Below are positions 1-64,000 of a stretch of DNA of 64,000 nt, one piece after another; the first letter of the stretch is position 1, and each line of letters opens with the position of its first letter. A program made the translations under genes and the position numbers. Origin of the DNA: a virus. Lineage: Duplodnaviria > Heunggongvirae > Uroviricota > Caudoviricetes. A model generated the notes under the pieces. It ran no database searches. It worked only from the letters and a program-made list of their open reading frames with translations, and was not told where the DNA came from. The stretch covers positions 1-64,000 of the IMG/VR virus record IMGVR_UViG_3300033993_002218; one strand, written 5' to 3'.

Positions 1-15
1 GCGCCCCGTAGGGGT

Positions 16-267
16 TCAACCGATCAGGGCAGCAAGGATCCTGTCACGCTTGCGGATGGTGCTGATGCTCCAGAGATCGCGCCGCTTGCCTTTCATGGTG
101 GCGCTCAGGATGCCGTCACGCTCCATGTCCACCATGATAGCGTGAACAGTGCCCTTATGGCGGCGGGGATCCAGTCCCATGCCCCGAACGATGTCGGAGC
201 AGGTTTGGGGTCCCTGCTGGATGAGGATGCTGCGAACCATGGTGCGGGTGAGAGCAGAGAAGTTCAT
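16..267 (-). CDS. hypothetical small protein (83 aa)
   Basis: ORF track. GC-richer left segment. Start context CACCACACCACTCCG-ATG shared with neighbouring genes. Confidence 0.5.
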   Translation of the reverse strand: MNFSALTRTMVRSILIQQGPQTCSDIVRGMGLDPRRHKGTVHAIMVDMERDGILSATMKGKRRDLWSISTIRKRDRILAALIG

Positions 268-450
268 CGGAGTGGTGTGGTGAACTGATACCAGTATGGG
301 GGCAGACGGGGCGCAGTGCCATCAGGTTGTGCCACTTGTGGAACTGTCCACCATGGCGGATTAGAAGGCGGGTGCCGTGCTAGGATGAAGGTAGAACCTA
401 TTTTTGGTGGGGTTAGGTATAAAAAAAGGGAGCAAAGATGCTCCCGATTC

Positions 451-705
451 TTATAGCATTTTAATCACACCCATTATGGTAGTGATCTCTTCTGGAGTCT
501 GCCAACTGATAACATCCTCCAGCATGTTACCATTGGGACGGATAATCCCGACCTCAAAGGTATTGTGCTCGATGTCACCGTAGATTCCAGAATCCTTCGA
601 ACCTGCTGCAACACTGATCACCCAACCATTCGCAAAGGTATGTCGTGCCAGGCGGGCACCACAGGAATCAAAGAAGTTCAGGGAGGAGAAACTGTAGAAG
701 TTCAT
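451..705 (-). CDS. hypothetical protein (85 aa). ORF-track N-terminal extension trimmed to the internal ATG.
   Basis: The upstream part of ORF 451..933 is low complexity and overlaps a diverged cassette. The internal start MNFY... has the same CA-rich leader as 16..267. Confidence 0.45.
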   Translation of the reverse strand: MNFYSFSSLNFFDSCGARLARHTFANGWVISVAAGSKDSGIYGDIEHNTFEVGIIRPNGNMLEDVISWQTPEEITTIMGVIKML

Positions 706-958
706 CGGAGTGGTGTGGTGAACTGCAGTTATCCTACAGCACAGGGATCGGATCCGTCTATGGGGGGTTGTGCCACTTGTGGAACTGTCCACCATGGCGG
801 TCTTATGGGTCTGTGGTGCCTGTAGACTATGGAGACAATCAGCACCAACACCGGCAGGGTCGCCGGTTGAACAACTATCGCCACCGAACCTGCCATAAAA
901 TAATGGCGCAAAAAGTATAAAAAAAGGAGGCAACTTGTGCCCCCTTAAGTATAATCAA

Positions 959-1201
959 TCAGCGGCAACCGTCATGCCATGCTGTACCGCAACTGTTCGC
1001 GGCGATCATGTCAGCATCGGAAGGTTGCCAACCTTCGATGTATTCCAGGATCTCAATGAGATCCTCAACCTTATCATAAAGGTCGGTGGGGATTGTGAGA
1101 TCGTTAAGGATACGCTCCCAAACCGGGAGAGTAGCACCGGCAACGGTGAAGGCGTCGCAGCGGTTGAGGATGGCGGTTGCCTGGGTGGGATCGGGGATCA
1201 T
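959..1201 (-). CDS. hypothetical protein (80 aa)
   Basis: ORF track. Preferred over the overlapping plus ORF 935..1225 because all credible genes here are on the minus strand. Confidence 0.4.
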   Translation of the reverse strand: MIPDPTQATAILNRCDAFTVAGATLPVWERILNDLTIPTDLYDKVEDLIEILEYIEGWQPSDADMIAANSCGTAWHDGCR

Positions 1202-1281
1202 GGTGCGGTGTGGTTGACTCTGTAAGTCTACAGGATCGGATGGCAGGATGGGGCGCCGGAGCGCCCCGTGGTGGACAGTGG

Positions 1282-2016
1282 TCAGACTGTCACAGGCAGT
1301 TTCTTACTGTAACCGCTGAACTGTTGATTAGAACGACGGGCGCGAATTGCCTTGCCCCAGAGTGAACCTTTCGGTTGAGTTCCATGCACCAACAGAGCAA
1401 ACGGTTTCTCACCGAAACAGTGAGAGTCGTCATGATCTACTTCAAGACCTGCAGCGTTAGCATCACCTTCGGTCATGAAGACTTTAGCATAACGAGTGAA
1501 CAATCCTGCATCAATCAGACTATCCCATTTGCCACCATAAGAGGCAGTGAAGTAGAAGTTAGCAGGCATCTTAAAGTTAAGAAACAACTGCAGACTCTTA
1601 GAGTAGCAGTAGAATTTCAGATCAGGATTGCGCTGTGCAACTTCAATCCAGGCATCCAAATATGCACCAGAGAAAAAGTCTCCGCTCTCATGAATCCGCA
1701 CCAGTTTGGTATTTTTTGTGCGGTGTTCTTGAATGCCCTCATTGATAAGATCTGCTGCAGATCCATCCTTCAGAGCATCAACAATCAGGCGCAGATTGTT
1801 GGCGCGATTGTTGAATGCTGCATCGTATTGCACCTCACTGGATGCAGCAAAGCATCGGAAAATAGTATGCTCGCCATCTTGAATGTGACGCTCGCCGTTA
1901 TCAACAACAACGAACGATTTGCAATACATTGCACCGGGGCAAGTCTTACCTGCTGGCAGGTTAAAGATCAGAGTTTGCTTGCCCAGTTTGGCGTTACCCT
2001 TGGTGAAGTTCAGCAT
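1282..2016 (-). CDS. hypothetical protein (244 aa)
   Basis: Long ORF with ordinary, not low-complexity, amino-acid composition. Preceded by a diverged cassette. Confidence 0.6.
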   Translation of the reverse strand: MLNFTKGNAKLGKQTLIFNLPAGKTCPGAMYCKSFVVVDNGERHIQDGEHTIFRCFAASSEVQYDAAFNNRANNLRLIVDALKDGSAADLINEGIQEHRTKNTKLVRIHESGDFFSGAYLDAWIEVAQRNPDLKFYCYSKSLQLFLNFKMPANFYFTASYGGKWDSLIDAGLFTRYAKVFMTEGDANAAGLEVDHDDSHCFGEKPFALLVHGTQPKGSLWGKAIRARRSNQQFSGYSKKLPVTV

Positions 2017-2108
2017 GGTGGCGGTGTGGTGTGAACTGCAGTTATCCTACAGCATCAGCGGGCAGGATGGGAGGCATCGCTGCCCCCCTTGTGCCAGTTA
2101 TCGGATTG

Positions 2109-2588
2109 TCACACCCAGAGTTTCTCTTTCTTCATGCGATTCACCATTGCAGTAGCAAACTGCCCACAATCGTCACATTCAATAACTGCCTCAATCTGAT
2201 AGCGAAGTTTAGACTTTTCGGAACCCCGGAAAGTATAACGCCAGATTGCGCTGGCAGTTAGCAACAGTTGGCGGCGCTTTGCCCATCCTTCCGCACCTTT
2301 ATTAACCAAATCATGATAAACGCGAATCATGGCACGGTAAGTGTTACCATTGTGGCGCAGTCGGTTGAGTTCATGAACAAACAACTTTCCACCACTAATG
2401 TGACTATCAAGTTCAGTGGCAAAAAAGTCAACGAACTTGAGTGCAAGTTCTTCCACATTGTTAGAAACAACAGGAGCAACTGTTGGCGCCAGAGTGTCAC
2501 TTACAACGCTCAGAATCTTGGCGATCTCATCAATCTTACCTTGAACTTGGTTGCCGTTGATAACAACTTGAACAGTGGCGTTGCTCAT
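2109..2588 (-). CDS. hypothetical protein (159 aa). C-terminal ECDDCGQF.
   Basis: ORF track. Followed by a strong minus-strand terminator at about 2798-2847. Confidence 0.6.
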   Translation of the reverse strand: MSNATVQVVINGNQVQGKIDEIAKILSVVSDTLAPTVAPVVSNNVEELALKFVDFFATELDSHISGGKLFVHELNRLRHNGNTYRAMIRVYHDLVNKGAEGWAKRRQLLLTASAIWRYTFRGSEKSKLRYQIEAVIECDDCGQFATAMVNRMKKEKLWV

Positions 2589-2797
2589 GATTTTAGAAGT
2601 GAGGCGGCGTCATTGGTGCGCCGTTGAGTGAATGATGCCATGCCAGAACCGACCCGATCAACCACCATTGTGCCACTGATCGAACTGGCACAGCATCAGG
2701 GTTTTGTGGGCAGTCTGGCAGTATCTTAAGAGGACAACCAGCACCAACGGGAGAAGGGTATCTCTACTGAACAATACATCGCCACGGAACCTGTCAA

Positions 2798-2847
2798 AAA
2801 ATAATAAGATAAAGAAAAGAAAAAGGATCAGGCACCACCCTGATCCT
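2798..2847 (-). terminator. intrinsic terminator (minus strand)
   Basis: Perfect 9 bp stem AGGATCAGG/CCTGATCCT with a 7 nt loop. On the minus strand it is followed by TTTTTCTTTTCTTTATC. Confidence 0.7.
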
Positions 2848-2945
2848 CAAGATCCACTTTCACCTATCATGTATGCTATGATTATCTGTTCTCTACGCAT
2901 TGAGTGTCTTTTCTTAAGGATGGGGCGCATCTCATTCCCCGTGTA

Positions 2946-3176
2946 TCAAAAGTCTACCATCCAGTCTGGATCATTGTCAAGTGAAACCCAAAAAAAGTAT
3001 TTCTGATTCATAGATGCAAGAAACAGTTTGTTTCCTTTGTGTTGCTCGATGATACATTCATCGTTTGATTGCATCATGTTTGCAAAGCGATTCTTTGCTT
3101 TCTTCGAGATTGGAATAACGAATGCGGTTTCCATGATGTGCTCGTCGAGATGTACATAATCTAGTTGATGTCTCAT
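2946..3176 (-). CDS. hypothetical protein (76 aa, start uncertain)
   Basis: ORF track. The N-terminal codons overlap a CTCGTCGAGAT iteron copy. Alternative starts are METAF (about 3134) or MMQSN (about 3075). Confidence 0.35.
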   Translation of the reverse strand: MRHQLDYVHLDEHIMETAFVIPISKKAKNRFANMMQSNDECIIEQHKGNKLFLASMNQKYFFWVSLDNDPDWMVDF

Positions 3177-3245
3177 GACTCGTCGAGATTGAATGTGCCA
3201 CTAGATGATGTGGCACACCTCGTCGAGTTTTAGAACTCAATCTCG
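3140..3245. repeat. iteron-like cluster, 3-4 copies of CTCGTCGAG(A/T)T spaced about 40 bp
   Basis: Seen directly: ctcgtcgagatg at 3141, ctcgtcgagatt at 3180, ctcgtcgagttt at 3220. The same 9-mer near-palindrome CTCG(T)CGAG recurs at 7160-7341. Confidence 0.5.
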
Positions 3246-3376
3246 TCTAGTGTGGGGACATTATCTTGACTAGATTCACCACTGTCCATCCCAGAACACA
3301 GTGCATCAAGAATCGAAAGGATGCTGTTCCCATCAGTGCCTTGGTCCAGAAGAGTTGTCATAATTTCTTTGTTCAT
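3230..3376 (-). CDS. hypothetical small acidic protein (about 48 aa)
   Basis: Hand-translated MNKEIMTTLLDQGTDGNSILSILDALCSGMDSGESSQDNVPTLDEIEF. GGAG lies 8 nt upstream. It sits between a terminator and the next gene. Below the 60 aa ORF-track cutoff. Confidence 0.3.
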   Translation of the reverse strand: MNKEIMTTLLDQGTDGNSILSILDALCSGMDSGESSQDNVPTLDEIEF

Positions 3377-3384
3377 GAATTACT

Positions 3385-3422
3385 CCAAGAAAGAGAATGA
3401 AAGAGGGAGAAGAATCTCCCTC
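3385..3422 (-). terminator. intrinsic terminator (minus strand)
   Basis: Hairpin GAGGGAGA-AGAA-TCTCCCTC followed on the minus strand by TTTCATTCTCTTTCTT. Confidence 0.55.
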
Positions 3423-3431
3423 TAGATGCTA

Positions 3432-3644
3432 TCAGATCGACAGCAGTCGCTCGCTACGAATAGCAGAGTTGATGAAACTACCAACAGATTCCTCTTTGGC
3501 AATCACAGTATTCAGATCAGACACAAAGTTGCTGGGTTCAGCAACCTTATAGGTATAGTTACGACCACCCATGAAGGTGATGGTCACTTGCTCATCTTGC
3601 ACATCGCTGATGTTTTCGATGGCGCTGGATTGGAACTTGAACAT
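3432..3644 (-). CDS. hypothetical protein (70 aa, trimmed start MFKFQ)
   Basis: The N-terminal 33 codons of ORF 3432..3743 translate the intergenic cassette. The internal ATG is the first one after the cassette. Confidence 0.5.
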   Translation of the reverse strand: MFKFQSSAIENISDVQDEQVTITFMGGRNYTYKVAEPSNFVSDLNTVIAKEESVGSFINSAIRSERLLSI

Positions 3645-3699
3645 AATAAAAACAAAAAAGTAAGGTTTGAGTGAAGTGTTTTGAGCGGGATGCTTCACC

Positions 3700-3764
3700 C
3701 CCGCTGATGAATCTAGTATGGCACGGGTTGGCAGTGGTGTCAACCCTTGTGTGCCACTTACTGA
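3700..3764 (-). promoter_or_regulatory. intergenic promoter-hairpin cassette (type B: TTGACA in hairpin, 17 nt, CATACT)
   Basis: Minus-strand reading: GTGACAGTTCAGTAAGTGGCACA box, hairpin GGGTTGACACCACTGCCAACCC, then CATACT. TTGACA-17-CATACT fits a sigma70 spacing. Confidence 0.5.
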
Positions 3765-3785
3765 ACTGTCACAGTTCAGGTACGG

Positions 3786-4031
3786 TTAACCGTTCACCGC
3801 ACCCAACACCACAGATCTACGATTGTGGTAAGGAGAGGATTCGTCCACAAACGGATTGCCACGCAAATCGGTGTAATCTACGTGCTGCTCAGGATTGAAC
3901 TCCATAGTATCAGCATTTCCACCTCGGTCGTAATAACCACGACCCTCACTGTGGACAACTACTTCAACGATGGCATCCTGATCCTCAAAGGTGGACATCC
4001 ATTCAATCATTTGGCGAACGGTCATTGTCAT
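3786..4031 (-). CDS. hypothetical protein (82 aa, trimmed start MTMTV)
   Basis: GAGGGAGA Shine-Dalgarno about 10 nt upstream of the internal ATG. The upstream part of the ORF is cassette sequence. Confidence 0.5.
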   Translation of the reverse strand: MTMTVRQMIEWMSTFEDQDAIVEVVVHSEGRGYYDRGGNADTMEFNPEQHVDYTDLRGNPFVDESSPYHNRRSVVLGAVNG

Positions 4032-4100
4032 TAGGGGTCTCCCTCTCAACAAATGTAGTATGGCAGCAAATGGGGGGCATTTCAAGCCCCCGTGTGCCAC
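4032..4100 (-). promoter_or_regulatory. intergenic promoter-hairpin cassette (type B)
   Basis: Box GTGACAGTTCAGTAAGTGGCACA, hairpin GGGGGCTTGAAATGCCCCC, then CATACT (TTGAAA-17-CATACT). Confidence 0.5.
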
Positions 4101-4352
4101 TTACTGAACTGTCACACTCTCCACCAGTTCTTGATAGTATTCCTCACCATAGATTGAGGTGATAAGAGATTCCATGTCATTCTCAGATTCATGAGCGAAA
4201 GAATCAACTAGCAGTTCATAAACCATCTGCTCCATTGTTTTCGTATCCATTTCATCTACGACACGATCACAATACTTTTCAACAATCTCAGAAATCTGTT
4301 CGGGAGTGAGTGTCATTTTCTCAGGGGAGAATTGAAGTAACGAGTGAAGCAT
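4101..4352 (-). CDS. hypothetical acidic protein (83 aa)
   Basis: ORF track. The start could instead be the internal MTLTP. Confidence 0.5.
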   Translation of the reverse strand: MLHSLLQFSPEKMTLTPEQISEIVEKYCDRVVDEMDTKTMEQMVYELLVDSFAHESENDMESLITSIYGEEYYQELVESVTVQ

Positions 4353-4547
4353 AGCACCAGAATGATGCCAGTGGAGATCACTCCGACCAGTCCGAGAACT
4401 GTCACAGAGTCGCCAGTAAAGTTGTAAGTGTCAGGTGTCATCGGATCAGAAAAACAAACAAAGGAAGAATTGCCAGAAGATGATACATCTTCAGAGTTTG
4501 GGATGTGCCATCCTTATAGTGGATGATGAGAAGATCTTGGTTCATTA

Positions 4548-4679
4548 TCAGAAATCCCAGTTAGAGTTGAGGAAAGCGTTCCAAGTGTGCTCATCATTGT
4601 CTTCTTCATCCTGCAGTTCAGGAATGTCGAAGATTTCGCCGGGAGCATCAGCAATTTCGATCCAGAGGGTGTCTTCCAT
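4548..4679 (-). CDS. hypothetical small acidic protein (about 43 aa)
   Basis: Hand-translated MEDTLWIEIADAPGEIFDIPELQDEEDNDEHTWNAFLNSNWDF. CA-rich leader ACACACCCGACACC-ATG. Confidence 0.25.
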   Translation of the reverse strand: MEDTLWIEIADAPGEIFDIPELQDEEDNDEHTWNAFLNSNWDF

Positions 4680-4692
4680 GGTGTCGGGTGTG

Positions 4693-4780
4693 TGTGGTTG
4701 ACTTCTTAAGTATAGGGGCACTGTAGGCGATCCTAGGTGCCCCCTGTGCCAGTTGTCAGAGTGTCACACAGGCACCTTGA
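4693..4780 (-). promoter_or_regulatory. intergenic cassette (type C). Shares about 50 bp identity with the copy at 5566-5635.
   Basis: GGTTGACTTCTTAAGTATAGGGGCACTGTAGGCGATCCTAGGTGCCCC then TGTGCCAGTTGTCAGAGTGTCAC. Hairpin GGGGCAC/GTGCCCC. Confidence 0.5.
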
Positions 4781-5004
4781 CGCATTTGAGTATAACCACC
4801 TTGTCCAAGGTATCCAAAGTTCTTATGATGAATACCATAATAGTAGCGGCGAGCATTAGTCTCAGTCAGACCAAGATGATCTGCCATTCTCTTAAAAGAA
4901 TGCTTTGGGTAACATTTCTTATACAGATTAGTCATCTCACACCAGAATGATGCATTTTTGGTGAAGTTGATGCTCTTAGAAGAATGAACCTTGACGAGTT
5001 TCAT
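4756..5004 (-). CDS. hypothetical basic protein (82 aa)
   Basis: ORF track. The C-terminus and stop lie inside the conserved box of the downstream cassette. Confidence 0.5.
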   Translation of the reverse strand: MKLVKVHSSKSINFTKNASFWCEMTNLYKKCYPKHSFKRMADHLGLTETNARRYYYGIHHKNFGYLGQGGYTQMRQGACVTL

Positions 5005-5076
5005 TGGAGTGTCGGTGGTTGACTTGTTAATCTTAAGGCACCCAGAGCGGGTCTTAGGTGCCTCTGGTGCCAGTTG

Positions 5077-5544
5077 TCAGAGTGTCACAAGATCACTGAA
5101 ATCCTGGCGGGATCGTTCCTTTACGATTACCCTATCTCCACCATAAGTCTCACCCCAATACTCACCTTCTCCACCTTTCCACACAATGTAACCTTTGGCA
5201 AGTGAACAGATAGACTTCAGAAACAAATCTTCCTGCCCAGTCTTATTACCATACCCATCAATGTGAAGATTTCCATTCTCACCAATGGAAGTGTAGAAAC
5301 CAACTTCCTGAAGAATCTTTTCAGCATCCTTACAAGTCTCATGATAGTTCCAATCCATCCATGAGAACCAGCAGGACTTATGAGGACCATACTCAGGTGC
5401 CTTATCCTTATCGGGATAAGATCCACCTCGTTTCTGACTGTTAGGAACAGTATAGTTTAGTTCACACATTGCCTTATAAGCAGCATCCAGATTCTCAGCA
5501 GGAATCATAAAGGTGCTTTCTTCAATGCTGACGTAGTAACCCAT
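5077..5544 (-). CDS. hypothetical protein (155 aa, trimmed start MGYYV)
   Basis: The upstream 24 codons are cassette sequence. CA-rich SD-less leader CAACCACCACATCATC-ATG. Confidence 0.55.
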   Translation of the reverse strand: MGYYVSIEESTFMIPAENLDAAYKAMCELNYTVPNSQKRGGSYPDKDKAPEYGPHKSCWFSWMDWNYHETCKDAEKILQEVGFYTSIGENGNLHIDGYGNKTGQEDLFLKSICSLAKGYIVWKGGEGEYWGETYGGDRVIVKERSRQDFSDLVTL

Positions 5545-5616
5545 GATGATGTGGTGGTTGGTTGACTTCTTAAGTATAGGGGCACTGTAGGCGATCCTAG
5601 GTGCCCCTTGTGCCAC

Positions 5617-6087
5617 TTATGCTGCTGTCACATAGTTGGGAATCTCCACCCGTTCAGCAGCATCAAACAGACCCGTCTTGTATGCTTTCCAGTTATCATT
5701 CAGATCGAACAGGTAAGCATACTCTTCACCACCCAGATTTCCTGAGATAAACTCATCGAAACTGGTGTGTTGAATGTCGATTTCTTCTCCACGCTCAGTA
5801 TAAAAGAGTGGTTGAGGATCACGATCATTCTCATACATCATGTATCCTTGAGAGTCATGAATGTACTCTCCCTTATCATCACGAAGAGGAGATTCATGAT
5901 TCCAAGAACCACGAGTCCTCAGTGATGAGATACCACCACCATCAATCAGTTCTTGAACATCATCACGGTCAAGATAATGTTGAACCAGAAGTCTACCATT
6001 CCCTTCAGGATAACCATCCCAGTGGCAGTAGACAGAAACTACAGTGTGATCGGGCATTTCGATGCCAATGCGTGAACGAGTTCCCAT
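5617..6087 (-). CDS. hypothetical protein (156 aa)
   Basis: ORF track. Leader CATACT...CACCACACATCACTG-ATG. Confidence 0.6.
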   Translation of the reverse strand: MGTRSRIGIEMPDHTVVSVYCHWDGYPEGNGRLLVQHYLDRDDVQELIDGGGISSLRTRGSWNHESPLRDDKGEYIHDSQGYMMYENDRDPQPLFYTERGEEIDIQHTSFDEFISGNLGGEEYAYLFDLNDNWKAYKTGLFDAAERVEIPNYVTAA

Positions 6088-6161
6088 GTCAGTGATGTGT
6101 GGTGAACGATGTAAGTATGGCAGGGATCCTGAAGAACCTCAAGACCCCTTGTGCCAGTCCC

Positions 6162-6599
6162 TCAACTGGACATCTTTACATACTGCTCCACAATGTTGGA
6201 GATTTCAGTAGGACCAATCTGTGTACCATCCTTCATTACAAATGCCTGGTAAGGATCGACACCTGCCCGAGAATCAATTGTGGTGGAATTGATGGTCATG
6301 AACTTAGAAATCATGACATCTTGGCGGATTTGATCACTCAACCAATCCCAGAGATCAGTGTCATGATTATCCTCTTCGGTGTCACAGTTAATGAGAACTT
6401 CATTCCCATTCTGCCACACGTACTTTTCAAACTCCGTGATCACATCATCATACTCCATTTCTGTCAACCATGTGATACTCTCACTGAGATCATCTACATG
6501 ATTACCAACGAAATCAACCAGAGATTTCAGATAATCTTCCAGGTTGAAATCATCAGCAACTTGACACTTGGAGGTGCAAACAAATTGAGTGTAGGACAT
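6162..6599 (-). CDS. hypothetical acidic protein (145 aa)
   Basis: ORF track. Cassettes flank it on both sides. Confidence 0.6.
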   Translation of the reverse strand: MSYTQFVCTSKCQVADDFNLEDYLKSLVDFVGNHVDDLSESITWLTEMEYDDVITEFEKYVWQNGNEVLINCDTEEDNHDTDLWDWLSDQIRQDVMISKFMTINSTTIDSRAGVDPYQAFVMKDGTQIGPTEISNIVEQYVKMSS

Positions 6600-6668
6600 G
6601 AGGTGTCTCAGGTACGAATGTAATGTAGCAGAGCACCGGCAGGAAGTCCAGTGCCATTGTGCCAGTTG

Positions 6669-6857
6669 TCAGAGTGTCCTACCAGTCTGCTCAACCTCAT
6701 GCTTAATCATCGCAATTGCCCATAGAGCATTCTCACCTTCCGACAGATTCGGAAAGTTGTTCTCATAAACCTTCAAAACCGTTGCAATAGTCTCCAGAGC
6801 AGTGAAATCAGTTCGGTTGATGTTCAGTTCCATGAGAGTTGTGTGAACTGCAGTCAT
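6669..6857 (-). CDS. hypothetical protein (62 aa, trimmed start MTAVH)
   Basis: The ORF-track start lies inside the terminator hairpin. The internal ATG immediately follows the hairpin and T-run. Confidence 0.45.
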   Translation of the reverse strand: MTAVHTTLMELNINRTDFTALETIATVLKVYENNFPNLSEGENALWAIAMIKHEVEQTGRTL

Positions 6858-6864
6858 TATAGAC

Positions 6865-6912
6865 CACAAAGCGGCACGGGATCTCATGTCCTTGTGCCGC
6901 TTTTTTTATTGT
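6865..6912. terminator. bidirectional intrinsic terminator
   Basis: aaa-GCGGCACGGGATCTCATGTCCTTGTGCCGC-tttttttatt. A-run on one side and T-run on the other. Confidence 0.65.
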
Positions 6913-7159
6913 CACATCACATAAAGGGATCTAGGTCTTTGATGTTATAATGTACTTCTTCCCCACCTTCCAATTGAAGTACTTCGCGCCAATTAATATC
7001 TTCCAGATCCAGATCATCATAACACTCGATGTCTAGAACAACTCTTACCTGTCGTTTTTGTGCGATCATGAGAATTAAATGCGATTGTACTGAATTCTAT
7101 CATGCATAGTGGCGATATGCAAGACTTTGATAGTCTTGACCATCTCGCGCATAATCCTC

Positions 7160-7341
7160 TTCGAGATCTGATGCACCTAGTTCGGCATATGAGTCTTCGT
7201 CGAGATTGTAATCATTACCAAATGTGTAGTCGAGATCGTAGTCGTCGTACATAATGCTCGTCGAGATTCTGTGAGTGACTTTGATATTGTAGCATGATCT
7301 CGTCGAGATTGCAAGCAGTCGTGCAGGTCTCGTCGAGATTC
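7160..7341. repeat. iteron-like array, about 6 copies of TCGTCGAGAT(T/C) at about 30-41 bp spacing
   Basis: Seen directly at about 7162, 7198, 7230, 7259, 7300 and 7330. Near-palindrome CTCG(T)CGAG. It sits in a 700 bp ORF-free region. Confidence 0.55.
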
Positions 7342-7464
7342 ACATAAGATTATATAGCACTTATAAAGTACAAATATATTGAAATACTAACATATCATGA
7401 TAGTGTTATATGATGATATTGAGATCTTGTGAGGTTGTGCCAGTTCTTATGGTGGCGCGGGGGG

Positions 7465-7493
7465 TTGACTTTGCGAAGTGAGTGTGTTATAAT
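7465..7493 (+). promoter_or_regulatory. consensus sigma70 promoter on the plus strand (TTGACT-17-TGtTATAAT)
   Basis: TTGACT at 7465-7470, 17 nt spacer, TATAAT at 7488-7493, extended -10 TG at 7485-86. It is the only strong plus-strand signal in the window. Confidence 0.55.
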
Positions 7494-7626
7494 GCGCTCG
7501 CCAAACTTGCATAAGAATCGACCATTTATAAGGCATTATAAGGCATTTAGAAAGCATAAGACTCAAAGTATTAAAAGATAATAACATCATATAACACTAT
7601 CATTATAAAAAACAATTATATATTTT

Positions 7627-7824
7627 TTAATACCTTTTTTTAATTGATACTATTTCTAACTTAGGTTTCCATTGATGAAGACCATGACACTCAACACCTC
7701 TCTTCATCATCTTAACCATTGCTTCCTGTGCGGATTCTAATTCAAAATATACTGCCTTCAGAGTACAATTCATATAAGTGTACTCAACATAGTAGAATCC
7801 TTCCTTAAGTGGATCAAACATCAT
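7627..7824 (-). CDS. hypothetical protein (65 aa)
   Basis: ORF track. ATGA overlap with the upstream gene stop. Confidence 0.45.
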   Translation of the reverse strand: MMFDPLKEGFYYVEYTYMNCTLKAVYFELESAQEAMVKMMKRGVECHGLHQWKPKLEIVSIKKRY

Positions 7825-8294
7825 TTGTACAGATAAGATCCTGCCCAGTCAGCACGACGATAGCAATTATCACGGGATTGCTTATCCATGAGATTAAAAC
7901 GCACATGCTTGGCAGGAGACTTCCAGGTTGCAGGTTTATACACTTCACCAGTCTTCTTATCAATGAAGGCATGAATACTCTTTTGCTTCACACTACCATC
8001 ATGATTGACACCAGTTTCCATTTCAATACGCAGATACTTACGACTCTCCACAATATAGAAATTCATACGATAATCATAAGTGCCATTGCGAATTTGCTCC
8101 AGACACTTCTCATGATAGGGAACATAAGATTCATCCACAATACCATTCTTGGCAATGGCATTCTGATGAGATTTCGTAGTGTGAAGACGATAGTTCTCAT
8201 CCAGAGCATTGACCAGAGATTCAGTATAACGAAGCACATCGTTCACTTGTGCCTGAACCATAGGACGGGTTGCAACGAAGTCAGAGAAGGTCAT
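7821..8294 (-). CDS. hypothetical protein (157 aa)
   Basis: ORF track. Preceded by a cassette. Confidence 0.6.
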   Translation of the reverse strand: MTFSDFVATRPMVQAQVNDVLRYTESLVNALDENYRLHTTKSHQNAIAKNGIVDESYVPYHEKCLEQIRNGTYDYRMNFYIVESRKYLRIEMETGVNHDGSVKQKSIHAFIDKKTGEVYKPATWKSPAKHVRFNLMDKQSRDNCYRRADWAGSYLYK

Positions 8295-8377
8295 GTGAGG
8301 TTTCTGTGTGTATGAGACTATTGTAGGGCATCCAGAGGAGTCTGAAGTGCCCTGCTGTGCCAGTTAATCAGGTGTCC
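8295..8377 (-). promoter_or_regulatory. intergenic cassette (type A: box, hairpin, TATAAT/TACAAT, SD)
   Basis: tgtgtgtatgagactattgtagggcatccagaggagtctgaagtgccc then tgtgccagttaatcaggtgtcc. Confidence 0.55.
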
Positions 8378-8634
8378 TCAACAATCAAGCAATAACGGCA
8401 CTGGAAAGCAAAAGTTTCTTTTTGCCAGGTTTTCTTCACACCATTCTCTTCCCAAGAATAAACAACCTCATACCAAGGGTCAGTAGAACCATAAGAATTA
8501 AAACCCTCAACGGTCACATAACCCTTGGAACCATCTGCCCGTGCCCAACGAGAACCAACTTGGATTTCATGATGTTTGAAGAAATGACGGACAACTGCTT
8601 TGTGTCCATCTATGATTTCAGTTTCGTAATTCAT
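8368..8634 (-). CDS. hypothetical protein (88 aa)
   Basis: ORF track. Confidence 0.55.
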   Translation of the reverse strand: MNYETEIIDGHKAVVRHFFKHHEIQVGSRWARADGSKGYVTVEGFNSYGSTDPWYEVVYSWEENGVKKTWQKETFAFQCRYCLIVEDT

Positions 8635-8639
8635 TATGC

Positions 8640-8930
8640 TTAAAAGAATTCTTTAATCATTTGCTTGAGATGCCACCAAGTTGATTTGGGTTTGTCTTCT
8701 TCAAGTGGGTTTTCCCTCTGCTCAAAATCCTTTCCATTTCGACCACAGAGAGATTTATCTTTCCTGACTTCAATACAAACCATATCAACAGCATAAACTA
8801 TGCCTTTAATGTAATCCAATTCTTCAACATAATGCTTTTGGCAAACATGAAAAAGACCAGGAATCAAACGACAATGCTTACAATCGCGGCAAGCAGGAAT
8901 CGGTTCAAGTAGAGAGTAATTTTCAGACAT
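8640..8930 (-). CDS. hypothetical Cys-rich protein (96 aa, trimmed start MSENY). Possible zinc-binding CxxCxxC.
   Basis: CRDCKHC...C...C pattern. The ORF-track N-terminal extension overlaps the upstream gene. Confidence 0.5.
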   Translation of the reverse strand: MSENYSLLEPIPACRDCKHCRLIPGLFHVCQKHYVEELDYIKGIVYAVDMVCIEVRKDKSLCGRNGKDFEQRENPLEEDKPKSTWWHLKQMIKEFF

Positions 8931-9510
8931 TGAATTCCATATCAACAAGAACCATTCTAGGTGCAAGATGAGCAGTCAACTCACCAATAACTTCAGCATC
9001 AACAAGACCAAGTTTACTCTGAATTGCTTCAGGAATCAACTTCAGAATCATTTCCCGAAACCTGTCATCCTCAGCAATATAACAGGATACTTCATCAGCA
9101 AGTGCTTCAGCAAGTCGTTCGTAACTTTGTTGTGTAAGTCCCACTGCTTTTTTCTCCTGTGTGTTGTTTTTTTGAGGTGTTACGTTATGAATCCACTTCT
9201 CATTCTTATGTTCTGCAATTAGAGAACGATTTACCCAACGATCAATGTCACTACCATAATACTCATTGATGATATTGGTCGTACACTGATCGCACTCAGA
9301 ATCACTGAAACCATATCCACGATACATCTCATTTGCATAGATCGTATCATAAATGATCTTCTGTGCAATTATAGGTTCAGTGTTGGTTGTGATTACTGCA
9401 TAAACAAGTGCATTGATCTCTTCAATGACTGAATCGGGAGTGTAAGAATAGCATTCCCATTCTTTACGATCACAGTAGAGTTTGTGAACGACATAATCAA
9501 AGGTAATCAT
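8923..9510 (-). CDS. hypothetical protein (195 aa)
   Basis: ORF track. Confidence 0.6.
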   Translation of the reverse strand: MITFDYVVHKLYCDRKEWECYSYTPDSVIEEINALVYAVITTNTEPIIAQKIIYDTIYANEMYRGYGFSDSECDQCTTNIINEYYGSDIDRWVNRSLIAEHKNEKWIHNVTPQKNNTQEKKAVGLTQQSYERLAEALADEVSCYIAEDDRFREMILKLIPEAIQSKLGLVDAEVIGELTAHLAPRMVLVDMEFNV

Positions 9511-9644
9511 TTGTGAACCTCGTAGTAATCGTACTCAAAATCGGCAGGAAGTTGTGCAGTAGCAGCAGCAAGACAACTTGCAATCACCTTGTACCATGCA
9601 CCATACTCATCGAAGAAGAAGTACCGTTTGGGTCTCATGTTCAT
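9507..9644 (-). CDS. hypothetical small protein (about 45 aa)
   Basis: Hand-translated MNMRPKRYFFFDEYGAWYKVIASCLAAATAQLPADFEYDYYEVHK. It directly follows a cassette. Its stop overlaps the next ATG as ATGA. Confidence 0.35.
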   Translation of the reverse strand: MNMRPKRYFFFDEYGAWYKVIASCLAAATAQLPADFEYDYYEVHK

Positions 9645-9728
9645 GGGAGTGTTCCCTTGACTACCTTTGTATTATAAGGCATCTGGTTCCCCTGTGAAGT
9701 GCCCTGTGTGCCAGTTGTTCAGGTGTCC
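9645..9728 (-). promoter_or_regulatory. intergenic cassette (type A)
   Basis: tgtattataaggcatctggttcccctgtgaagtgccc then tgtgtgccagttgttcaggtgtcc. Confidence 0.55.
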
Positions 9729-10303
9729 AGAAGTGCCAGAATTGCCTTAAGTGTATCCTTAAGTTTCTTGTTTTCTTCCTCAAGTTCTTTAACTTTTTCA
9801 GAAAGTGAAGTGGTATCTTGAGAAGGTTCTTCTTTCCCATCAAGAATGGTTTCTGTTACATTTGCACCCTCAAGGTTGGCACCCTCAAGGTTGGCATACC
9901 TAAGGTCGGCACGATAAAGGTAGGCACCCCTAAGGTCGGCACCCCTAAGGTCGGCACGATAAAGGTCAGCACCCCTAAGGATGGCACCCTCAAGGTAAGC
10001 ACCCCTAAGGTCAGCACCCCTAAGGTCAGCACCCCTAAGGGCGGCACAACTAAGGTTGGCATCCCTAAGGTAGGCACCCCTAAGGATGGCACCATAAAGG
10101 TCGGCACCCCTAAGGGCGGCACAACTAAGGTCGGCACCCTCAAGGTCGGCACCACTAAGGTTAGTACCCCTAAGGTTAGCACTCACAAGGTTAGCACTCA
10201 CAAGGTGAGCACCGCTAAGGTTAGCACCCACAAGGTAAGCACACCCAAGGTAAGCACCCACAAGGTTAGCACCAGGTTTGATTTCGTATCCGTTGATGTT
10301 CAT
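9719..10303 (-). CDS. pentapeptide-repeat protein (about 194 aa) with a C-terminal coiled-coil tail
   Basis: About 28 tandem A(D/N)L(R/E/S)G pentapeptides (GADLRGADLRGAYLEGA...). The ORF-track start is a TTG inside the cassette. The first ATG is MNINGYE. Confidence 0.75.
   Translation of the reverse strand: MNINGYEIKPGANLVGAYLGCAYLVGANLSGAHLVSANLVSANLRGTNLSGADLEGADLSCAALRGADLYGAILRGAYLRDANLSCAALRGADLRGADLRGAYLEGAILRGADLYRADLRGADLRGAYLYRADLRYANLEGANLEGANVTETILDGKEEPSQDTTSLSEKVKELEEENKKLKDTLKAILALLDT
9850..10270. repeat. tandem 15-bp DNA repeat (ggcacccctaaggtc-like) encoding the pentapeptide repeats
   Basis: Near-identical 15-mers seen directly. Confidence 0.8.
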
Positions 10304-10385
10304 TTGGTTGGGTTGCTTATGAATCAATTATAAGGCATCTGGTTCCCCTGTGAAGTGCCCTGTGTGCCAGTTGTTCAGGTGTCCT
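10304..10385 (-). promoter_or_regulatory. intergenic cassette (type A). Near-identical to the copy at 9645-9728.
   Basis: ttataaggcatctggttcccctgtgaagtgccctgtgtgccagttgttcaggtgtcc is repeated verbatim. Confidence 0.55.
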
Positions 10386-10551
10386 CGTCGTTCAAAATAG
10401 TGATGAGTTCTTCAGTAATTTTATCCAGTTTCCTACCAAAATGCTTTGCTGTGGAATTGTCGTGACAATCAAGCAAAAAATCAGAAACACTTTCAAGTTG
10501 AGGAAGAATTTTAACTCGGATTAGTTGTTCTTTGGTAATTTGGTTAGTCAT
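10375..10551 (-). CDS. hypothetical small protein (about 58 aa)
   Basis: Hand-translated MTNQITKEQLIRVKILPQLESVSDFLLDCHDNSTAKHFGRKLDKITEELITILNDEDT. Its stop TGA lies inside the cassette box. Confidence 0.35.
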   Translation of the reverse strand: MTNQITKEQLIRVKILPQLESVSDFLLDCHDNSTAKHFGRKLDKITEELITILNDEDT

Positions 10552-10766
10552 TATCGTCCAGTAAGATAAGAGGTTTTCAGTTTTTGAATGTTCTCCAAGT
10601 GTTTGTAGAGGTTTTTGAGTTCTTCACTTTTTCTTTGTTTGAAAGAAATAAACTCTTCATTATGGTCGGCACATTCTCTGCTCCAACTACTAACAGTCAC
10701 AAATACCTCATCAATTTCTTTTTGAATAAGGTGTTCGCAGTATGCATAGGTGTCTTTTTCAGTCAT
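10551..10766 (-). CDS. hypothetical protein (71 aa, trimmed start MTEKD)
   Basis: GGAGAAAATTGAA-ATG Shine-Dalgarno. The internal start abuts the upstream stop. Confidence 0.45.
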   Translation of the reverse strand: MTEKDTYAYCEHLIQKEIDEVFVTVSSWSRECADHNEEFISFKQRKSEELKNLYKHLENIQKLKTSYLTGR

Positions 10767-10767
10767 T

Positions 10768-10992
10768 TCAATTTTCTCCGTTGAGTTTTGCGATTTCACG
10801 TTCAAGGTCACAAATGCGGTCAGTCATTTGTTGAAGAAGCATAATCAACGAAGCACTACTGATAGTTCTGCCACAATCATTTGAAATATCGTTTGCCATC
10901 TCACGATATTCACCATAAACAAATAGTAGTTCTTCACACTGAGCAACACTCTTGTAATTTCCTCTATCAAGAGTTCGGGAAAAAATAGTCAT
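10768..10992 (-). CDS. hypothetical protein (74 aa)
   Basis: ORF track. Tightly coupled. Confidence 0.5.
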   Translation of the reverse strand: MTIFSRTLDRGNYKSVAQCEELLFVYGEYREMANDISNDCGRTISSASLIMLLQQMTDRICDLEREIAKLNGEN

Positions 10993-10994
10993 TT

Positions 10995-11180
10995 TCAGTA
11001 GTTGAGTTCGGTGATTTCTTGTGTGGTGTTACCACACCTAAAGTCATCATAAATCCAATCTTGGATGAATTCAATGAATCCTTCTTGTGTAGGAGTTTCA
11101 CCAGTTTCTTCACAACACTCAAGATATACTTCGGGAGAATACTCAATAGAGCGTGTTACAATCACAGATTTGATGGTCAT
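10995..11180 (-). CDS. hypothetical acidic protein (61 aa, trimmed start MTIKS)
   Basis: The upstream stop TGA is followed by A-ATG. Confidence 0.45.
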   Translation of the reverse strand: MTIKSVIVTRSIEYSPEVYLECCEETGETPTQEGFIEFIQDWIYDDFRCGNTTQEITELNY

Positions 11181-11181
11181 T

Positions 11182-11355
11182 TCAGTTCTGGTGTTGTTTG
11201 AGGTGAAGTTTGATACAATCCATAACATCATCAAGAGTTTTAGCAGTACCACTATAGTAGTAATCCATATTCATTACATCTGTAACCCTGAGGGTGTAAG
11301 AAAAATAACAATCAGTAGAATACTGCTTGATGTCTATGTAAGTTTCGTAGTCCAT
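11182..11355 (-). CDS. hypothetical small protein (about 57 aa)
   Basis: Hand-translated MDYETYIDIKQYSTDCYFSYTLRVTDVMNMDYYYSGTAKTLDDVMDCIKLHLKQHQN. Confidence 0.35.
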   Translation of the reverse strand: MDYETYIDIKQYSTDCYFSYTLRVTDVMNMDYYYSGTAKTLDDVMDCIKLHLKQHQN

Positions 11356-11567
11356 CAGTTCTTAAAGAGTTTGTAGATGGCATCAGCAATAGCAAGTGCT
11401 TCTTCCTTATTCATACAAATGAATGAATGTCGTTTATCACCTCGCTCACTATCTTCTTCCCAATAGGAAATAGTGCAACCAGGACAACCCACATCAGTAT
11501 GAATATCTTCTACCTGATACCAAAAACCATTATGATCTTGGATAGTAATTTGAGTGCTGATTTTCAT
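11355..11567 (-). CDS. hypothetical protein (70 aa)
   Basis: ORF track. A cassette lies upstream. Confidence 0.5.
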   Translation of the reverse strand: MKISTQITIQDHNGFWYQVEDIHTDVGCPGCTISYWEEDSERGDKRHSFICMNKEEALAIADAIYKLFKN

Positions 11568-11650
11568 AGGAGGTTTCTGTGTGTATGAGACTATTATAGG
11601 GCATCCAGAGGAGTCTGGAGTGCCTCAGTGTGCCAGTTCGTCAAGTGTCC
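11568..11650 (-). promoter_or_regulatory. intergenic cassette (type A)
   Basis: tgtgtgtatgagactattatagggcatccagaggagtctggagtgcctcagtgtgccagttcgtcaagtgtcc. Confidence 0.55.
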
Positions 11651-11865
11651 TTCCACTGATTGACTGCATCAGGTTGTTCAATCCAATCCTTTGGATTACA
11701 ATCAGTTGCCATCGCAAAATCAATCTCAAGTGTTTGATTACTCTTATTCACACGAGGAACACCATACTGATACTCAACACCATTTACAGGTGCGTAGTTT
11801 TGGTAAATCCAAGTGAAGAACTCTGCCAAATCAATTTCAATAGTTCCTTCAGCAGTAAAAGACAT
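11641..11865 (-). CDS. hypothetical protein (74 aa, trimmed start MSFTA)
   Basis: The ORF-track N-terminus MPYNSLIHTKE is the translated cassette. AAGGAGG lies upstream of the internal ATG. Confidence 0.55.
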   Translation of the reverse strand: MSFTAEGTIEIDLAEFFTWIYQNYAPVNGVEYQYGVPRVNKSNQTLEIDFAMATDCNPKDWIEQPDAVNQWKDT

Positions 11866-11950
11866 TTGGAGAACCTCCTTTGTGTGTATGAGACTATTAT
11901 AAGGCATCTGGTGCCCCTGTGGAGGGGTCTTGTGCCGGTTTGGGAAGTGT

Positions 11951-12433
11951 CTACCAGGATGCTCGATAGATGAAGTGATAATCTTCTGGTGTATTTTCCA
12001 GAATCTTAGTCAGAAGTTCATAAGTGTATTCAATATTATCAAAGTAGTATTCATTAATCTCAGTGCTTCCGAAGAAGAAACCACCTTTAGGGCAAAGAAG
12101 TTCTTTTGCTTGTTCTGCATCTTTAGTCAAACTCAGTTGACCACAAATATCTTTCAGAGCAACCAAAGTTTCTCGATAAACTTCAATCTCTTGACATTCA
12201 TCTACACCATTAGCACAGTTACCCACAAAGTATTCGTGAATGGCATTTACCTTTCGCCAATACCCAACTTCAACTTTGACATATGCGGAAACAGACCCAA
12301 TTTGTTTATCCACAACATCACTCAGTTCTGCAAACTCTACAAGTTTATCAAACTTTTCATTATCCTTTCCTTCTTTATCCCAACTACAAAAACCAAATCT
12401 CTTTTCGGCATAGAGATACATATCAAGACCCAT
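11951..12433 (-). CDS. hypothetical protein (160 aa, trimmed start MGLDM)
   Basis: The same MPYNSLIHTKE cassette artefact is trimmed. AAGGAGAG lies upstream of the internal ATG. Confidence 0.6.
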   Translation of the reverse strand: MGLDMYLYAEKRFGFCSWDKEGKDNEKFDKLVEFAELSDVVDKQIGSVSAYVKVEVGYWRKVNAIHEYFVGNCANGVDECQEIEVYRETLVALKDICGQLSLTKDAEQAKELLCPKGGFFFGSTEINEYYFDNIEYTYELLTKILENTPEDYHFIYRASW

Positions 12434-12511
12434 TTGGAAACTCTCCTTTGTGTGTATGAGACTATTATAGGGCATCCAGAGGAGTCTGGAGTGCCTCAGT
12501 GTGCCAGTTCG

Positions 12512-13042
12512 TCAGGTGGCATACTTGGTGAGTAGATACCTGACATAATCATCAGGAGCATCACCCAAATCTTTACCATCAGGAACTACTTCTACATAAT
12601 GCCCGAACTTGGCAAGTTTTCTTCCTGCATCATCATTATCACAAACAGCAACCACAGGACGATTTAGCATTTGCAACCAGTTTCTATAATCCTTTGGAGG
12701 ATTATTTGCCATAGCAGCAAGAGCAGATTGCCCCATATTTGTCATACGGGCAGCATCAAAGATTCCTTCAGTCAGATAGACAACACCATCTGACTGATAG
12801 AGACTTTCGGTGCCCCATACAACTACTGTTTGGTGATTCTTGTTTCTGTAGGTATAGTATTTGCCCTCCAATTTAGAATTAAAGATTTTCTTATCACCAT
12901 TTGGGTTGTATTGTTGGTATCCTACCATTTGTCCTGATGGGTTCCAGCAATAAAAAGTGGCGATGTTGAGTTCTTCATCTAAAAATGGACGATGTAGTTC
13001 AAGGTTTAGGTGCCGTTGTTTTAGATGTTCTTTGAGGTTCAT
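12512..13042 (-). CDS. Toprim-domain protein (about 176 aa, trimmed start MNLKE)
   Basis: VVAVCDNDDAGRK resembles the Toprim DxD motif. The start lies in a 45 bp direct repeat that is also found at 13298-13341. Confidence 0.5.
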   Translation of the reverse strand: MNLKEHLKQRHLNLELHRPFLDEELNIATFYCWNPSGQMVGYQQYNPNGDKKIFNSKLEGKYYTYRNKNHQTVVVWGTESLYQSDGVVYLTEGIFDAARMTNMGQSALAAMANNPPKDYRNWLQMLNRPVVAVCDNDDAGRKLAKFGHYVEVVPDGKDLGDAPDDYVRYLLTKYAT

Positions 13043-13238
13043 CTGGAGTTTGTGTAAAATCAAGATAACAGTTGTATTCTGCACCCCAGTTATGAACTAC
13101 TAGAGTTTTACCTGAAGGAAATGTAATTTCAAGAGTCTCCCCAAAATCATTATCATAAAGAGAATAATCTTGAATATCACCATTTTCTTTCATAGTTTCC
13201 AACTCTTTAGGGTGTTTGATTTCGTAATGTAGTTTCAT
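12999..13238 (-). CDS. hypothetical protein (79 aa)
   Basis: ORF track. It is flanked by direct repeats R1 and R2. Confidence 0.45.
   Translation of the reverse strand: MKLHYEIKHPKELETMKENGDIQDYSLYDNDFGETLEITFPSGKTLVVHNWGAEYNCYLDFTQTPDEPQRTSKTTAPKP
13005..13048. repeat. direct repeat R1 (about 45 bp). Second copy at 13298-13341.
   Basis: aaggtttaggtgccgttgttttagatgttctttgaggttcat is seen twice and flanks one small-gene module. Confidence 0.7.
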
Positions 13239-13297
13239 AATGATTTACTTTTTGAGGTGGTGGTTCTTATCTAAAGTTTCAATATCATCATCAACGA
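13236..13297. repeat. direct repeat R2 (about 60 bp). Second copy at 13578-13640, partial third at 13690-13710.
   Basis: cataatgatttactttttgaggtggtggtt(c/t)ttatctaaagtttcaatatcatcatc. It encodes the tail ...DDDIETLDKNHHLKK-stop followed by ATCATT-ATG. Confidence 0.7.
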
Positions 13298-13343
13298 AAG
13301 GTTTAGGTGCCGTTGTTTTAGATGTTCTTTGAGGTTCATTCAT
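13245..13343 (-). CDS. possible 32 aa ORF or module remnant (MNEPQRTSKTTAPKPFVDDDIETLDKNHHLKK)
   Basis: Encoded entirely by repeats R1 and R2. It may be a recombination scar rather than a gene. Confidence 0.2.
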   Translation of the reverse strand: MNEPQRTSKTTAPKPFVDDDIETLDKNHHLKK

Positions 13344-13351
13344 TTTAATAA

Positions 13352-13579
13352 TCAGCAACTACCAAACCTAAAGGATTTAAAAATACTAACTCCAGAATCA
13401 TCACCATCAATATAACTTACAAAAAACCCCAACTTCTCCAACCTAATCCTATCATCATAAGGCACATCATCTGGGTCAATTTCTGCAGAGATAGTTAGTT
13501 CTTCGTGTTCACAATGAGTTGGATAATCTGGATTTCCGTACTTGGAAAATATTTGGAGTGCTTCAATCAGGTCGTTCAT
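13352..13579 (-). CDS. hypothetical acidic protein (75 aa)
   Basis: ORF track. Confidence 0.5.
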   Translation of the reverse strand: MNDLIEALQIFSKYGNPDYPTHCEHEELTISAEIDPDDVPYDDRIRLEKLGFFVSYIDGDDSGVSIFKSFRFGSC

Positions 13580-13585
13580 AATGAT

Positions 13586-13693
13586 TTACTTTTTGAGGTG
13601 GTGGTTTTTATCTAAAGTTTCAATATCATCATCGAAAAGTAATACTAGGAGAAAAATTACTACGAATGGAGAAAGGCAAATAAGAGCAAGCAT
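13586..13693 (-). CDS. possible small hydrophobic peptide (about 35 aa, MLALICLSPFVVIFLLVLLFDDDIETLDKNHHLKK)
   Basis: Predicted transmembrane N-terminus plus the repeat-encoded R2 tail. The junction KK-TAA-ATCA(C/T)T-ATG is conserved. Confidence 0.25.
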   Translation of the reverse strand: MLALICLSPFVVIFLLVLLFDDDIETLDKNHHLKK

Positions 13694-13699
13694 AGTGAT

Positions 13700-14431
13700 T
13701 TACTTTTTCAGAGTGGGCATCAGACGCAGACCATCACGGAAGATGGCATTTTTCATTTTACGCCTCACATCACTGAGGGTCTCCATAGTAGCAACGGTAT
13801 TTGCAAGAAACATTTTTTCAAGTTCCTCACGGATACGTTCAACCGAAACCTTGTTCAGCATTTCAGCAGCAAAATCGCTATTGACTGCATCCCAAGTTTG
13901 TCCTTCAATATTAAACCCTTTGGTAATGTGAAACCGCAGTGCCCTCATAACCCTCAGACCATCTTCTGCAATTCGGTCAGTAGGATTACCCACAAACCGA
14001 AGAAGATTATTCTCAAGGTCTTCACGACCACCGAAAGGATCCACCAGTTCCCCATCCAGAATTGCCATCGCATTCACGGTAAAATCCCGTCGTTGCAGGT
14101 CATCCATCAGGGTTCCGGGAAGAACAAAATCAGGACGACGACCATCACTACTCGGACCATCTTTCCGTGCCAGAACAAAGTCAGCAACAGTAGTTCTTTT
14201 CCTCACAGGATGCCACGTTGGAACTTGTGCCCGAACAGTGAAGAACTCAGGAGTTTCTAGAAAAACCTCAAATCCATCAACTTTCAAAACATTCACTAAG
14301 GTAGCAAATGCCTCATCGGCATTTGCGAACATCTTTGGATTTATCGGGATTGCAACGAAATCAACATCCTTGGAATCTACACCAAGAAACTTGTCTCGGA
14401 CTGCACCACCGACTTCTGCGAATTGGAACAT
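13700..14431 (-). CDS. tRNA nucleotidyltransferase (CCA-adding) / poly(A) polymerase family, head-neck only (243 aa)
   Basis: N-terminal VGGAVRD...D.D and RRDFTVNAMA motifs match class II CCA-adding enzymes. Confidence 0.8.
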   Translation of the reverse strand: MFQFAEVGGAVRDKFLGVDSKDVDFVAIPINPKMFANADEAFATLVNVLKVDGFEVFLETPEFFTVRAQVPTWHPVRKRTTVADFVLARKDGPSSDGRRPDFVLPGTLMDDLQRRDFTVNAMAILDGELVDPFGGREDLENNLLRFVGNPTDRIAEDGLRVMRALRFHITKGFNIEGQTWDAVNSDFAAEMLNKVSVERIREELEKMFLANTVATMETLSDVRRKMKNAIFRDGLRLMPTLKK

Positions 14432-14514
14432 TTGAGTCCTTTGCGTATGAGAGTATTATAAGACAAGAAAGAGCACCTGTGAAGTGCCCTGTGTGCCAGT
14501 TGTTCAGGTGTCCT
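14432..14514 (-). promoter_or_regulatory. intergenic cassette (type A)
   Basis: tgcgtatgagagtattataagacaagaaagagcacctgtgaagtgccctgtgtgccagttgttcaggtgtcc. Confidence 0.55.
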
Positions 14515-14516
14515 AC

Positions 14517-14642
14517 TTACTTCTTGACATCTCCACCATCAGCAGTTCTTGCGACTTTACCTGCTCTGGATGCTGATCTAAGTAATTTTAAGGCACCTCT
14601 TGCAATAGCAGCACTTTCTTGAAATTGCTGAAAGTTTTTCAT
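14517..14642 (-). pseudogene. truncated copy (41 aa) of the capsid-targeting internal-protein paralogs
   Basis: MKNFQQFQESAAIARGALKLLRSASRAGKVARTADGGDVKK-stop. About 85 bp is near-identical to 15343-15437, the N-terminus of 14673..15455. Confidence 0.4.
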
Positions 14643-14672
14643 TTATTTTAGGGAATAAAGAACATTTAGGTT

Positions 14673-15455
14673 TTAGTTATTATCCATATCTCTATATGTA
14701 CCCATCGTCTTACCAGTCTTTGGATTCATCTTTGCTTTCAATACCTTCGTATAGATCTTGTCTCTTTTTTCTTTTCCTTTTATTATGTCTTCACCACTCA
14801 TAATTCCTGAAGGTTCTGACGTAACTTTATCACCTGGGTTTGCACCTGCTTTCCATAATGCACTAGGTACGGCACCAACTTCTTTCCTGAAACTTCTACC
14901 TCTTGAGATCAAATCTTCTGGGTCATTTTTAGCATAAGATCTATCACTTAGAATTGCAACATCATGTACTGGTTTTGATGTACGATCACCACCTAACTGC
15001 TTTCTTAATGCTTTTGCGTGTCTTACTATAGATGCAGTTGATCTTACTTTTCTTGTTGCTCTTCCAGATGCAAGATTTTTATGTGGTACTTGATCTATAA
15101 CGTAATCACTTTGATTTTTATAAGTGCGGACCATAGTGGAATGATGAGGTGATGCCCATGCTTCAGTTTCTTTAGGTTGTTCGTTAGGATCACGTCTCTT
15201 GAATCCTGCCTTTTTTAGTACTACTTTATCTGAAATACTTCTTCTAGCATCTAGTCTATCCCATGTATTTTCACCTGGACCACGAGGAGGAACTGCTTTT
15301 GATTTTACATTTCTTGTTGCTCTTGCTGCTGATGTAACTCTTCTTCCACCATCAGCGGTTCTTGCGACTTTACCTGCTCTGGATGCTGATCTAAGTAATT
15401 TTAAGGCACCTCTTGCAATAGCAGCACTTTCGTTAAACTCTTGAAATGTCTTCAT
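14673..15455 (-). CDS. internal-head-protein-like basic protein with N-terminal capsid-targeting sequence (260 aa)
   Basis: MKTFQEFNESA... resembles the T4 IP capsid-targeting sequence MKTYQEFIAE, which is cleaved after Glu by the prohead protease. Basic, low complexity. Paralog of 15452..16276. Confidence 0.65.
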   Translation of the reverse strand: MKTFQEFNESAAIARGALKLLRSASRAGKVARTADGGRRVTSAARATRNVKSKAVPPRGPGENTWDRLDARRSISDKVVLKKAGFKRRDPNEQPKETEAWASPHHSTMVRTYKNQSDYVIDQVPHKNLASGRATRKVRSTASIVRHAKALRKQLGGDRTSKPVHDVAILSDRSYAKNDPEDLISRGRSFRKEVGAVPSALWKAGANPGDKVTSEPSGIMSGEDIIKGKEKRDKIYTKVLKAKMNPKTGKTMGTYRDMDNN

Positions 15456-16276
15456 TGCATTGTACCTACAAGTGCCTGAGTCACAGGATTCATTTTTGTC
15501 ATCCTATTTCCTGCAATCCTCTTATAAAGATCTGCTCTTTTTTTTCTTCCCATTACTTTATTTGTTTCACCTGGCATCACTGCTGCTGGATGAGCAGTGA
15601 CTTTATCACCTGGTTTCACATTCGATGTTGCAAGTCTTTGTGGAACATCTTTTAGTGTTTGAACAAATTCTTTACCTCTTCCGATCAGATCTGTCGGATC
15701 ATTTTTTCTATAATAATCTGATTTTGTTCCAATTTCAATATCTGCAACTTGTTTAGGAGTTCTTGTTCCTCCCAGTTGTTTTCTTAACTGACTTGCAAAG
15801 AATGCTCTTTCTCTTGATGGAGTTACCTTAAATCCACTTTGTTGTGTTCTTGCATTGAAACCATAAGACTTTTTATCTGGCAATTGTCTCTGTGCATATG
15901 CCGCTTGATTCGGATATTTTGAAACAATTGTTGTATAAAAAGAGGGTTCTCCTGATGGTGTTGATTTATAACTGTAAGACCGTGGTCTGGTTCTGTCATA
16001 ATCTCTAGCGTCAGATCGACTTGTTCTAAAATTTGCTTTTTTAAATGCTGCAAGATCGCTATTACCTAATTTACGATCAAAGTATCTTGTTGTACCTGTT
16101 TCGGGCATTCCTTTTGGTTCTACTACTCTTGATCTTACATTTCTTGTTGCTCTTGCTGCTGATGTAACTCTTCTTCCACCATCAGCAGTTCTTGCAACTC
16201 TTGATGCAGATCTTATACCCCGAAGTGCCAATCTTGCAAGGGCACTTTCCTCAAGAAACTCTTGAAATGTTTTCAC
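15452..16276 (-). CDS. internal-head-protein-like basic protein with capsid-targeting sequence (274 aa)
   Basis: MKTFQEFLEESALARLALRGIRSASRVARTADGGRRVTSAARATRNV... ATGA-coupled to the paralog downstream. Confidence 0.65.
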   Translation of the reverse strand: MKTFQEFLEESALARLALRGIRSASRVARTADGGRRVTSAARATRNVRSRVVEPKGMPETGTTRYFDRKLGNSDLAAFKKANFRTSRSDARDYDRTRPRSYSYKSTPSGEPSFYTTIVSKYPNQAAYAQRQLPDKKSYGFNARTQQSGFKVTPSRERAFFASQLRKQLGGTRTPKQVADIEIGTKSDYYRKNDPTDLIGRGKEFVQTLKDVPQRLATSNVKPGDKVTAHPAAVMPGETNKVMGRKKRADLYKRIAGNRMTKMNPVTQALVGTMQ

Positions 16277-16280
16277 TTTA

Positions 16281-16898
16281 TTATTTTGCAGTATTTCTAA
16301 CTTGATTAATTTTATCTCTTCTTGCTTCTAAATTGCGAATAGTTGGGTTATTTGCTGGAATAGGAGCACCCTTCACACCTCGATTAGACTGATGAATTCT
16401 AGTCCTTAATGTTTCAATCGTATCATCTAATTGTGTTTCCTTATAGAAAGATTTAGTTTCTGGATCTACTCTCATACCACGATTACGAGCATTTGAAAGA
16501 CCCCTGAATAGAACCTTACCAAGTCCACGAACTTCATTTAAATTTTGCTCAAAGATTGACTGCATCCATTCATCACTCATATTTTCAATAATTGCATAAG
16601 CAGAATCTAAATCTGATGCAAAATTCTCTGCAATTAAATAACCAGTTAAAAACTCATAGTGATCTGCAGTCATACTCATGCGTCTTGCAGTTACTTCATA
16701 ACGAGCTGCAGAATCTCTGTGACGCCTTCTATCACTAGCACTTGTTGCCGTTTCTGCTGCTTTTCTGTGTTTGTCAGCAGCTCCTTTTGCAGCATCGGAT
16801 GATGCAGCAGGCATAGAAGCACTACCAAATGCACCTTCAGAATATACTTGAGTATAATATAACTCTTTTAAATCATGTGCGATATTTTGATTATTCAT
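16281..16898 (-). CDS. hypothetical protein (205 aa). No capsid-targeting sequence. Possibly co-packaged or structural.
   Basis: ORF track. Sits between IP-like paralogs. Confidence 0.55.
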   Translation of the reverse strand: MNNQNIAHDLKELYYTQVYSEGAFGSASMPAASSDAAKGAADKHRKAAETATSASDRRRHRDSAARYEVTARRMSMTADHYEFLTGYLIAENFASDLDSAYAIIENMSDEWMQSIFEQNLNEVRGLGKVLFRGLSNARNRGMRVDPETKSFYKETQLDDTIETLRTRIHQSNRGVKGAPIPANNPTIRNLEARRDKINQVRNTAK

Positions 16899-16931
16899 AG
16901 GTCTACTTAAATTTGCCTTTATATTATTTAT

Positions 16932-17960
16932 TTATTTTTTTTTGGATCGCAATGAGTTAATTAAGGCAGCTGCACCAGTTAATGCTGCACCAGCAAGTGC
17001 TGCCTTTCCAGATCCTCTTAATTTAATTCTTGGTACTTTAGAAATTGCAGATGGTTTTACTGTAGGAGGTTTTGGTAAAGATGGTGCCTTGGTTTTTGGA
17101 GTTGACTTTAATGCATTCAATGCTTTAGTCTGTGAAGGTCTAGATGGTTTTGCTGGTGCAATTTGTCTTGGTTTACCAAATTCTTTATCCAATTTAATTC
17201 GACTGTCTCTAGGTAAATGCATTCTTTTAGCGTCCATATCAACCAATTCATCCCTACTTGCCCATTTTGGATCAAGATTTCCAGAAAGTGGTGTAATGCG
17301 CTGAGCACCCTTTGCCGCTTGTCTTGGTGATGGATTGCGACCAACATTGGCATATTGCCTTCCTTGCATTCCCGGTTTGCCAAATCCAGCAATCTTAGAG
17401 TATAATTTTGATCTTGTATTACGCTCACTAGTATCGTTACTGATGGGGAAGTTTGTTAAAATTGAGTTACTTGGAATACGTGGAGCAACTTGATTCTTCC
17501 ACATATCTGCAACATTTCTTGCAACAGATCTTGCTTCACCAGGATTATGTCTTCTTTTTCCCGACTGATTATACCACTCAACATCATAAACTGGTTTATT
17601 ACCTTGAGATGGAGCAATCTGATCCTTTTGACGAATTCTCATCTCAAGATCATTCTTAGTATCACGCACTCTCATACTATAACCTGCGTCGGCATCTATG
17701 TCATATTTACCAGTTTTATCAGGTCTTGCATCAAAGTCAGGATTGTTAGCACCTCGACTGACTTCATTTCTTCTTCTACTACCTTGTCTTGCAATTCTAA
17801 AAGCTTGATCCGATGTTCTAGTTGGATCTCTCTTAAATTCACCTTTTTGTCTATAATACGAAGAAGTCGCCTTACCATAAGGAGTCTTTCCTGATGGTAA
17901 GGGTTCATCTGGTTCGTAATATTTTTCTGATATTTCTAAAAACTCTCTAAAAGTCTTCAT
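16932..17960 (-). CDS. internal-protein-like basic protein with capsid-targeting sequence and a Pro/Lys-rich C-terminus (342 aa)
   Basis: MKTFREFLEISE... An exact T4 late promoter TATAAATA lies 24 nt upstream of the ATG. Confidence 0.65.
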   Translation of the reverse strand: MKTFREFLEISEKYYEPDEPLPSGKTPYGKATSSYYRQKGEFKRDPTRTSDQAFRIARQGSRRRNEVSRGANNPDFDARPDKTGKYDIDADAGYSMRVRDTKNDLEMRIRQKDQIAPSQGNKPVYDVEWYNQSGKRRHNPGEARSVARNVADMWKNQVAPRIPSNSILTNFPISNDTSERNTRSKLYSKIAGFGKPGMQGRQYANVGRNPSPRQAAKGAQRITPLSGNLDPKWASRDELVDMDAKRMHLPRDSRIKLDKEFGKPRQIAPAKPSRPSQTKALNALKSTPKTKAPSLPKPPTVKPSAISKVPRIKLRGSGKAALAGAALTGAAALINSLRSKKK

Positions 17961-17984
17961 TGATTTTGATTTGACCTCTAGGGT

Positions 17985-17992
17985 TATTTATA
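17985..17992 (-). promoter_or_regulatory. T4-type late promoter TATAAATA
   Basis: Plus strand tatttata at 17985-92. 24 nt lie between the box and the ATG of 16932..17960. Confidence 0.6.
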
Positions 17993-18494
17993 ACTTACCA
18001 TCATTACTATAACTTGAATTGATAAAATCAGTCAATTCTTCTTCACTAATTCCTTCCAACATTTTATCAAGTTCATCCTCATTCTTTTTTACATATTTGG
18101 CAAATGGATTCGCATAGTTTTTATTAAAATTCTTGAGACCAGGATTTACTGGTGTCAGTTTAACATATAATTCGGTTGGTTTGTATCCAAAATAAGATTG
18201 CAACCAGGGGCACAACCATACTTTTTCAAAGAGAACCATATCAAGATATGTGGTTCCTTGATCATTTGTTGATTGAAATGAAAGAACCGTATCAGAATCA
18301 TCAAAATCTTCAGTACTCACATAAACTTCAATCTCATCTTGAAGTTTTGGATCACGATTCATTCCAATTCGGAAATACTCATCTAAAACCAATTCAGTTC
18401 CATTGCAGAGTGCTTCGGCAACTGTATTTTGATGCTCATGATCGAATGCCCAAATGCCATATTCAGTTTTGTATGCAGTAATTTTAAGGTTCAT
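17988..18494 (-). CDS. hypothetical protein (168 aa)
   Basis: ORF track. Confidence 0.55.
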   Translation of the reverse strand: MNLKITAYKTEYGIWAFDHEHQNTVAEALCNGTELVLDEYFRIGMNRDPKLQDEIEVYVSTEDFDDSDTVLSFQSTNDQGTTYLDMVLFEKVWLCPWLQSYFGYKPTELYVKLTPVNPGLKNFNKNYANPFAKYVKKNEDELDKMLEGISEEELTDFINSSYSNDGKL

Positions 18495-18499
18495 AAGAC

Positions 18500-18583
18500 T
18501 TAAGGTTCTGGTTGTGGCACTGGTTTATATGGTTGATATGGAGATCCACCACTTTCGGACATGAACTGTGAGAAGGTCTTCAT
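18500..18583 (-). CDS. possible 27 aa mini-ORF with a capsid-targeting-like N-terminus (MKTFSQFMSESGGSPYQPYKPVPQPEP)
   Basis: The MKTFSQFMSE start resembles the IP capsid-targeting sequence. Tightly placed between two genes. Confidence 0.25.
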   Translation of the reverse strand: MKTFSQFMSESGGSPYQPYKPVPQPEP

Positions 18584-18610
18584 GTTTTTATTTGTATTTA
18601 GATCTCACCC

Positions 18611-18880
18611 TCAATCATTATTGTATGGTGGATTGTCAAAACGATGTGCCCAGAGTTGATGAGATCGTTCTTTCATATTCATAACCATGTTATATTTCTT
18701 TTTGATTTCAGAATCATCGGAAAGATCATAGATCTCACCATATCCAACAAAATCATAAATGTCCAGAAAATGATTCAGAACATCATTGAAAAGACTATGT
18801 TCTTCAAATGAAAACTCTATTGTGACTGGTTTCTGATCACAATAGTTATGTTCATTAATTTCAATCATTGGGGTTTGCAT
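18611..18880 (-). CDS. hypothetical protein (89 aa)
   Basis: Strong Shine-Dalgarno TAAGGAGGAATTCTC-ATG. Confidence 0.55.
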   Translation of the reverse strand: MQTPMIEINEHNYCDQKPVTIEFSFEEHSLFNDVLNHFLDIYDFVGYGEIYDLSDDSEIKKKYNMVMNMKERSHQLWAHRFDNPPYNND

Positions 18881-19032
18881 GAGAATTCCTCCTTATTGTC
18901 AAATGTATTATAAGGTATCTTATGAGGCAAATGCCATCAGACTGTGCCAGTTTGAAAAGTGGTCTATCAGTGCAATACAAATGCCAGAATTACACCAAAG
19001 ATAGCACCAGCGACAAATATTTTCATGATATT

Positions 19033-19269
19033 TTATTTTTCATAAATTGATGTTCTTGACTTCAAGTAGTTAAGTTCATTCCACTGTTTCTGATAACATA
19101 AAACCAAAAGACGATCATTTGCATGAATTGACGATGCCTTATAATTAATTTGATTTTTTGGTTTTACCAAAACCTCAATAGTAATGTAGTCAGAATCCTT
19201 GAAATAAACCCAACCTTCAACATTTCTTTTCCATGTCACATAATCATTGACTTTTGGAACATAACTCAT
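19033..19269 (-). CDS. hypothetical protein (78 aa, trimmed start MSYVP)
   Basis: ATGA overlap with the upstream small ORF. Confidence 0.5.
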   Translation of the reverse strand: MSYVPKVNDYVTWKRNVEGWVYFKDSDYITIEVLVKPKNQINYKASSIHANDRLLVLCYQKQWNELNYLKSRTSIYEK

Positions 19270-19433
19270 TCTTCCAAATCTAATACTGCACGAAGACAAT
19301 TGGGATTATATCCCTGAGTAAGATAATGTTGAAGTTTTTGATTACATTGTTCCTTTGTAAGTTTGGTTGCTGACTCGTCAATCAACTCCCAACCATTTGT
19401 AAACAATTCTTCAATACGATACAATTGTGTCAT
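19266..19433 (-). CDS. hypothetical small protein (about 55 aa)
   Basis: Hand-translated MTQLYRIEELFTNGWELIDESATKLTKEQCNQKLQHYLTQGYNPNCLRAVLDLEE. ATGA-coupled on both sides. Confidence 0.35.
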   Translation of the reverse strand: MTQLYRIEELFTNGWELIDESATKLTKEQCNQKLQHYLTQGYNPNCLRAVLDLEE

Positions 19434-19660
19434 GTGGTAAATGCCTCCAGAATGCCAGATTCATATTCATCAACAAGAGCGAACTTTTGTGCATTGACTA
19501 CACGATCCATAATCCGATCTGTATAGCGATCATCAAATTGCTTTTCTGCAACAAGAAGTTCAAATGCCTCAGTATCAGATTGAGCAATCAGATTGATCAG
19601 ACCACCACCTTCAGATGCTGGAAACGGAACCCAGTAATCAACGATATAAAGATACTTCAT
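19430..19660 (-). CDS. hypothetical protein (76 aa)
   Basis: ORF track. Confidence 0.5.
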   Translation of the reverse strand: MKYLYIVDYWVPFPASEGGGLINLIAQSDTEAFELLVAEKQFDDRYTDRIMDRVVNAQKFALVDEYESGILEAFTT

Positions 19661-19673
19661 TTGTTTTTGTAAA

Positions 19674-19844
19674 TTACTCCTTAATTGTAGATGAATGTGT
19701 GAGATTTGTCAATTGTCTTTGAACTTCAATTTGAAGTGAAATGAGATGTGAATACAGAAAAGATTGATACTCATTTCCCTTCAGAAGAGAAGTGAGATTA
19801 TCAATCTGTAGAAGTGCCAGAATCAGTTTGCTTTTCTCATTCAT
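19674..19844 (-). CDS. hypothetical protein (56 aa, trimmed)
   Basis: The start MNEKS follows the upstream stop as TGA-T-ATG. Confidence 0.4.
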   Translation of the reverse strand: MNEKSKLILALLQIDNLTSLLKGNEYQSFLYSHLISLQIEVQRQLTNLTHSSTIKE

Positions 19845-19845
19845 A

Positions 19846-20049
19846 TCACATGAATTCGGCAAGATAGTAATCAACCGTCACTTCCAGTTCTGCCGCTTTT
19901 TTTTCAATCTCATCATGAACTGTTTTTTGAGCAGTTTTCTTAGAGTTCAGATATGCCATCTTACTCTGATGGTACAGTTTTTCCACTTCGGCATGTTTGA
20001 TGAAATCCTTAAGTGCCTTGATGAATTGGTTAATATCAGAATCGTTCAT
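19846..20049 (-). CDS. hypothetical protein (67 aa, trimmed start MNDSD)
   Basis: ORF track, trimmed. Confidence 0.45.
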   Translation of the reverse strand: MNDSDINQFIKALKDFIKHAEVEKLYHQSKMAYLNSKKTAQKTVHDEIEKKAAELEVTVDYYLAEFM

Positions 20050-20189
20050 TTGGAAAGATGGCAATGGGGATGTGAGATTTCGGCACATTTAGTGTCATAT
20101 GCCTTGAAGAGTTCTTGATCACGTTTGATCAGAACTACATTATACATCAGAATGGCAATGAATGCAAGAAAGATGTAAGTTGGTTTCAT
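20046..20189 (-). CDS. small membrane-anchored protein (about 47 aa)
   Basis: MKPTYIFLAFIAILMYNVVLIKRDQ... has an N-terminal transmembrane helix. GAGGA Shine-Dalgarno. ATGA overlap downstream. Confidence 0.4.
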   Translation of the reverse strand: MKPTYIFLAFIAILMYNVVLIKRDQELFKAYDTKCAEISHPHCHLSK

Positions 20190-20264
20190 CAGTCCTCTGT
20201 GTGTATGAAAGTATTATAGGGCATCCAGGGTGATGTGGAGTGCCCTGTGCCAGTTGTCAGAGTG

Positions 20265-20681
20265 TCACACTGCTACCAGTTTTTTCGGATCAAACTTGCC
20301 ATAAGTGATGACTGCATTTTCAACTTGAACTTTACCATTCATAAAATACTTGACCCACATATCCTCAGGTTCTTCACCCTTACCAGTAAGAATGAACAGC
20401 ACATTCGGATATTCCTTAGAAAGCCTACACATATCCTCAGTGTGGTCATACCATTTTTGTTGAACACCAAATGGATTGAAAGTTAGAAAATTAACCACAT
20501 CATTTTGAGTAGCAATGCTGGTCTCATACATCTTTTCAACATCTTTGATGAGTCGTTTCTTCAACTCATCAGAGATATTTGATTGTTGAATTTCTTCAAT
20601 TTCGGATTGTTTCTTTTTCTCAACATGACCTTTGTCTTGAGAATTGTCAATGCTCAGTTCGTAGTAAGTGTAGTAACCCAT
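20265..20681 (-). CDS. hypothetical protein (138 aa)
   Basis: ORF track. Confidence 0.55.
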   Translation of the reverse strand: MGYYTYYELSIDNSQDKGHVEKKKQSEIEEIQQSNISDELKKRLIKDVEKMYETSIATQNDVVNFLTFNPFGVQQKWYDHTEDMCRLSKEYPNVLFILTGKGEEPEDMWVKYFMNGKVQVENAVITYGKFDPKKLVAV

Positions 20682-20715
20682 GTTCGGTGTCTTGTGTGTA
20701 TATGAGTATTATAGG

Positions 20716-20925
20716 TCAGAAGGAGGGGGTCAGGTCGTACCGTAGTCCAGTTTGCGAACTGTCCATCCGCTCCATCACAGAATAGAGTTTGTTATAGAGT
20801 GCTGGCGCACTCCCATAGTCTCTGGCAATGTGAATTTGATCAATATTCTCTAGATTTTGAAGTGCAGAGAGGATAATACCAATCTCATGCACATTTAGAT
20901 TTACTTGTGTTTCTGTCATATTCAT
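20716..20925 (-). CDS. hypothetical protein (69 aa)
   Basis: ORF track. Confidence 0.45.
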   Translation of the reverse strand: MNMTETQVNLNVHEIGIILSALQNLENIDQIHIARDYGSAPALYNKLYSVMERMDSSQTGLRYDLTPSF

Positions 20926-20928
20926 TAA

Positions 20929-21072
20929 TTATGTGGGATTTACTTCAACTGAACGAACATTTGGAGTTTGATTAAAGATGCGCTCACAGAGAACAGATGA
21001 TTCGGAATTGGTTTCCACAATCTCTTGAAAATACTCTCCGTTAAGAGTTTCTATTGTAACGATGTAAGTCAT
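20929..21072 (-). CDS. hypothetical small protein (about 47 aa)
   Basis: Hand-translated MTYIVTIETLNGEYFQEIVETNSESSVLCERIFNQTPNVRSVEVNPT. Confidence 0.3.
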   Translation of the reverse strand: MTYIVTIETLNGEYFQEIVETNSESSVLCERIFNQTPNVRSVEVNPT

Positions 21073-21173
21073 TTAATCCAAGGCAATCTTAGGGTTTCTA
21101 CTACACGATCAATCAGTTCTTTTTTCTTCTTTGGGTCTAGAAGAATTTCTTTAATATTCAATCTTCGAATCAT
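21069..21173 (-). CDS. hypothetical small basic protein (about 34 aa)
   Basis: Hand-translated MIRRLNIKEILLDPKKKKELIDRVVETLRLPWIK. ATGA overlap downstream. Confidence 0.25.
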   Translation of the reverse strand: MIRRLNIKEILLDPKKKKELIDRVVETLRLPWIK

Positions 21174-21174
21174 T

Positions 21175-21372
21175 TCAGTTGCCTTCAAAATTGTTGATAA
21201 TGTTTCGGGCAAACTTCATGAAACCATATGAAGTCAAACCAAGACCATCATAACCATCAAGCATATCAGTCTGATTGTAGGTGTTCACAATCAGCAGGCA
21301 AGCATCGTAGAGTGCTGCCTGATGCTCCTCTTCAGAACGGAAGGAGATCGCGTTGTGGGATGGAAGAGTCAT
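21175..21372 (-). CDS. hypothetical protein (65 aa)
   Basis: ORF track. Confidence 0.45.
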   Translation of the reverse strand: MTLPSHNAISFRSEEEHQAALYDACLLIVNTYNQTDMLDGYDGLGLTSYGFMKFARNIINNFEGN

Positions 21373-21399
21373 GGGTTCGTTCCCTTGATTACCTTGTAA

Positions 21400-21897
21400 T
21401 TATACTGCCTGCAGCAGGCGGTTCGGGAAGTGCTGTGCCAGTTCAAGAGGTGGCACAGGGTTTTTCTCCAGAATATACTCCAGATATAGCGTTTCTTCTT
21501 GCTCCCGTGCCTCAATTTCGTGTGGTTGATCGTCATAAGCATAAAATTCCACTGGTTCTTTACAATAAAGCATTTTTCCACGACGGAACTGCAGGGAACC
21601 CATCACCCACTGTCGTAGATGAACCAGTTCATGAAAAAGAGTTTTTATATACAACTCCTCATTCATATGAGTCTGAAGTTCAATCAGAAAACTGCGTGGT
21701 CGTCTAAAATCATCCTCAAAATCACACCAACCGTAGACAAATTCACGCTTCAGTCCACGATGCAGAATCTCCACTTCAATTTTATGTCGTGGAAGAAACT
21801 TATTCAGAAACCAAACGGTAATGTCCTCACAGAGGCGTTTAGAATAACCGTATCCAGAAGTCTTAATGTAATACATGAACCCCAGTGCAAAAACCAA
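21400..21897 (-). CDS. putative zinc metallopeptidase-like protein (HExxH motif, 165 aa). Start uncertain.
   Basis: TLFHELVHLRQW contains HELVH. No other family assignment is possible by eye. Confidence 0.45.
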   Translation of the reverse strand: MVFALGFMYYIKTSGYGYSKRLCEDITVWFLNKFLPRHKIEVEILHRGLKREFVYGWCDFEDDFRRPRSFLIELQTHMNEELYIKTLFHELVHLRQWVMGSLQFRRGKMLYCKEPVEFYAYDDQPHEIEAREQEETLYLEYILEKNPVPPLELAQHFPNRLLQAV

Positions 21898-21939
21898 ATG
21901 AACGAAGAAATGAAAATGAGTTTGTCAGTTGTTGTCATC

Positions 21940-22095
21940 TTTAAAATAAGATCTTAGATGCTTATAAACTTTTATGGATTCATGATAAAGTTCAACATCA
22001 TCTTCTTCATAATCTTCCTCTGAACTATAATCATAAAATTCTCTAATAGTATACATTAGTAAATCAAGTTGTTGCCGAATTTCAAGATTAGTCAT
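21940..22095 (-). CDS. hypothetical small acidic protein (about 51 aa)
   Basis: Hand-translated MTNLEIRQQLDLLMYTIREFYDYSSEEDYEEDDVELYHESIKVYKASKILF. ATGA overlap upstream. Confidence 0.3.
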
Positions 22096-22253
22096 ACATA
22101 CATCCTATTATCAAGATAATCAATTAATGTAACATTGGGATCTACATTATCTGGCACATATTCATAGAAAAAATATTCCATTGCAGCATATGCTTGATCC
22201 GAAGAATCTTCATGCAAAAGAAACATAATTTGACGAAAAGTGAATTCATTCAT
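22092..22253 (-). CDS. hypothetical protein (53 aa, trimmed start MNEFT)
   Basis: ORF track, trimmed. Confidence 0.4.
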   Translation of the reverse strand: MNEFTFRQIMFLLHEDSSDQAYAAMEYFFYEYVPDNVDPNVTLIDYLDNRMYV

Positions 22254-22621
22254 CAGCAAGCAAAAGTAAGTCCTCCAAGTGATGCACCCAATGCAGTTGC
22301 CCAACCATAATTTCGTGGATAATTCATGGCAGCAGCACGACCAATTGCACCACCAAGTACGGCACCCAATACAGTTCTTGTAGGATTACAGTTTGGATTA
22401 GTTGCCTTACCACCATTACTATAGTACTGATTTGCACCATTGCAAGGAACATTGTAAGTTTGAACACTTACACCGCCAGGTACATAATTACCATAACGAT
22501 CATATCCACCGGGTCGATAGACTTCTTGATTCTGAGTGCAGACTGCAAAGTTATTCACTTGTTGTGCCATCACGGGAATCGGAGCAAACAGAAGTGCGGA
22601 AAGAAGGAAAAGTTTTTTCAT
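22253..22621 (-). CDS. secreted glycine-zipper protein (122 aa). Signal peptide then a GxxxG-rich C-terminus.
   Basis: MKKLFLLSALLFAPIPVMA signal peptide. GAVLGGAIGRAAA...ALGASLGG glycine zipper, like the 17 kDa antigen / Gly-zipper OMP family. Confidence 0.6.
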   Translation of the reverse strand: MKKLFLLSALLFAPIPVMAQQVNNFAVCTQNQEVYRPGGYDRYGNYVPGGVSVQTYNVPCNGANQYYSNGGKATNPNCNPTRTVLGAVLGGAIGRAAAMNYPRNYGWATALGASLGGLTFAC

Positions 22622-22698
22622 TATTCTTTGCGTATGAGAGTATTATAAGGCAAGAAAGGGCACCCCGAAGGATGCCCTGTGCCAGTTGTCAAAGTGTC
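22622..22698 (-). promoter_or_regulatory. intergenic cassette (type A) with a textbook terminator hairpin
   Basis: Minus strand: ACACTTTGACAACTGGCACA box, hairpin GGGCATCC-TTCG-GGGTGCCC, TTTCTT run, then TTATAAT. Confidence 0.6.
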
Positions 22699-22699
22699 A

Positions 22700-23518
22700 T
22701 CACTTACCAGTCAGACCACCAGGCAGGAAATCCATCTTAGCACCGTTGATAATCACCATCTTTTGGATGCTACCATTCTCAAATGCTGCTTTGAGGATTT
22801 CGTTACGTTGATACTCCAGAGATTGAGTCGTCACAGTAGAAGCAAGTGCCTTATTCTCTTCTGCTTTCAGTTGAGCAGTGCGAGTTTTCACCTCTTGCTC
22901 TTTATTTGCCGATTGGGCAGCAACCACACGGTTCACAGAGGCAACCAGTGCGTCAGGCAGGTCTGCTTTCACAACCACAACGGATTCAATATCAATCTTA
23001 CCGGCAAGGTTGTTCTTCTCCAGAGACAGATTCAGATTCTGTTTGATAGTTTCTTGAATCTTATCCAGACTGCTGTTCACTTCCAGAGCAGGATATTCAT
23101 CAACCGATTGGTTCACGGCAGAAGTAATCAGACGTTTGATGAAACTTGCCATCAGTTCAATCTGACCATTCTCACTGACACCGTGATTGGTAATATCATA
23201 ACCAGTGTAGAAATTATACAGACTGGTGGGAGACAGACTATAAGTAACCACAACATCCATATCTTTCATAATGGTGTTGTCTTTGGTCTTGGGAGTCAGA
23301 TCACTGGATTGTACTGTGATCTTACGAGTGTTGAATACCTTAATAGAACCAAAACCATCGTATTTGATACCAGGAGTGAGAACTTCATTCTTCACCTGAC
23401 CATCAAATCCAATATAGAGACCATTTTCACCAGTGTTAATCGTAGTGAATTGACCAGCAGTGAGAATCAGTGCCAGAAAAACACCGCCAACACCAATAGC
23501 AATTTTTCCAGTAGACAT
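22700..23518 (-). CDS. SPFH / band-7 (prohibitin-stomatin-HflKC family) membrane protein (272 aa)
   Basis: N-terminal transmembrane helix followed by an SPFH-like core and a long Ala/Lys/Glu coiled-coil tail. Confidence 0.8.
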   Translation of the reverse strand: MSTGKIAIGVGGVFLALILTAGQFTTINTGENGLYIGFDGQVKNEVLTPGIKYDGFGSIKVFNTRKITVQSSDLTPKTKDNTIMKDMDVVVTYSLSPTSLYNFYTGYDITNHGVSENGQIELMASFIKRLITSAVNQSVDEYPALEVNSSLDKIQETIKQNLNLSLEKNNLAGKIDIESVVVVKADLPDALVASVNRVVAAQSANKEQEVKTRTAQLKAEENKALASTVTTQSLEYQRNEILKAAFENGSIQKMVIINGAKMDFLPGGLTGK

Positions 23519-23545
23519 AATTTAAGTTAATTAAGTAAAGAACAA

Positions 23546-23707
23546 TTAGTCAGAAGTGAGACCAGCATAGATAAATGCTGCTCCCAGAATAAGAATCAGA
23601 ACAAGAGGTAGCATCTTGATAAAGAACAAGACAGGAATACCTCTTGCAAGAAGCACAAGGAGAATCAGAAGTATTCCGATTCCTGTGCCAAGAATGCGTC
23701 CAATCAT
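23546..23707 (-). CDS. small two-helix membrane protein (about 53 aa). Possible NfeD-like partner of the SPFH protein.
   Basis: Hand-translated MIGRILGTGIGILLILLVLLARGIPVLFFIKMLPLVLILILGAAFIYAGLTSD. It sits immediately upstream of the SPFH gene on the same strand. Confidence 0.4.
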   Translation of the reverse strand: MIGRILGTGIGILLILLVLLARGIPVLFFIKMLPLVLILILGAAFIYAGLTSD

Positions 23708-23710
23708 ACC

Positions 23711-23932
23711 TTAAATTTCCTCAGGTTCCCAAACAGCATTTTCAATATACTGTTTTGATGTGGAGTCACTGTTGAGAGGATGGTCATCTTCAAACTCTCC
23801 AATTTCAGTAGATTGTACAGATACAATTGTAGTGAGAATTCTATCTTGGTTTTGCAAACCATAGAGGATGTAATCAAGTTTATCAAGATAATCTAAGTCA
23901 ACACAAACAATTTCAACTTTGTATGCTTTCAT
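23711..23932 (-). CDS. hypothetical protein (73 aa)
   Basis: ORF track. Confidence 0.45.
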   Translation of the reverse strand: MKAYKVEIVCVDLDYLDKLDYILYGLQNQDRILTTIVSVQSTEIGEFEDDHPLNSDSTSKQYIENAVWEPEEI

Positions 23933-23944
23933 AATGTTAAATTC

Positions 23945-24364
23945 TCAAGGAACAATCCAATCGTAACCATCAGGTTGTTTAACACTCTCAGAACCATCAT
24001 ATTCATCAATACGATAGGCACCAGAGACCTCAGCAATAGCAAGTTTAGCATAATCACCGTCTGCTTCCTCACCAAGTTCTTCTACAACTTGAACAAGAAT
24101 GGGGTCGTGTCGGTCAACATTATGGTCATACCAAGTTTGTTCGGAAAGCTTTTTATTGTAAGCAAGACGTTCAGTAAGAGACATAGAAGACCATTCCTTC
24201 TTTTCAAGACGTTCTTCAGGTGGAACCAACCAAATGGTGAAGATACCCATAAAGTCACCATTTTCAATCCAAACTTCTTTGCCTTGAAGTTCCCAGTAAC
24301 GCTTACATGCTTCACGGGAAAGACCGAATCCACCGTAGCAGGCATTATATACTACTTTAGTCAT
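23945..24364 (-). CDS. hypothetical protein (139 aa)
   Basis: ORF track. Confidence 0.55.
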   Translation of the reverse strand: MTKVVYNACYGGFGLSREACKRYWELQGKEVWIENGDFMGIFTIWLVPPEERLEKKEWSSMSLTERLAYNKKLSEQTWYDHNVDRHDPILVQVVEELGEEADGDYAKLAIAEVSGAYRIDEYDGSESVKQPDGYDWIVP

Positions 24365-24624
24365 TTGAATGCTCCAGCAATAATAGCAATGACAATAGCG
24401 ATAGTAAGAATTACGACCGCAAGTAAAAGACTAATCCAAATGGGAGACAATACCCACCACCAAGACCAAGTAATAACATTAGTCAGTTTGAGACCAATGA
24501 ACAGAACAGTCAGAGCACCAGTGAAACTGATACCACCAGAAGATGAAGAAGATGAAGATGACATAGTTTTGGAACGTGATTGTTTGATTGCGTTTTGTTC
24601 AATGAGATCAAGAAGTTTGCTCAT
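24361..24624 (-). CDS. membrane protein (87 aa). Ser-run followed by two transmembrane helices.
   Basis: SSSSSSSSGG then hydrophobic ALTVLFIGL... and SLLLAVVILTIAIVIAIIAGAF. Confidence 0.55.
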   Translation of the reverse strand: MSKLLDLIEQNAIKQSRSKTMSSSSSSSSGGISFTGALTVLFIGLKLTNVITWSWWWVLSPIWISLLLAVVILTIAIVIAIIAGAFK

Positions 24625-24636
24625 TTCTTATGATAA

Positions 24637-24831
24637 TCAGTTATAAGTGCAGAGTTGAGTCATACGACCGTATTGAATGCCTTCAGACCATTTACCACCA
24701 GCATTCATACAGGATTGTTTGTTTGGAATAACAGAGTTGCCTGTGACAACACCTACACCAATAGCAAGTAGAATGCCACCAATGGCAACGGCAATCATCA
24801 GTTCAACAAGAGTAAATCCTTTGGAGTTCAT
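24637..24831 (-). CDS. type IV pilin / pseudopilin-like small protein (64 aa)
   Basis: MNSKGFTLVELMIAVAIGGILLAIG is a canonical prepilin class III signal: G-FTLxE at the cleavage site, then a hydrophobic helix with a conserved E. Confidence 0.6.
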   Translation of the reverse strand: MNSKGFTLVELMIAVAIGGILLAIGVGVVTGNSVIPNKQSCMNAGGKWSEGIQYGRMTQLCTYN

Positions 24832-24912
24832 TGGGTTTCGTTGATTACTTGTTTATTATAAGGCATCAAAGGGCACCTGTGAAGTGCCCCTGTGCCAGTT
24901 AGTCAGGTGTCC
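24832..24912 (-). promoter_or_regulatory. intergenic cassette (type A) with a perfect hairpin
   Basis: ttattataaggcatcaaagggcacctgtgaagtgcccctgtgccagttagtcaggtgtcc. Hairpin GGGCAC-CTGTGAA-GTGCCC. Confidence 0.55.
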
Positions 24913-25346
24913 GTCATATTGAACCAAGTTTCAAATTGAACCGGTTCAATTTGCTTGAGTTTATCAATAATATCATCAGAAAGATTTCCTTCATCATAAA
25001 GATTAAAGAAATGGTCATAGAAAATACCAAATTCAAAAACACCACTTCCAGTTCCAAATACAGGAAGAATCTCAGGAAGATACTGAGGAAAATGCTTTTG
25101 AAATACTTCAACTTCACTTTCAGTAAGATCAGTCACCGTAAATCTACTACGATAGTCTTCATAATCGCAGAAGGTCAATGTTTCATTAGTTCCAAATCCA
25201 ATTTCCAATTCTTGACCTGGAAATAAATCAAAGTAAATCTTTGCAAGAGCAAAAAGTTTTTCAATTTCTTGATAATCTTTTACTGCAAATGCCTCCACAT
25301 TAAATTCATCTGCCCAATTATCTTGAAATTTGATAAGTTGTTTCAT
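24903..25346 (-). CDS. hypothetical acidic protein (147 aa)
   Basis: ORF track. Confidence 0.55.
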   Translation of the reverse strand: MKQLIKFQDNWADEFNVEAFAVKDYQEIEKLFALAKIYFDLFPGQELEIGFGTNETLTFCDYEDYRSRFTVTDLTESEVEVFQKHFPQYLPEILPVFGTGSGVFEFGIFYDHFFNLYDEGNLSDDIIDKLKQIEPVQFETWFNMTDT

Positions 25347-25357
25347 TTGAATAATAA

Positions 25358-25894
25358 TCAGATTGCCTCAGTGACGATCTTGGCACCCTTGAACTTGGAT
25401 CGGGCGCTCTTGTTCTTGGTATCCACACCAGTCACCACGGCGATCTGGGGCGAGGAAGAACCAGTATAGAGTAGGATGTCGTTCTTGCTCACAGCACCAG
25501 GAGTACCAACATAATGATTCTCACTGGTTCCCATCTTGGCACTGAAGGTATAAGGCAGAACTTCTTCAAGATCTTTCTTATCAAAGACATGAATCGTTCC
25601 AGTACCTTTTTCTTCAATCAGGTATTGATTAGAACTGTTGGTGCCGATGTGAGTGCCATAGGCAACCTTATTATCAACGGTGAAAGAATATAGAGTTTTA
25701 GTATCAGCAGTCATTTCAGTTTCCTCAGTGTAAAGTTTTAGATCAGATGCATATTCGGTAAAAGATTGTTTGGAATGAAGATAACGACATTGCCAAGACT
25801 CTTGTGTATACCAACCTTTAGCGACAATTTCAGCAGGTTTTCTACCATATTTTTTGGTGACAATATCACCAACATTAAATTGTGTCATAATCAA
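25358..25894 (-). CDS. hypothetical protein (178 aa)
   Basis: ORF track. Confidence 0.55.
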   Translation of the reverse strand: MIMTQFNVGDIVTKKYGRKPAEIVAKGWYTQESWQCRYLHSKQSFTEYASDLKLYTEETEMTADTKTLYSFTVDNKVAYGTHIGTNSSNQYLIEEKGTGTIHVFDKKDLEEVLPYTFSAKMGTSENHYVGTPGAVSKNDILLYTGSSSPQIAVVTGVDTKNKSARSKFKGAKIVTEAI

Positions 25895-26187
25895 ATGGTA
25901 AGGTTTTCAACTTCATAAAGGAGGACTTCAACTTCCTCCTCAGATAGATGCCCAAGAACATCATCCGTGATGGGAGTATCATAGCAGATATCCCAGTTTT
26001 CTTCAAGTCCTTTGAGAATTGCAAGTTCATACAGTCCTTGTTCGGCACCATACGAACCACCAAATCCACCGGGAGAGGTAAAACGCACAACACTTACACC
26101 ATATCCATTCGGGAAAAAGTATCGTGCAGCAATACCACTGTCAGGATAGTTGGTATGAGGTTCAAAATTAAGATCAGAGAATTTCAT
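25891..26187 (-). CDS. hypothetical protein (98 aa, trimmed start MKFSD)
   Basis: The ORF-track start lies in the cassette -10. Confidence 0.5.
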   Translation of the reverse strand: MKFSDLNFEPHTNYPDSGIAARYFFPNGYGVSVVRFTSPGGFGGSYGAEQGLYELAILKGLEENWDICYDTPITDDVLGHLSEEEVEVLLYEVENLTI

Positions 26188-26268
26188 TGGTTTTTTCTGA
26201 TTACCCACATATTATAAGGGGTTCCCAGTGCTCTGAGAACCCTTAGTGTGCCAGTTTGCTAACTGTCC

Positions 26269-26481
26269 TCAATCATCATAAATTCGACACTCAAGTGCAT
26301 CAGGATGTGCATCGCAATACAGTTCTAATGCAGTTGGATCATGATCATCATTTGGATGATGTTCTTTATATGTTATGAGTGCTTCCAATTCTTCTTCAGT
26401 GTGTCTTCTTGCCTGAGGAGAAGTCATAGGATCATTCAGAATATCTTCATCCTTCTGAATGTGCTGATTAATGTTTTTCAT
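26269..26481 (-). CDS. hypothetical acidic His-rich protein (70 aa)
   Basis: ORF track. Confidence 0.45.
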   Translation of the reverse strand: MKNINQHIQKDEDILNDPMTSPQARRHTEEELEALITYKEHHPNDDHDPTALELYCDAHPDALECRIYDD

Positions 26482-26512
26482 CGTTTTGTAGCGTTATGAT
26501 ATATTTATTTTT

Positions 26513-26719
26513 TCATTCACTCAGAGAAGTTCCTCGCCAATTCTTTGGAGTTGGCGGATCACATTTTCCCTCAAGAGAACGAACAAGTAATTCTGTGAAT
26601 AGTTCCATCTTTTCTGGATGAACTGATGCGGGATTTTCATTAATTGCGTTTTTTAGAGCAACAAGTTCATTCCATTCGGCATCTGTCAGGTCTTTAATTT
26701 CGGTTCGGGAGAATGTCAT
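26513..26719 (-). CDS. hypothetical protein (68 aa, trimmed)
   Basis: ORF track, trimmed. Confidence 0.45.
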   Translation of the reverse strand: MTFSRTEIKDLTDAEWNELVALKNAINENPASVHPEKMELFTELLVRSLEGKCDPPTPKNWRGTSLSE

Positions 26720-26804
26720 AAGTTTTTTGCGATACGTTCCCAATGTTAGCATTTCAATACACTACTATCTAGTAACTTAATGTTTTCTTTGGGATCATGT
26801 AACA

Positions 26805-27152
26805 TTACTTAATGAAGTCATCAAGAGTATCTAGATCATCTTTAAGATCTTTCTCTACTCTTTTATCATGATAATGAGACCATAGAGCATTATGGACATC
26901 CATAAGACTATCAATCCAGAAACCAGTAGGATAAATGCCTAGTTTATCCATCAATCCTCGATGACTGGTTCCTTCTTTTTCAGCATTACACATAACGCTA
27001 CAGATTGCCTGAACCATATCAAGTTTATCTTGTTCGGAAAGCATAAAATACTTTCCTACTGCTCGTTGCTTTGCCTCTTCATTTTCTTTTTGAAGTTGCT
27101 TGCAGGCATCAGAATCCCACCAATCTCGTAGTGCTTTATTAAGTTCAGTCAT
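26805..27152 (-). CDS. hypothetical protein (115 aa, trimmed)
   Basis: ORF track, trimmed. Confidence 0.5.
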   Translation of the reverse strand: MTELNKALRDWWDSDACKQLQKENEEAKQRAVGKYFMLSEQDKLDMVQAICSVMCNAEKEGTSHRGLMDKLGIYPTGFWIDSLMDVHNALWSHYHDKRVEKDLKDDLDTLDDFIK

Positions 27153-27375
27153 CTTTTCCAAAGAATGTTCCAAAAAATCCAGAGTCTCCCTGCTTTCTAT
27201 TTTCTAACTTATCAAGTAAAGCATCCGTATGAATAAGTGCATCAATCCGCGATATCATCTCTGCAACGGTACTACAAACCATAGAGCGTTCTTGTCGTGC
27301 TGCAAAGGCAAGTGCTGCCCTCAAAGATTGTTCCGCATCTTTTAGGTTTCTTTCTACAGTTTCAGATAGTGCCAT
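27145..27375 (-). CDS. hypothetical protein (76 aa)
   Basis: ORF track. Followed upstream by a 150 bp AT-rich region without a cassette. Confidence 0.45.
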   Translation of the reverse strand: MALSETVERNLKDAEQSLRAALAFAARQERSMVCSTVAEMISRIDALIHTDALLDKLENRKQGDSGFFGTFFGKDD

Positions 27376-27528
27376 TTAATCTTTCCTCACATTTAGTATA
27401 AAAAGTTCCATTAACATAACAGGATTTACCTGCCTCATAATATTTTATCACACTTGGAGATTGTTGAATAGGTATGCAAAAATTTCCTTTATTTGTAAAA
27501 AAGTTATATAAACACAGCATATGGAACA

Positions 27529-27975
27529 TTACACTTTTTTAATAAGATAAGAACCGTCTCCCTGATCAATCCATTCAATTTGATCTCCTTCGTTAAGACC
27601 TATTGCTTCTAGAAGATCATCAGGGAATGTAATAAAATATTCACCACTTGGTCCATCAGACTCTACAGGAAGTTGCCACTTAGTTACTTTATCTTCTTTC
27701 ACATCATTCTCCCAAAAATCATCCCAAGCACCTTGACATTCTGGTGATGAATCATTCCTATCACAACTCAGATGCCCCTTGCCGTTGCCATTCAGAAGTG
27801 CCAGAAGATCATAACAGCGACCAGTATGATATTTGTGATGATAATACTGCTCTTCTACAACTCTTTTGATAACATCATAGATTTCTTGAGGGGATGCTTC
27901 TGCCGAAGAAATAGCATCATAGATCCACTCTTCCAATCGTTCAAGCGAATACTTCTTGTAGTCAAAGTCAGTCAT
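27529..27975 (-). CDS. hypothetical acidic protein (148 aa, trimmed)
   Basis: ORF track, trimmed. Confidence 0.5.
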   Translation of the reverse strand: MTDFDYKKYSLERLEEWIYDAISSAEASPQEIYDVIKRVVEEQYYHHKYHTGRCYDLLALLNGNGKGHLSCDRNDSSPECQGAWDDFWENDVKEDKVTKWQLPVESDGPSGEYFITFPDDLLEAIGLNEGDQIEWIDQGDGSYLIKKV

Positions 27976-27976
27976 T

Positions 27977-28513
27977 TCATTCCCCCTTATGATTTTTGTC
28001 AAATGGTGCCTTAAAGTAATGATTCGCAGCAGAATGGAAAATCATCACACCTTCTGGATTCATAAAACCAGGAGAAGCAAGAGAACCATTATTTGAAAGA
28101 AAGTTCATTGCATCGTTAATTTCATTAGTATCAAACTCTCCAGCATAAAGAGTAGGAACAACATAGCAACATGCAGGAATGTTTTCCGCATTCCAGATAT
28201 TCACATTAAACAGGGAGAATCTTTTCTCACCTTTTGGAAGATTATAACCTCGTTGAATACCACTTCCCCACCATTCTCCATGATGACGACCAGCACCAAG
28301 TTTCATCAGTTCATCTTGATTTTCAGATGCCCAACGATGAAATCCAAAGTTGTCGGATTCTGCACTCAACCACCGATTACGACTTCCGACAAACATATCC
28401 CCATCATCAGTAATGTAGATAAGTCCATTTGTGCCATCAATTTTTTCAGTTACCACACATTCCTTATGAAGACGGGGAATCTTAGGAAAAAGAATAAATT
28501 CAGGATAGTTCAT
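27977..28513 (-). CDS. putative RNA ligase-family nucleotidyltransferase (Rnl2-like motif I), 178 aa
   Basis: TEKIDGTNGLIYI matches the covalent-lysine motif I (EKIHGTN in T4 Rnl2). EGVMIF is a possible motif IV. It is shorter than a canonical Rnl2. Confidence 0.5.
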   Translation of the reverse strand: MNYPEFILFPKIPRLHKECVVTEKIDGTNGLIYITDDGDMFVGSRNRWLSAESDNFGFHRWASENQDELMKLGAGRHHGEWWGSGIQRGYNLPKGEKRFSLFNVNIWNAENIPACCYVVPTLYAGEFDTNEINDAMNFLSNNGSLASPGFMNPEGVMIFHSAANHYFKAPFDKNHKGE

Positions 28514-28582
28514 TTGTTTGGTTGCGTATAAGAGTATTATAAGGGGTCTACAGGGTTTGTGGAGTGTCCTTGTGCCAGTTGT

Positions 28583-28735
28583 TCAAGTGTCCTCTTTGAT
28601 TGCTTGTTCCATAATAATCTGGATCTCCTTGCTTGTCAACCCATTTAACCATTTCCAATCTGGGTCTTGTGGATCCCAATCCATCGTATAAGATCCATCC
28701 TCGTTTTGAGTTATCTTAAGTGTATCCTTAGACAT
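28583..28735 (-). CDS. hypothetical small protein (about 50 aa)
   Basis: Hand-translated MSKDTLKITQNEDGSYTMDWDPQDPDWKWLNGLTSKEIQIIMEQAIKEDT. Its stop lies in the cassette box. Confidence 0.3.
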   Translation of the reverse strand: MSKDTLKITQNEDGSYTMDWDPQDPDWKWLNGLTSKEIQIIMEQAIKEDT

Positions 28736-28955
28736 CACTCAAATCGCCAGTATCCCATTCATTTCTTTCTTTCTTTCTCAATTTTTTGAGTTCCTTCATC
28801 ATATCTTTAATTTCCTGATAAGCAACTTCAGGAGACATTTTATCAGACACTTCAAGTCCAACAATCAATTGAACCTTATCTCCAAATCTGGCAAGTGCTC
28901 TTTCAAATTCAGTAAGCGATTCATACATTTGTTTCAGTCCTATAATGTTCAGCAA
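28728..28955 (-). CDS. hypothetical protein (75 aa)
   Basis: ORF track. Confidence 0.45.
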   Translation of the reverse strand: MLNIIGLKQMYESLTEFERALARFGDKVQLIVGLEVSDKMSPEVAYQEIKDMMKELKKLRKKERNEWDTGDLSDV

Positions 28956-29136
28956 GAATATCTATACGGGCATCCAGAGAGTTCTCCAGACGATAAAGTT
29001 GATTTGTGATTTCAACATTTTCTTCTTCTAGTTTGATGACTCTATTTTCAAGTTCAACTAAACGATCATAGATATCATCTGTGGGAGTATTTGGATTAAG
29101 TCCCCACTTTTTATGAAACCAATAGGGATCACTCAC
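28921..29136 (-). CDS. hypothetical coiled-coil protein (71 aa)
   Basis: ORF track. Confidence 0.45.
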   Translation of the reverse strand: MSDPYWFHKKWGLNPNTPTDDIYDRLVELENRVIKLEEENVEITNQLYRLENSLDARIDILAEHYRTETNV

Positions 29137-29283
29137 AATACACCAACCTCTTTTAAATAATTTCTGTATCTCATAAACCTTGTGAGACTTGGTTGCCTAG
29201 GAACATCAAGTTGGTGGCAGATTTCCTCATATTGCAACCAAGCACACCAAGGAGTTGTCTCATCAAAAACATGATAAGGATAT

Positions 29284-29493
29284 TCACAATTTTCCACTTA
29301 TTTTCCCTTCATAAGATTTGGATTCAGGGAAACCTTCCTGTCTCATTTTTAGATACCAGCGAGTTGCCGAAATACACTGTCCTTCAGTTAAAGAGGTGAT
29401 GATTTCCTTATCATTCTTGTCATAAGAACTCCAAGTTCCCCACTTCTTCTGAATTACATAGAAGACATCATCAATTAGATTCTCTTCGTTCAT
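29284..29493 (-). CDS. hypothetical protein (69 aa)
   Basis: ORF track. Confidence 0.45.
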   Translation of the reverse strand: MNEENLIDDVFYVIQKKWGTWSSYDKNDKEIITSLTEGQCISATRWYLKMRQEGFPESKSYEGKISGKL

Positions 29494-29598
29494 TTACTTT
29501 CTTTACAGTTTCATGTAGTTCTTTGAGTGCTTCAATTGTCTCAGGAGTTTCTTCCCACTCCCAAGAGTTTCCATTCTTATCCACAAAAGTTCGGGTAG

Positions 29599-29790
29599 TC
29601 ATTCTTTTTCCTCCTTGATTGTAAGGGTATAATCCTTTTTCTTAAACTTACAACGATCTATGTATTTTTGAGCATGTTCTTGAGTTTGAAAGTAACAAGT
29701 TTTCTTGTCCTTCAAATCTTTACCATCCTTATGAACTATTTTTATTGGAAATCCAGAATGTGGAAATTCTTCTTTAACTGGTTTAATCAT
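29599..29790 (-). CDS. hypothetical basic protein (63 aa)
   Basis: ORF track. Confidence 0.45.
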   Translation of the reverse strand: MIKPVKEEFPHSGFPIKIVHKDGKDLKDKKTCYFQTQEHAQKYIDRCKFKKKDYTLTIKEEKE

Positions 29791-29960
29791 TCGGTTCCTC
29801 CATAAAGACGTTGCCCTTCCTCATATCCCATTTGATATGCAGTTCTCATCCATTCTAGCATAGAATCACGATTTTTGGATTCAAAATCATCCCAGAACCT
29901 TTCAGACCTAAAAACAAATCCTTCCAGTTCATAAAACCAATCATCAAATCCTTCGTTCAT
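29787..29960 (-). CDS. hypothetical small protein (about 57 aa)
   Basis: Hand-translated MNEGFDDWFYELEGFVFRSERFWDDFESKNRDSMLEWMRTAYQMGYEEGQRLYGGTE. Coupled by TAATG upstream and ATGA downstream. Confidence 0.35.
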   Translation of the reverse strand: MNEGFDDWFYELEGFVFRSERFWDDFESKNRDSMLEWMRTAYQMGYEEGQRLYGGTE

Positions 29961-30130
29961 TAGTCGTATAGGTTTTGTTGATGTTGTAGTCTATCTATCA
30001 TATCATAGATGTGAGTTTGTGAATAGTCAAATGCACCAAATCGTTGAGGATTCTTATCCTTCATTTTTGACAGCATATTAAGATGATCCCAGTATGTATT
30101 GATTACATACCCATAATGTGCTTCATTCAT
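29960..30130 (-). CDS. hypothetical protein (56 aa). The terminal, non-repetitive member of the Gly/Tyr-rich array operon.
   Basis: MNEAHYGYVINTYWDHLNMLSKMKDKNPQRFGAFDYSQTHIYDMIDRLQHQQNLYD. It has the same RBS (GAAGGAGGGATTGAT-ATG) as the Gly/Tyr-rich genes. The upstream stop is TGA-T-ATG. Confidence 0.5.
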   Translation of the reverse strand: MNEAHYGYVINTYWDHLNMLSKMKDKNPQRFGAFDYSQTHIYDMIDRLQHQQNLYD

Positions 30131-30131
30131 A

Positions 30132-30449
30132 TCAATCCCTCCTTCGGGTTCTTGTGGATATTGTACCGTTACCGTCACCGTAACCAAAACCGTTACCGTT
30201 ACCGTAACCGGCACCGGCACCGTAACCATCACCGGAACCGTAACCGGCACCGTGTCCGTAACCGGAACCGTAACCGGAACCGGAACCGTAACCGGAACCG
30301 GAACCGTAACCGGAACCGTCACCGCCATAGTGACCAAAACCGTTACCGTAACCGTCACCGTCACCGTAACCAAAACCGTAACCGTAACCGGCACCGGCAC
30401 CGTAACCATCACCGGAACCGTAACCTACGGGATAAAAGTATTCAGTCAT
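30132..30449 (-). CDS. Gly/Tyr-rich low-complexity protein, array member 6 (105 aa)
   Basis: MTEYFYPVGYGSGDGYGAGAGYGYGFGYGDGDGYG... Starts at the ATG after the AAGGAGGGATTGAT RBS. The ORF-track upstream extension (VTVTV...) is the cassette and RBS read in frame. Confidence 0.6.
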   Translation of the reverse strand: MTEYFYPVGYGSGDGYGAGAGYGYGFGYGDGDGYGNGFGHYGGDGSGYGSGSGYGSGSGYGSGYGHGAGYGSGDGYGAGAGYGNGNGFGYGDGNGTISTRTRRRD

Positions 30450-30450
30450 A

Positions 30451-30702
30451 TCAATCCCTCCTTCGCGTTCTTGTGGATATTGTACCGTCACCGTTACCGT
30501 AACCGTCACCGTAACCGTAACCGTCACCGTAACCGTCACCGTAACCGTCACCGTTACCGTAACCGTAACCGTAACCGTCACCGTCACCGGAACCGTAACC
30601 GTTACCGTCACCGTTACCGTAACCGTAACCGTAACCGTAACCGGAACCGGAACCGTAACCGGAACCGGAACCGGAACCTACGGGATAAAAGTATTCAGTC
30701 AT
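30451..30702 (-). CDS. Gly/Tyr-rich protein, array member 5 (83 aa)
   Basis: MTEYFYPVGSGSGSGYGSGSGYGYGYGYGNGDGNG... Same RBS. Stop-T-ATG coupling. Confidence 0.6.
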   Translation of the reverse strand: MTEYFYPVGSGSGSGYGSGSGYGYGYGYGNGDGNGYGSGDGDGYGYGYGNGDGYGDGYGDGYGYGDGYGNGDGTISTRTRRRD

Positions 30703-30703
30703 A

Positions 30704-30949
30704 TCAATCCCTCCTTCGCGTTCTTGTGGATATTGTACCGTCACCGTAACCGCAACCGTCACCGTAACCGTCACCGTAACCGTCACCGTAACCGTTACCG
30801 TATCCGTCACCGTAACCGGCACCGACACCGTCACCGTAACCGTCACCGTTACCGTAACCGTTACCGTAACCGTCACCGTAACCGTAACCGGAACCGGAAC
30901 CGTAACCGGAACCGGAACCGTAACCTACGGGATAAAAGTATTCAGTCAT
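30704..30949 (-). CDS. Gly/Tyr-rich protein, array member 4 (81 aa)
   Basis: MTEYFYPVGYGSGSGYGSGSGYGYGDGYGNGYGNGDGYGDG... Confidence 0.6.
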   Translation of the reverse strand: MTEYFYPVGYGSGSGYGSGSGYGYGDGYGNGYGNGDGYGDGVGAGYGDGYGNGYGDGYGDGYGDGCGYGDGTISTRTRRRD

Positions 30950-30950
30950 A

Positions 30951-31250
30951 TCAAGACCTCCTTCGGGTTCTTGTGGATATTGTACCGGAACCGTAACCGT
31001 AACCGAAACCGAAACCGTCACCGTTACTGTAACCGTAACCGGCACCGACACCGGCACCGTAACCGAAACCGTAAACGCCACCGTCACCGTAACCGTAACC
31101 GAAACCGGAACCGTCACCGCCATAGTGACCAAAACCGTTACCATTACCGGAACCGTCACCGTCACCGTAACCGGCACCGTAACTGTGTCCGTCACCGTAA
31201 CCGTTACCGGCACCGGAACCGTAACCTACGGGATAAAAGTATTCAGTCAT
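30951..31250 (-). CDS. Gly/Tyr-rich protein, array member 3 (99 aa)
   Basis: MTEYFYPVGYGSGAGNGYGDGHSYGAGYGDGDGSGNGNGFGHYGG... Confidence 0.6.
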   Translation of the reverse strand: MTEYFYPVGYGSGAGNGYGDGHSYGAGYGDGDGSGNGNGFGHYGGDGSGFGYGYGDGGVYGFGYGAGVGAGYGYSNGDGFGFGYGYGSGTISTRTRRRS

Positions 31251-31251
31251 A

Positions 31252-31503
31252 TCAAGACCTCCTTCGGGTTCTTGCAGATATTGTACCGTTACCGTAACCG
31301 GAACCGTAACCGTAACCGCCACCGGAACTGTAACCGTAACCGTTACCGTTACTGTAACCGTAACCGTAACCGTAACCGGAACCGTCACTGTAACCGTAAC
31401 CGGAACCGTCACTGTAACCGTAACCGTAACCTTCACCGTAACCGTAACCGGAACCGGAACCGGAACCGTAACCGTTACCTACGGGATAAAAGTATTCAGT
31501 CAT
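31252..31503 (-). CDS. Gly/Tyr-rich protein, array member 2 (83 aa)
   Basis: MTEYFYPVGNGYGSGSGSGYGYGEGYGYGYSDGSGYGYSDGSGYG... Confidence 0.6.
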   Translation of the reverse strand: MTEYFYPVGNGYGSGSGSGYGYGEGYGYGYSDGSGYGYSDGSGYGYGYGYSNGNGYGYSSGGGYGYGSGYGNGTISARTRRRS

Positions 31504-31504
31504 A

Positions 31505-31612
31505 TTAATCCCTCCTTCGGGTTCTTGTGGATATTGTACCGGAACCGTAACCGTAACCGTCACCGGAACCGTAACCGTTACCGGCACCTACGGGATAAGA
31601 GTATTCAGTCAT
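31505..31612 (-). CDS. Gly/Tyr-rich protein, array member 1 (35 aa, shortest)
   Basis: MTEYSYPVGAGNGYGSGDGYGYGSG... It is the first gene after the terminator at about 31626-31657. GGAG lies 8 nt upstream. Confidence 0.5.
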   Translation of the reverse strand: MTEYSYPVGAGNGYGSGDGYGYGSGTISTRTRRRD

Positions 31613-31625
31613 AAGAAACTCCACA

Positions 31626-31657
31626 AAATAAAAAAGGGAGGAAGTAAATTCCTCCCT
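31626..31657 (-). terminator. intrinsic terminator (minus strand) upstream of the Gly/Tyr-rich array
   Basis: GGGAGGAA-TTTAC-TTCCTCCC followed by TTTTTTATTTTG on the minus strand. Confidence 0.7.
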
Positions 31658-31667
31658 CAAAAACACA

Positions 31668-31997
31668 TCACTTACCCCAGTTTTCGTCAACAGGGACAGT
31701 GAAAATCACAGAACCGGCAGGAACCCGAACAGGATAAGGAGAAGTCTTGAGGGTCACTTTACTGTCCTTGGGATTTGCAAGAACACCAGTGAAACCGATA
31801 GATTCCCAGCGGAAAACGTGAATGGCATTATGAATTATCAGTTCGCCAGTGACATCATCGGTCTCAACGTTACCGGCAAAAATCCATCCACGGTCAATGA
31901 CCACCACAGAGCGATCACCAGTAGGAACAGAAGTAGAACCAACGGGAACATAAGTAACACCGTTGATTTCAATAGTAGAAAGAGAAGCAGTCGTCAT
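31668..31997 (-). CDS. hypothetical protein (109 aa), beta-rich
   Basis: ORF track. Confidence 0.55.
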   Translation of the reverse strand: MTTASLSTIEINGVTYVPVGSTSVPTGDRSVVVIDRGWIFAGNVETDDVTGELIIHNAIHVFRWESIGFTGVLANPKDSKVTLKTSPYPVRVPAGSVIFTVPVDENWGK

Positions 31998-32068
31998 AAC
32001 GTTTGTTTGATTACCTGTGTATTATAAGGGATTGAAGGGGGTTTGGGAAGGGGTCTTGTGCCAGTTGT

Positions 32069-32461
32069 TCAGGTGTCCTCATCATCTGGAAGGAAAATCA
32101 AAGTAGGTTTTTGATCTTCCTCATACCTTGAATAACCAATAAACTCTCCAGGATATCCATCAACATAAGGCATAATCCATTCAAAAAACTTTTGAATCTC
32201 CTGACCATAGTTTTTAATGTCCCCCTTACCAAGAAGAGACCACCGTTGAGTGATACCGTCGTAGGTTAGCGAACGACAATGGGTATCAGGAGTGTAACAA
32301 CTGCCAGAATAGAACATACTACCCCACCTATCAGGATAAGGTTCCAAAACTTTTTCGTCACTTTCTTCCATATCACACATTACCTTCAACACCTCAATAA
32401 TCTCATCAGGTGTATCTTTTTTGAGATCCACATTAACGTAGATTTCAGTGTACATTCCCAT
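32069..32461 (-). CDS. hypothetical acidic protein (131 aa, trimmed start MGMYT)
   Basis: The cassette-derived N-terminus MLYDTLIHTRN is trimmed. AAGGAAC lies upstream of the internal ATG. Confidence 0.55.
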   Translation of the reverse strand: MGMYTEIYVNVDLKKDTPDEIIEVLKVMCDMEESDEKVLEPYPDRWGSMFYSGSCYTPDTHCRSLTYDGITQRWSLLGKGDIKNYGQEIQKFFEWIMPYVDGYPGEFIGYSRYEEDQKPTLIFLPDDEDT

Positions 32462-32539
32462 AGCAATTAAGTTCCTTGTGTGGATGAGAGTATCATAAAG
32501 CATCCAGAGGAGTCTGGAGTGCCTCAGTGTGCCAGTTGT

Positions 32540-32917
32540 TCAGGTGTCCTTGTCAATCATATCACCAACAAGGTCATTAAGTTGATCAAACATTTTTTTA
32601 GTAAATGGAACTGTTTTTACCTTACCAGTTTCCACATCATCTGCCATTTGCATCAAACTTTCTAGAAACTCTTTTGGATACACATCGTCGTCATTCAAAC
32701 TAAACCAAAATTCAACATAACACTGCTCAAATGGAACATCATCTTTTAGAAGAGTATAATGTTTTTGATTATCCTCAAACCACACTAAGTCCATCCAAGT
32801 GATAAAGTTATGACGAATAGATTGCCATCCGGTCATCCAGCAATGTCCGATGTAGTAGTCCCACAAAGACATCTTAACTTTATTCTTATTAGTTCCTAGA
32901 AGTGCTTTTGAAAACAT
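32540..32917 (-). CDS. hypothetical protein (125 aa)
   Basis: ORF track. The start could be the internal MSLWD. Confidence 0.5.
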   Translation of the reverse strand: MFSKALLGTNKNKVKMSLWDYYIGHCWMTGWQSIRHNFITWMDLVWFEDNQKHYTLLKDDVPFEQCYVEFWFSLNDDDVYPKEFLESLMQMADDVETGKVKTVPFTKKMFDQLNDLVGDMIDKDT

Positions 32918-32930
32918 TTACTTTATTTGA

Positions 32931-33071
32931 TTATTTAATATTTTTAAGTGGTGGTTGTGAAGGCAATCTTAGCAGAAGAGGCAATAAACGCACAAATGCT
33001 ACTTTTAGGCACAGTTCAATTGCTGCACCAAGGGCAATTAGTAGAGCGAAGGTGAATAGAGAGTTAAGCAT
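32931..33071 (-). CDS. small hydrophobic membrane protein (about 46 aa)
   Basis: MLNSLFTFALLIALGAAIELCLKVAFVRLLPLLL... It is the in-frame tail of ORF 32931..33266. AT-rich, lying just outside the GC-rich island. Confidence 0.35.
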   Translation of the reverse strand: MLNSLFTFALLIALGAAIELCLKVAFVRLLPLLLRLPSQPPLKNIK

Positions 33072-33306
33072 CGGCACCCTCCAGCTCGGCGGCGATGGCG
33101 AGGAGTTGATCGCGCACTTTGCAACGATTGCGAATGGCGGCAAGTGAAAAGGATCCTTTGTCGATGTCACTAGGCTCCGGCACCACCTGGTCCGCAGCAG
33201 CCCGCAGGGCGGCGGCAATGCCTTGGCGAGTTGTTCCGGCTTGGTCAAATGCGGAGTCGGCGGCACTCAGCACCGCCCTGGCGGCGGGGGAGAGAGGTTT
33301 AGTCAT
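33064..33306 (-). CDS. GC-rich-island small protein, paralog 1 (80 aa)
   Basis: MTKPLSPAARAVLSAADSAF...AAALRAAADQVVPE...QLLAIAAELEGADA. About 60% GC against a genome background of about 38%. Confidence 0.5.
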   Translation of the reverse strand: MTKPLSPAARAVLSAADSAFDQAGTTRQGIAAALRAAADQVVPEPSDIDKGSFSLAAIRNRCKVRDQLLAIAAELEGADA

Positions 33307-33617
33307 TCAGGAAGCGCCTCCAGTGCGCGGCGGATGTTATCAGGTGGATTAAAAACTCCAGCTTGTCTCGCAATACGGAGCAATTCATCTAGATCCTTGA
33401 ATGCCTGCTCCTTCAAGCTCGGCGGCTTGGGGCGGCGGGCAGAACGAAGATCTTCCATCCACTGAGGCTGGTTTTCCAGCCACTCACAGCACGCCTCCAG
33501 CTCCTGGTCGGCACCCCATTGGGCGACAATCACAAGGATCTCTTTATTGCTTAATGACAGGTTGTTCCACTTATCTAACAGCTCGAGTGGTGGGGTGATG
33601 GGGTGTTGATTAGTCAT
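33303..33617 (-). CDS. GC-rich-island protein (104 aa), unrelated to the paralog trio
   Basis: ORF track. ATGA-coupled. Confidence 0.5.
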   Translation of the reverse strand: MTNQHPITPPLELLDKWNNLSLSNKEILVIVAQWGADQELEACCEWLENQPQWMEDLRSARRPKPPSLKEQAFKDLDELLRIARQAGVFNPPDNIRRALEALPE

Positions 33618-33826
33618 TGTCCCTCCAGTTCATCAGCGACGGCCAGGAGTTGAATCCTGTCCTGTTTGCAGTGCACAGCAGCTGCTCGCAGGGCGGCGGC
33701 GGCAATCTCGTTGACATTCTCTAGGCAGAAGTCTCCAGTGGGAGCTGTTGCAGCATCCAAAACTCTCTGCGCGGCGGGGGAAAGCGTACTGTTCAAACCG
33801 TAAAAACCCTGCGATTTATTACACAT
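33614..33826 (-). CDS. GC-rich-island small protein, paralog 2 (about 70 aa). Possible alternative TTG start at about 33796 giving M-NSTLSPAAQRVL.
   Basis: ...LSPAAQRVLDAATAP...AAAALRAAAVHCK...QLLAVADELEGQ. The ORF-track N-terminal extension is discarded. Confidence 0.45.
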   Translation of the reverse strand: MCNKSQGFYGLNSTLSPAAQRVLDAATAPTGDFCLENVNEIAAAALRAAAVHCKQDRIQLLAVADELEGQ

Positions 33827-34046
33827 TGCCACCCTCCAGCTCGGCGGCGATGGCGAGAAGCTGATACCTAACCTCATCCTTATCTGTCCAGTCGCTAGAT
33901 GGATATTTATCCTTTGGCACCACCTGATCCGCAGCAGATCGCAGGGCGGCGGCGAGGCACTCCACGTCACACTCCAATGGTTCATCTAGCCAAATGCTGC
34001 GATAGGCATCCAGCACCGCCTGCGCTTGTGGTGATAGTTCAGTCAT
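33819..34046 (-). CDS. GC-rich-island small protein, paralog 3 (75 aa)
   Basis: MTELSPQAQAVLDAYRS...LAAALRSAADQVVPKD...QLLAIAAELEGGNV. Confidence 0.5.
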   Translation of the reverse strand: MTELSPQAQAVLDAYRSIWLDEPLECDVECLAAALRSAADQVVPKDKYPSSDWTDKDEVRYQLLAIAAELEGGNV

Positions 34047-34049
34047 AAG

Positions 34050-34135
34050 GTTTCTGTGCTTGTATCCTTTTATTATAGGGCATCAAAGGGCACCTGTGAA
34101 GTGCCCTTGTGCCAGTTTAGAGAGTGTCATACAGA
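34050..34135 (-). promoter_or_regulatory. intergenic cassette (type A) at the boundary of the GC-rich island
   Basis: ttttattatagggcatcaaagggcacctgtgaagtgcccttgtgccagtttagagagtgtcat. Confidence 0.55.
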
Positions 34136-34443
34136 AAGGCAACCCAGAGCATTTTACAAAAAATATGAAATGCCTGGTCCATTCCGAGGTTATAATAACC
34201 CCTACACTTACCATAGTCAATAGCAAAATGAATAATCCATTCTGCAAGTCCAAGCAGAGGAATACCAGTAATTACAGCAACAAACAATCCGTGAAGTGCC
34301 GTATGTCCTGCCATCCACCAAGTCCAGTGAAGAACTACATCTTTTCCAGGGCATTTTTCTACTGCCATTCTATCATTTTGTAGCACAAAATCGGCAACAA
34401 AATGTGCGAGAATGAGAAGTATGAGTATGTTAATGTATGTCAT
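34117..34443 (-). CDS. polytopic membrane protein (108 aa), His-rich
   Basis: Three or four hydrophobic segments. Confidence 0.55.
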   Translation of the reverse strand: MTYINILILLILAHFVADFVLQNDRMAVEKCPGKDVVLHWTWWMAGHTALHGLFVAVITGIPLLGLAEWIIHFAIDYGKCRGYYNLGMDQAFHIFCKMLWVAFLYDTL

Positions 34444-34504
34444 CCTAATAATCCAGTGCGTCTAATAAACAACAGTATAAGAATAATTGTAAGTGCTAAC
34501 CATA

Positions 34505-34840
34505 TCATTCATCAAAATCCCAAGGTGCTTTGCGTTGAAGTAGTTTAGCAATCTTTTCGTCGTATTGTGGTGGTTCATTCAATCGTTCTACAAGAGCATC
34601 AAAATCTTCTGCCGGTAGGACAATCTTTTCTGGTTCCACTCCTTTACCCCAGAACTTCTCAAACTCCCATTTGTAGTTCATATCCAACCATCCACCATTC
34701 AGAGAACTCCAGAATGAACCCCAAATGTGATAATCATCAAACCTGAAACCCTGATGAGAAATCAAACGATACCACCACCAGAAACTAGAATATTTTATGT
34801 ATCTGTTGCTGATTATAAGTTTGTTAATAAGTATCATCAT
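34505..34840 (-). CDS. hypothetical Trp-rich protein (111 aa, trimmed)
   Basis: ORF track, trimmed. Confidence 0.45.
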   Translation of the reverse strand: MMILINKLIISNRYIKYSSFWWWYRLISHQGFRFDDYHIWGSFWSSLNGGWLDMNYKWEFEKFWGKGVEPEKIVLPAEDFDALVERLNEPPQYDEKIAKLLQRKAPWDFDE

Positions 34841-35168
34841 AAAATTCGTAGATAATCTCTGTGGTTTCATCAATCAGTTCTGATGTAATTATACCACAAT
34901 CACATTCTTTTGGAATAAAGACATTATATTTCTCACCATATGGCAACCAACCACGATTAAACTTCTGTTCCAGATATGCTACGTGTTTCTCACCTTCTTC
35001 TGTGAATGGTTGTTGAAAGAGATAATGTAAAGCATCGTGCTCTGCATATGCCCTAAGTGCTCTTTCTGTTTTGTATGGAAACTTATGTTGTTGAGTAACT
35101 GTCACAACCCAACGACGATGAATTTTTTGTGGAATAGTATCTAAGAATTGTTGAATGTCCATTACCAT
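34824..35168 (-). CDS. hypothetical protein (114 aa)
   Basis: ORF track. Confidence 0.5.
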   Translation of the reverse strand: MVMDIQQFLDTIPQKIHRRWVVTVTQQHKFPYKTERALRAYAEHDALHYLFQQPFTEEGEKHVAYLEQKFNRGWLPYGEKYNVFIPKECDCGIITSELIDETTEIIYEFYDDTY

Positions 35169-35299
35169 TCACCTTTGATACTAGAAATATAAGAATAGTT
35201 CAAATAATTCCAGAACATACTTTGATACACAATCACATTTGAACTATTAGAAGTCATAAGTGATTTCCACATTTCAAAACACATCTGAAATTTTTTCAT
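35162..35299 (-). CDS. hypothetical small protein (about 45 aa)
   Basis: Hand-translated MKKFQMCFEMWKSLMTSNSSNVIVYQSMFWNYLNYSYISSIKGEW. ATGA overlap upstream. Confidence 0.25.
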   Translation of the reverse strand: MKKFQMCFEMWKSLMTSNSSNVIVYQSMFWNYLNYSYISSIKGEW

Positions 35300-35505
35300 T
35301 TTCCTTCAAGTTCATCAAGTTTCTCATTCACAAAACCAGTCATATCAAGTGTTCGTGGGTCTACACCTTCATCAAGACAATCAAGCATAAACTCCATAAA
35401 TGCTCCAAGAATTAGACAAGCACGACGCTTATCGTGTTCTGTGATGGTGGTATGAGGAGAAGCAACATACTTAACGATGTGCTCATAAAGTTCGTCATAG
35501 GTCAT
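35296..35505 (-). CDS. hypothetical protein (69 aa)
   Basis: ORF track. Confidence 0.45.
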   Translation of the reverse strand: MTYDELYEHIVKYVASPHTTITEHDKRRACLILGAFMEFMLDCLDEGVDPRTLDMTGFVNEKLDELEGK

Positions 35506-35684
35506 GGGGTTTCATCACTGTAGTTTACATAGAGATTGTCGCCACCAATATTCAGGTGATAGATTTTACCGTTGGTGAGATAGATTCCCAACCATACGGC
35601 ACGACCTTGCTCCATCACCTCATAGTGTACCATAGAAACGTCCTCAAGAACGAACTCATCAGGATTCTTAATAAATCGTGGCAT
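35502..35684 (-). CDS. hypothetical protein (60 aa)
   Basis: ORF track. Confidence 0.4.
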   Translation of the reverse strand: MPRFIKNPDEFVLEDVSMVHYEVMEQGRAVWLGIYLTNGKIYHLNIGGDNLYVNYSDETP

Positions 35685-36037
35685 TATGCTACACCATCAG
35701 CACTATCTTTGAATTCCCTAACTCTTTTCAGAAATGCAGTTGCCTGCTCATCAAGTGCCTCAATCAAATCCTCAATATCAGAAATCGCAATAAAGTCATA
35801 TTGCTGATTTAAGTGTTCGCAACGAAATGCGTCAATTGCAGATTGTAGGGTAATCATCTGCAAATGCATCATACTAATTGGTCCTCCAGTTGGTAATGAT
35901 TCACATTCCATATTGTAGTAGTCATTATACCTTTGCAGAACACGATTACTCCTTTCTTTTCGTTTCCATTCTCTGTTTTCTGCTTCACGACGTTCTGCCT
36001 CTTCGAACATTTCGTCTGGGTATGGAGAAACATCCAT
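35684..36037 (-). CDS. hypothetical acidic protein (117 aa)
   Basis: ORF track. Confidence 0.5.
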   Translation of the reverse strand: MDVSPYPDEMFEEAERREAENREWKRKERSNRVLQRYNDYYNMECESLPTGGPISMMHLQMITLQSAIDAFRCEHLNQQYDFIAISDIEDLIEALDEQATAFLKRVREFKDSADGVA

Positions 36038-36110
36038 AATGTTGGTTCCTTTGATTTCTCATATTATACAACAAAGGGCACTCGGTTTCAAGTGCCCTTG
36101 TGCCGGTTCT

Positions 36111-36335
36111 TCAAGTGTCTATTTCAAACTTTACTCCCATTTCCCACAATACCTGTCTGGCAAATGTAATTTCTCCCCACGCAGAACCATCGTTAAAAGC
36201 ATCATTATGACTACCAGAAGTCTTATCATAACTATCCCCATGAATATCAAAACAAGTTCTATCCTCTGCCCTATCTTTAAGTAAACGAATGAGTTTTAGA
36301 TATTCATTTTTATATTTTTTGGGTGTGTCAGTCAT
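36111..36335 (-). CDS. hypothetical protein (74 aa)
   Basis: ORF track. Cassettes on both sides. Confidence 0.5.
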   Translation of the reverse strand: MTDTPKKYKNEYLKLIRLLKDRAEDRTCFDIHGDSYDKTSGSHNDAFNDGSAWGEITFARQVLWEMGVKFEIDT

Positions 36336-36406
36336 TAGGTTTCTGTGTGTATGAGACTATTATACAGCAAAAGGCACCTGATTTCAAGTGCCTTTGTGAC
36401 GGTTCT

Positions 36407-36604
36407 TCAACTGTTCTCCACAATCTCATTAAGGTCTTTCATAAGAATCTTCATTTCCTCCAAATCAACCTTGTTCATTACAAGATAAGCAAGAGTATCA
36501 ATAGCAACTTCAATTCGTTGATTTTTTTCAACAAAAGTTTCTTTCATTCCCATTTTCTGTTTTTGGTTTGTGAGAGTAATGAGTTCTTCTGCGGAGAAAG
36601 TCAT
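36407..36604 (-). CDS. hypothetical protein (65 aa)
   Basis: ORF track. Confidence 0.45.
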   Translation of the reverse strand: MTFSAEELITLTNQKQKMGMKETFVEKNQRIEVAIDTLAYLVMNKVDLEEMKILMKDLNEIVENS

Positions 36605-36690
36605 AAGAGAGTTCCTTTGTGTGTATGAGAGTATTATAAGGCAAGAAAGGGCACCCCAAAGGATGCCCTGTGCCAGTTGTTCAAGTGTCC
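36605..36690 (-). promoter_or_regulatory. intergenic cassette (type A) upstream of nadV
   Basis: tgtgtgtatgagagtattataaggcaagaaagggcaccccaaaggatgccctgtgccagttgttcaagtgtcc. Confidence 0.55.
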
Positions 36691-38064
36691 TCAGACAATT
36701 ACAGAAGCATTGTATCGGACTTCATCAAAGGTATACTCTTTGACGATTTCACCATTCTCAAACACAGTCTCAAGAACTTCTTCAGCATCAGTCCTACCTT
36801 CCAAGTCAGTGAAATAACCTTCATCATTACGATAGAGTGTTACACGACCTTTCTTGGATTCTTTACCCATATCGGTAATTGGACTCTTATACACATCTCT
36901 CTGTTCTCCTTTAACTTCAATTGAAGAACACTTCATTGCAAACTTCTGAGTATCACGGTCAATACTTTGAAGAAGTTTACCACCTTGACCGAAGGCAATG
37001 TTGTCTGCAGAATATCCAGCAGTCATTGCTCTATAAAGAATTCGGTCAATCGTATCTTGAGTGATACCATCACCTTGAATAATACGGACGTGATTAAGAA
37101 CTTTGAATCCTTTATCATTTACCGTGTGTCCATAGTGACTATCAAGAATCTTAAGGCACTCAGTTACAACTTCTGGAGGATAACCACTATCAGGACGAAC
37201 CACAAGAGTTGCACCAGAGTTGATTACATCATCCTTGAGAACAGTGCCCCACATATGGCAGGCATCGTAAATGTTATAACTATCACTTACGCAAGCAAAG
37301 AGACTGTTAGGTTTGCCGTAGATTTTTACCATATTACGGTAAGAATCTTCTTCACCCTTTCTACCCCAAGAAGTCACGGTGCTGTGTTCCATAGCAGGAA
37401 TAGAGAATCCTGCAATATCAATGTTGTAGTATTCTTTACCATAAAGCAAAGCACTTACCGTATCAGTTCCCTGAAAGTTTACAAGGTGTGCGAGACCACC
37501 AATACCAGCAGACTCGAAGGAAGATACACCACGAGCACCGAAATCGTGAAGTTTGAACTCAATCGTTCTGGGATCTCCAGTTTTCATCAAGTAATCGTGA
37601 ATGATTCTCTTACTTTCGTAGGAGTTGGTAGCAACAGTAGTTCCGTACCAAATACTCCTGAGAAGTGCAGTCTCAATATAACTTGTCAACCAAGCACATT
37701 GAGGGTCAGTATTTTCAACAGTAGCAAGAACATTCTTCACAGGAATTACAGAACCTTCAGGAACTGCTTTGATGCGAATAGGCAACTTACCACCATATTC
37801 ACGAAGAATATATTCCCAACCTTCACGATTGAAAGGTTCTCCGTGTCCCCCAGCAATTAGTTCAGCAAAATCAATATCTTCCTGAGTAATAGGATTAGAA
37901 AGATACTCCTTTAGAAAGATTTGAAGACCGAAGAAAACAGTTTGTTTCCAACTACCTCCACGACTTTCAACATAGGAATATACGTTCGTAGTCCCTTCGG
38001 GATACTGATTGTATTGCGAAAACTTGTAAGAATCTGTGTTTGTGATAATCGTTTTGTTAATCAT
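36691..38064 (-). CDS. nadV: nicotinamide phosphoribosyltransferase (NAMPT/NadV), 457 aa
   Basis: The N-terminus ...TDSYKFSQYNQYPEGTTNVYSYVESRGG and overall length match the NAMPT family. Shine-Dalgarno TTAAGGAGTTTAAA-ATG. Confidence 0.9.
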   Translation of the reverse strand: MINKTIITNTDSYKFSQYNQYPEGTTNVYSYVESRGGSWKQTVFFGLQIFLKEYLSNPITQEDIDFAELIAGGHGEPFNREGWEYILREYGGKLPIRIKAVPEGSVIPVKNVLATVENTDPQCAWLTSYIETALLRSIWYGTTVATNSYESKRIIHDYLMKTGDPRTIEFKLHDFGARGVSSFESAGIGGLAHLVNFQGTDTVSALLYGKEYYNIDIAGFSIPAMEHSTVTSWGRKGEEDSYRNMVKIYGKPNSLFACVSDSYNIYDACHMWGTVLKDDVINSGATLVVRPDSGYPPEVVTECLKILDSHYGHTVNDKGFKVLNHVRIIQGDGITQDTIDRILYRAMTAGYSADNIAFGQGGKLLQSIDRDTQKFAMKCSSIEVKGEQRDVYKSPITDMGKESKKGRVTLYRNDEGYFTDLEGRTDAEEVLETVFENGEIVKEYTFDEVRYNASVIV

Positions 38065-38146
38065 TTTAAACTCCTTAAAATGTGGATAATGCCTTCGGTC
38101 TATCCAAAGGACTTTTGTGTGTTAATGACTGTCACCTGTCAAAGTT

Positions 38147-38326
38147 TCATTTACCTAAAATAATATCTAAAAGGGTTCTTTTCTTTTTTGGTTTAGGTTC
38201 TTTTATTTTGGGTCTTTTCTCCGGTGGATTGATAAACTTAACCCCGAAATATTCCTCAAAAAACTTTATCCGAAGTTTAGGGTCGTTAAGTATTTTTCTA
38301 AGTCTTGGACTTATAACACCTTTCAT
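38147..38326 (-). CDS. hypothetical small basic protein (about 59 aa)
   Basis: Hand-translated MKGVISPRLRKILNDPKLRIKFFEEYFGVKFINPPEKRPKIKEPKPKKKRTLLDIILGK. The competing plus ORF 38082..38336 is a less likely call. Confidence 0.3.
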   Translation of the reverse strand: MKGVISPRLRKILNDPKLRIKFFEEYFGVKFINPPEKRPKIKEPKPKKKRTLLDIILGK

Positions 38327-38332
38327 TTTAGT

Positions 38333-38584
38333 TTAACACCTAAATTGCTCTTTACCACCGTGAATATTATTCAACACTTGTTGATGTTGAGGTGGTCCTG
38401 CTTGAGGGTCAATATCGTGCTTAAAAACAAGAGCGAGATGACTTTGGATTAAGTCAACTTGTCTTTTGCTTAATCCTTCTGCTCCTATATCACCGTGCAA
38501 TTCAAAATAACCCTGTAACCAATAACAAAACTCAGTTGCTTTCATAGTAGATAATGTGTTATAGAACAAGTTCAGGTTTACCAT
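38333..38584 (-). CDS. hypothetical protein (83 aa)
   Basis: ORF track. Confidence 0.45.
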   Translation of the reverse strand: MVNLNLFYNTLSTMKATEFCYWLQGYFELHGDIGAEGLSKRQVDLIQSHLALVFKHDIDPQAGPPQHQQVLNNIHGGKEQFRC

Positions 38585-39086
38585 CTAAATCCTCACGCAA
38601 AGCAGTGAGAACTTGACCCAACCAATTAGTTCCTTGCCAATTAGCAGGATTTTCAATCTCTTTCTCATAACCACCAAGACCCACACCCCAAACAGTATCA
38701 GTAGGTGATGCTTCAACCAGATAATAACCTTTAGTTTCCATCAGGTAATTATAAGCATCTTCATTTTGAGTGAACTTATAAAAGCATCCCTCATAAACAA
38801 TTTGCCTTGCGTGATTATCCCAAACTTCCTTATTGAAGTTCTTGACTTTACGACCAAGTGCTTTCTGGTCTCCTGGAAAGGTTTTCTTCATAATCTTTCG
38901 AGCAATATCAAGGTCATTAAAGAGTAATGCCTTCTTATGCATCATATACTGTTCGGCGCAGTTATATGGGTCTCCACTTCGGGTATCTAGAAAAGGAGTA
39001 TCCGCCCAGTTTGATAGGAACCCATTATAGAAAAAGACATATTGACTATACTTCTCTAGAAAGTTTTGTTCTTTGAATTGCATCAT
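38559..39086 (-). CDS. NADAR-domain (YbiA-like, DUF1768) protein, about 175 aa
   Basis: Trp/Gly-rich core ...YNCAEQYMMHKKALLF...WGVGLGG...NWQGTNWLGQVL typical of NADAR. Trimmed to MMQF with GGAG upstream. Confidence 0.7.
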   Translation of the reverse strand: MMQFKEQNFLEKYSQYVFFYNGFLSNWADTPFLDTRSGDPYNCAEQYMMHKKALLFNDLDIARKIMKKTFPGDQKALGRKVKNFNKEVWDNHARQIVYEGCFYKFTQNEDAYNYLMETKGYYLVEASPTDTVWGVGLGGYEKEIENPANWQGTNWLGQVLTALREDLDGKPELVL

Positions 39087-39088
39087 TG

Positions 39089-40108
39089 TTATACTCCGGT
39101 AAAATAGTTGATGATTTCGTAATGGTCTTCGTAGCACTCACTTGGATTGATTTTGGAAATTGGAATCCATTTTGCAGATGTAGCATCACTTCCACCTTTG
39201 ACTTTTGGAAGTTCTCCGTTAGGAAGTTTGATGTGAAATGCATGAGTGATTGTCCTACCTCTGGTGCTTCGTTCAATCGCATCAAAGACTTTTGCTTCTG
39301 CTATATTACCACGAAGAACTGGAGCAGGCACCTTGAGTTGAGTTTCCTCCCTCACTTCCCGTATCATAGCATCCTCTAGGGACTTGTCGCTTAAAGCGTC
39401 TAGGAACCCTCCAGGAAGGGCAAGGAGACCCTTTCCAGGTTCTGCCCGACGACGAATCATCAGAATGTGCCCACACTGCACTACGACGGCATCCACCGTC
39501 ACGAAGGTTGGGGGATATGGGAAAGAAGCATACTGAGACTTATATTTTTCAACAAAATCAATCTCTCGGAGAATTTGGTCGTAATCCTCTGTCTTAGAAA
39601 ACTTATTGAGAAACTCCAGAACTTCTACTGGAATGACACTCTTAATAAAGTTTGGGTTGTAGTCCTCTTTGAAGTAGAGTTTTCGGATTTGAGATGCACT
39701 CAGTTCTTCAATCAAAGGGACTTCAATTAGGTCCCACTGAGGGAACATATCAAGATAGAAAGAAGTCTCATCTTTCTTGTATCCAATAATTCCAACTTTA
39801 ATGTCTTCAAAGGGATTGATTTTATTCACAATACTTTGAACTCTAGATACCCAAGCATCATTGTTGTAGATGGTATCTTGAATTGGATGAATGCTATAAC
39901 TAGCATTTACCATCATTAAAGTTTCGTTGATTAAATATTCCCGTTCATCATAAGAGAATGGGTTCTTAAAAGTTCTGGGTTGATTTGCAGACCCCACAAT
40001 AATCGCAGTGTGTTCTGCAAGTTCTGTTGCCCGTTTGATAATCTCTAGGTGAGCATTATGGAACGGTTGAAACCGACCAATAAAAACAATTACATCATAT
40101 TTTTTCAT
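39089..40108 (-). CDS. natV: bifunctional NMN adenylyltransferase / Nudix ADP-ribose pyrophosphatase (NatV/NadM-Nudix type), about 339 aa
   Basis: FIGRFQPFHNAHLEI is the (H/T)xGH nucleotidyltransferase motif. GGFLDALSDKSLEDAMIREVREETQL is a Nudix box. The start is trimmed to MKKYD behind TAAGGAGTTTAGAATT-ATG. Confidence 0.85.
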   Translation of the reverse strand: MKKYDVIVFIGRFQPFHNAHLEIIKRATELAEHTAIIVGSANQPRTFKNPFSYDEREYLINETLMMVNASYSIHPIQDTIYNNDAWVSRVQSIVNKINPFEDIKVGIIGYKKDETSFYLDMFPQWDLIEVPLIEELSASQIRKLYFKEDYNPNFIKSVIPVEVLEFLNKFSKTEDYDQILREIDFVEKYKSQYASFPYPPTFVTVDAVVVQCGHILMIRRRAEPGKGLLALPGGFLDALSDKSLEDAMIREVREETQLKVPAPVLRGNIAEAKVFDAIERSTRGRTITHAFHIKLPNGELPKVKGGSDATSAKWIPISKINPSECYEDHYEIINYFTGV

Positions 40109-40225
40109 AATTCTAAACTCCTTAGAATGTTGTGTTGTTAGAACGTCTATCGTTCTAATGTATGTATTATAATGGAAAAGGGGGGCACCTGTAAAGTGCC
40201 CTTGTGCCAGTTGTTCAAGTGTCCT
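40109..40225 (-). promoter_or_regulatory. intergenic cassette (type A) upstream of natV
   Basis: attataatggaaaaggggggcacctgtaaagtgcccttgtgccagttgttcaagtgtcc. -10 at 40166-71. Confidence 0.55.
40138..40158 (-). promoter_or_regulatory. perfect 8 bp inverted repeat (TTAGAACG-tctat-CGTTCTAA) in the natV leader, between the -10 and the Shine-Dalgarno
   Basis: Seen directly. Candidate operator or leader hairpin. Confidence 0.4.
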
Positions 40226-40290
40226 CAAATAAGTGCTTTGTTTTTTCTTTGAGTTCTTTTATAAGGTCATCCCTGATAATTTCTTGTGGT

Positions 40291-40539
40291 TCAGTCATTC
40301 TTCACCTGCTTATATTTCAGGGCAAAGTGTCGGTAAGCACCCATAGCAATTTTAGGCATCCAATCACTATGATAACGTAATGGAAGAGTTAAGTTAGAAC
40401 AGAACTCCCGTGCCTTATTTCGCAATAAAGAGTTTTCATCCTCACCAGTTTCTTTCCAATTCTCATAATCCTCAATAACCTTCCAGAGGTCTTCCTCATT
40501 CATAGAATTGACGAAACTCTCAATTGTTAGGTATTTCAT
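40291..40539 (-). CDS. hypothetical protein (82 aa)
   Basis: ORF track. Confidence 0.5.
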   Translation of the reverse strand: MKYLTIESFVNSMNEEDLWKVIEDYENWKETGEDENSLLRNKAREFCSNLTLPLRYHSDWMPKIAMGAYRHFALKYKQVKND

Positions 40540-40611
40540 AAGAGGTTTCTGTGTGTATGAGACTATTATAGGGCATCTGGTGCCCCTGTAGAGGGGTCTT
40601 GTGCCAGTTCT

Positions 40612-40761
40612 TCAGGTGTCCTCTTTCTTCTGCTTCTCAATAAGTTCTCTCAGTTTCTTTCTACCATAATCCGTTAATTCCTTTTTAGAGTTTCTCAAGT
40701 CTTCAATCTCCTTTTCAGAAAGAAAGAAACCATCAGAAAGATTCCCGTATTCTTCACTCAT
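40612..40761 (-). CDS. hypothetical small protein (about 49 aa)
   Basis: Hand-translated MSEEYGNLSDGFFLSEKEIEDLRNSKKELTDYGRKKLRELIEKQKKEDT. Confidence 0.3.
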   Translation of the reverse strand: MSEEYGNLSDGFFLSEKEIEDLRNSKKELTDYGRKKLRELIEKQKKEDT

Positions 40762-40933
40762 CTCTAATCTTTCTCAACCATAGAGCAAATTCAGACCACT
40801 TTTCGTTATTTACTTGTTCTTGAAGTTCAGCACCACGGTAATCTTTGTTGATTTTATGACACCAAGCAGTCATCTCACTCACAATAAGATGTCGGTGCAT
40901 CTGGAGCATCGTATCAATTTGTTCATCTGACAT
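40754..40933 (-). CDS. hypothetical small protein (about 59 aa)
   Basis: Hand-translated MSDEQIDTMLQMHRHLIVSEMTAWCHKINKDYRGAELQEQVNNEKWSEFALWLRKIRDE. Confidence 0.3.
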   Translation of the reverse strand: MSDEQIDTMLQMHRHLIVSEMTAWCHKINKDYRGAELQEQVNNEKWSEFALWLRKIRDE

Positions 40934-41174
40934 CTTCAGTCTCCTTTGCTATTTTTTTAATCCAGATAATATCAAGTTTGTTTGCTTTTTTTACTACTCT
41001 ACCATATTTACTATAACGAAGTCCACCACCACTTCCCAAATCAAATACAAAAGAACGGTCATCATCTGGATAGGCAGGAGAATTTCTAATTTTACCATAA
41101 AGAGTACTATCGTCTCTGCGAACAACTTTGACGACATAATCAACACATTCTTCAAGATTAACAAGTTCAGTCAT
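40923..41174 (-). CDS. hypothetical protein (83 aa)
   Basis: ORF track. Confidence 0.45.
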   Translation of the reverse strand: MTELVNLEECVDYVVKVVRRDDSTLYGKIRNSPAYPDDDRSFVFDLGSGGGLRYSKYGRVVKKANKLDIIWIKKIAKETEDVR

Positions 41175-41323
41175 TCTTCACTTAAACTCAAATCACAATC
41201 CTTCCTCATTTTTTCCAATTGTTGTTTTATGGGTCGTTGATAAGTCGGTTGAAGATTGAAGGCAACCCATTCAATACACTTATTCAGTTGTTCGTTTGCG
41301 ATTTGTTTTTCGTTTTCAGTCAT
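41171..41323 (-). CDS. hypothetical small protein (about 50 aa)
   Basis: Hand-translated MTENEKQIANEQLNKCIEWVAFNLQPTYQRPIKQQLEKMRKDCDLSLSE. ATGA-coupled on both sides. Confidence 0.3.
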   Translation of the reverse strand: MTENEKQIANEQLNKCIEWVAFNLQPTYQRPIKQQLEKMRKDCDLSLSEE

Positions 41324-41505
41324 TCTGCCTCACGATAATGTTGTGCGTTTAATGTTCTCCACATTACAATCTGTTCAAAACATTCTCCAAGAGAACGGCA
41401 AACAAAACTATCTTCATCTATTCCATCAGGACCATCCCAGATAGTAGCAGTATATCCTTTTGTTGGATGTGGTGTGTAAGTGATTTCAATTCTCATTGTT
41501 CCCAA
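41320..41505 (-). CDS. hypothetical protein (61 aa)
   Basis: ORF track. Confidence 0.4.
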   Translation of the reverse strand: MGTMRIEITYTPHPTKGYTATIWDGPDGIDEDSFVCRSLGECFEQIVMWRTLNAQHYREAE

Positions 41506-41684
41506 GCATAAGATTTCAGGAGTTCATTATCTTTCTCTAGTTGTTCAATTCTATCACACAATTCGGTGATAATACAAATCAAAGAAGGATAGCAAATGGT
41601 TTCAGTATCACTCCCATCCTCCATATCGACATATCGTAAATAGAGAAGTTCTTTCTCAAAGTTGCGGTCAGTCATCACTTTCAA
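41493..41684 (-). CDS. hypothetical protein (63 aa)
   Basis: ORF track. Confidence 0.4.
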   Translation of the reverse strand: MKVMTDRNFEKELLYLRYVDMEDGSDTETICYPSLICIITELCDRIEQLEKDNELLKSYAWEQ

Positions 41685-41955
41685 TCAAATTTGCAAGTTG
41701 TTTAATAGTCAAAAGTTTAAGAGTTTCAATAGGCACCTTATGTCTTTCTGCCATCCTCATTCCACTATCAAATCCTTCTTTGTATGCTTCCTTACGGACT
41801 TCAGTAAGTTCCCCATTAATTTTTCTAAGTCTGCGTGAATGTTCAATCAGTTTTTCTACAGTAAGTTTACCTGGAGTATAAAGAGAACCCAGAAGTTCTT
41901 TTGAGTATTCTTCAATTAGTTGGTCGTCAGTCATAATAGGTATTGCAATTCCCAT
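41668..41955 (-). CDS. hypothetical protein (95 aa)
   Basis: ORF track. Confidence 0.5.
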   Translation of the reverse strand: MGIAIPIMTDDQLIEEYSKELLGSLYTPGKLTVEKLIEHSRRLRKINGELTEVRKEAYKEGFDSGMRMAERHKVPIETLKLLTIKQLANLIESDD

Positions 41956-42109
41956 AATTTAGATAGTGCCAGAACAACTTTCTCATTCTTTCTTCATCTT
42001 CAAACCCGTGAATATGTGGATACATCAAATTTGACCAAGAATACACACAATACTCAAAGAGATGGATTGAGGTATAGATGTTCCACCTTTTCCAGGTGTC
42101 TTTGGTCAT
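41927..42109 (-). CDS. hypothetical protein (60 aa)
   Basis: ORF track. Confidence 0.4.
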   Translation of the reverse strand: MTKDTWKRWNIYTSIHLFEYCVYSWSNLMYPHIHGFEDEERMRKLFWHYLNYGNCNTYYD

Positions 42110-42681
42110 CGTAGTTTCTCCCGTAGCATTCTAACACACTTATTCCATCCATCAGAATTCAGGTCGTGTTCTTTAGGCAACCATTTATCAACCGCACCCA
42201 AAACATCATCAATAAACATAGGTTTGTCAAGTTTACGAAGAGCATCATAAAGTGTCTGTGGTTTTGTTGGTTGATATTCTTTTGCTGAGATGTTTAGATT
42301 ATGAAGAATACCTTTAGAACCGAATAGTTCAAACCATTCACTCCAAGAAGAACATCCATTAGGAGGATTACCTCGTATAATACAGTTAATCATAGATGCT
42401 TCTGCTTTGATTTTATTTGCATCATCCACTAACGATTGGTGTGCTTCATAACCTTTCTTGAAGACAACCCAGAAAGGTTCTCCCATAGGATACTCACCAT
42501 AAGCATCTTTATATGCCTCTTCTGCTGGTGATTTTGTTTCTTCAAGTTTTTGTAGTTTCATTTGAAGGAGAGCAATATCTTCTTTGAGTTGTTGTATTTT
42601 TTCGTTATTTGATTTTTGTTGTTCCATAAGAATTTCATCAGTTATTTGGTTTCTTATATACTCAAATCTATAATCAATCAT
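42106..42681 (-). CDS. hypothetical protein (191 aa). Paralog of 42674..43132.
   Basis: Shared coiled-coil N-terminus and KSP(A/C)EEAYK..YG.YP core. Confidence 0.55.
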   Translation of the reverse strand: MIDYRFEYIRNQITDEILMEQQKSNNEKIQQLKEDIALLQMKLQKLEETKSPAEEAYKDAYGEYPMGEPFWVVFKKGYEAHQSLVDDANKIKAEASMINCIIRGNPPNGCSSWSEWFELFGSKGILHNLNISAKEYQPTKPQTLYDALRKLDKPMFIDDVLGAVDKWLPKEHDLNSDGWNKCVRMLREKLR

Positions 42682-43132
42682 TAAGTCCTCCTAGTTGAGA
42701 TTGATTAAGTTTTACGGTAATTTGTTTGTCGTCTTCATTAATAATATCACAACACTCATAAAGATAATCTATAAAAATTTGGTGCCAATCAAGAATACTA
42801 AACTCATCATCATCAAAGTTAGGAAAATCCTCACCAACTCCATATTTGTATTCACCAAGAAATTGATAAAGAGTTTTGCGTTTTTTTGGTTCTTGTGGAG
42901 TTGGTTGATATGCTCCTACCTTATAATCTTCCTTTGAGGCATTATACCCCTTGCAGAAAACATCCCACCAGACATAAGACATCCCATTACCAATACCAGT
43001 ATCAGGATAATTACCATAAACTCTTTTATATGCCTCTTCACACGGAGATTTGTGCTTCTCCATTTCTTTGAGAAGTTCTAATTTTGCTTGAAGGACTTTT
43101 ATTTCTCCTTCTGTTTTTTCAATTTCCGTCAT
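42674..43132 (-). CDS. hypothetical protein (152 aa). Paralog of 42106..42681.
   Basis: As above. Confidence 0.55.
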   Translation of the reverse strand: MTEIEKTEGEIKVLQAKLELLKEMEKHKSPCEEAYKRVYGNYPDTGIGNGMSYVWWDVFCKGYNASKEDYKVGAYQPTPQEPKKRKTLYQFLGEYKYGVGEDFPNFDDDEFSILDWHQIFIDYLYECCDIINEDDKQITVKLNQSQLGGLND

Positions 43133-43335
43133 TTTAGTTCTGCTTTGAGTTGATTTACAAGGTCTTTTGCTTGATTTAGAAACTCTCTGGATTGATGTGC
43201 CCTACCTTTATGAATGAGCACCCAATCAGGTTTTTCCGTACTTTCAATTACACAACCATTTCCAATCGTTGCCCGTGTGTATTCAATCGCATTCCAAAGT
43301 TGATTCAGTTGTTCTTTGGTGATTTGAGTAGTCAT
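43129..43335 (-). CDS. hypothetical protein (68 aa)
   Basis: ORF track. Confidence 0.45.
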   Translation of the reverse strand: MTTQITKEQLNQLWNAIEYTRATIGNGCVIESTEKPDWVLIHKGRAHQSREFLNQAKDLVNQLKAELK

Positions 43336-43676
43336 TTCAGGTTAAGTAGTTCTTTTTCTTCATCAGTCAAGGAAGCAAGGTCTTTCTTGAGTTGTTTAAG
43401 TTTTCGTTCCTTTGCTTTTACTTTCTCTGCCTTTTCTTTCTCCAATTGCTTCATCCGTTTCTCATACTCTTTGTCGGTTTCTTCCCGATGCTTGTAGAGG
43501 TAATATTCGGTGTATTTTTCACCACCATAATCCCATTCCCAATCACTCTCAATTCCCTCCCAACCAGCATCTAAATCATTTTGGAGTGAAGCAATAATAT
43601 TCTCAAGAGAACCATCAAAGTCCCCCCAGTATTGTTGAGTTTCTTTGACTTGAATTTTTTTAGGTTGGTTAGTCAT
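43332..43676 (-). CDS. hypothetical Lys/Glu-rich protein (114 aa). Shares the C-terminus LTDEEKELLNLK with 43673..43999.
   Basis: A 40 bp direct repeat lies at the two 3' ends. Confidence 0.5.
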   Translation of the reverse strand: MTNQPKKIQVKETQQYWGDFDGSLENIIASLQNDLDAGWEGIESDWEWDYGGEKYTEYYLYKHREETDKEYEKRMKQLEKEKAEKVKAKERKLKQLKKDLASLTDEEKELLNLK

Positions 43677-43999
43677 TTCAGGTTAAGAAGTTCTTTTTCT
43701 TCATCAGTCAAACGATCAATCAGTTCTTGTCGTTTTTGTGCTTTGAGTTCATCTCGTCTTTTTGTTTCCAACTCTTCATCAAGAATACTCATCATAGCAT
43801 CAAAATCATAATCACCTTTATTCCAGGTACTTTCATTCTCATTTGTGATAAAAACTGAATAATGGTAATAATCATCTTCAACCCAAGTATAATAGATTTT
43901 TATCTCAAACCCATCATCTTTTTGTTTGATGTCGTAAGTAGCACCAAGTTTATTTGCTTTGGCAAACAGTTGGAGAAGTTCAGTTGCTAAGATAGTCAT
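43673..43999 (-). CDS. hypothetical protein (108 aa). Shares the C-terminus with 43332..43676.
   Basis: As above. Confidence 0.5.
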   Translation of the reverse strand: MTILATELLQLFAKANKLGATYDIKQKDDGFEIKIYYTWVEDDYYHYSVFITNENESTWNKGDYDFDAMMSILDEELETKRRDELKAQKRQELIDRLTDEEKELLNLK

Positions 44000-44223
44000 T
44001 TCAGTTTCTTTAAAATTTGTTTATATTGATTTACAATTTGTTTATGATAACCAATTCTAAATCCCAATCCTGCCTGAACCAGTCGAATTTCTTTCTCCCA
44101 ATGTTCAATCATCATTTCACAAAGTTCTTCGTGAGTAGGAAGAGGAAGTTTGTCTTCATTATCAAGACCTTCGGTCATATGAACAATAGTCATAAGAGGT
44201 TTCTGGGTGTATAAGAGTATCAT
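43996..44223 (-). CDS. hypothetical protein (75 aa)
   Basis: ORF track. Confidence 0.45.
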   Translation of the reverse strand: MILLYTQKPLMTIVHMTEGLDNEDKLPLPTHEELCEMMIEHWEKEIRLVQAGLGFRIGYHKQIVNQYKQILKKLK

Positions 44224-44275
44224 ACCACTCCCAGAACCCCACAGAGCATCCCCTGTGCCAGTTCTTCAAGTGTCC

Positions 44276-44428
44276 TCACTCATTCACAGGAATACTATAA
44301 ATCTCTACACTCTCTGGAACTACTATTACTCTATTTGTTTCAATAGCAAATCTAATACTATCCCCAAGTTCTTTTTTTAGTTGTGCTGAATAATCTTCAG
44401 GAACTTTTGCGACAATAAGGTTTTCCAT
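44276..44428 (-). CDS. hypothetical small protein (about 50 aa)
   Basis: Hand-translated MENLIVAKVPEDYSAQLKKELGDSIRFAIETNRVIVVPESVEIYSIPVNE. Confidence 0.3.
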   Translation of the reverse strand: MENLIVAKVPEDYSAQLKKELGDSIRFAIETNRVIVVPESVEIYSIPVNE

Positions 44429-44464
44429 AATGATTTTCAAATAACTTTGTGTATTATAGTGGAT

Positions 44465-44617
44465 TTATGTGGGCAAGTCAAGATTTTTGTAAATCGCATC
44501 CACCCATATCTTATCAAAATATTTCCTGTCTTCATCAGTAATCATATTCTCCCTCAAATACTCTTCAAGGGTGGTGTTATTATCATCCAAGAACTTTTGG
44601 ATTTCTTCAAGGTTCAT
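44465..44617 (-). CDS. hypothetical small protein (about 50 aa)
   Basis: Hand-translated MNLEEIQKFLDDNNTTLEEYLRENMITDEDRKYFDKIWVDAIYKNLDLPT. The plus ORF 44447..44656 is its antisense. Confidence 0.3.
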   Translation of the reverse strand: MNLEEIQKFLDDNNTTLEEYLRENMITDEDRKYFDKIWVDAIYKNLDLPT

Positions 44618-44984
44618 AATCATAAACCTCAAAGGTTATTCTTTTACCACAACTGAAACCTCCAATAGCATCAACCTGTAAAGATACACATTTTACTTGT
44701 GCGGTTCCGTTCTTTACTTTTTCTGCCAATTCTAAGAAAGCATCATTCGCACTGTGTTTGTCATAAGATTTGATTGTTGATGCCTTTGTAATACCTGTGT
44801 TTGATGTTGCTACTGATGGAGTTGTGAGATTGGATGCGACTGAATCCCATTTTTTGAATGCGTTCTCAACTTGTGCTAATGTTATTTCACCTTCAAACTC
44901 TTCTGCTTTTATGACTTTTGGTTTTTCTTTTTTCTCTGGGTAAAGTTCAAAATACTTATCCAGCAAAGGATTAGAATTAGTCAT
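44607..44984 (-). CDS. hypothetical protein (125 aa). Paralog of 44977..45282 (MTN..L..KY..YP).
   Basis: ORF track. Confidence 0.5.
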   Translation of the reverse strand: MTNSNPLLDKYFELYPEKKEKPKVIKAEEFEGEITLAQVENAFKKWDSVASNLTTPSVATSNTGITKASTIKSYDKHSANDAFLELAEKVKNGTAQVKCVSLQVDAIGGFSCGKRITFEVYDYEP

Positions 44985-45282
44985 AAGACCTAAACACCTG
45001 AATAGTAATCATTTGCCCCTCATTATACTTCACATATGGATTATAGTCAATATTAGATGATGGTTCAATCCCCCAAAAATAAGAAGGTATAGTATTTGCT
45101 CTCCTATAATTGTCTTTTGCTTCATAGTTCTGAAAAGATGCTTTACCTGTTTTGAGGTCTTCTATCAACTTTTCAAGTTCATAAATGAGTTTCCTGTCCT
45201 CATATCGCAAATGACTGTATGGGTCTTTTGGAGGTTCTGGTTTATAGATTTGGTTATATTTTTCAATTAGGGGATTGGTCAT
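44977..45282 (-). CDS. hypothetical protein (101 aa). Paralog of 44607..44984.
   Basis: ORF track. Confidence 0.5.
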   Translation of the reverse strand: MTNPLIEKYNQIYKPEPPKDPYSHLRYEDRKLIYELEKLIEDLKTGKASFQNYEAKDNYRRANTIPSYFWGIEPSSNIDYNPYVKYNEGQMITIQVFRSYD

Positions 45283-45407
45283 TTCACTTCCTCACTAACT
45301 GGTGTTTCCATAGGTTCAATAAGTAAAACAGTTGCATCGGGGGATGTTTCTGCAGTCAAAAGAGGTTCCCATTTTTTTATAAGTTTTTGAGTTTCTTCTT
45401 CAGTCAT
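45279..45407 (-). CDS. hypothetical small protein (about 42 aa)
   Basis: Hand-translated MTEEETQKLIKKWEPLLTAETSPDATVLLIEPMETPVSEEVK. ATGA overlaps. Confidence 0.3.
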   Translation of the reverse strand: MTEEETQKLIKKWEPLLTAETSPDATVLLIEPMETPVSEEVK

Positions 45408-45538
45408 TCTTCATCCTCAATATTTCCCCAACGATTGAGTGCCTCACGGACAGTATTTCTAACTTCGGGATAAAGATTGTAATACCCTCCAATCTCATCC
45501 CAAAGTTCATCAATTTGTTCGTCGGTTGGTTCAGTCAT
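45404..45538 (-). CDS. hypothetical small protein (about 44 aa)
   Basis: Hand-translated MTEPTDEQIDELWDEIGGYYNLYPEVRNTVREALNRWGNIEDEE. Confidence 0.3.
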   Translation of the reverse strand: MTEPTDEQIDELWDEIGGYYNLYPEVRNTVREALNRWGNIEDEE

Positions 45539-45722
45539 CTTTCTTTATCACAAAATTAACTGGAATGTAGTCTATTGATTTATAAGATATAACCGTAACA
45601 TTCACCACACCATTCTCAATATCTTGTGCTGTATTATTCGTTTCGTCGCAGATTATCTTGTAATTACCAGATAAAAAAGATTGTCTTATTTCCTCAAGTT
45701 GTTTACGTTGTTCTTCAGTCAT
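45531..45722 (-). CDS. hypothetical protein (63 aa)
   Basis: ORF track. Confidence 0.45.
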   Translation of the reverse strand: MTEEQRKQLEEIRQSFLSGNYKIICDETNNTAQDIENGVVNVTVISYKSIDYIPVNFVIKKDD

Positions 45723-46222
45723 TTTAAATCCTCCTCATCAATAAGAATAACAGTTTCAAAAGCAAGTTCCTTACAAAGACCACAGTGATTTCCAAACTTC
45801 TCCATCAAATCCCACATTTGAAATTCACAGTATCCATTCTCATCTTCTTTAGGTGGTTCATAAGGAAACTTATTCAATTTACCGTGAGAGTTCCAAAAAT
45901 CTTCCCACCGTTTCTTATGAAGTTCTTTACCGAACTTTGTGAGACGAACCTTGACAGTTTCGTTAATGTTGAAGGATTTCATTTCACAATATTTCACAGG
46001 TGATTTTGAGATTACGGGAGAAATACAAGGAATAGTATTAGGAGAAGTGAGAGGAGTATAATGAGGAGGAGTATAAACTAATGGAGATTTACTCAAATAC
46101 TCTTCTACAATATTACAATCCCAAGCATCCTCATAAAACTGCTTACCATAGAAAATAGCATCTTTCCTTTCTGGAAATGCTGCTACAAATGTGTCTTTAT
46201 AATAGAGTGAATAAACTTTCAT
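45719..46222 (-). CDS. hypothetical protein (167 aa)
   Basis: ORF track. Confidence 0.55.
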   Translation of the reverse strand: MKVYSLYYKDTFVAAFPERKDAIFYGKQFYEDAWDCNIVEEYLSKSPLVYTPPHYTPLTSPNTIPCISPVISKSPVKYCEMKSFNINETVKVRLTKFGKELHKKRWEDFWNSHGKLNKFPYEPPKEDENGYCEFQMWDLMEKFGNHCGLCKELAFETVILIDEEDLK

Positions 46223-46587
46223 CGTCCAAACCTATTGTAAAGATAAACCTGTGCCCGTCCCTTCGTTGAAACCACAATATCATAACCAAGTTTATTGATA
46301 ATCTTTTCTAATCTTTCTCTGTGAAAACTAACACCATCCCAGGTATGAGGATAATGGTCAATAAACTCCACACTCTTACCAGGATTTTCAAGTGCTTCTG
46401 TGATTGCTTTCATATACAGAGCAGTGGTTCTTCCAGTTCCTCTGGTTGTTTCTTGTTCGTATTTGTTTAGAACCCGATCTAATTTTTCGGAAATTGGGAG
46501 TGGAAATATATCAAAATCAATAAAATCACTCACGTTATTGAGAGTTTCATAAAGGTCTTGAGCAAGTTGTTTGTAATTGGCAGTCAT
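46219..46587 (-). CDS. hypothetical protein (122 aa)
   Basis: ORF track. Confidence 0.5.
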   Translation of the reverse strand: MTANYKQLAQDLYETLNNVSDFIDFDIFPLPISEKLDRVLNKYEQETTRGTGRTTALYMKAITEALENPGKSVEFIDHYPHTWDGVSFHRERLEKIINKLGYDIVVSTKGRAQVYLYNRFGR

Positions 46588-46802
46588 TTACAATCCCTCT
46601 CTGGGTCAAAGTCAATATATTCTGTCGTAGTTCTCCTCACATAATCACAAAGTTCCTTCTGTGCTACTTCAAGTGAAAAAAAGGAACCATCATTATAAGG
46701 TTCACACTTGAATGGATTATACCACCAAAACAGAAACTTTACCTGTGGATAATACCTTATGCGGTCTCCTTTGGTTTTTTTGACGATACGATACTTATTC
46801 AT
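46584..46802 (-). CDS. hypothetical protein (72 aa)
   Basis: ORF track. Confidence 0.45.
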   Translation of the reverse strand: MNKYRIVKKTKGDRIRYYPQVKFLFWWYNPFKCEPYNDGSFFSLEVAQKELCDYVRRTTTEYIDFDPERDCK

Positions 46803-47014
46803 TTTGTTCCAGGAGCATAGAGGTGTTTATAATCTTTATTTTCCGTGCTTCGTATCCCCGTATCAAACAATTTTTTAAGTTCGTGATAAACAAGCACCAG
46901 TTCTTTATCAGGTGTTAGACATCCACTATCCCTTTCAGTTCGTAGAAGTTGATAGAGTTCTTGTGCTTGTTCCTCTGTGAGTTCCAAAACATACGATTTT
47001 TTGATTTGTATCAT
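46799..47014 (-). CDS. hypothetical protein (71 aa)
   Basis: ORF track. Confidence 0.45.
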   Translation of the reverse strand: MIQIKKSYVLELTEEQAQELYQLLRTERDSGCLTPDKELVLVYHELKKLFDTGIRSTENKDYKHLYAPGTK

Positions 47015-47100
47015 TTGAGTGAGGGGTTATTCATAAGGTTATTATACAACAAAAAAGGTGCCCTGTAAAGGCACCTTGTTCCAGTTCGTCAAGTGTCCTT
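47015..47100 (-). promoter_or_regulatory. intergenic cassette (type A) with a classic terminator
   Basis: Minus strand: GGACACTTGACGAACTGGAACA box, hairpin AGGTGCC-TTTACAG-GGCACCT, TTTTTTGTTG run, then TATAAT. Confidence 0.6.
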
Positions 47101-47104
47101 TATG

Positions 47105-47251
47105 CTACTGCTCTGACCAATCTTTCAGTTCATATGCCTCTTCTTCATCCCAACAGAACCCAGTAAGAAGTTCAATAATCTCCTTTACAGGAACATCAGT
47201 TTCTTTGGAAATGGTTTCCAGTGCTTCAATCAGTTTAGTGTTTTCAGTCAT
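47105..47251 (-). CDS. hypothetical small acidic protein (about 48 aa)
   Basis: Hand-translated MTENTKLIEALETISKETDVPVKEIIELLTGFCWDEEEAYELKDWSEQ. ATGA overlap upstream. Confidence 0.3.
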   Translation of the reverse strand: MTENTKLIEALETISKETDVPVKEIIELLTGFCWDEEEAYELKDWSEQ

Positions 47252-47484
47252 CGTTCTACTCGGTTGATAGATTGTTCGTGTGAGATTTTAGTGGAGGTTG
47301 GTTGAGAAACAGTAAGAGTGTTGTTTCTATAAGTGTATGTAATTTCTCCTGTTTCCTTATTCATAAGATATGCCCAGTCAGTTGGAATTGTATCACAACA
47401 ATCCCGAAACTTTTCAGTTGAAGATACTTCCATCACAATAGGAAGATTGTTAGAGTGATGATAAAAGATTGCTACAAGAGTCAT
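47248..47484 (-). CDS. hypothetical protein (78 aa)
   Basis: ORF track. Confidence 0.45.
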   Translation of the reverse strand: MTLVAIFYHHSNNLPIVMEVSSTEKFRDCCDTIPTDWAYLMNKETGEITYTYRNNTLTVSQPTSTKISHEQSINRVER

Positions 47485-47726
47485 TGTGGGTCTCCTACAA
47501 GTCCAGTTGGTCCAGTTGGATAAGATGAGTTGAAGTATTCTGCTTCTTCACGACTTTCCCAACCATTTTCATTACCCATTTCGTAGATTGCTCGGGCAAA
47601 CTTCAAGATGTCTTCACTTTTCCCAGACCACTCTACAACTGACATATTACAATAAAGATGTTGAGAGGCAATTTCAAGGATTTGTTCGTTGGTAATCATT
47701 ATTGTCCTCCTGTTGCTTGAAAACAA
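47481..47726 (-). CDS. hypothetical protein (81 aa). C-terminal motif TGLVGDPQ is shared with 54825..55052.
   Basis: ORF track. Confidence 0.45.
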   Translation of the reverse strand: MFSSNRRTIMITNEQILEIASQHLYCNMSVVEWSGKSEDILKFARAIYEMGNENGWESREEAEYFNSSYPTGPTGLVGDPQ

Positions 47727-47881
47727 CCATCATATCCATCATTCCAACCTTTTTCATAAGCAAGTTTAGCAACTCGGGCACCAAACTCCATTGGAGAAGG
47801 TTCAAAGGGGGGTGGAAGACCCTCATCTACTCTTTGCTTTCTCATTCTATTCCAAAGTTGAAAAAGTTCGTCTTCAGTCAT
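47699..47881 (-). CDS. hypothetical protein (60 aa). C-terminal motif DGCFQATGGQ is shared with 52023..52184.
   Basis: ORF track. Confidence 0.45.
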   Translation of the reverse strand: MTEDELFQLWNRMRKQRVDEGLPPPFEPSPMEFGARVAKLAYEKGWNDGYDGCFQATGGQ

Positions 47882-48123
47882 TGGATTACAGTCTTAACAG
47901 TTACTTTTTGAGGTTCGTATGCTACAATATAATAATCTGGAACGTAATCTTTATTATTCTGCTTGTTGGTATCTACATACTCCTCATATGCTTCCTCATA
48001 AGAATCAAAGAACGCATCCCAAGTATCCTGTCCCCATCCTCGCTCGGATTCACGATAGGAAACTTTCCAAATGTCTTTAGTGTTTTCCAGTTCAATTACT
48101 TGTTCTTCTGTCAGTCTGGGCAT
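47878..48123 (-). CDS. hypothetical acidic protein (81 aa)
   Basis: ORF track. Confidence 0.45.
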   Translation of the reverse strand: MPRLTEEQVIELENTKDIWKVSYRESERGWGQDTWDAFFDSYEEAYEEYVDTNKQNNKDYVPDYYIVAYEPQKVTVKTVIQ

Positions 48124-48205
48124 TTGAACCTCCTTTGTTTGTCCTACTATTATAAGGCAAAAAGGGCACCTGTGGAGTGACCTTGTGCCAGTTCTTCAAG
48201 TGTCC

Positions 48206-48808
48206 TTATTCTATTTTTATTCTATTACAAGTATTAATTCCTCTATGTTTTTGATAATTTGACAAAGCACCAGGATTTGCTATGTATCCAGTGATAGTGC
48301 ATTGCCATTTCTGTGATATAGTTTTTTTACAATTTTTTGACCTTTCTTCTTTTGTCAGTCCCCAAAATCCAACACCAAGTTCTTTTTGAACCTGATGTCC
48401 TTTTCTACGAACAGCATCTCTTTCTTCCTTTGTCTGTGCGTGTATTCCTACTTTGTTTTTATAGTTTAGTTTTCCAGATTTTCCTCCACCAATCTTCCCC
48501 GCAATAGAACAAGATTTTATAGAAAAAATACAACCACAATTTTCATTCAAACACCAATTATCATTCAAAACATATGATATTATTCTTTTTTCAATTTTAT
48601 TTCCACTCAACCATCCTTCGTCAGTATATGGAAAAACTTCAAGTATTTGTTTCTTTGGTGTATAGAGTTCCCAACACCATTTGTTTGTTATAGGAGAACC
48701 CATATAATATTCATTATATTTTTTTTCCTTATGAACTCCATAGTAATAATATGGTACTTCTTCAAAAGTAATCTTATACAAATATATTCTTGGACTTTGA
48801 TAAGTCAT
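48206..48808 (-). CDS. putative GIY-YIG homing endonuclease (Seg-like), 200 aa
   Basis: N-terminal RIYLYKITFEEVPYYYYGV fits GIY-(10)-YIG spacing. Basic C-terminal half. The segment is markedly AT-rich. A free-standing gene between cassettes. Confidence 0.5.
   Translation of the reverse strand: MTYQSPRIYLYKITFEEVPYYYYGVHKEKKYNEYYMGSPITNKWCWELYTPKKQILEVFPYTDEGWLSGNKIEKRIISYVLNDNWCLNENCGCIFSIKSCSIAGKIGGGKSGKLNYKNKVGIHAQTKEERDAVRRKGHQVQKELGVGFWGLTKEERSKNCKKTISQKWQCTITGYIANPGALSNYQKHRGINTCNRIKIE
48206..48808 (-). mobile_element. candidate free-standing homing endonuclease gene
   Basis: Same evidence as the CDS. It has its own flanking terminator hairpin at 48850-48877. Confidence 0.4.
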
Positions 48809-48849
48809 TTCTATTCTACTGGTACTGCATTACTATTTATGAGAGTTCA

Positions 48850-48877
48850 TAATAGAAAAGGTGCCCGAAAGCACCTA
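48850..48877 (-). terminator. intrinsic terminator (minus strand)
   Basis: AGGTGC-tttcgg-GCACCT then TTTTCTATT on the minus strand. Confidence 0.55.
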
Positions 48878-48918
48878 ATCTGTCCGTAGAGAATTGCAGT
48901 ACCAACAGACATTCTTAT

Positions 48919-49092
48919 TTATGCTTCAATCTCCTCTGCTTTTACCCATTCGGCAGTTCTCCATTCAGACCATTTCATATCAGGATTTGGTGGGCACAAA
49001 TAACCACCCTGACCAATAGGAAACAACATAAAACGATACTGAATATCTGGTTTCATTCCCAGTTCGTGTTCTACAATTCGTAGTTCAATCAT
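48919..49092 (-). CDS. hypothetical small protein (about 57 aa)
   Basis: Hand-translated MIELRIVEHELGMKPDIQYRFMLFPIGQGGYLCPPNPDMKWSEWRTAEWVKAEEIEA. ATGA overlap upstream. Confidence 0.3.
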   Translation of the reverse strand: MIELRIVEHELGMKPDIQYRFMLFPIGQGGYLCPPNPDMKWSEWRTAEWVKAEEIEA

Positions 49093-49379
49093 AAAACCTC
49101 CACTACTTTTCCAAATACACTTTTAGTCCATCCGTTAATTCTACCCTTATTATTTCCAATTAGACATCCTTTATTCACATCTACTGCCTTCACCAAGTGT
49201 GTATAAAACTTTCCATTCACCTTACAATATACAATATCTCCCACTTCTACATCCTCAACAGATGCAGGGGATAATTTATGCTCTTGTCCTGAATGAATGA
49301 GGGGAACCATAGAGTTTCCTTTCTCACTCGTTACAAATGTTTCTCCATTTTGGAGTTTTTCTAATTTATAGTTTCTCAT
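49089..49379 (-). CDS. S24-family (LexA/UmuD/CI-like) peptidase domain protein, 96 aa
   Basis: GNSMVPLIHSGQ resembles the GDSMxPxIxxGD serine motif. A downstream K (TKSVFGKVV) fits the Ser-Lys dyad. Single domain, no helix-turn-helix. Confidence 0.5.
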   Translation of the reverse strand: MRNYKLEKLQNGETFVTSEKGNSMVPLIHSGQEHKLSPASVEDVEVGDIVYCKVNGKFYTHLVKAVDVNKGCLIGNNKGRINGWTKSVFGKVVEVL

Positions 49380-49402
49380 TATTGTAGCACGAAATGTAGG
49401 AT

Positions 49403-49576
49403 TTACTCATTATTTAACACTTCATCAAGTTCTTGAATATTACTCTCAAATTTTATAAATTTCAAGTTATTCAACATCTCAAAAAGTTCAGTTTTCTCAT
49501 CGTTCCATTTTTGAATGCTTGAGGGATAATTTTGGTTTTTAGATTTGATGATTTTTGGATTATCCGGTTTAGTCAT
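49403..49576 (-). CDS. hypothetical small protein (about 57 aa)
   Basis: Hand-translated MTKPDNPKIIKSKNQNYPSSIQKWNDEKTELFEMLNNLKFIKFESNIQELDEVLNNE. Confidence 0.3.
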   Translation of the reverse strand: MTKPDNPKIIKSKNQNYPSSIQKWNDEKTELFEMLNNLKFIKFESNIQELDEVLNNE

Positions 49577-49764
49577 TTCTGGTTCTCTTGAAGTTTTAGA
49601 TAATCATAAGAAATCTTACATTCCTTTTGATGTTCCATACAGAACACAATACCCTCTTGCTTTCCTTTATCATTACCACCCTCCATACCAAAAACATACA
49701 TAACGGGCATAAAAAGCATAAGGGCAATAATCGCGATTACAGCACCAGCATCGGGGTTATTCAT
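49573..49764 (-). CDS. small membrane protein (63 aa, trimmed start MNNPD)
   Basis: AVIAIIALMLFMPVMYVFG transmembrane helix. ATGA overlap upstream. Confidence 0.45.
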   Translation of the reverse strand: MNNPDAGAVIAIIALMLFMPVMYVFGMEGGNDKGKQEGIVFCMEHQKECKISYDYLKLQENQK

Positions 49765-49982
49765 TTCACATAATCTCCAATCACAGGAACAGCACCACAA
49801 ATATCATTCACTCTTGCTACTGTTTGTCCTTTGAGTGCTTGACGACACTCCAAGTTCTTATTATATGTTTGTTGAAAGAGTGCTCGTTGTTGTTGGGCAT
49901 CATAAGTAATAACACCAGCAGCAACGATTACAAAAACAAATACAGACAAAACTGCCCAATCAATAGTTTCAAAGTTTTTCAT
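49761..49982 (-). CDS. small membrane protein (73 aa)
   Basis: WAVLSVFVFVIVAAGVI transmembrane helix. Confidence 0.45.
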   Translation of the reverse strand: MKNFETIDWAVLSVFVFVIVAAGVITYDAQQQRALFQQTYNKNLECRQALKGQTVARVNDICGAVPVIGDYVK

Positions 49983-50166
49983 TCAATTCTCCATTAATAA
50001 TGTTTTTAATGTTATTATACTTGATTTTATCAATTTCTTCATCTACCCACTTCTTCATACCCTCATTCATACTTTTGAGTGCTTTATCCCAATCAGACCC
50101 AGAAGAAGTGATTGTGATTCTTGATACTTTACCCTCTTCATTGAGTTCAAATTCTGGTTCAGTCAT
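49969..50166 (-). CDS. hypothetical protein (65 aa)
   Basis: ORF track. Confidence 0.45.
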   Translation of the reverse strand: MTEPEFELNEEGKVSRITITSSGSDWDKALKSMNEGMKKWVDEEIDKIKYNNIKNIINGELNEKL

Positions 50167-50330
50167 CGTTCAGCAACCACAATAAAGTCATTCATAGAAA
50201 TACTCCTCTTACTTTTAGCAAGAATACCTTGATTGGGAAAATAAGGAACTGCTACAAGATTATAGAATGGTCTCAACTGCTCATAGAGAGTATAAAGGTG
50301 TCCGTCTTTCTTGTATCGGTAGAGTTTCAT
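50163..50330 (-). CDS. hypothetical small protein (about 56 aa)
   Basis: Hand-translated MKLYRYKKDGHLYTLYEQLRPFYNLVAVPYFPNQGILAKSKRSISMNDFIVVAER. Confidence 0.3.
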   Translation of the reverse strand: MKLYRYKKDGHLYTLYEQLRPFYNLVAVPYFPNQGILAKSKRSISMNDFIVVAER

Positions 50331-50503
50331 AGTGCCTCCACATTATAGGAAAGACGATTTAGATAATCTACAGCAGGGTCAAAGTAGAGTTGGTCAGCAA
50401 CCTCACGGATTGCCGATGCCAGTGCTTCCTTCATATCATCTGTGGGTTCCACAATCAATTCTGCCTTGAATGCTTCCCAAACTTTGTATGCTGCGTCAGT
50501 CAT
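50327..50503 (-). CDS. hypothetical small protein (about 58 aa)
   Basis: Hand-translated MTDAAYKVWEAFKAELIVEPTDDMKEALASAIREVADQLYFDPAVDYLNRLSYNVEAL. Confidence 0.3.
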   Translation of the reverse strand: MTDAAYKVWEAFKAELIVEPTDDMKEALASAIREVADQLYFDPAVDYLNRLSYNVEAL

Positions 50504-50687
50504 AAGTCCTCATCAATCGTGAATAAGAGTAGTTCCAAGTAGAAGGGTCTTCTGGGTCAAAAGGGTTCTTGTATTCTTTTGGTTCATAAGGTTCATAAGG
50601 TTCTGGTGTATATTGGAAGAGTTTAGAAGCAAGATAAGAACCAAGACAAGGAAACAGAAACCAAAGAAGAGCAGATGTAAGGGTCAT
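50496..50687 (-). CDS. small membrane protein (63 aa, trimmed start MTLTS)
   Basis: LLWFLFPCLGSYLASKLF transmembrane helix. ATGA overlap upstream. Confidence 0.45.
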   Translation of the reverse strand: MTLTSALLWFLFPCLGSYLASKLFQYTPEPYEPYEPKEYKNPFDPEDPSTWNYSYSRLMRTYD

Positions 50688-50890
50688 TTGTTTGCTTGAT
50701 TGCGAAGTCCAGTGTGAGTAATAAAAAGTAACTTTTCTTCTTCTAACCAATCGGCAATCTCCAAAAGTGTTGCCTTTGCTTCGTTGTTTCGGCAATCCTC
50801 ATAAGTTTCTCCTTGTGGAGCAGTAGAGATTGCCGTAGCAATTCGTTGGAGTAGGGTTTTAGAGTCAGTCATTTCAACCTCCAATAGCAC
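50684..50890 (-). CDS. hypothetical protein (68 aa)
   Basis: ORF track. Confidence 0.45.
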   Translation of the reverse strand: MLLEVEMTDSKTLLQRIATAISTAPQGETYEDCRNNEAKATLLEIADWLEEEKLLFITHTGLRNQANK

Positions 50891-51080
50891 CAGTCAATAC
50901 ACTATCAACACCATCCTTCCAACCATCATCATAACCTTCTCGATACTCAATTTCCATAACCTTAGCAGCAAACCTCATAGCAACCTCACGAAATGCGTTG
51001 TTCATAGCACCAATCATATCAGGAGACATACCAAATTCAGTTCCATCTCCCCAGAGTTCCATTAGTCGTTGGTCAGTCAT
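50874..51080 (-). CDS. hypothetical protein (68 aa). Member of the ...EGYDDGW... small-protein family.
   Basis: ORF track. Confidence 0.45.
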   Translation of the reverse strand: MTDQRLMELWGDGTEFGMSPDMIGAMNNAFREVAMRFAAKVMEIEYREGYDDGWKDGVDSVLTGAIGG

Positions 51081-51104
51081 CAGTCCTTTGTGTGTATAAG
51101 AGTA

Positions 51105-51323
51105 TTATAAGGCATCTTGTGCCCCTGTGGAGGGGTCTTGTGCCAGTTCTTCAAGTGTCATCTCACATCTTTTCTCATAAGCATCACAGACACTTTTTAA
51201 TACATCTGTAGTCATAGGCATACTCAATTCAGCAAATGTCTTATTACAAGTATGGCAAGTGATTTTACAAGGATTTCCCTGCGAAATCCATATATCACAT
51301 TTTTTAGGTTCAATCATTTTCAA
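51105..51323 (-). CDS. hypothetical Cys-rich protein (72 aa) whose last 18 codons are encoded by the intergenic cassette
   Basis: The frame reads through box and hairpin (…MTLEELAQDPSTGAQDAL) and stops at TAA inside the TTATAAT -10 of cassette 51081-51165. Confidence 0.45.
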   Translation of the reverse strand: MKMIEPKKCDIWISQGNPCKITCHTCNKTFAELSMPMTTDVLKSVCDAYEKRCEMTLEELAQDPSTGAQDAL

Positions 51324-51555
51324 AATCTCTGGGTTCTACATAAGGGTCTTTACAACCAGTATAAGCATACATTTTATTATTCATCTTATACCAGTCGTGA
51401 TTGAGAGCATACCAAAAGGTCATACAATACCAATCATAAAATCCAAGTCCTTCATCATATGAACCAAAGATATTGGTTTCTTCTGGAACAGACATCCAAA
51501 TCTTCCAGTAATCAAAAATCATTTTAGTTAGTTTCATAATACATATCCTCTTCAT
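51310..51555 (-). CDS. hypothetical protein (81 aa)
   Basis: ORF track. Confidence 0.45.
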   Translation of the reverse strand: MKRICIMKLTKMIFDYWKIWMSVPEETNIFGSYDEGLGFYDWYCMTFWYALNHDWYKMNNKMYAYTGCKDPYVEPRDFEND

Positions 51556-51709
51556 ATTTTACATAATCACTTTGAAGATAGTTAAAGAACTCTCCGTCTT
51601 CACTTCTCATAGTATAGCACCACTCATCAAAGATTTCCCAAATCCAATACCACCCGACTTGGATTTTTTCAAAGAAGTTCATAGGACGATTATAGAGTTT
51701 AGTCATCAT
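51524..51709 (-). CDS. hypothetical protein (61 aa)
   Basis: ORF track. Confidence 0.4.
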   Translation of the reverse strand: MMTKLYNRPMNFFEKIQVGWYWIWEIFDEWCYTMRSEDGEFFNYLQSDYVKYEEDMYYETN

Positions 51710-51778
51710 ATTTCAGTTTTAAAGTGAATAACATAATCAGGGATACAATACTTACTAAATGCCCAATTTGCTCTCCAG

Positions 51779-52021
51779 TCATTCCATCCACTTCCTCAAA
51801 TCAACAATTTTGTAAGAATCACACCTCAAATCTTTTATACCAAAATTTTCATATTGGTAGAATTGTTTAAACAAAAGTTTTCCACTCATCGCATAAGTGT
51901 ATGGTTTTAACACTTTAATCATTTTTGATTCTGCTTCTTCGTATGTTTTATAACAACCTACCCACTCTTCAGGGTCACCACAGGAATAGTGATGACAGGC
52001 AATCAAAAGATAAGGTTTCAT
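51779..52021 (-). CDS. hypothetical protein (80 aa, trimmed start MKPYLLI). Paralog of 54825..55052.
   Basis: Both start MKPYLLI... and contain YEIVDLR(E/K)WME. Confidence 0.5.
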   Translation of the reverse strand: MKPYLLIACHHYSCGDPEEWVGCYKTYEEAESKMIKVLKPYTYAMSGKLLFKQFYQYENFGIKDLRCDSYKIVDLRKWME

Positions 52022-52022
52022 T

Positions 52023-52184
52023 TCAGTTGCCTCCTGTTGCTTGAAAACATCCATCATCATAACCTTCTTCGTAGATTGCTTTGGCAAACTTCAAGAGTTC
52101 GTCTTTCCAACAAATACAGATTTTGTATTTATTAACACCAATCCCATAGGTTTCAGCAAGTTCAAGGATTTGTTCGTCAGTCAT
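52023..52184 (-). CDS. hypothetical protein (53 aa, trimmed). C-terminal motif DGCFQATGGN.
   Basis: Paralog of 47699..47881. Confidence 0.45.
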   Translation of the reverse strand: MTDEQILELAETYGIGVNKYKICICWKDELLKFAKAIYEEGYDDGCFQATGGN

Positions 52185-52569
52185 TTTCAAATGAATTAAA
52201 ATGTTCAAGATATTCAATCATATACGGTTGCATAAACTCCCAACCATCGTTTAGTTCTTGCCAAAATCTTCCTGTAAGATTTTCTTGAGTGTATTTTGGG
52301 TCATCAAATAACCACTCATTCCACCTATAAAAATCTTGTGAGTAAATACCAAAAACTGAAGCAACCCAAAATTCAAATGCAATTTTAAATTGAGTAAATG
52401 GATGAATCATTTCAGTTTTATAAAACTCATCCCAATCAGGATGAGGCATACCAGCAAGCACCATTTCACCACATTCAGGGCAGTGAAACATACCAATAGG
52501 AGCATCTTTGTAGATGTCTGCTGTTGGGTCAAACGTGCATTTAGTCATTTCAATAAAGCAAAAGAACAT
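52177..52569 (-). CDS. hypothetical protein (130 aa)
   Basis: ORF track. Confidence 0.5.
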   Translation of the reverse strand: MFFCFIEMTKCTFDPTADIYKDAPIGMFHCPECGEMVLAGMPHPDWDEFYKTEMIHPFTQFKIAFEFWVASVFGIYSQDFYRWNEWLFDDPKYTQENLTGRFWQELNDGWEFMQPYMIEYLEHFNSFEND

Positions 52570-52783
52570 CTACATCCACTCGGGAAAACTCCCAGTAATC
52601 ACCAAGGTCTTTTTTATTATAAATTGTGTACTCATCGGGTTTATTTAATTCTGAAGAATTCACTGTTGCAGTTACAACTTCCAAATCAATTTCAGTTTCA
52701 TAGAACATACCCCCAGAATCTGTAACTACTTCCATATTTTCTGGATACTCTTTCAGTTTTTCAATCAATTCTGCAATAGTCAT
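52550..52783 (-). CDS. hypothetical protein (77 aa). MTIAELIEKLKEYP family, paralogs at 54165..54392 and 56787..57002.
   Basis: ORF track. Confidence 0.5.
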   Translation of the reverse strand: MTIAELIEKLKEYPENMEVVTDSGGMFYETEIDLEVVTATVNSSELNKPDEYTIYNKKDLGDYWEFSRVDVDVLLLY

Positions 52784-53019
52784 AGTGCCTCAAGTTCATT
52801 AATAAGAGTCAAAAGTTCATCCACATAAATCACACTATCTCCTCCATACATTCTAGCATAAAACTCGTCCATATTGGGGTCTGGTGGAAGAGAAGATGAG
52901 TATTGATTGATGATTTCTTTGATTGTATGAATAAGAAGTTTGGGTTGAGACAAATCTTTTTCCTTATCCATATGGGCATAAAGAACTTTTTTTGCTTGTT
53001 CGGTTTTGTAATTAGTCAT
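52780..53019 (-). CDS. hypothetical protein (79 aa)
   Basis: ORF track. Confidence 0.45.
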   Translation of the reverse strand: MTNYKTEQAKKVLYAHMDKEKDLSQPKLLIHTIKEIINQYSSSLPPDPNMDEFYARMYGGDSVIYVDELLTLINELEAL

Positions 53020-53025
53020 AAGTCT

Positions 53026-53187
53026 TTAAATAGTATGATACGAACTTGGGTGTTCATTAATATAAGCAATCGCTTTCTTAATATCTCCATTTGTTGAGTA
53101 TAATGCCTTCTTGCAATCCATTATCCCGGCACCAGTTATTTCACGCAACTCTTTAATTAACTTAGGGTCTTTATGAGGTTCAGTCAT
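53026..53187 (-). CDS. EF-Ts N-terminal (EF-Tu-binding, UBA-like) domain mimic, 53 aa
   Basis: Hand-translated [73 protein letters not shown] matches the EF-Ts signature (E. coli ...[29 protein letters not shown]...). ATGA overlap upstream. Confidence 0.6.
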
Positions 53188-53393
53188 TTCAAGTTATCCA
53201 TAAGAAACTGTTTGTAATCACCTTGTCCGTTATAATAGTTGGAATTATACTCTTTCCAACTATCTTCATCTTCTGTGGTTTCGGGCAACCACTCCTTTAG
53301 TAGTTTTATCATTTCTATGACAAACCTTGGGTCGTGTAGTCCTCCCGTTTTTTTAAGATAATAGAAAAAGAAAGATTCTTTTTTTATACTCAT
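53184..53393 (-). CDS. hypothetical protein (69 aa)
   Basis: ORF track. Confidence 0.45.
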
Positions 53394-53396
53394 CTT

Positions 53397-53618
53397 TCAA
53401 ATCCTCAATCTTTTAAGTTCTCTTTCCATCCATTCCAATTCCCGTTTCAGTCGTTCCTGTTTGAGAACCTCATATTCTTCATCAGTAGGAATAGGAGGAA
53501 GTTTTACCCATCCAGAAGGTGTTCCACACATAAAATCTCCATTACTCCACATCCACAGAGTTCCATCGGCACATAATGCTCTATTTCCAGAGATTTGTAT
53601 AGGTGTTCTTTCAGTCAT
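53397..53618 (-). CDS. hypothetical protein (73 aa)
   Basis: ORF track. Confidence 0.45.
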   Translation of the reverse strand: MTERTPIQISGNRALCADGTLWMWSNGDFMCGTPSGWVKLPPIPTDEEYEVLKQERLKRELEWMERELKRLRI

Positions 53619-53794
53619 TCTTCTACCTCCTCATCATCCAGTTCATAAGCAATAGTAGTAGCACCAAAAAGAATTAACTTTTTAACAGTTTCATACTCAA
53701 CCACACCATATAGGTCAAAATCATAAATTGCTTCGTTAGTCCAGTCATCAATAGTATTTTGAATATGATCCAAAAGTTTTTTTCGTTCAGTCAT
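53615..53794 (-). CDS. hypothetical small acidic protein (about 58 aa)
   Basis: Hand-translated MTERKKLLDHIQNTIDDWTNEAIYDFDLYGVVEYETVKKLILFGATTIAYELDDEEVE. Confidence 0.3.
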   Translation of the reverse strand: MTERKKLLDHIQNTIDDWTNEAIYDFDLYGVVEYETVKKLILFGATTIAYELDDEEVEE

Positions 53795-53982
53795 TCTTCC
53801 ATCTCCATTTCCATTACATAGATGATATCAAAAGACTGTTGAAAAGGTTGCCACTCATACTCATCAAGCATTTTCTTTGCCATTTCTTCTGCTTTTTCTT
53901 TTGATTTGAATGCCTTATGAATTTTCCCTAGATTATAATCTGGACCATAATCGTAGTCTTCAGCAACCAGATAGATTTTCAT
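53791..53982 (-). CDS. hypothetical protein (63 aa)
   Basis: ORF track. Confidence 0.45.
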   Translation of the reverse strand: MKIYLVAEDYDYGPDYNLGKIHKAFKSKEKAEEMAKKMLDEYEWQPFQQSFDIIYVMEMEMEE

Positions 53983-54161
53983 TCTTTTATCCTTTCATAA
54001 TCAGCAAAACCATCTGGATTTAGATGTCCTACTGTGAGTTTGATACTTGTTCCAGTAAGTTCGTGTTGAAGAACAACTCTATGAGAATACTGCTCCATTA
54101 CAACATAAACATCATTAGAGTTCTTATGTTTCCATTTAGAACCTATTGGTATTTCAGTCAT
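53979..54161 (-). CDS. hypothetical protein (60 aa)
   Basis: ORF track. Confidence 0.4.
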   Translation of the reverse strand: MTEIPIGSKWKHKNSNDVYVVMEQYSHRVVLQHELTGTSIKLTVGHLNPDGFADYERIKE

Positions 54162-54164
54162 TCT

Positions 54165-54392
54165 TCATTCTCCACAAAGTTTAAGTGCTGGAACTTTTTC
54201 GTGAGTTGTATCTTTGGTCCAAGAACATACCTCTTCGTGTTTTCCATAAAACCAAGCAGTGTTATAATTCAAATAAATGTCCATTTCTTCAAAATAACCA
54301 ACATCATCTACTCCACCCTCATAACCACGAACAACCACTCTCAAATCTTGTGGATACTCTTTAAGTTTTTCAATCAATTCAGCAACAGTCAT
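54165..54392 (-). CDS. hypothetical protein (75 aa). MTVAELIEKLKEYP family.
   Basis: ORF track. Confidence 0.5.
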   Translation of the reverse strand: MTVAELIEKLKEYPQDLRVVVRGYEGGVDDVGYFEEMDIYLNYNTAWFYGKHEEVCSWTKDTTHEKVPALKLCGE

Positions 54393-54583
54393 TCTTCATC
54401 CTCCAAGGAAGCAATAAGTTTTACGATGTGATAGTATTCTTTGTAGTGCTCTGTATTATTCCATTCTTCATAGGCATCTTCTATTGTAAGGTAAATGACC
54501 TGATTGGTCTTATGTAAATCAGCATACACTTTACCATCCTGCCTCTTCAACATAATCACATAGAATTCAGTCATTCTTCCCAC
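54389..54583 (-). CDS. hypothetical protein (64 aa)
   Basis: ORF track. Confidence 0.45.
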   Translation of the reverse strand: MGRMTEFYVIMLKRQDGKVYADLHKTNQVIYLTIEDAYEEWNNTEHYKEYYHIVKLIASLEDEE

Positions 54584-54828
54584 CCATCAAAGTATTCTGT
54601 GAAAAAATTGAAACTCAAACCAACCTTACCAACTTGAAAATCTACTCCAAATAAAGAATTAGTAAAAAATGAGAATAGGATGTATAATCCACCATCACTA
54701 AAAACTAAACGACTGGGATTTTCATAATGAACCCAGAATAATGTTTTATTGTTGAGGATACCAAACTGCCAAGTGTAGTCGGCATCACCATCATCCCAAA
54801 CTTTTTTGTCGTATTGAAAGAGTTTCAC
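54571..54828 (-). CDS. hypothetical protein (85 aa)
   Basis: ORF track. Confidence 0.45.
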   Translation of the reverse strand: MKLFQYDKKVWDDGDADYTWQFGILNNKTLFWVHYENPSRLVFSDGGLYILFSFFTNSLFGVDFQVGKVGLSFNFFTEYFDGWEE

Positions 54829-55052
54829 TGTGGGTCTCCAATAAGTCCAGTAGTTCCAAAAGTATCAAATGTAGTATCTTCCATCCATTCCCTCAAATCA
54901 ACGATTTCATACCAATCATTACTATACTTATTTTTAGATAGTTCTTCCCATTTTTCTTTTGCTTCTTCTTCGGTAGCATAACAAGCAACCCAATCACCAG
55001 TATAAGCAGAAGGATAGTAGTTGTCCCCAACAATCAAAAGATAAGGTTTCAT
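54825..55052 (-). CDS. hypothetical protein (75 aa). MKPYLLI family. C-terminus TGLIGDPQ.
   Basis: ORF track. Confidence 0.5.
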   Translation of the reverse strand: MKPYLLIVGDNYYPSAYTGDWVACYATEEEAKEKWEELSKNKYSNDWYEIVDLREWMEDTTFDTFGTTGLIGDPQ

Positions 55053-55330
55053 AGCAACTCCATTTTACATTTACCATTCACATCATAAACCACTTTGACT
55101 TGATAATCTACTGACATATCTGCTCTCCACATAGCATCTTTGAACTCTTGTGTTTCTTTCTCTGGGTATTTGGGAACAATTTTCATATTCTCATCATACT
55201 CATTACAATTTACATCACCAAGATAATGAAGATTTAGATAACGACGGAGTTGTTGTCGTTGTTCGTGGTCAAGTTGAATTCTCACAAATGTGATGAATTC
55301 GTTTGATACTGGGAGTTCTTCGTTAGTCAT
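55049..55330 (-). CDS. hypothetical protein (93 aa)
   Basis: ORF track. Confidence 0.45.
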   Translation of the reverse strand: MTNEELPVSNEFITFVRIQLDHEQRQQLRRYLNLHYLGDVNCNEYDENMKIVPKYPEKETQEFKDAMWRADMSVDYQVKVVYDVNGKCKMELL

Positions 55331-55460
55331 TCTTCTTATAAAACTCTATTTTAAGTTGAGTAATGAGTAAATCAACTTTATCTTCAATACGAGTAAGTCG
55401 TTCCTCAATCGTATCTATACGATACTCATCAATTGCTTGTTTTTTTATTTCGTAAATCAT
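55327..55460 (-). CDS. hypothetical small coiled-coil protein (about 44 aa)
   Basis: Hand-translated MIYEIKKQAIDEYRIDTIEERLTRIEDKVDLLITQLKIEFYKKND. Confidence 0.3.
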
Positions 55461-55915
55461 AGTTTTATAAAGTGAAATTCACCATCTTGTTTTGTTTTAC
55501 CCCAGAGAAATTCATTTGAATCTATATCATATCCAGCATCTCTGGAATAGTAATTAATACCATCAAACTTCAAAAATGTGGAAACATAAGCATTTCTCTT
55601 GGGTATGATACAATTATCATTTATACCAATCCAAGAGTTATTTACATACTCAAAAACAATCTCACAAGATTTGGTATTTGTAAGATTATTATAAGGTGTC
55701 ATAATAACATTCTCACCAGACACGGATAATTCCAATGTTGTTGCCCGATAAGGTTTTTCTTCCCCATCAATATCATACCAACTCTTTGAGTATAACATTC
55801 CGTCAGGAAGTTCTTCAAATTTAATATGAATATGTGCCCAAAGTGGTGGACTGTTAAATGCTTGCTGTTGGTTAGAATAATTACCAATCAATTTTACTTT
55901 GAAATCTTCAATCAT
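55457..55915 (-). CDS. hypothetical protein (152 aa)
   Basis: ORF track. Confidence 0.55.
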   Translation of the reverse strand: MIEDFKVKLIGNYSNQQQAFNSPPLWAHIHIKFEELPDGMLYSKSWYDIDGEEKPYRATTLELSVSGENVIMTPYNNLTNTKSCEIVFEYVNNSWIGINDNCIIPKRNAYVSTFLKFDGINYYSRDAGYDIDSNEFLWGKTKQDGEFHFIKL

Positions 55916-56154
55916 TCTTCATCCTCCCAATCAATCTCAACGGTTTCAAACTGTTCTACATTAGTGTAAGGCATAGGATTTGCGGGTCCTCCCATCTCAT
56001 AATGGATTTTATCAAACAATTCATTAAGCACTAAACTCTCAAATCCTTCTTGGTCTGGATAATCCTCCCAGTCCTCAAACATTTCAGTTGTGGGAGAAAC
56101 TGTGAGAGTTCGGGTGTAAGTTACTGTGATTGCTTTGAGTTGGATTTTAGTCAT
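55912..56154 (-). CDS. hypothetical acidic protein (80 aa)
   Basis: ORF track. Confidence 0.45.
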   Translation of the reverse strand: MTKIQLKAITVTYTRTLTVSPTTEMFEDWEDYPDQEGFESLVLNELFDKIHYEMGGPANPMPYTNVEQFETVEIDWEDEE

Positions 56155-56322
56155 TTCAGTTCAAAATACCAAGAGTGTAAAGTTGTCGTTCAATCCTCTC
56201 ACTTGGAGAACCAGTAAAGGCACCAACAAGTTCAGGATTTAGGGAATCAAGTTTTTGAGCAAGTTCCCAACATTTCACAATTTCTTGTTGATACTCTTTG
56301 AGAAGTTCTTCTTGTTCAGTCA
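56154..56322 (-). CDS. hypothetical small protein (about 55 aa)
   Basis: Hand-translated MTEQEELLKEYQQEIVKCWELAQKLDSLNPELVGAFTGSPSERIERQLYTLGILN. Confidence 0.3.
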
Positions 56323-56484
56323 TTCTTTATCCAAAGTAAATTTAATTTCTTCAACCCAACTATGAGACAGGATTGCTTCGGCAAGAGCAGAAGCACCAAG
56401 AGAATGGGAACCATCCACTTCACGGATAATCTCTGCCAGTCGGATAATGTGTCCTACTTTTGGTGGTAGTTTGTTGGTCATTTC
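56322..56484 (-). CDS. hypothetical small protein (about 53 aa)
   Basis: Hand-translated MTNKLPPKVGHIIRLAEIIREVDGSHSLGASALAEAILSHSWVEEIKFTLDKE. Confidence 0.3.
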
Positions 56485-56486
56485 AA

Positions 56487-56717
56487 TTAGTAATCAAATG
56501 GATTGTCGTAAATGGTGTTTTCATTCATAACATCAACTTCATCTTCGTGAAACTCAAACTCACCTTCATCCAATTGTGTGGCAAGTTTTTTAATGTGTTC
56601 AATTCGTTTCTGCCTATCCTCAGGGTTAGTAAAAACCTCACAAGGAGTATAAAAGGTGTTCCATTCCTCCCTACAACCAGTGTCAGTATCGTAGAATAGC
56701 AAATAAACTTTAGTCAT
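56487..56717 (-). CDS. hypothetical acidic protein (76 aa)
   Basis: ORF track. Confidence 0.45.
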   Translation of the reverse strand: MTKVYLLFYDTDTGCREEWNTFYTPCEVFTNPEDRQKRIEHIKKLATQLDEGEFEFHEDEVDVMNENTIYDNPFDY

Positions 56718-56786
56718 CAGCAGTCCTTTGTGTATATGAGAGTATTATAAGGCAAAAAGGGCACCTGTGGAGATGCCCTGTGTCAG

Positions 56787-57002
56787 TTATTCAGGTGTCC
56801 CCAACCAATCATCATCATTATCAAATTCTTCCATAGCAAGAATATAATATTCACCAGGAGAATTTGTGGTATCATAATTATAATCAAGATGCTCATCCAG
56901 ATTATCAGTTGGGAAAATACTACCATCAAAACGAACTAAAACTTTAGTTTCGGGATTTACATTTTTGAGAATTTCAAGAAGTTCTTTTACTTTGATGCTC
57001 AT
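56787..57002 (-). CDS. hypothetical protein (71 aa). ELLEILK family.
   Basis: ORF track. Confidence 0.45.
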   Translation of the reverse strand: MSIKVKELLEILKNVNPETKVLVRFDGSIFPTDNLDEHLDYNYDTTNSPGEYYILAMEEFDNDDDWLGTPE

Positions 57003-57146
57003 TTCAGTAATGTGTGTGTTTGTTGTGTATGAGAGTATTATAGGGCATCAGGAGGCATCTGTGGGATGCTCTTGTGCCAGTTTCTAAAGCACCACTGGTG
57101 GCAACCGTCCAAAAAATATCCAGTTCTTTTTTATCAGGTAGTTCTT

Positions 57147-57395
57147 TCAATATTCTTCCTCCCAACTATTCCAAGTGATACCAAAGATTTCTGCCGAAAA
57201 ACCAAATCTCCAACACCAGAAGAGAATATCAATCAAACGATTGTTTCCAATTCCAATTTGAAGATAAGGATTTCCAGGAGGAAACTCATTCCAATCAAGA
57301 CTAAGTTGAAGGAATGACCTTTTTTTACCTTTGATGATGGTGAAGATGTGCTCTACACCAAAATCTTCTTTGCTGTAGTAATCAAGTAGTTTCAT
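57147..57395 (-). CDS. hypothetical protein (82 aa)
   Basis: ORF track. Confidence 0.45.
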   Translation of the reverse strand: MKLLDYYSKEDFGVEHIFTIIKGKKRSFLQLSLDWNEFPPGNPYLQIGIGNNRLIDILFWCWRFGFSAEIFGITWNSWEEEY

Positions 57396-57979
57396 TTTAC
57401 TTTACCGTGAAGAGGGCAGTCACCATTCACCCATTTTTTATCATCGGGCATTTCTTCATTATCCATCACAGGACACTTACAACCCATCATCACAGCAGAA
57501 CTACTACCAGGAACCAGACCTTTCCATTCCTTATGATACTCTGCAGTCATCGCATCCATTTCCCCATCAGTATATTGAGGATTATCAGGATTTTCAAAAC
57601 GTGAGAGTTTTGCTTTCAGGTCACGGATTTCTGTTTCCAGTTTTCCTACATAATTATCCTGTTTAGTCTCATATTCAAGGATTTTTTCACGATAATCCTC
57701 AACCAATTTCAAATCATAATCCTCAGCAGTCTTACGCATTTCTTCGGTGCTACGCATATCATTAAAGGCAACATAGCAAGCACCTTTGGCAATACCTGCC
57801 TCATTATGACCCATCGCACCAGCAAACTTGGCAAACAGTTGGAAGAGTTGAATGCTATTCAGGTCTTCTGCAGGGCACTCAAAAGTAATGTGCTCTTCTG
57901 GAATCATCTCATCATCGTAGATACCACCTTTATGATCCCAAGTGGAATCAAATTTCAATGTAACTTTTGCGGAGTGCAT
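57392..57979 (-). CDS. hypothetical protein with a C-terminal Cys cluster (about 195 aa, trimmed start MHSAK)
   Basis: C-terminal ...GCKCPVMDNEEMPDDKKWVNGDCPLHG is a zinc-ribbon-like cluster. The ORF-track start lies in the cassette. Confidence 0.5.
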   Translation of the reverse strand: MHSAKVTLKFDSTWDHKGGIYDDEMIPEEHITFECPAEDLNSIQLFQLFAKFAGAMGHNEAGIAKGACYVAFNDMRSTEEMRKTAEDYDLKLVEDYREKILEYETKQDNYVGKLETEIRDLKAKLSRFENPDNPQYTDGEMDAMTAEYHKEWKGLVPGSSSAVMMGCKCPVMDNEEMPDDKKWVNGDCPLHGKVK

Positions 57980-58062
57980 AATGCGGGTTTTGCGGAATAC
58001 AAATACTATAAAGCACCCCAACCCGAAAGTCAAGGTGCCTGTGCCAGTTGTTAAAGTGGATT

Positions 58063-58287
58063 TCAGAACTTATAATCGCCCTCATAGTATGCGGAGATTA
58101 CTTTATCGTAGTTTGCTGTTGGACAATTTGATAAACGATGATGAAGATGATTTAACCCAGAGATCTCATATTCTTCAACATTAATGTCTTGTAGAAGACC
58201 AATAAGACTCTTTCGTTCGTTTGATGTCCTCGGATTACGAAGAGCACAACGATTCATTCCTTCTAGATTCCTGTAAGTTCTGGACAT
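58063..58287 (-). CDS. hypothetical protein (74 aa, trimmed start MSRTY)
   Basis: GAGGATAGGAAA-ATG Shine-Dalgarno upstream of the internal start. Confidence 0.45.
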   Translation of the reverse strand: MSRTYRNLEGMNRCALRNPRTSNERKSLIGLLQDINVEEYEISGLNHLHHRLSNCPTANYDKVISAYYEGDYKF

Positions 58288-58318
58288 TTTCCTATCCTCA
58301 ATTACATTTGAAAGTTTA

Positions 58319-58561
58319 TCACTCTTTTTGATTTTGTGCAAGTTCTTTTTGTAATTTTTTGGCAAGTTTCATACAACGACGCCAAATCAAATATTTAATT
58401 AAAGGATTTGCTGGATTGTGTAATGCCCACCACTTAACCTTTTCGTATTGCACTCTTGCAAGTTGTGTCAGCATATAAAATGCCCTCGCTATGGAATTGT
58501 CTGTTGCTATAAGATAGGCAACAATTGCAAAGAGTGCAAACCAGGCGTAGTAATAGGTCAT
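58319..58561 (-). CDS. small membrane protein (80 aa)
   Basis: YYYAWFALFAIVAYLIA transmembrane helix. Confidence 0.45.
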   Translation of the reverse strand: MTYYYAWFALFAIVAYLIATDNSIARAFYMLTQLARVQYEKVKWWALHNPANPLIKYLIWRRCMKLAKKLQKELAQNQKE

Positions 58562-58575
58562 AGTGATTTCAGATT

Positions 58576-58788
58576 TTATGCACCAAATCCTTTAGATTTG
58601 GATTTCTTCTTATCTATAACATTTATAAGATCCAAAAAATCTGGAATCTGACAATGCTGCCACCAATACACCTGAGTATCCTCCCAGTTATCAAAAATTA
58701 CCTTTGTATCATTTTTTAGAGTGATTTCATAGGTATGTCTATCATAAGGAGCATCAGATGTACAAGAAAAACTACTCAATACCATCAA
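58576..58788 (-). CDS. hypothetical protein (70 aa)
   Basis: ORF track. Confidence 0.45.
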   Translation of the reverse strand: MMVLSSFSCTSDAPYDRHTYEITLKNDTKVIFDNWEDTQVYWWQHCQIPDFLDLINVIDKKKSKSKGFGA

Positions 58789-58975
58789 ACTTCCTCATGA
58801 AACGAACACAATTCTTAAATTTCCTCCATTCATCATCTGAGAAATTATCAGATGCATAAGGAATACCAACAACTGTGGCACAAACACGATTGACATTTAT
58901 ACGAATCATCATGTCTTCTGCAAAAACAGGATTGTTGCAAAGAACAATGAATGGAATAAGAAGTGCTTTTTTCAT
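58772..58975 (-). CDS. small secreted protein (67 aa)
   Basis: MKKALLIPFIVLCNNPVFA signal-peptide-like N-terminus. Confidence 0.45.
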   Translation of the reverse strand: MKKALLIPFIVLCNNPVFAEDMMIRINVNRVCATVVGIPYASDNFSDDEWRKFKNCVRFMRKFDGIE

Positions 58976-59205
58976 TTTAGGAAGTTTTCAAGACTAGATG
59001 TGGTTTTCTTTCTGGACATTTTAACTTGTTTTTCAATATAAGTCTTTGCAGTCTTATAGTTGTTAGTAGTATGAACTTGCTGTCCCTTGTGAACAATAAT
59101 AAACTTATTTCCACAAGGAACTGCTGCCCATTCCATATCCTTACTTACATATCCATTTGGATCTCCAGGTTTCGGATTCAGAATACCTTCGTTTTGAGTG
59201 TTCAT
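58972..59205 (-). CDS. hypothetical protein (77 aa)
   Basis: ORF track. Confidence 0.45.
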   Translation of the reverse strand: MNTQNEGILNPKPGDPNGYVSKDMEWAAVPCGNKFIIVHKGQQVHTTNNYKTAKTYIEKQVKMSRKKTTSSLENFLK

Positions 59206-59345
59206 CAGTAGATAATTGTAGAGGACATTACCCGTGCATTCGGATATTGTGCAAGAGCAACTTGAATTGCCTCTTGACGATTGCGGGCATAACAGTCAAC
59301 ATAGAAAGTTTGACCACTGACCATGCAAGTAACACGATGCTTCAT
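59202..59345 (-). CDS. hypothetical small protein (about 47 aa)
   Basis: Hand-translated MKHRVTCMVSGQTFYVDCYARNRQEAIQVALAQYPNARVMSSTIIY. ATGA overlap downstream. Confidence 0.3.
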
Positions 59346-59355
59346 AATTTAAACC

Positions 59356-60606
59356 TCACTTGTTAATTGTAGAAATTACAGGTTGCCCCTGAACAAATGC
59401 CATATCAGCAACAGATTGCAGTCGTCGTGCGGTTGCAATCCCAGTATTAGCATACACCGGAACATGAATAAAACCATAGGATTTCACATAATCTTCGGTT
59501 TTACCAGGAGTCAGAGACCCCTCTGAGAGACGCCTAGAATCCTCTGGATGAAGGCGCACCACACGCCCAATGGTTTGCACCATAGAAGTATAGTCCATGT
59601 TCCTCATGAGGATGCAGGAGGTCAATCCTGGGCAATCAATACCCTCAGAAAGAATGGAGTAGTGAAGAAGAACAAACTTCTTGGTAGAATCTGCACCGTA
59701 TTCCTTGAGAGTTTCAAAGAATACATCACGCTTGACTTTTTGATTGTTAATGAATGCACCATGCTTAGCAGTAATCCACAGAATCTCATAACCATGAGAC
59801 TGAATCTCAGTCATAAAATCAGTTTCGGCAAGCATACGAATCATTACCTTAGTATTCGGTGCTGCAACCAGAACCTTTTCCATGTTCTCTTCATTCAGAA
59901 TAGTATCCAGAAGAGTCATGCAATCATGTTCTGCACCAAATTCTTTATTACGAACAACATTCCTTTCCTGAGTATTGATTTGTGGAGGAACAATGAATCC
60001 CTCCTTAACCATATCAGAAGCAGAAATATTCGTAATCATTTGACCATACACATGACTCCAGTTCATACCAGGTTTGTTGTAAACATTAGAATACTTTGGA
60101 GTTGCAGTATAAGAATAGAATCGCTTGGACTTCTGAGACAATTGCTCCACATAAGGAAAGAAATCCTTACGAACGGAATTATGTGCCTCATCCATATGAA
60201 CGGTATCAATTTCAATACCAGACTCAATCAGACGATGAAGAGAATGATACGTTGTAAAGATCAGTTTATGACCTTCAACATTCTCATGCCATTCACGAAT
60301 CATCTTAGGACTGGTAGTGCAGAAATGATCAGTATCACCAGAATGCACATGAAGAATGTGAGCATTATTAATGTACTTGATGTAATCCGAACACAACTGA
60401 GAAGTCAACAGGATTCGTGGAGAAATCACAACAACAGTTTGATGCTGAGACTTCTTATACTCACGAATAGTATCTCCGATACCAATCAGAGTCTTACCTG
60501 CACCAGTCACGGCACAGACAACACCTCTGGAATATTTGGAGAGCATGTCAAGAGCACTTTGCTGATGAGGACGAAACTGAATCATGGGGTGATTGGTTGA
60601 CTTCAC
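59356..60606 (-). CDS. SF2 DEAH-box helicase (416 aa)
   Basis: Walker A CAVTGAGKTLIGI. DEAH box HMDEAHN. Motif III TATP. C-terminal helicase fold with TIGRVVR (motif VI-like). Confidence 0.8.
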   Translation of the reverse strand: MKSTNHPMIQFRPHQQSALDMLSKYSRGVVCAVTGAGKTLIGIGDTIREYKKSQHQTVVVISPRILLTSQLCSDYIKYINNAHILHVHSGDTDHFCTTSPKMIREWHENVEGHKLIFTTYHSLHRLIESGIEIDTVHMDEAHNSVRKDFFPYVEQLSQKSKRFYSYTATPKYSNVYNKPGMNWSHVYGQMITNISASDMVKEGFIVPPQINTQERNVVRNKEFGAEHDCMTLLDTILNEENMEKVLVAAPNTKVMIRMLAETDFMTEIQSHGYEILWITAKHGAFINNQKVKRDVFFETLKEYGADSTKKFVLLHYSILSEGIDCPGLTSCILMRNMDYTSMVQTIGRVVRLHPEDSRRLSEGSLTPGKTEDYVKSYGFIHVPVYANTGIATARRLQSVADMAFVQGQPVISTINK

Positions 60607-60672
60607 GTATTATAGCAATAAAAAATCCCCTTGTAGGGGATGGTGTGGACGGTTCTTCAGGTGTCCTATAGA
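60607..60672 (-). promoter_or_regulatory. variant cassette (GGTTGACTTCAC..TATAAT; A-run/hairpin/T-run) upstream of the helicase gene
   Basis: ggttgacttcacgtattatagcaataaaaaatccccttgtaggggatggtgtggacggttcttcaggtgtcc. Confidence 0.5.
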
Positions 60673-60802
60673 AGCTTAGATTCTCATCTTCAACGGAGAC
60701 AAACCTAGTCTAGCAGTATTTTAGTAAAGTGTCAATCGTCCGCAAAGCGGATGCGGTGGGGGAGGGGTGCAGGGGTGATGGCGTTGTGGGAGTAGAGCAT
60801 GG

Positions 60803-61588
60803 TTAGACCATCGTGATGCCCCATTTGAAGGCCAACCATGCCTGCAGTGAGTCTCGATCAGTGCTGTTCAACACAGAGGAGAAACATATAACCTCACCGA
60901 TCAAGCCAAGCCAGCCACGACCGGCGTTTGTTCTATCGTTACCTAATTGAACTCCTTGAGTCGCGTTAAATGAGGCCGAGCCATTATTTAAGATTCGGAT
61001 GATCGAGGGATCGTCAACGCTTGGCGAAGTGAAATGCGATGTGCTGAATCTGTCGGTTGTTCCGCCATTGATGTAAGCGCGATCAAAGCCGGTGCCGTCC
61101 TGATTGTAAGAAGTGCTGTTGCCGCTAATGCGCCACCCGGGATCATTTGAGCTAGTAATCAATCCGCCAAAGCTAGTATAAGTTCCGCCAAATGCCCCAT
61201 CCATGATAACGTAGATTTCAGCTATAGCCGTTGTCGTCGTGTCTGTATTTCGCAGATAATTGTTGTGATTGCTACTGCCCCAATCCAAGCATTTTTTGCT
61301 GTTGATGCCTGTCACGTACTGCGGACCTGTTGCGCTTTTTGATAGCGTCCATGCTCTGCTGCCCTTGCTGGTAACCGCAGTGATTTCCGTTCCCGATGTG
61401 GTGACGGTAGTCTCATCGGCAAAGTCGTACCAGAGAACTGGAGATAGCCCTGGCGTTGGATCACCAGCTGATGGCCAAATCGCCGCACGCCTTGCCACGC
61501 TCTGCTCATTCTGGAACCAGAGCCCGGTTGCTGCGCTGCCTGTTGGCACACGCCTGACACCAATCAATCCGCCGTTGAAGCCCAACAT
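60803..61588 (-). CDS. GC-rich LamG-like (concanavalin-A-like lectin/glucanase fold) protein, 261 aa. Probably structural or a tail-fibre accessory.
   Basis: The C-terminus ...GWLGLIGEVICFSSVLNSTDRDSLQAWLAFKWG follows the LamG_3 pattern. GC is far above the local average. Co-transcribed behind a late promoter. Confidence 0.5.
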   Translation of the reverse strand: MLGFNGGLIGVRRVPTGSAATGLWFQNEQSVARRAAIWPSAGDPTPGLSPVLWYDFADETTVTTSGTEITAVTSKGSRAWTLSKSATGPQYVTGINSKKCLDWGSSNHNNYLRNTDTTTTAIAEIYVIMDGAFGGTYTSFGGLITSSNDPGWRISGNSTSYNQDGTGFDRAYINGGTTDRFSTSHFTSPSVDDPSIIRILNNGSASFNATQGVQLGNDRTNAGRGWLGLIGEVICFSSVLNSTDRDSLQAWLAFKWGITMV

Positions 61589-61962
61589 CAGAGGATCTCC
61601 TGATAAATTATCTCACCGGAAACAGTAATATCAATATCATTAGCAGAACTTGCCTGTGCTCTAAGTTCATCTCCTTCTTCCAAATAAAAATAAGTTTCTT
61701 TCGTACTAATTACCTGTGTGGCATCAGCAGGAACAGCAATAGTTTTTGCAATATATCCATCAATACTATTTCTCAATATACTTACACTAATATCTACAGC
61801 ACTTGAACCATCTACATTTGCGGCAAAAATACAATTAATTTTATAAGAACTATTACTATCAGAAAGATTTGTTACAATTCCAACCATGTCTGTAGTACTA
61901 ATACCGACAATAGTTGTAAATCCGACAATTGAAGTTGGATTTTTAAGATTTGGTGCAGTCAT
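61588..61962 (-). CDS. hypothetical beta-rich (structural?) protein (124 aa)
   Basis: ORF track. A late promoter lies 22 nt upstream of the ATG. Confidence 0.55.
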   Translation of the reverse strand: MTAPNLKNPTSIVGFTTIVGISTTDMVGIVTNLSDSNSSYKINCIFAANVDGSSAVDISVSILRNSIDGYIAKTIAVPADATQVISTKETYFYLEEGDELRAQASSANDIDITVSGEIIYQEIL

Positions 61963-61984
61963 TATTATTCTATATGTGTATGGA

Positions 61985-61992
61985 TATTTATA
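61985..61992 (-). promoter_or_regulatory. T4-type late promoter TATAAATA
   Basis: Plus strand tatttata at 61985-92. 22 nt to the ATG at 61962. Confidence 0.6.
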
Positions 61993-64000
61993 CTAGAACA
62001 TAAAGGAAGCAACAACAGCATTAATACCAGAACCAGAACCAGTGATACCAGTTAATTGAGATCCATCACCACTAAATGAAGTTGCAGTTACTACACCAGA
62101 AACTAAAACATCTCCAGTAACAGTTAATTTAGATGTTGGACTTGTGGTTCCAATACCAACATTAAAGTTCTCATCTCCAATAATCCAAGTACTATTTCCT
62201 ACACCAATTGCTAATTGATTATCACCAGATGAATTGTAGAGTTGAACATTATGTCCAATCGCTATATTGCAAGATCCAGTGATATTATTAGATCCAGCGT
62301 CCTTTCCAAAGAAGTTATTATAACATCCAGTGGTATTATTAGATCCAGCATTTTGTCCAAAAAAGTTATTACTAGATCCAGTGGTATTAAAATAACCAGA
62401 ATACTTACCAAAGAAGTTATTATAATTTCCAGTGATGTTGTTAAGTCCTACTCTATTACCAAAAAAGTTATTATTACATCCAGTGGTGTTAGAACATCCT
62501 GCACTAGCACCTAAGAAGTTATTACGTCTTCCATCGGTGTTGTCTTTTCCTGCACCCTCACCAAAGAAATTATTATAAGATCCAGTGGTGTTATTAAGTC
62601 CCGCACATCTACCAAAGAAGTTATTATCAGATCCAGTGCTTCCTTCAACAGTATCAACGGTAATTGTAATATCATCAGTACCAGAAGAACCGCCAACAGC
62701 AGAACCATCAATCGTAAGTGTATTTCCTTGATTATAATTTTGACCCTCTGTTATAATATTAACTATAGTAACATCACCATTACCATCTCTTTCAACATAG
62801 AAAGTTGCCCCAGATCCATCACCACCAGTTCCAGATACATCAGGATAAGAGTTATTTGCTTCTCCTGCTAATGTGGTGGAACTTGTGATACCTATAGATG
62901 TTATTCTACCTTTTCTTCCTTGCCCTGCATAAACACCTAAGAAGTTATTAAAACATCCAGTGGTGTTACAATAACCAGAATACTTACCAAAGAAGTTATT
63001 ATTAGATCCAGTGGTGTTGTGGAGTCCTGCACAAGCACCAAAGAAGTTATTAAAAGATCCTGTGCTAATCTCTGCTCCTGTAGACCTACCAAACAAGTTG
63101 TTATCAGATCCTTCATAGTCATATCCCAGTTCTGCTGCAAATCCAGCGTCCTTTCCAAAGAAGTTATTATAACATCCAGTGGTGTTATTTTGTCCTGCAG
63201 AACGACCAAAGGAGTTATTATAAGATCCAGTGGTGTTACCACCACCTGCACCAGCACCAAAGAAGTTATTATGATTTCCAGTAGTGTTCGCTGCTCCAGC
63301 AAAAGCACCAAAGAAGGTATTATCACTTCCAATGGTATTATAACTTCCTGCACAATAACCAAAGAAGTTATTATAATATCCAGTGGTGTTGTTACGTCCT
63401 GCGTTATTACCAAAGAAGTTATTATAAGATCCAGTGGTGTTTGCAAATCCTGCATAACGACCAAAGAAGTTATTATAAGATCCATCAATGTTGGAACATC
63501 CTGCTCTATTACCAAAGAAGTTATTATAAGATCCATCAATGTTGGAACATCCTGCACCAGCACCTAAGAAGTTATTATAAGATCCATCAATGTTGGAATA
63601 TCCTGCTCTATTACCAAAGAAGTTATTATTAAAACCACCATTATAACCACCATTACAATTATTAAAATAACCAGATTCGCATCCAAGGAAAATATTATCA
63701 CCACCTTTAATATTATAATATCCAGCAGAAAGACCAATAAAAATATTCTGCCCATCACCTTCATTACTAGTGGTAGAACTTCCAGCGCCTATACCAGCAA
63801 AAAAGTTATGTTGGGATGATGAAACTGAACAACCAGTAGTGGAATCACCAATTCTTATATTACCACTACCAAATCCTAATACTCCACCATATATTTCAAG
63901 TTCAGTTACTGGATTTGTGGTTCCAATACCGACATTAGAGGTTGTATGAATTCCAGCGGATGTTGTAACCCACTGAGATGAACCACCACCTCCACCCCCA
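61993..64000 (-). CDS. long NNFFG/NTTG-repeat fibre/adhesin-like protein. Partial, with the N-terminus beyond the window (at least 669 aa).
   Basis: By hand, the frame of ORF 61993..63096 continues with no stop to position 64000. The ORF-track start at 63096 is an internal TTG. Roughly 20-residue repeats G(S/C)YNN(F/S)FG..AG..NTTG. Confidence 0.7.
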   Translation of the reverse strand, partial: GGGGGGSSQWVTTSAGIHTTSNVGIGTTNPVTELEIYGGVLGFGSGNIRIGDSTTGCSVSSSQHNFFAGIGAGSSTTSNEGDGQNIFIGLSAGYYNIKGGDNIFLGCESGYFNNCNGGYNGGFNNNFFGNRAGYSNIDGSYNNFLGAGAGCSNIDGSYNNFFGNRAGCSNIDGSYNNFFGRYAGFANTTGSYNNFFGNNAGRNNTTGYYNNFFGYCAGSYNTIGSDNTFFGAFAGAANTTGNHNNFFGAGAGGGNTTGSYNNSFGRSAGQNNTTGCYNNFFGKDAGFAAELGYDYEGSDNNLFGRSTGAEISTGSFNNFFGACAGLHNTTGSNNNFFGKYSGYCNTTGCFNNFLGVYAGQGRKGRITSIGITSSTTLAGEANNSYPDVSGTGGDGSGATFYVERDGNGDVTIVNIITEGQNYNQGNTLTIDGSAVGGSSGTDDITITVDTVEGSTGSDNNFFGRCAGLNNTTGSYNNFFGEGAGKDNTDGRRNNFLGASAGCSNTTGCNNNFFGNRVGLNNITGNYNNFFGKYSGYFNTTGSSNNFFGQNAGSNNTTGCYNNFFGKDAGSNNITGSCNIAIGHNVQLYNSSGDNQLAIGVGNSTWIIGDENFNVGIGTTSPTSKLTVTGDVLVSGVVTATSFSGDGSQLTGITGSGSGINAVVASFMF
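62240..64000. repeat. tandem roughly 60 bp coding repeats (aagaagttattataagatccagtggtgtt...)
   Basis: Seen directly. They create spurious ORFs in other frames, for example 62937..63563. Confidence 0.8.

Follow-up and report, generated by a model that had tools for sequence, protein, structure and literature searches.

In a 64,000-nt stretch of caudoviricete DNA (the window, always taken here at its full length), genes for NadV, a NADAR-domain protein and NatV lie close together, and the question is how such a module is organized, how it is controlled, and what a NADAR protein is doing between two enzymes of NAD+ synthesis. We think it reasonably probable that a T4-like cyanophage carries the locus as one early operon, in which a pathway, an accessory gene in an exchangeable slot and a translational-control leader belong together.

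A NAD+ pathway in one operon

The positions and gene calls that a first-pass annotation had given for nadV, NADAR and natV were borne out by Pfam profile searches, all three on the minus strand (Table 1). NatV is nearest to Synechocystis and proteobacterial NadM-Nudix proteins (PDB 2QJO, Synechocystis NadM-Nudix, E 6e-88), is 34-37% identical to the NatV of Vibrio (KVP40-like) phages, and has its GRFQPFHNAH and REVREET motifs intact; NadV matches PDB 7YQO (E 6e-166), with TDSYK, GTDT, HDFGARG, RPDSG, QGDG and GQGG all intact. With the Pfam and PHROG matches, this agrees with the NARP2-type route proposed in that annotation. NadV would convert nicotinamide and PRPP to NMN, which the N-terminal domain of NatV would adenylate to NAD+, and the Nudix domain of NatV could cleave ADP-ribose to AMP and ribose-5-phosphate. 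Judged by sequence, the two enzymes are the already published NARP2 pathway, which counters NAD+-depleting immunity (bioRxiv 10.1101/2024.02.11.579819), and are not new; KVP40 NadV-NatV has the same phage-encoded Nampt and NMNAT-Nudix, the same reactions and the same anti-defence rationale (Lee et al., 2017; Osterman et al., bioRxiv 10.1101/2024.02.11.579819). The arrangement differs: here one operon carries natV and then nadV, with an accessory slot, whereas KVP40-like phi-pp2 has no nadV within 3 kb of natV.

The module is one compact minus-strand operon in the order natV-NADAR-orf83-orf59-nadV, since its neighboring genes abut or overlap (ORF list and sequence), the sole good promoter stands before natV, and a cassette repeated throughout the window brackets the module (the natV copy at 40166-40228), with no copy inside it at up to 5 mismatches in a pattern search. 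It had been suggested that each gene carries its own cassette; the copies flank the module only, NADAR starts 2 nt past the natV stop with its SD within natV, and the promoter scan scored no sigma-70-like promoter ahead of NADAR or nadV. The gene order is general: in each of the 72 viral loci with both genes, natV lies upstream of nadV and on its strand, across gaps of 45 nt to 4 kb. Two ORFs between NADAR and nadV had been left out of the first-pass annotation: orf83 is kept in the same slot of the related loci L003 and L007 at 71-72% identity (tblastn), and orf59 found no match in Pfam and PHROG searches, its DNA being missing from L002-L007.

The window has 14 copies of the cassette's 24-nt element when up to 3 mismatches are allowed (0 expected) and 20 when up to 5 are. 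Downstream of this element in the natV copy, TTTACA (40195-40190, in the loop of the cassette hairpin), an 18-nt spacer and TATAAT (40171-40166) probably form the functional natV promoter, scoring 11 of 12 consensus matches; promoter and terminator assignments in this locus are by consensus matching only. Where relatives read TTGACA-N17-TATACT before nadV, the window has a decayed remnant. In the downstream copy the element occupies 36670-36693, the TGA within it being the nadV stop codon, and a terminator-like hairpin (36649-36668, GGGCAUCC UUUG GGGUGCCC) and UUUCUU follow; this copy may both terminate the operon and supply the promoter of the next gene. The cassettes invite comparison with the promoter-early stem-loop (PeSL) regulatory cassettes of T4-type phages that Arbiol et al. 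reportedly described in 2010, in which early promoter and stem-loop repeats are said to enclose modules of a few small genes within a hyperplastic early region, with border-exact gene exchange. We take the likeness as a lead only; the window cassette has an additional, strongly conserved upstream element of ~22-24 nt.

Table 1. Features of the natV-nadV operon and its flanks (window coordinates)
Feature	Position	Strand	Basis
natV, bifunctional NMN adenylyltransferase/Nudix (NadM-Nudix type), 339 aa	39089..40108	-	Pfam CTP_transf_like and NUDIX
NADAR-domain protein, 175 aa	38559..39086	-	PF08719 9.5e-48; phrog_1017
orf83	38333..38584, likelier start 38545 (70 aa)	-	ORF list; phrog_28500, unknown function
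orf59, lysine-rich	38147..38326	-	ORF list; present in this window only
nadV, nicotinamide phosphoribosyltransferase (Nampt), 457 aa	36691..38064	-	Pfam NAPRTase 6e-56 and NAMPT_N 7e-27
natV leader RNA motif	40106..40163	-	CM R1 45.3 bits, E 7e-8
nadV leader RNA motif	38059..38116	-	CM R1 58.6 bits, E 8e-11
Conserved upstream element of the cassette, natV copy, gene sense TGAGGACACTTGAACAACTGGCAC	40204..40227	-	Exact match to 24-nt pattern
Cassette hairpin (40183-40201) and predicted natV promoter	40166..40201	-	Promoter scan, sequence read
Decayed nadV promoter remnant (TTGACA, only 12 nt, TAACAC)	38117..38138	-	Comparison with relatives; no score in promoter scan
Downstream cassette copy	36640..36693	-	Exact pattern match, sequence read

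A conserved two-hairpin leader RNA

An 8-bp palindrome in the natV leader had been put forward as a candidate operator or regulatory hairpin. The repeat is exact (TTAGAACG-ATAGA-CGTTCTAA on the gene strand, 40138-40158) and lies, as described, between the TATAAT and the SD; it is hairpin 1 of a conserved two-hairpin leader RNA. In hairpin 1 a variable stem with covarying arms is closed by a G-C pair and capped by the invariant pentaloop A-(U/C/A)-A-G-A (A-H-A-G-A); a C/A-rich linker of ~10 nt leads to hairpin 2, which is weak, carries the SD in its loop and the upper part of its stem, and has the AUG at the foot of its 3' side. In the natV leader these read UUAGAACG AUAGA CGUUCUAA and AUUCUAA GGAGU UUAGAAU (40110-40128; AUG 40108-40106), and the MFE fold holds both (-11.6 kcal/mol, z -4.1). 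The nadV leader folds at -12.8 kcal/mol (z -2.7), with hairpin 2 (CAUUUUAA GGAGU UUAAAAUG, 38062-38082) enclosing the SD and including the AUG. Its hairpin 1, CCTTTGG-ATAGA-CCGAAGG at 38092-38110 (in RNA CCUUUGG AUAGA CCGAAGG, with one G·U), is of the same kind as that of natV and had previously been overlooked.

Within the window the element is confined to these two sites. Hairpins with an ATAGA loop and a stem of at least 7 bp number exactly 2 in 64 kb, against 0.22 expected, and both are in the natV and nadV leaders, which are also the only hits of a covariance model (CM) search with filters off, the next match having E 0.34. The SD block said to be shared by both enzymes, the 15-nt TAAGGAGTTTA(A/G)AAT, occurs at up to 2 mismatches only at 40110-40124 (natV) and 38063-38077 (nadV); that observation stands, its reading now refined to an SD-enclosing hairpin 2.

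In the 108 distinct phage leaders the paired share of cells is 82%, against 61% in shuffles, and the covariation score is 0.483 against 0.155 (reached in 0 of 500 shuffles, with slid controls at or below 0.138); an independent set of 131 bacterial leaders gives 84% against 55% and 0.655 against 0.168 (again 0 of 500), although these shuffle statistics overstate independence, the sequences being related within the phage set and within the bacterial set. The ratio of G·U to A·C at conserved pairs is 24:3 for phages and 42:6 for bacteria. In phage targets the SD always lies within hairpin 2 (100%, against 37% of control start regions), with a mean MFE of -3.5 against -1.7 kcal/mol (p 2e-22), and hairpin 1 keeps a constant spacing of 32-39 nt to the AUG.

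Distribution of the leader

The motif stands ahead of natV or nadV in ~150 phage leaders and ahead of nadM or nadV in ~130 bacterial ones. A CM search of 900 kb of related phage DNA gave 151 matches at E <=0.002; every one is in sense orientation, no locus has more than two, and they stand at the head of the natV operon and before nadV. In bacteria, where 149 regex instances are sense and 1 is antisense, the motif precedes nadM in 68 of 79 loci and nadV in 68 of 73. It accompanies nadM/nadV in phages of unrelated hosts and in several bacterial phyla, and a few copies head non-NAD genes, which are small ORFs in phages and, in three gammaproteobacteria, SPFH/Band_7. Unlike the leaders described here, that of the experimentally studied KVP40-type phage lacks the motif, as do RB43 and phiCbK-type phages, so that NARP2 in itself can do without it. 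A search of Rfam (15), NAD+ riboswitch classes included, gave no match, and the two-hairpin leader is a new element, without counterpart in the databases and literature searched.

How the leader might act

Could the palindrome be a DNA operator of a dimeric repressor instead? ADP-ribose-responsive NrtR controls nadM-nadV in Synechocystis, a cyanobacterium (Rodionov et al., 2008; PMC2330246), so that the target genes are in common, and the natV copy is a perfect palindrome of 21 bp, the length of an NrtR box, placed between -10 box and SD. However, the arms are wholly different between copies, even in one genome, around an invariant asymmetric centre, which is the opposite of what an operator would lead one to expect; the NrtR core GT-N7-AC is missing, the natV copy reading AC-N7-GT; the stem accepts G·U but not A·C; orientation is fixed to sense in phages and bacteria alike; and the distance is fixed to the AUG, not to the promoter, hairpin 1 being retained in promoter-less natV-nadV junctions. 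The genera with the motif include Xanthomonas and Burkholderia, neither of which is named in Rodionov et al. (2008; PMC2330246), by word counts. The evidence favors a sense-strand RNA, and of the two possibilities first raised the regulatory RNA hairpin stands, whereas a DNA operator is scarcely credible.

The leader most likely controls translation of the NAD genes. Hairpin 2 would restrict ribosome access, and hairpin 1 would be the putative recognition site of a trans-acting factor that co-regulates both enzymes. Since the motif travels with nadM/nadV across unrelated taxa and no regulator gene is conserved near it, this putative factor is most likely either a metabolite of the pathway or one of its own enzymes, acting autogenously. 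Proteins recognize operator hairpins with invariant loops in several systems, among them the iron-responsive element with IRP1, the T4 gp43 and RegA operators and the lambda boxB pentaloop. By analogy, the leader would share with these an architecture of invariant apical loop on a short upper helix, tolerated internal loop and lower helix, and a position shortly before the start site in several mRNAs of the same pathway; its AAAGA loop variant is one base apart from the GAAGA of lambda nutL boxB. It differs from them in loop sequence and in being found in bacteria and phages alike, and its binding protein is only putative.

A metabolite-binding riboswitch (for NAD+, NMN, nicotinamide, ADP-ribose or PRPP), in which ligand-dependent docking of the A-rich pentaloop would alter the stability of the SD hairpin, is possible but unlikely. 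Motif and genes cross phyla and phage families together, as for a universal factor, with no conserved regulator gene nearby; both genes of one pathway bear the motif, SD-sequestering expression platforms are typical of riboswitches, and sensing would pay for a pathway as costly as NARP2. The NAD+ riboswitches of class I (nadA motif) and class II (pnuC motif) are likewise cis-acting 5' leaders of NAD biosynthesis or uptake genes, class II acting on the SD. The leader described here, however, goes with other genes (nadM/nadV) and other taxa (Pseudomonadota, Campylobacterota, phages), and the Rfam NAD+ riboswitch classes do not match it; its conserved core is far smaller, the ~7 invariant nucleotides all falling in one apical loop, which is very little for a selective pocket. 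On inspection the leaders lack a conserved internal loop, junction or pseudoknot, and hairpins 1 and 2 have no general alternative pairing, so that for the translational control model, too, a coupling of hairpin 1 recognition to hairpin 2 is not evident.

Hairpin 1 begins a few nt past the predicted transcription start in promoter-proximal copies, operon-internal copies sit at cistron junctions, and 5' stem-loops are known mRNA stabilizers, all of which would suit a processing or stability stem-loop (mRNA protection or a ribonuclease cut) with no dedicated regulator and a hairpin 2 that only tunes translation. We regard this as improbable, because a passive stabilizer needs neither a loop and closing pair that stay the same across phyla while the stem varies freely, nor a constant spacing to the AUG.

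An exchangeable slot holding NADAR

Between natV and nadV, relatives have a hypervariable slot whose usual occupant is a Poa1-like macrodomain: this is found in 48 of 55 filled slots, with NDT-like proteins in 7, NADAR in 4 and SLOG in 2, and the cargo also includes plainly unrelated HNH, radical SAM and ATP-grasp genes. DNA homology to L002 and L003 ends precisely at gene borders, where NADAR replaces the macrodomain, and no macrodomain homologue was found anywhere in the window. A bacterial nadM (L085) likewise has an adjoining NADAR gene, and NADAR genes adjoining NadM/NadV have already been reported as recurrent in phages (Iyer et al., 2022; PMC9503650); what the present work adds on NADAR is a defined exchangeable slot, normally filled by a macrodomain.

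The NADAR protein matches PDB 8BAU (E 1e-17), has its EQY..K, EAS and WGxG motifs intact, and keeps both the catalytic Glu and, 7 positions further on, the Lys. Like T4 gp30.3/AdfN and the neighborhoods of PMC9503650, it is a stand-alone early NADAR with catalytic residues, beside NadM and NadV. AdfN(T4)-type proteins carry a His for an otherwise conserved Glu (PMC11825919), and the protein here keeps the Glu of its EAS motif, which may be the corresponding residue.

NADAR is a swappable accessory between the two enzymes which, by inference, most likely removes or processes ADP-ribose adducts or derivatives. It may instead act mainly against DarT1, like T4 AdfN, taking ADP-ribose off guanines of phage DNA, with the NAD genes as incidental neighbors of hypervariable cargo; we hold this to be a real, if somewhat doubtful, possibility. 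All NADAR subtypes tested de-ADP-ribosylate guanine in vitro (PMC11125620), several phage NADARs neutralize DarTG1 (PMC11825919), the catalytic Glu and that Lys are kept here, and the slot does carry unrelated cargo. Against this, the slot is strongly enriched in ADP-ribose- and nucleotide-processing domains, the exchange with the macrodomain is exact to the gene borders, NADAR recurs beside NadM/NadV in phages and adjoins nadM in the bacterial locus, and T4 NADAR and YbiA gave no in-cell protection from DarT1 outside their own context (PMC11125620). The displacement of the Poa1-like macrodomain tilts the balance toward ADP-ribose derivatives or conjugates as substrates, in a role that would feed or protect the pathway.

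NARP2 makes NAD+ in excess, draws on PRPP and proves toxic in E. coli, which gives a rationale for a controlling leader. Were the leader a riboswitch, phage and host could turn salvage on only when NAD+ drops or ADP-ribose climbs; as the translational control element that we prefer, it would most likely serve to gate a costly pathway.

Gene content and setting of the module

The first-pass annotation had placed three enzyme genes here, and a Pfam profile search confirmed their positions and identities, with the same names returned by PHROGs (see the table). NadV aligns with the bacterial Nampt 7YQO (E 6e-166), with the motifs TDSYK, GTDT, HDFGARG, RPDSG, QGDG and GQGG all conserved, and NatV aligns with the Synechocystis NadM-Nudix protein 2QJO (E 6e-88), keeping GRFQPFHNAH and the Nudix core REVREET; relative to 2QJO, the Nudix domain of NatV has a Lys aligned to the first Glu of GX5E, beside a two-residue insertion. 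The NADAR protein matches 8BAU (E 1e-17) across AEQYMMHKK, VEAS and DTVWGVG, so that the Glu of EQY, the Lys seven residues on, EAS and WGVG are aligned and the catalytic residues are all present; the Glu-Lys spacing is that of E36/K43 in T4 AdfN. Judged by its sequence, a phage-encoded Nampt with an intact active site together with a bifunctional NMNAT-Nudix enzyme, the module is by gene content an instance of NARP2, the phage pathway of NAD+ reconstitution. The gene-level finding is right, yet already known.

Features of the 64-kb window discussed in the text
Feature	Position	Strand	Observation
GP88-family protein	1282-2016	-	
Cassette element sites (examples)	8357-8380, 10364-10387, 28572-28595, 32058-32081, 36670-36693, 40204-40227, 44255-44278	-	
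PolyA_pol / CCA-adding-type nucleotidyltransferase	13700-14431	-	
Band_7 protein	22700-23518	-	without leader copy
Cassette copy directly after nadV stop codon	36640-36693	-	
nadV	36691-38064	-	NAPRTase 6e-56, NAMPT_N 7e-27 (Pfam)
NADAR gene	38559-39086	-	PF08719 9.5e-48, profile positions 10-162 of 163, full-length domain
natV	39089-40108	-	CTP_transf_like 1.8e-12, NUDIX 4.7e-15 (Pfam)
Inverted repeat of natV leader	40138-40158		exact
Cassette copy before natV	40166-40228	-	predicted promoter TTTACA-18-TATAAT, 11/12 positions
ResIII/DEAD helicase	59356-60606	-	71% identical to Synechococcus phage S-SRM01 helicase

Besides the helicase, hundreds of other matches are to T4-like cyanophages. For the module itself the nearest isolates are the Synechococcus phages B3 and B23 (amino-acid identity 81% for NADAR, 56% for NatV), which share with the window the gene order natV, NADAR, small ORF, nadV. 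Most other ORFs of the window have no Pfam match, and no tRNA genes were found in the 64 kb.

A regulatory cassette is repeated about 20 times in the window on the minus (gene) strand, 14 of the copies having at most three mismatches where none would be expected. Read in gene sense, it runs from the stop codon of the upstream gene through GGACACYTGAAsAACTGGCACA, a variable G+C hairpin that often holds the -35 box in its loop, CCTTATAAT and the conserved leader ACUCUCAUACACACAAAGGA to the ATG; the conserved element measures 22-24 nt, and the upstream element also stands before natV in Synechococcus phage B23 (5841-5860 of that locus). The suggestion that each gene of the module has its own cassette was not borne out: no copy lies between the one before natV and the one after nadV, and the promoter before nadV is merely a decayed remnant (TTGACA, a 12-nt spacer, TAACAC) at a place where relatives have TTGACA-N17-TATACT. 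Because cassettes occur only at both ends, the genes are tightly packed (NADAR starts two bases past the natV stop, with orf83 and orf59 tightly behind) and the pre-nadV promoter has decayed, we infer that natV-NADAR-orf83-orf59-nadV form one transcription unit. The T4-type PeSL cassettes are repeated pairs of early promoter and stem-loop that flank exchangeable gene modules; the cassettes of the window are candidates for this type, their repeats and the module borders fitting the pattern.

An accessory slot between natV and nadV

Scanning IMG/VR with NatV yielded 80 related contigs. In all 72 loci that hold both genes, natV precedes nadV on the same strand, with a gap of 45 nt to 4 kb. Clustering of the ORFs in this gap, which we call the slot, gave a census of 55 non-empty slots: a Poa1-like macrodomain protein is found in 48, a nucleoside 2-deoxyribosyltransferase-like (NDT-like) protein in seven, NADAR in four (the window, B23 and two further loci, L005 and L007) and a SLOG protein in two. 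Other cargo includes genes for radical SAM, ATP-grasp, HNH and 2OG-oxygenase proteins as well as numerous small ORFs. The macrodomain protein, about 170-190 aa long, matches the yeast ADP-ribose 1''-phosphate phosphatase 6LFU (E 5e-5), other macrodomains and phrog_335. Homologues of the macrodomain, NDT-like and SLOG proteins were not found elsewhere in the 64-kb window, and orf59 was found solely there.

The nearest relatives of the window, the loci L002 (NatV 97% identical) and L003 (NadV 99%), carry the macrodomain gene at the position of the window's NADAR gene, and DNA homology between the window and its relatives ends exactly at the gene borders, 39088 and 38562. NADAR is therefore an accessory that can be exchanged, and its slot is enriched for enzymes that process ADP-ribose or nucleotides. 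What is new is the defined slot in which macrodomain, NADAR, NDT-like and SLOG genes substitute for one another, and this exchange argues that an ADP-ribose-processing step is functionally part of phage NAD+ reconstitution.

The nadV genes of L002 (7806-10106) and of L004 (3840-6133), another of the nearest relatives, are split after codon 177, within the catalytic HDFGARG between HDFGA and RG, by an insert of about 0.9 kb that encodes a 241-aa HNH-type endonuclease (8528-9253 in L002). The insert probably represents an intron that splices itself or a homing element; the window nadV, unlike these, is uninterrupted.

NADAR genes adjoining NadM and NadV in phages have already been published (PMC9503650). 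One reading of the window's NADAR is that it acts as an anti-DarT factor: all NADAR subtypes de-ADP-ribosylate guanine in vitro (PMC11125620), a general activity of the family, and some phage NADARs have an anti-DarT1 function, neutralising DarTG1 (PMC11825919). Its genomic context suggests a role tied to the NAD+ pathway, because it replaces a Poa1-like macrodomain, because the slot is rich in ADP-ribose-processing domains and because a NADAR gene also lies beside a bacterial nadM. In such a pathway-linked role, NADAR could free ADP-ribose from conjugates or derivatives for recycling by the Nudix domain, or could destroy ADP-ribose-based signals. The bacterial case comes from an uncultured member of the Pseudomonadales (L085), where a NADAR gene (2855-3340) 37% identical to that of the window lies directly upstream of nadM, with the leader motif described below between the two; the NADAR-nadM-nadV association thus exists in bacteria too.

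A two-hairpin leader RNA on both pathway genes

Two details of the first-pass annotation proved accurate: the inverted repeat TTAGAACG-ATAGA-CGTTCTAA in the natV leader, and a shared Shine-Dalgarno (SD) block TAAGGAGTTTA(A/G)AAT, which in the 64 kb occurs only before natV and nadV. The palindrome had been proposed as an operator or regulatory hairpin, and of these two the hairpin stands, as a covarying RNA of the sense strand, while the bias towards G·U pairs and the variable arms speak against a DNA operator.

The natV leader of B23 has another stem around the same loop (CCAGAAA-ATAGA-TTTCTGG), and the nadV leaders of the window and of B23 have further different stems, again with the loop unchanged. 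The window has exactly two hairpins with an ATAGA loop and a stem of 7 bp or longer, against 0.22 expected, both on the gene strand and in the natV and nadV leaders. Across the viral loci this element, hairpin 1, has widely differing stems and ends 28-33 nt 5' of the start codon. It is followed by hairpin 2, which holds the SD in its loop and whose 3' arm reaches up to or into the ATG; its stem covaries as well (TTCTAA/TTAGAA, GTTAA/TTAAC, GATAA/TTATC, TACAAA/TTTGTA). Folding of the two window leaders yields both hairpins, with -11.6 kcal/mol (z -4.1) for natV and -12.8 kcal/mol (z -2.7) for nadV.

An alignment of 108 distinct phage leaders supports both helices, with 82.3% of cells paired against 60.6% after shuffling and a covariation score of 0.483 against 0.155 (0/500 shuffles reached the observed value, and slid controls gave at most 0.138), although sequences are related within this set, as within the bacterial set below, so that the shuffle statistics overstate independence. 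The closing pair of hairpin 1 is G-C in 107 of the 108 leaders; the next two pairs are nearly always formed, by many pair types, and internal loops are tolerated in mid-stem. A covariance model of the leader, run with filters off over the whole window, found only the nadV and natV leaders (E 8e-11 and 7e-8, respectively; next match E 0.34). In 900 kb of related phage DNA it gave 151 matches at E <=0.002, none of them antisense. No locus has more than two, which stand at the head of the natV operon and immediately 5' of nadV. Where small ORFs are inserted in the natV operon the leader remains at the operon head, and hairpin 1 is retained where natV and nadV adjoin without a promoter between them. 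An example of a gene inserted behind an existing leader is a 108-aa Cys/His-rich ORF (phrog_12218) that sits precisely between natV and its leader in three loci, L012 (5667-5990), L020 and L035; its leader in L035 is identical to the natV leader of another locus, L027.

The SD lies within a hairpin of at least 4 bp in 100% of the phage target start regions and in 37% of controls from the same loci, and the target regions are more stably folded (mean MFE -3.5 vs -1.7 kcal/mol, p 2e-22) despite their lower G+C; in bacteria an SD-enclosing hairpin is present in 90% of target and 66% of control start regions.

When instances are selected purely by their position, the conserved pairs show far more G·U than A·C (24:3 in phages, 42:6 in bacteria), a bias that fits a sense-strand RNA helix but not a DNA palindrome. 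An operator of the NrtR type was considered, since the natV copy measures 21 bp and NrtR controls nadM-nadV in Synechocystis, and was rejected: the core GT-N7-AC is absent (the natV copy has AC-N7-GT and the nadV copy is 19 bp long), the arms vary freely around an invariant asymmetric centre, G·U is far above A·C, the orientation is always sense, and spacing is kept to the AUG and not to the promoter. The 2008 study of NrtR mentions neither Xanthomonas nor Burkholderia (PMC2330246). Known RNA families, NAD+ riboswitches included, were likewise rejected, as Rfam 15 covariance-model scans of the window and of Xanthomonas and Burkholderia loci, admitting E values up to 10, found no match at the leaders; in the open literature searched, no description of an RNA motif or riboswitch at nadV or nadM was found. 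From the compensatory changes, strand specificity and fixed position relative to the genes, all read from sequence comparison, we take the leader to be a structured cis-regulatory RNA.

Distribution in other phages and in bacteria

Synechococcus phage BUCT-ZZ01 (with the loop AAAGA), Roseobacter phage DSS3P8 and the Xanthomonas jumbo phage LucasX have the motif before natV as well as before nadV. The motif is not universal to NARP2, being absent from KVP40-like phi-pp2, RB43 and the phiCbK-like BL64. In the Klebsiella phage RaK2, the natV and nadV leaders (at about 2920-2997 and 5105-5183) show an analogous two-hairpin layout with different hairpin 1 loops, CAGAGAG-UGAUGUAG-CUCUCU and CAGAGAAC-GUAGUA-GUUCUCU, each followed by an SD-enclosing hairpin; this layout is possibly a second leader variant.

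A bacterial scan with the NatV alignment as query, restricted to one genome per species, gave 80 nadM loci, among them Xanthomonadales, Burkholderiales, Methylococcales, Caulobacterales, Rhodospirillales, Oceanospirillales and Sulfurovum. Matches to the phage-trained model cluster just 5' of nadM and just 3' of it, that is, before nadV. The pattern G-A[ACU]AGA-C with at least three flanking pairs occurs 149 times in sense and once in antisense orientation, and lies within 120 nt upstream of nadM in 68/79 loci and of nadV in 68/73, with a median distance from loop to start of 37-39 nt. In this independent set of 131 distinct sequences, which are again related to one another, hairpin 1 is 84.3% paired against 55.2% after shuffling, with a covariation score of 0.655 against 0.168 that 0/500 shuffles reached; the loops are ACAGA, AUAGA or AAAGA, and position 2 is never G.

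No conserved neighbour other than nadM and nadV, such as a dedicated regulator gene, was found in the bacterial loci. In three gammaproteobacterial loci an SPFH/Band_7 gene downstream of nadV is preceded by a third copy of the leader (L085 7137-7151, L086 6161-6181, L090 4554-4580), and in Sulfurovum a copy stands before a small membrane ORF, so that the regulon may extend a little beyond the two NAD genes.

Possible mechanism and significance

It is established that both genes of the pathway carry a covarying RNA of two hairpins, which is strand-specific and keeps a constant position with respect to the start codon, and that this leader moves with nadM and nadV between bacteria and phages of unrelated hosts. 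As to how it might act, hairpin 2 would restrict access of the ribosome, and hairpin 1, whose loop and closing pair are invariant, would be the recognition site for a factor that co-regulates both enzymes. Such a factor would have to be present in hosts that differ widely, which leaves two candidates: a product of the module itself, with NadM or NadV in autogenous control, or a small molecule that belongs to the pathway and is universal.

A riboswitch is a serious rival to protein recognition of hairpin 1. The natV leader of the window shows complementarity between the arms of its two hairpins (TTAGAA/TTCTAA), and its loop could base-pair with UCUA, but neither a pseudoknot nor an alternative pairing is general across the leaders. 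Position 2 of the loop switches between U and C in close relatives without compensation. Because no such general pairing was found and the conserved core is limited to one apical pentaloop, recognition by a protein is slightly favoured.

A control element on these genes makes biological sense, since NARP2 uses up PRPP, makes NAD+ in excess even when no defence system is present and was toxic in E. coli. The most far-reaching proposal, which we regard as possible but rather unlikely, is that the G-AHAGA-C two-hairpin leader represents a new class of RNA sensors, responsive to a metabolite or an enzyme, that control nadM and nadV in Pseudomonadota, Campylobacterota and several phage families and make NARP2 a conditional counter-defence in phages.

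A minor remark on a palindrome in the first-pass annotation has thus led to a widespread leader RNA of NAD salvage that is absent from the databases and papers searched. The novelty is a covarying leader on both enzymes of nicotinamide salvage, represented by about 150 phage and about 130 bacterial sequences; at about 60 nt it is short and easily accessible to direct testing, and it offers a handle on the regulation of nadM-nadV in Xanthomonas, Stenotrophomonas and Burkholderia. For the phages, the leader may explain how the cost of NARP2 is limited. If the sensing proposal is true, translation of phage NARP2 would be switched on when host immunity depletes NAD+ or releases ADP-ribose, and the anti-defence module would carry within it an RNA-level sensor of immune attack.

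Follow-up and report, generated by a model that had tools for sequence, protein, structure and literature searches.

A stand-alone EF-Ts N-terminal domain protein of an uncultured cyanophage, a possible non-catalytic ligand of host EF-Tu

The N-terminal domain of the translation elongation factor EF-Ts sits on helix D of EF-Tu (PMC9825190). In the M. tuberculosis complex, EF-Ts residue R13 of helix 1 bonds EF-Tu P114 and E155, and K24 of helix 2 bridges D144 and D145; the R13A substitution abolishes the EF-Tu:EF-Ts complex, and R13 and K24 belong to the small set of residues shared by distant EF-Ts proteins (PMC9529903). Helix D is a contact site common to EF-Ts and the C-terminal domain of ribosomal protein L7/L12, which recruits ternary complexes to the ribosome (PMC9825190, PMC5770553). 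Nucleotide exchange and GDP release require other parts of EF-Ts, namely the core subdomain N with D80 and F81 and the C-terminal helix (PMC3556154, PMC8807479). EF-Tu is a hub of phage-host conflict: it is cleaved by Lit and type IV Thoeris, is a sensor component in Avs7, is ADP-ribosylated by toxins and is borrowed by phage Q-beta, whose polymerase takes up the complete host proteins EF-Tu and EF-Ts as subunits. The cleavage sites of Lit and type IV Thoeris lie in switch I of EF-Tu (R45, R59 / G59-I60) (10.1101/2024.10.24.620036). The closest phage precedent is gp247 of Caulobacter phage Colossus, a 98-aa EF-Ts fragment regarded as a putative translational modulator and reported to comprise core subdomain N with the catalytic Phe81 (PMC3556154). 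In the literature searched, gp247 was the sole related discussion; there was nothing on cyanophages and no phage-encoded protein targeting helix D or the EF-Ts docking site.

We analyzed a window of 64,000 nucleotides (positions 1 to 64,000 of the IMG/VR virus record IMGVR_UViG_3300033993_002218), in which a short ORF had been predicted to be a near-exact copy of the EF-Ts N-terminal, EF-Tu-binding domain (TS-N). The ORF list places it on the minus strand, with 53 codons, an ATG start and a TAA stop; the plus strand of the same interval is riddled with stops. The 53-aa product given in the original prediction, which named no strand, is the exact translation of this minus-strand ORF. A six-frame HMM search identified it as the sole TS-N ORF of the window. 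Like gp247, its product is a phage-encoded EF-Ts fragment; the two differ in that the window protein is the docking domain only and has no catalytic residue. The likeness to Q-beta lies in a phage exploiting the EF-Tu/EF-Ts pair, but in this case the phage, a DNA phage, itself supplies the EF-Ts fragment. The proposed analogy with RNA phages is not supported: Q-beta replicase uses whole EF-Tu and EF-Ts, for which a T4-like DNA cyanophage has no counterpart. Coordinates of the ORF, its parts and other genes of the window are collected in Table 1.

Table 1. Positions of the TS-N ORF, its parts, its neighbors and other genes in the window
Feature	Position	Strand	Evidence or remark
Stand-alone EF-Ts N-terminal (TS-N) domain protein	53026..53187	-	ORF list, homology, purifying selection
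Three-helix TS-N core, residues 8-45 (helices 8-18, 22-31, 36-45)	53053..53166	-	AF2 model, Foldseek
Family-specific N-terminal motif M-T/N-E/K-P-H-x-D/N-P, residues 1-8	53164..53187	-	Alignments
Tail HPSSYHTI, residues 46-53, conserved aromatic-His element	53029..53052	-	Alignments, low pLDDT
ATGA overlap of the TS-N start codon with the TGA stop of the upstream 69-aa ORF (53184..53393)	53184..53187	-	
79-aa ORF, 6 nt downstream of the TS-N ORF	52780..53019	-	Synteny, IMG/VR scan
CCA-adding/poly(A) polymerase family tRNA nucleotidyltransferase	13700..14431	-	39 kb from the TS-N ORF
SPFH/Band 7 family protein	22700..23518	-	Pfam E 1.7e-19
Six tandem paralogous small genes	30132..31612	-	35, 83, 99, 81, 83 and 105 aa
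Nicotinamide phosphoribosyltransferase (NAMPT)	36691..38064	-	Nearest: Synechococcus phages B3/B23, 63%
Cytidylyltransferase-like NMNAT fused to Nudix	39089..40228	-	
CpeT-like phycobilin lyase/antenna gene	55457..55915	-	Pfam CpeT E 4e-14; phrog_488 E 2e-32

The window encodes NAMPT, NMNAT-Nudix, a CCA-adding enzyme, a primase fragment, a DEAD-box helicase, virion proteins and a CpeT-like phycobilin lyase, the last of which marks the phage as a cyanophage. The helicase shares 71% identity with its counterpart in the nearest isolate, Synechococcus phage S-SRM01 (241 kb; Kyanoviridae, genus Serangoonvirus), which came from a freshwater reservoir; the other good helicase matches are all from T4-like cyanophages. 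Megablast of the 4 kb around the TS-N ORF against 50,697 phage records returned no match. Judged from the kinship of the helicase, the cyanophage genes and the absence of a megablast match in phage records, the source is an uncultured, freshwater-type T4-like cyanomyovirus. Its NAMPT and NMNAT-Nudix genes make up an NAD+ salvage pair that resembles the phage NAD-reconstitution pathways countering NAD-depleting defenses.

Sequence comparison bore out the assignment of the product to the UBA-like N-terminal domain of EF-Ts. In a phmmer search against PDB sequences the top match was E. coli EF-Ts, residues 6-39 (E 1.1e-8, identity 23/34), followed by the EF-Ts of M. tuberculosis, T. thermophilus and mitochondria; generic UBA domains and L7/L12 appeared only at E 0.01-1. 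The NCBIfam tsf model TIGR00116 matched with E 3.9e-13 over profile positions 6-43 of 293, and the score of 49.3 bits is below the curated full-length cut-off of 104.05, as expected because the protein is a fragment of full-length tsf. The Pfam EF-Ts_N model PF25025, a search that had been proposed with the original prediction, gave E 1.9e-5 and 25 bits, which is below its gathering cut-off of 33.2; several members of the TS-N family have a precomputed PF25025 assignment. Pfam UBA_8 (E 2e-5) was also under its gathering score. The canonical UBA model PF00627 gave E 0.014 and 15.7 bits against a threshold of 22.4, which does not place the protein in that family, and ubiquitin is not expected as a ligand in a cyanobacterial host. 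A PHROGs search of the ORF returned no significant family. Among 1.8 billion library proteins, 3135 matched at E<=1e-3, overwhelmingly EF-Ts, and a profile of the phage family matched E. coli EF-Ts at E 1.8e-15, compared to 3.5e-3 for the best non-EF-Ts UBA domain. The product of the TS-N ORF is a true homolog of the EF-Ts N-terminal domain, specific with respect to generic UBA domains. The description of it as a near-exact copy is too strong, since identity to E. coli EF-Ts is 57-62% over 37-40 structure-aligned columns, or 68% (23/34) by phmmer, and reaches at most ~70% for any cellular EF-Ts. The stretch KELRE-TGAG-MDCKKAL hardly departs from the cellular consensus, unlike helix 3 and the two termini.

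The predicted fold agrees with this assignment. An AlphaFold2 (AF2) model had a pLDDT of 85 overall and above 90 over residues 11-40, with the three helices listed in Table 1. Foldseek overlaid it on the EF-Ts N-domain of 4PC1, 1EFU, 3MMP and 7VMX, which are crystal structures of EF-Tu:EF-Ts and of Q-beta replicase, with an rmsd of 0.5-0.8 Å over 37-40 residues, so that the three-helix bundle is superposable on EF-Ts residues ~1-54. A second AF2 model, based on a more diverse alignment, had the same fold. The tail is not confidently modeled (pLDDT 43-45 for residues 51-53), and its model was no better when distant members were added to the alignment. The core holds Arg15, the TGAG-I-M loop and Lys26, which form the EF-Tu-contacting face in EF-Ts; by the offset of the phmmer alignment, R13 and K24 of M. 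tuberculosis EF-Ts map to Arg15 and Lys26. The bacterial EF-Ts N-domain (residues 1-54; E. coli 1EFU/4PC1) thus shares with the window protein the three-helix fold, the KELRExTGAGxMDCKKAL stretch and the Arg and Lys contacts. In contrast to that domain, the window protein stands alone as 53 aa and has its own EPHxDP start, a Tyr after KKAL and an aromatic tail.

The protein stops at residue 53, where the EF-Ts core would start, and a Pfam search found no match to the core family PF00889. No remnant of a tsf core was detected downstream of the ORF in either the ORF list or the six-frame HMM search. The core and dimerization domains are absent, as originally stated, and Pfam and NCBIfam found no C-terminal module either. 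Without core subdomain N (D80/F81) and the C-terminal helix, the protein is expected to have no guanine-nucleotide exchange activity on EF-Tu, in agreement with the claim that the protein cannot be an exchange factor (PMC3556154, PMC8807479).

Protein databases contain about a dozen homologs of 49-80 aa with 89-94% identity. Distant full-length members, all of 49-56 aa, are P0020 (62%), P0030 (49%) and P0161-P0163 (43-51%). Ten loci from ten different metagenomes were found in IMG/VR (L005-L014, 68-100% identity), and further copies in two large ENA/JGI contigs and one Logan contig, which brings the count for the ORF to at least 13 related-phage contigs, from different metagenomes. Independent sampling of relatives through the helicase yielded short contigs only. 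Family length is held at 49-59 aa down to 43% identity, and the start and the stop region are also conserved. Pairwise dN/dS is 0.05-0.29 over the first 47 codons (dS 0.45 and dN 0.02 in the comparison with L012). All close relatives retain the ORF, and the genes next to it vary from contig to contig (synteny table). Judging by these patterns of substitution and retention, the ORF is a functional gene under purifying selection, and the idea of a conserved stand-alone gene stands, with S-SRM01 lacking it. Over the ~38 informative positions, identity to picocyanobacterial EF-Ts is 53-57%, no higher than to other bacteria, and does not single out a recent capture from the host.

Conservation is unevenly distributed along the protein. 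Residues P4, H5, L10, I11, L14, R15, C25, K26, A28, L29 and G34 are invariant in the family, and E3 and P8 are nearly invariant in members down to 43% identity. In a comparison of phage versions against 242 cellular-type sequences, the part of the window clade from helix 1 through the loop to helix 2 (positions 10-29) tracked the cellular consensus almost exactly. The family-specific parts are the EPHxDP N-terminus, which has no counterpart in the different start of the cellular consensus, residue 30 after KKAL, which is Tyr, Phe or Cys in the family versus Thr, Ala or Val in cells, and everything after helix 3, where PSSYH, RSWW or DNTWHY tails stand in the place of the LR(E/K)KG linker of cellular EF-Ts. 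The face that leads into the core in EF-Ts has diverged in the phage family. Tyr30 was initially taken as phage-exclusive, a view that was dropped in favor of "rare in cells": a scan of 185,579 species genomes with the pattern [ML][DE]CKKAL[YFC]x[TSH] yielded seven loci, of which six are full-length tsf genes, one of them from a Prochlorococcus, and one is a stand-alone 58-aa ORF. In distant clades the near-universal TGAG is replaced by T(D/N/E)A(P/S) and MMD by LLE, changes that could reflect a changed partner; R15, K26 and K27 are kept. Positions I22 and M23 stay hydrophobic across the family, and R15 and K26 are invariant in every sequence-detected phage version, including the 33-43% identical ones.

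The TS-N ORF and the 69-aa and 79-aa ORFs that flank it are part of a long, tightly packed run of co-directional small ORFs, and the ATGA overlap with the 69-aa ORF suggests translational coupling inside this array. On the minus strand between 49000 and 57000, most small ORFs begin with Met-Thr-(Glu/Asp/Asn) because their start overlaps the stop of the gene before as ATGA(C), a sign that translation is coupled systematically across the array. A promoter and terminator scan gave signal no higher than the shuffled expectation. Neither of the two flanking ORFs was matched by Pfam, PHROGs or NCBIfam profiles. In viral contigs the 79-aa ORF is always positioned directly after the TS-N ORF (synteny table), and in an independent IMG/VR scan the TS-N ORF was found just upstream of it in 6/6 testable contigs. 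L007, L008, L013, RSP15 and L016 have the TS-N ORF but no 79-aa ORF. The 79-aa ORF product is a possible candidate partner of the TS-N protein, the link being weak because the contigs carrying both ORFs are close relatives.

In S-SRM01 the helicase gene is followed by ~60 small hypothetical genes, and the TS-N ORF of the window lies at the equivalent place, ~6 kb downstream of the helicase. No TS-N ORF was found by HMM search in the syntenic 41-kb region of S-SRM01 or by tblastn anywhere in that phage. Within the syntenic region, at L038 37770-39389, the annotation gives a translation initiation factor 2 gene (252 aa) and a peptide deformylase gene, by which cyanophages use this hyperplastic small-gene region to carry accessory genes related to translation. 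The gene for the same CCA-adding enzyme as in the window lies one gene upstream of the TS-N ORF in two relatives (L001 8681-9421 and L002 9173-9421), and the two genes may belong to a translation-apparatus module.

Stand-alone or nearly stand-alone TS-N proteins are also encoded, independently, by other phages. Ralstonia phage RSP15 has an unannotated 70-aa TS-N ORF with a Cys-rich tail (L003 2447-2659, corresponding to about 110782-110994 of NC_030948.1), located between ORF136 and the ssDNA-binding protein gene, near regA. A 343-kb jumbo-phage contig encodes the 70-aa TS-N protein P0159, and a related 19-kb contig was found, both with a YDERGWEPN tail. Megaphage LR745208 encodes a 105-aa TS-N protein with an N-terminal extension. 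The 59-aa "Elongation factor Ts-like protein" of Sinorhizobium phage phiN3 (BFVD A0A0F6WCQ0) was matched by fold comparison only, at a weak E of 0.5, and was not reached by BLAST. The RSP15, P0159 and LR745208 proteins are similar to the window protein in being short and having one TS-N domain with the R, CKKAL and G kept; RSP15 and P0159 also have Tyr after KKAL. These three and the phiN3 protein differ from it in being 30-50% identical and in having other termini, among them the YDERGWEPN tail, the Cys-rich tail and a coiled-coil N-terminus. The domain itself is well known, uncharacterized precedents exist in other phages, and some database entries already have EF-Ts labels; what is new is the variant, with its stand-alone form and phage-specific termini.

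Weak similarity to L7/L12 was observed as well: PF00542 matched the window protein at E 2.8e-4 (21.6 bits vs 25.9) and TIGR00855 at E 9e-3 (16.4 vs 84.4), and one relative is labeled L7/L12 by JGI. Like the TS-N domain of EF-Ts, the C-terminal domain of L7/L12 is small and helical and binds EF-Tu at helix D (PMC5770553, PMC9825190). Unlike L7/L12, the window protein has neither the L10-binding/dimerization N-terminal domain nor a hinge, and EF-Ts is a far better match. An identity as ribosomal L7/L12 was rejected because the scores are under the cut-offs and the N-terminal domain is missing.

Most tblastn matches in the phage collection were cellular tsf genes in contaminated or unverified records and were excluded from the phage TS-N count. 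For example, OQ572403.1, "UNVERIFIED Pseudomonas phage Y1" (L037 1462-2361), contains a full-length bacterial tsf of 299 aa, and several other "phage" records matching the query are likely host contamination. Most short "EF-Ts N" proteins in large protein libraries are truncated or frameshifted cellular tsf and were rejected as family members. The metagenomic proteins P0031, P0036, P0038, P0042 and P0045 (98-195 aa) have two or three tandem TS-N domains and no EF-Ts core, which suggests that the domain is re-used as a module outside EF-Ts. The long proteins among the top matches (600-1175 aa), which have two TS-N stretches, are probably polyproteins of the plastid PETs type.

The reading that we tentatively prefer is that this small phage protein, being the EF-Ts N-terminal domain only, docks on EF-Tu helix D without causing exchange, competes there and dampens or re-tunes EF-Tu recycling. 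The protein, probably expressed early, would attach to helix D in the G domain of host EF-Tu, as the domain does within EF-Ts. Arg15 of helix 1 and Lys26 of helix 2 would form salt bridges or hydrogen bonds to EF-Tu and the Ile22-Met23 loop would provide a hydrophobic contact. Having neither subdomain N (Asp80/Phe81) nor the C-terminal helix, which expel Mg2+/GDP, the bound protein would not exchange nucleotide and would instead take up the site on which both EF-Ts and the L7/L12 C-terminal domain depend. As a net result, EF-Tu recycling and recruitment of ternary complexes would be re-tuned or dampened during host take-over.

We infer EF-Tu binding, competition with EF-Ts and L7/L12 and a physiological consequence; binding to host EF-Tu is plausible from the protein sequence because the docking face tracks the cellular consensus after long divergence and in unrelated phages, as expected if the highly conserved EF-Tu is still the constraint. 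The weak but consistent similarity to the L7/L12 C-terminal domain fits the known shared helix-D motif. Several points speak against a simple EF-Tu competitor. EF-Tu is among the most abundant cell proteins, so that a stoichiometric competitor would have to be expressed very highly or bind with a much higher affinity than is expected of an isolated N-domain. Blocking EF-Tu would also affect the phage, which itself depends on translation. Simple EF-Ts mimicry leaves the EPHxDP N-terminus, the aromatic residue after KKAL, the aromatic-His tail and the loop changes of distant clades unexplained, and the PF25025 score is under the curated cut-off.

The same docking on helix D could serve a protective purpose, keeping EF-Tu-directed toxins or effectors off or acting as a decoy for proteins that recognize the EF-Ts N-domain; we consider this unlikely. 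A mechanism of this kind has some precedent, since the Tre-Tu ADP-ribosyltransferase toxin anchors on helix D and addition of EF-Ts largely prevents EF-Tu modification in vitro (PMC9825190), and EF-Tu is recurrent in defense through Lit, type IV Thoeris and Avs7 (PMC13581612, 10.1101/2024.10.24.620036). The location of the gene in a mosaic, fast-turnover small-gene array and its absence from the syntenic region of S-SRM01, as is often the case for accessory counter-defense genes, are compatible with protection, as is the NAD-salvage pair of the same phage. However, none of these three acts at helix D: Lit and type IV Thoeris cleave within switch I, and Avs7 holds EF-Tu by domains II-III. As helix D and switch I are different sites, direct occlusion of the Lit and Thoeris sites is not expected, and the shielding from Lit that had been proposed is structurally unlikely. 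PrrC-like systems, named in the original prediction as EF-Tu-targeting, do not belong here: PrrC is an anticodon nuclease acting on tRNA. No helix-D-directed defense is known in cyanobacteria, Pfam/PHROG annotation around the TS-N ORF contains no defense-related neighbor, and a shield would face the same stoichiometry problem as a competitor. We give an equally small chance to re-use of the TS-N fold as an interaction module for a partner other than EF-Tu, either a phage protein such as the 79-aa neighbor or a host protein. UBA-like three-helix bundles are generic interaction modules, and the family-specific N- and C-terminal motifs, the loop changes in distant clades, the invariable linkage with the 79-aa ORF in contigs that have it and the metagenomic non-EF-Ts proteins with multiple TS-N repeats are all in line with such a partner. 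A new partner would allow drift, yet positions 10-29 match the EF-Ts consensus and the contact Arg and Lys do not vary even between unrelated phages. By profile, moreover, the family is 12 orders of magnitude more similar to EF-Ts than to any other UBA domain, and the 79-aa ORF is missing next to the TS-N ORF in the contigs and phage named above.

A helper role, in which helix-D binding alone loosens guanine-base contacts and the protein is a weak "mini-GEF" or an EF-Ts cooperator that speeds EF-Tu recycling, appears very improbable. It could draw on the contribution of the N-domain contact with helix D to nucleotide release in EF-Ts (Wieden et al. 2002, as cited in PMC9825190) and on the company of other cyanophage translation helpers, which are the peptide deformylase and the IF2-like gene of S-SRM01 and the CCA-adding enzyme present in the window and beside the ORF in relatives. 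But the protein lacks Phe81/Asp80 and the C-terminal helix, by which GDP release is mainly driven (PMC3556154, PMC8807479), and such a helper would compete with the far more efficient host EF-Ts. Finally, the ORF is short, and many short database proteins named "EF-Ts N-terminal" are frameshifted or truncated cellular tsf, which would suit a non-functional, decaying fragment of a captured host tsf or a spurious ORF. This explanation is effectively refuted by the low dN/dS, by the conservation of start, stop region and length in clades as distant as 43% identity, by the occurrence in at least 13 contigs from different metagenomes, by the tight packing with the ATGA overlap and by the lack of a tsf core remnant downstream.

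If the preferred helix-D binding is true, a virus has retained only the "address label" of a cellular factor, which would represent a new principle of host takeover or counter-defense and provide a minimal, easily synthesized probe or inhibitor of EF-Tu recycling and L7/L12 recruitment. If the protein does not bind EF-Tu, it is merely another small UBA-like phage ORF product. It is also possible, if doubtful, that the window clade and the RSP15, jumbo-phage and megaphage versions constitute a phage-wide family of EF-Tu effectors, EF-Ts/L7-L12 docking mimics that seize helix D and whose termini add affinity or a second partner. Such a family would be the first described class of phage proteins acting directly on the nucleotide-exchange/ribosome-recruitment site of EF-Tu, with throttled host translation or disarmed EF-Tu-directed immunity as the outcome. 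The hypothesis is directly testable because the family is small and conserved and occurs in several phage lineages unrelated to one another.

Elsewhere in the window, the products of the six tandem paralogous genes start with MTEYFYPVG, contain a long low-complexity Gly-Tyr-Gly-(Ser/Asp/Asn) repeat and end with GTISTRTRRR(D/S). Each of the six genes is preceded by an AGGAGG ribosome-binding site, and the block has a GC content of ~50%, compared to ~37% around it.
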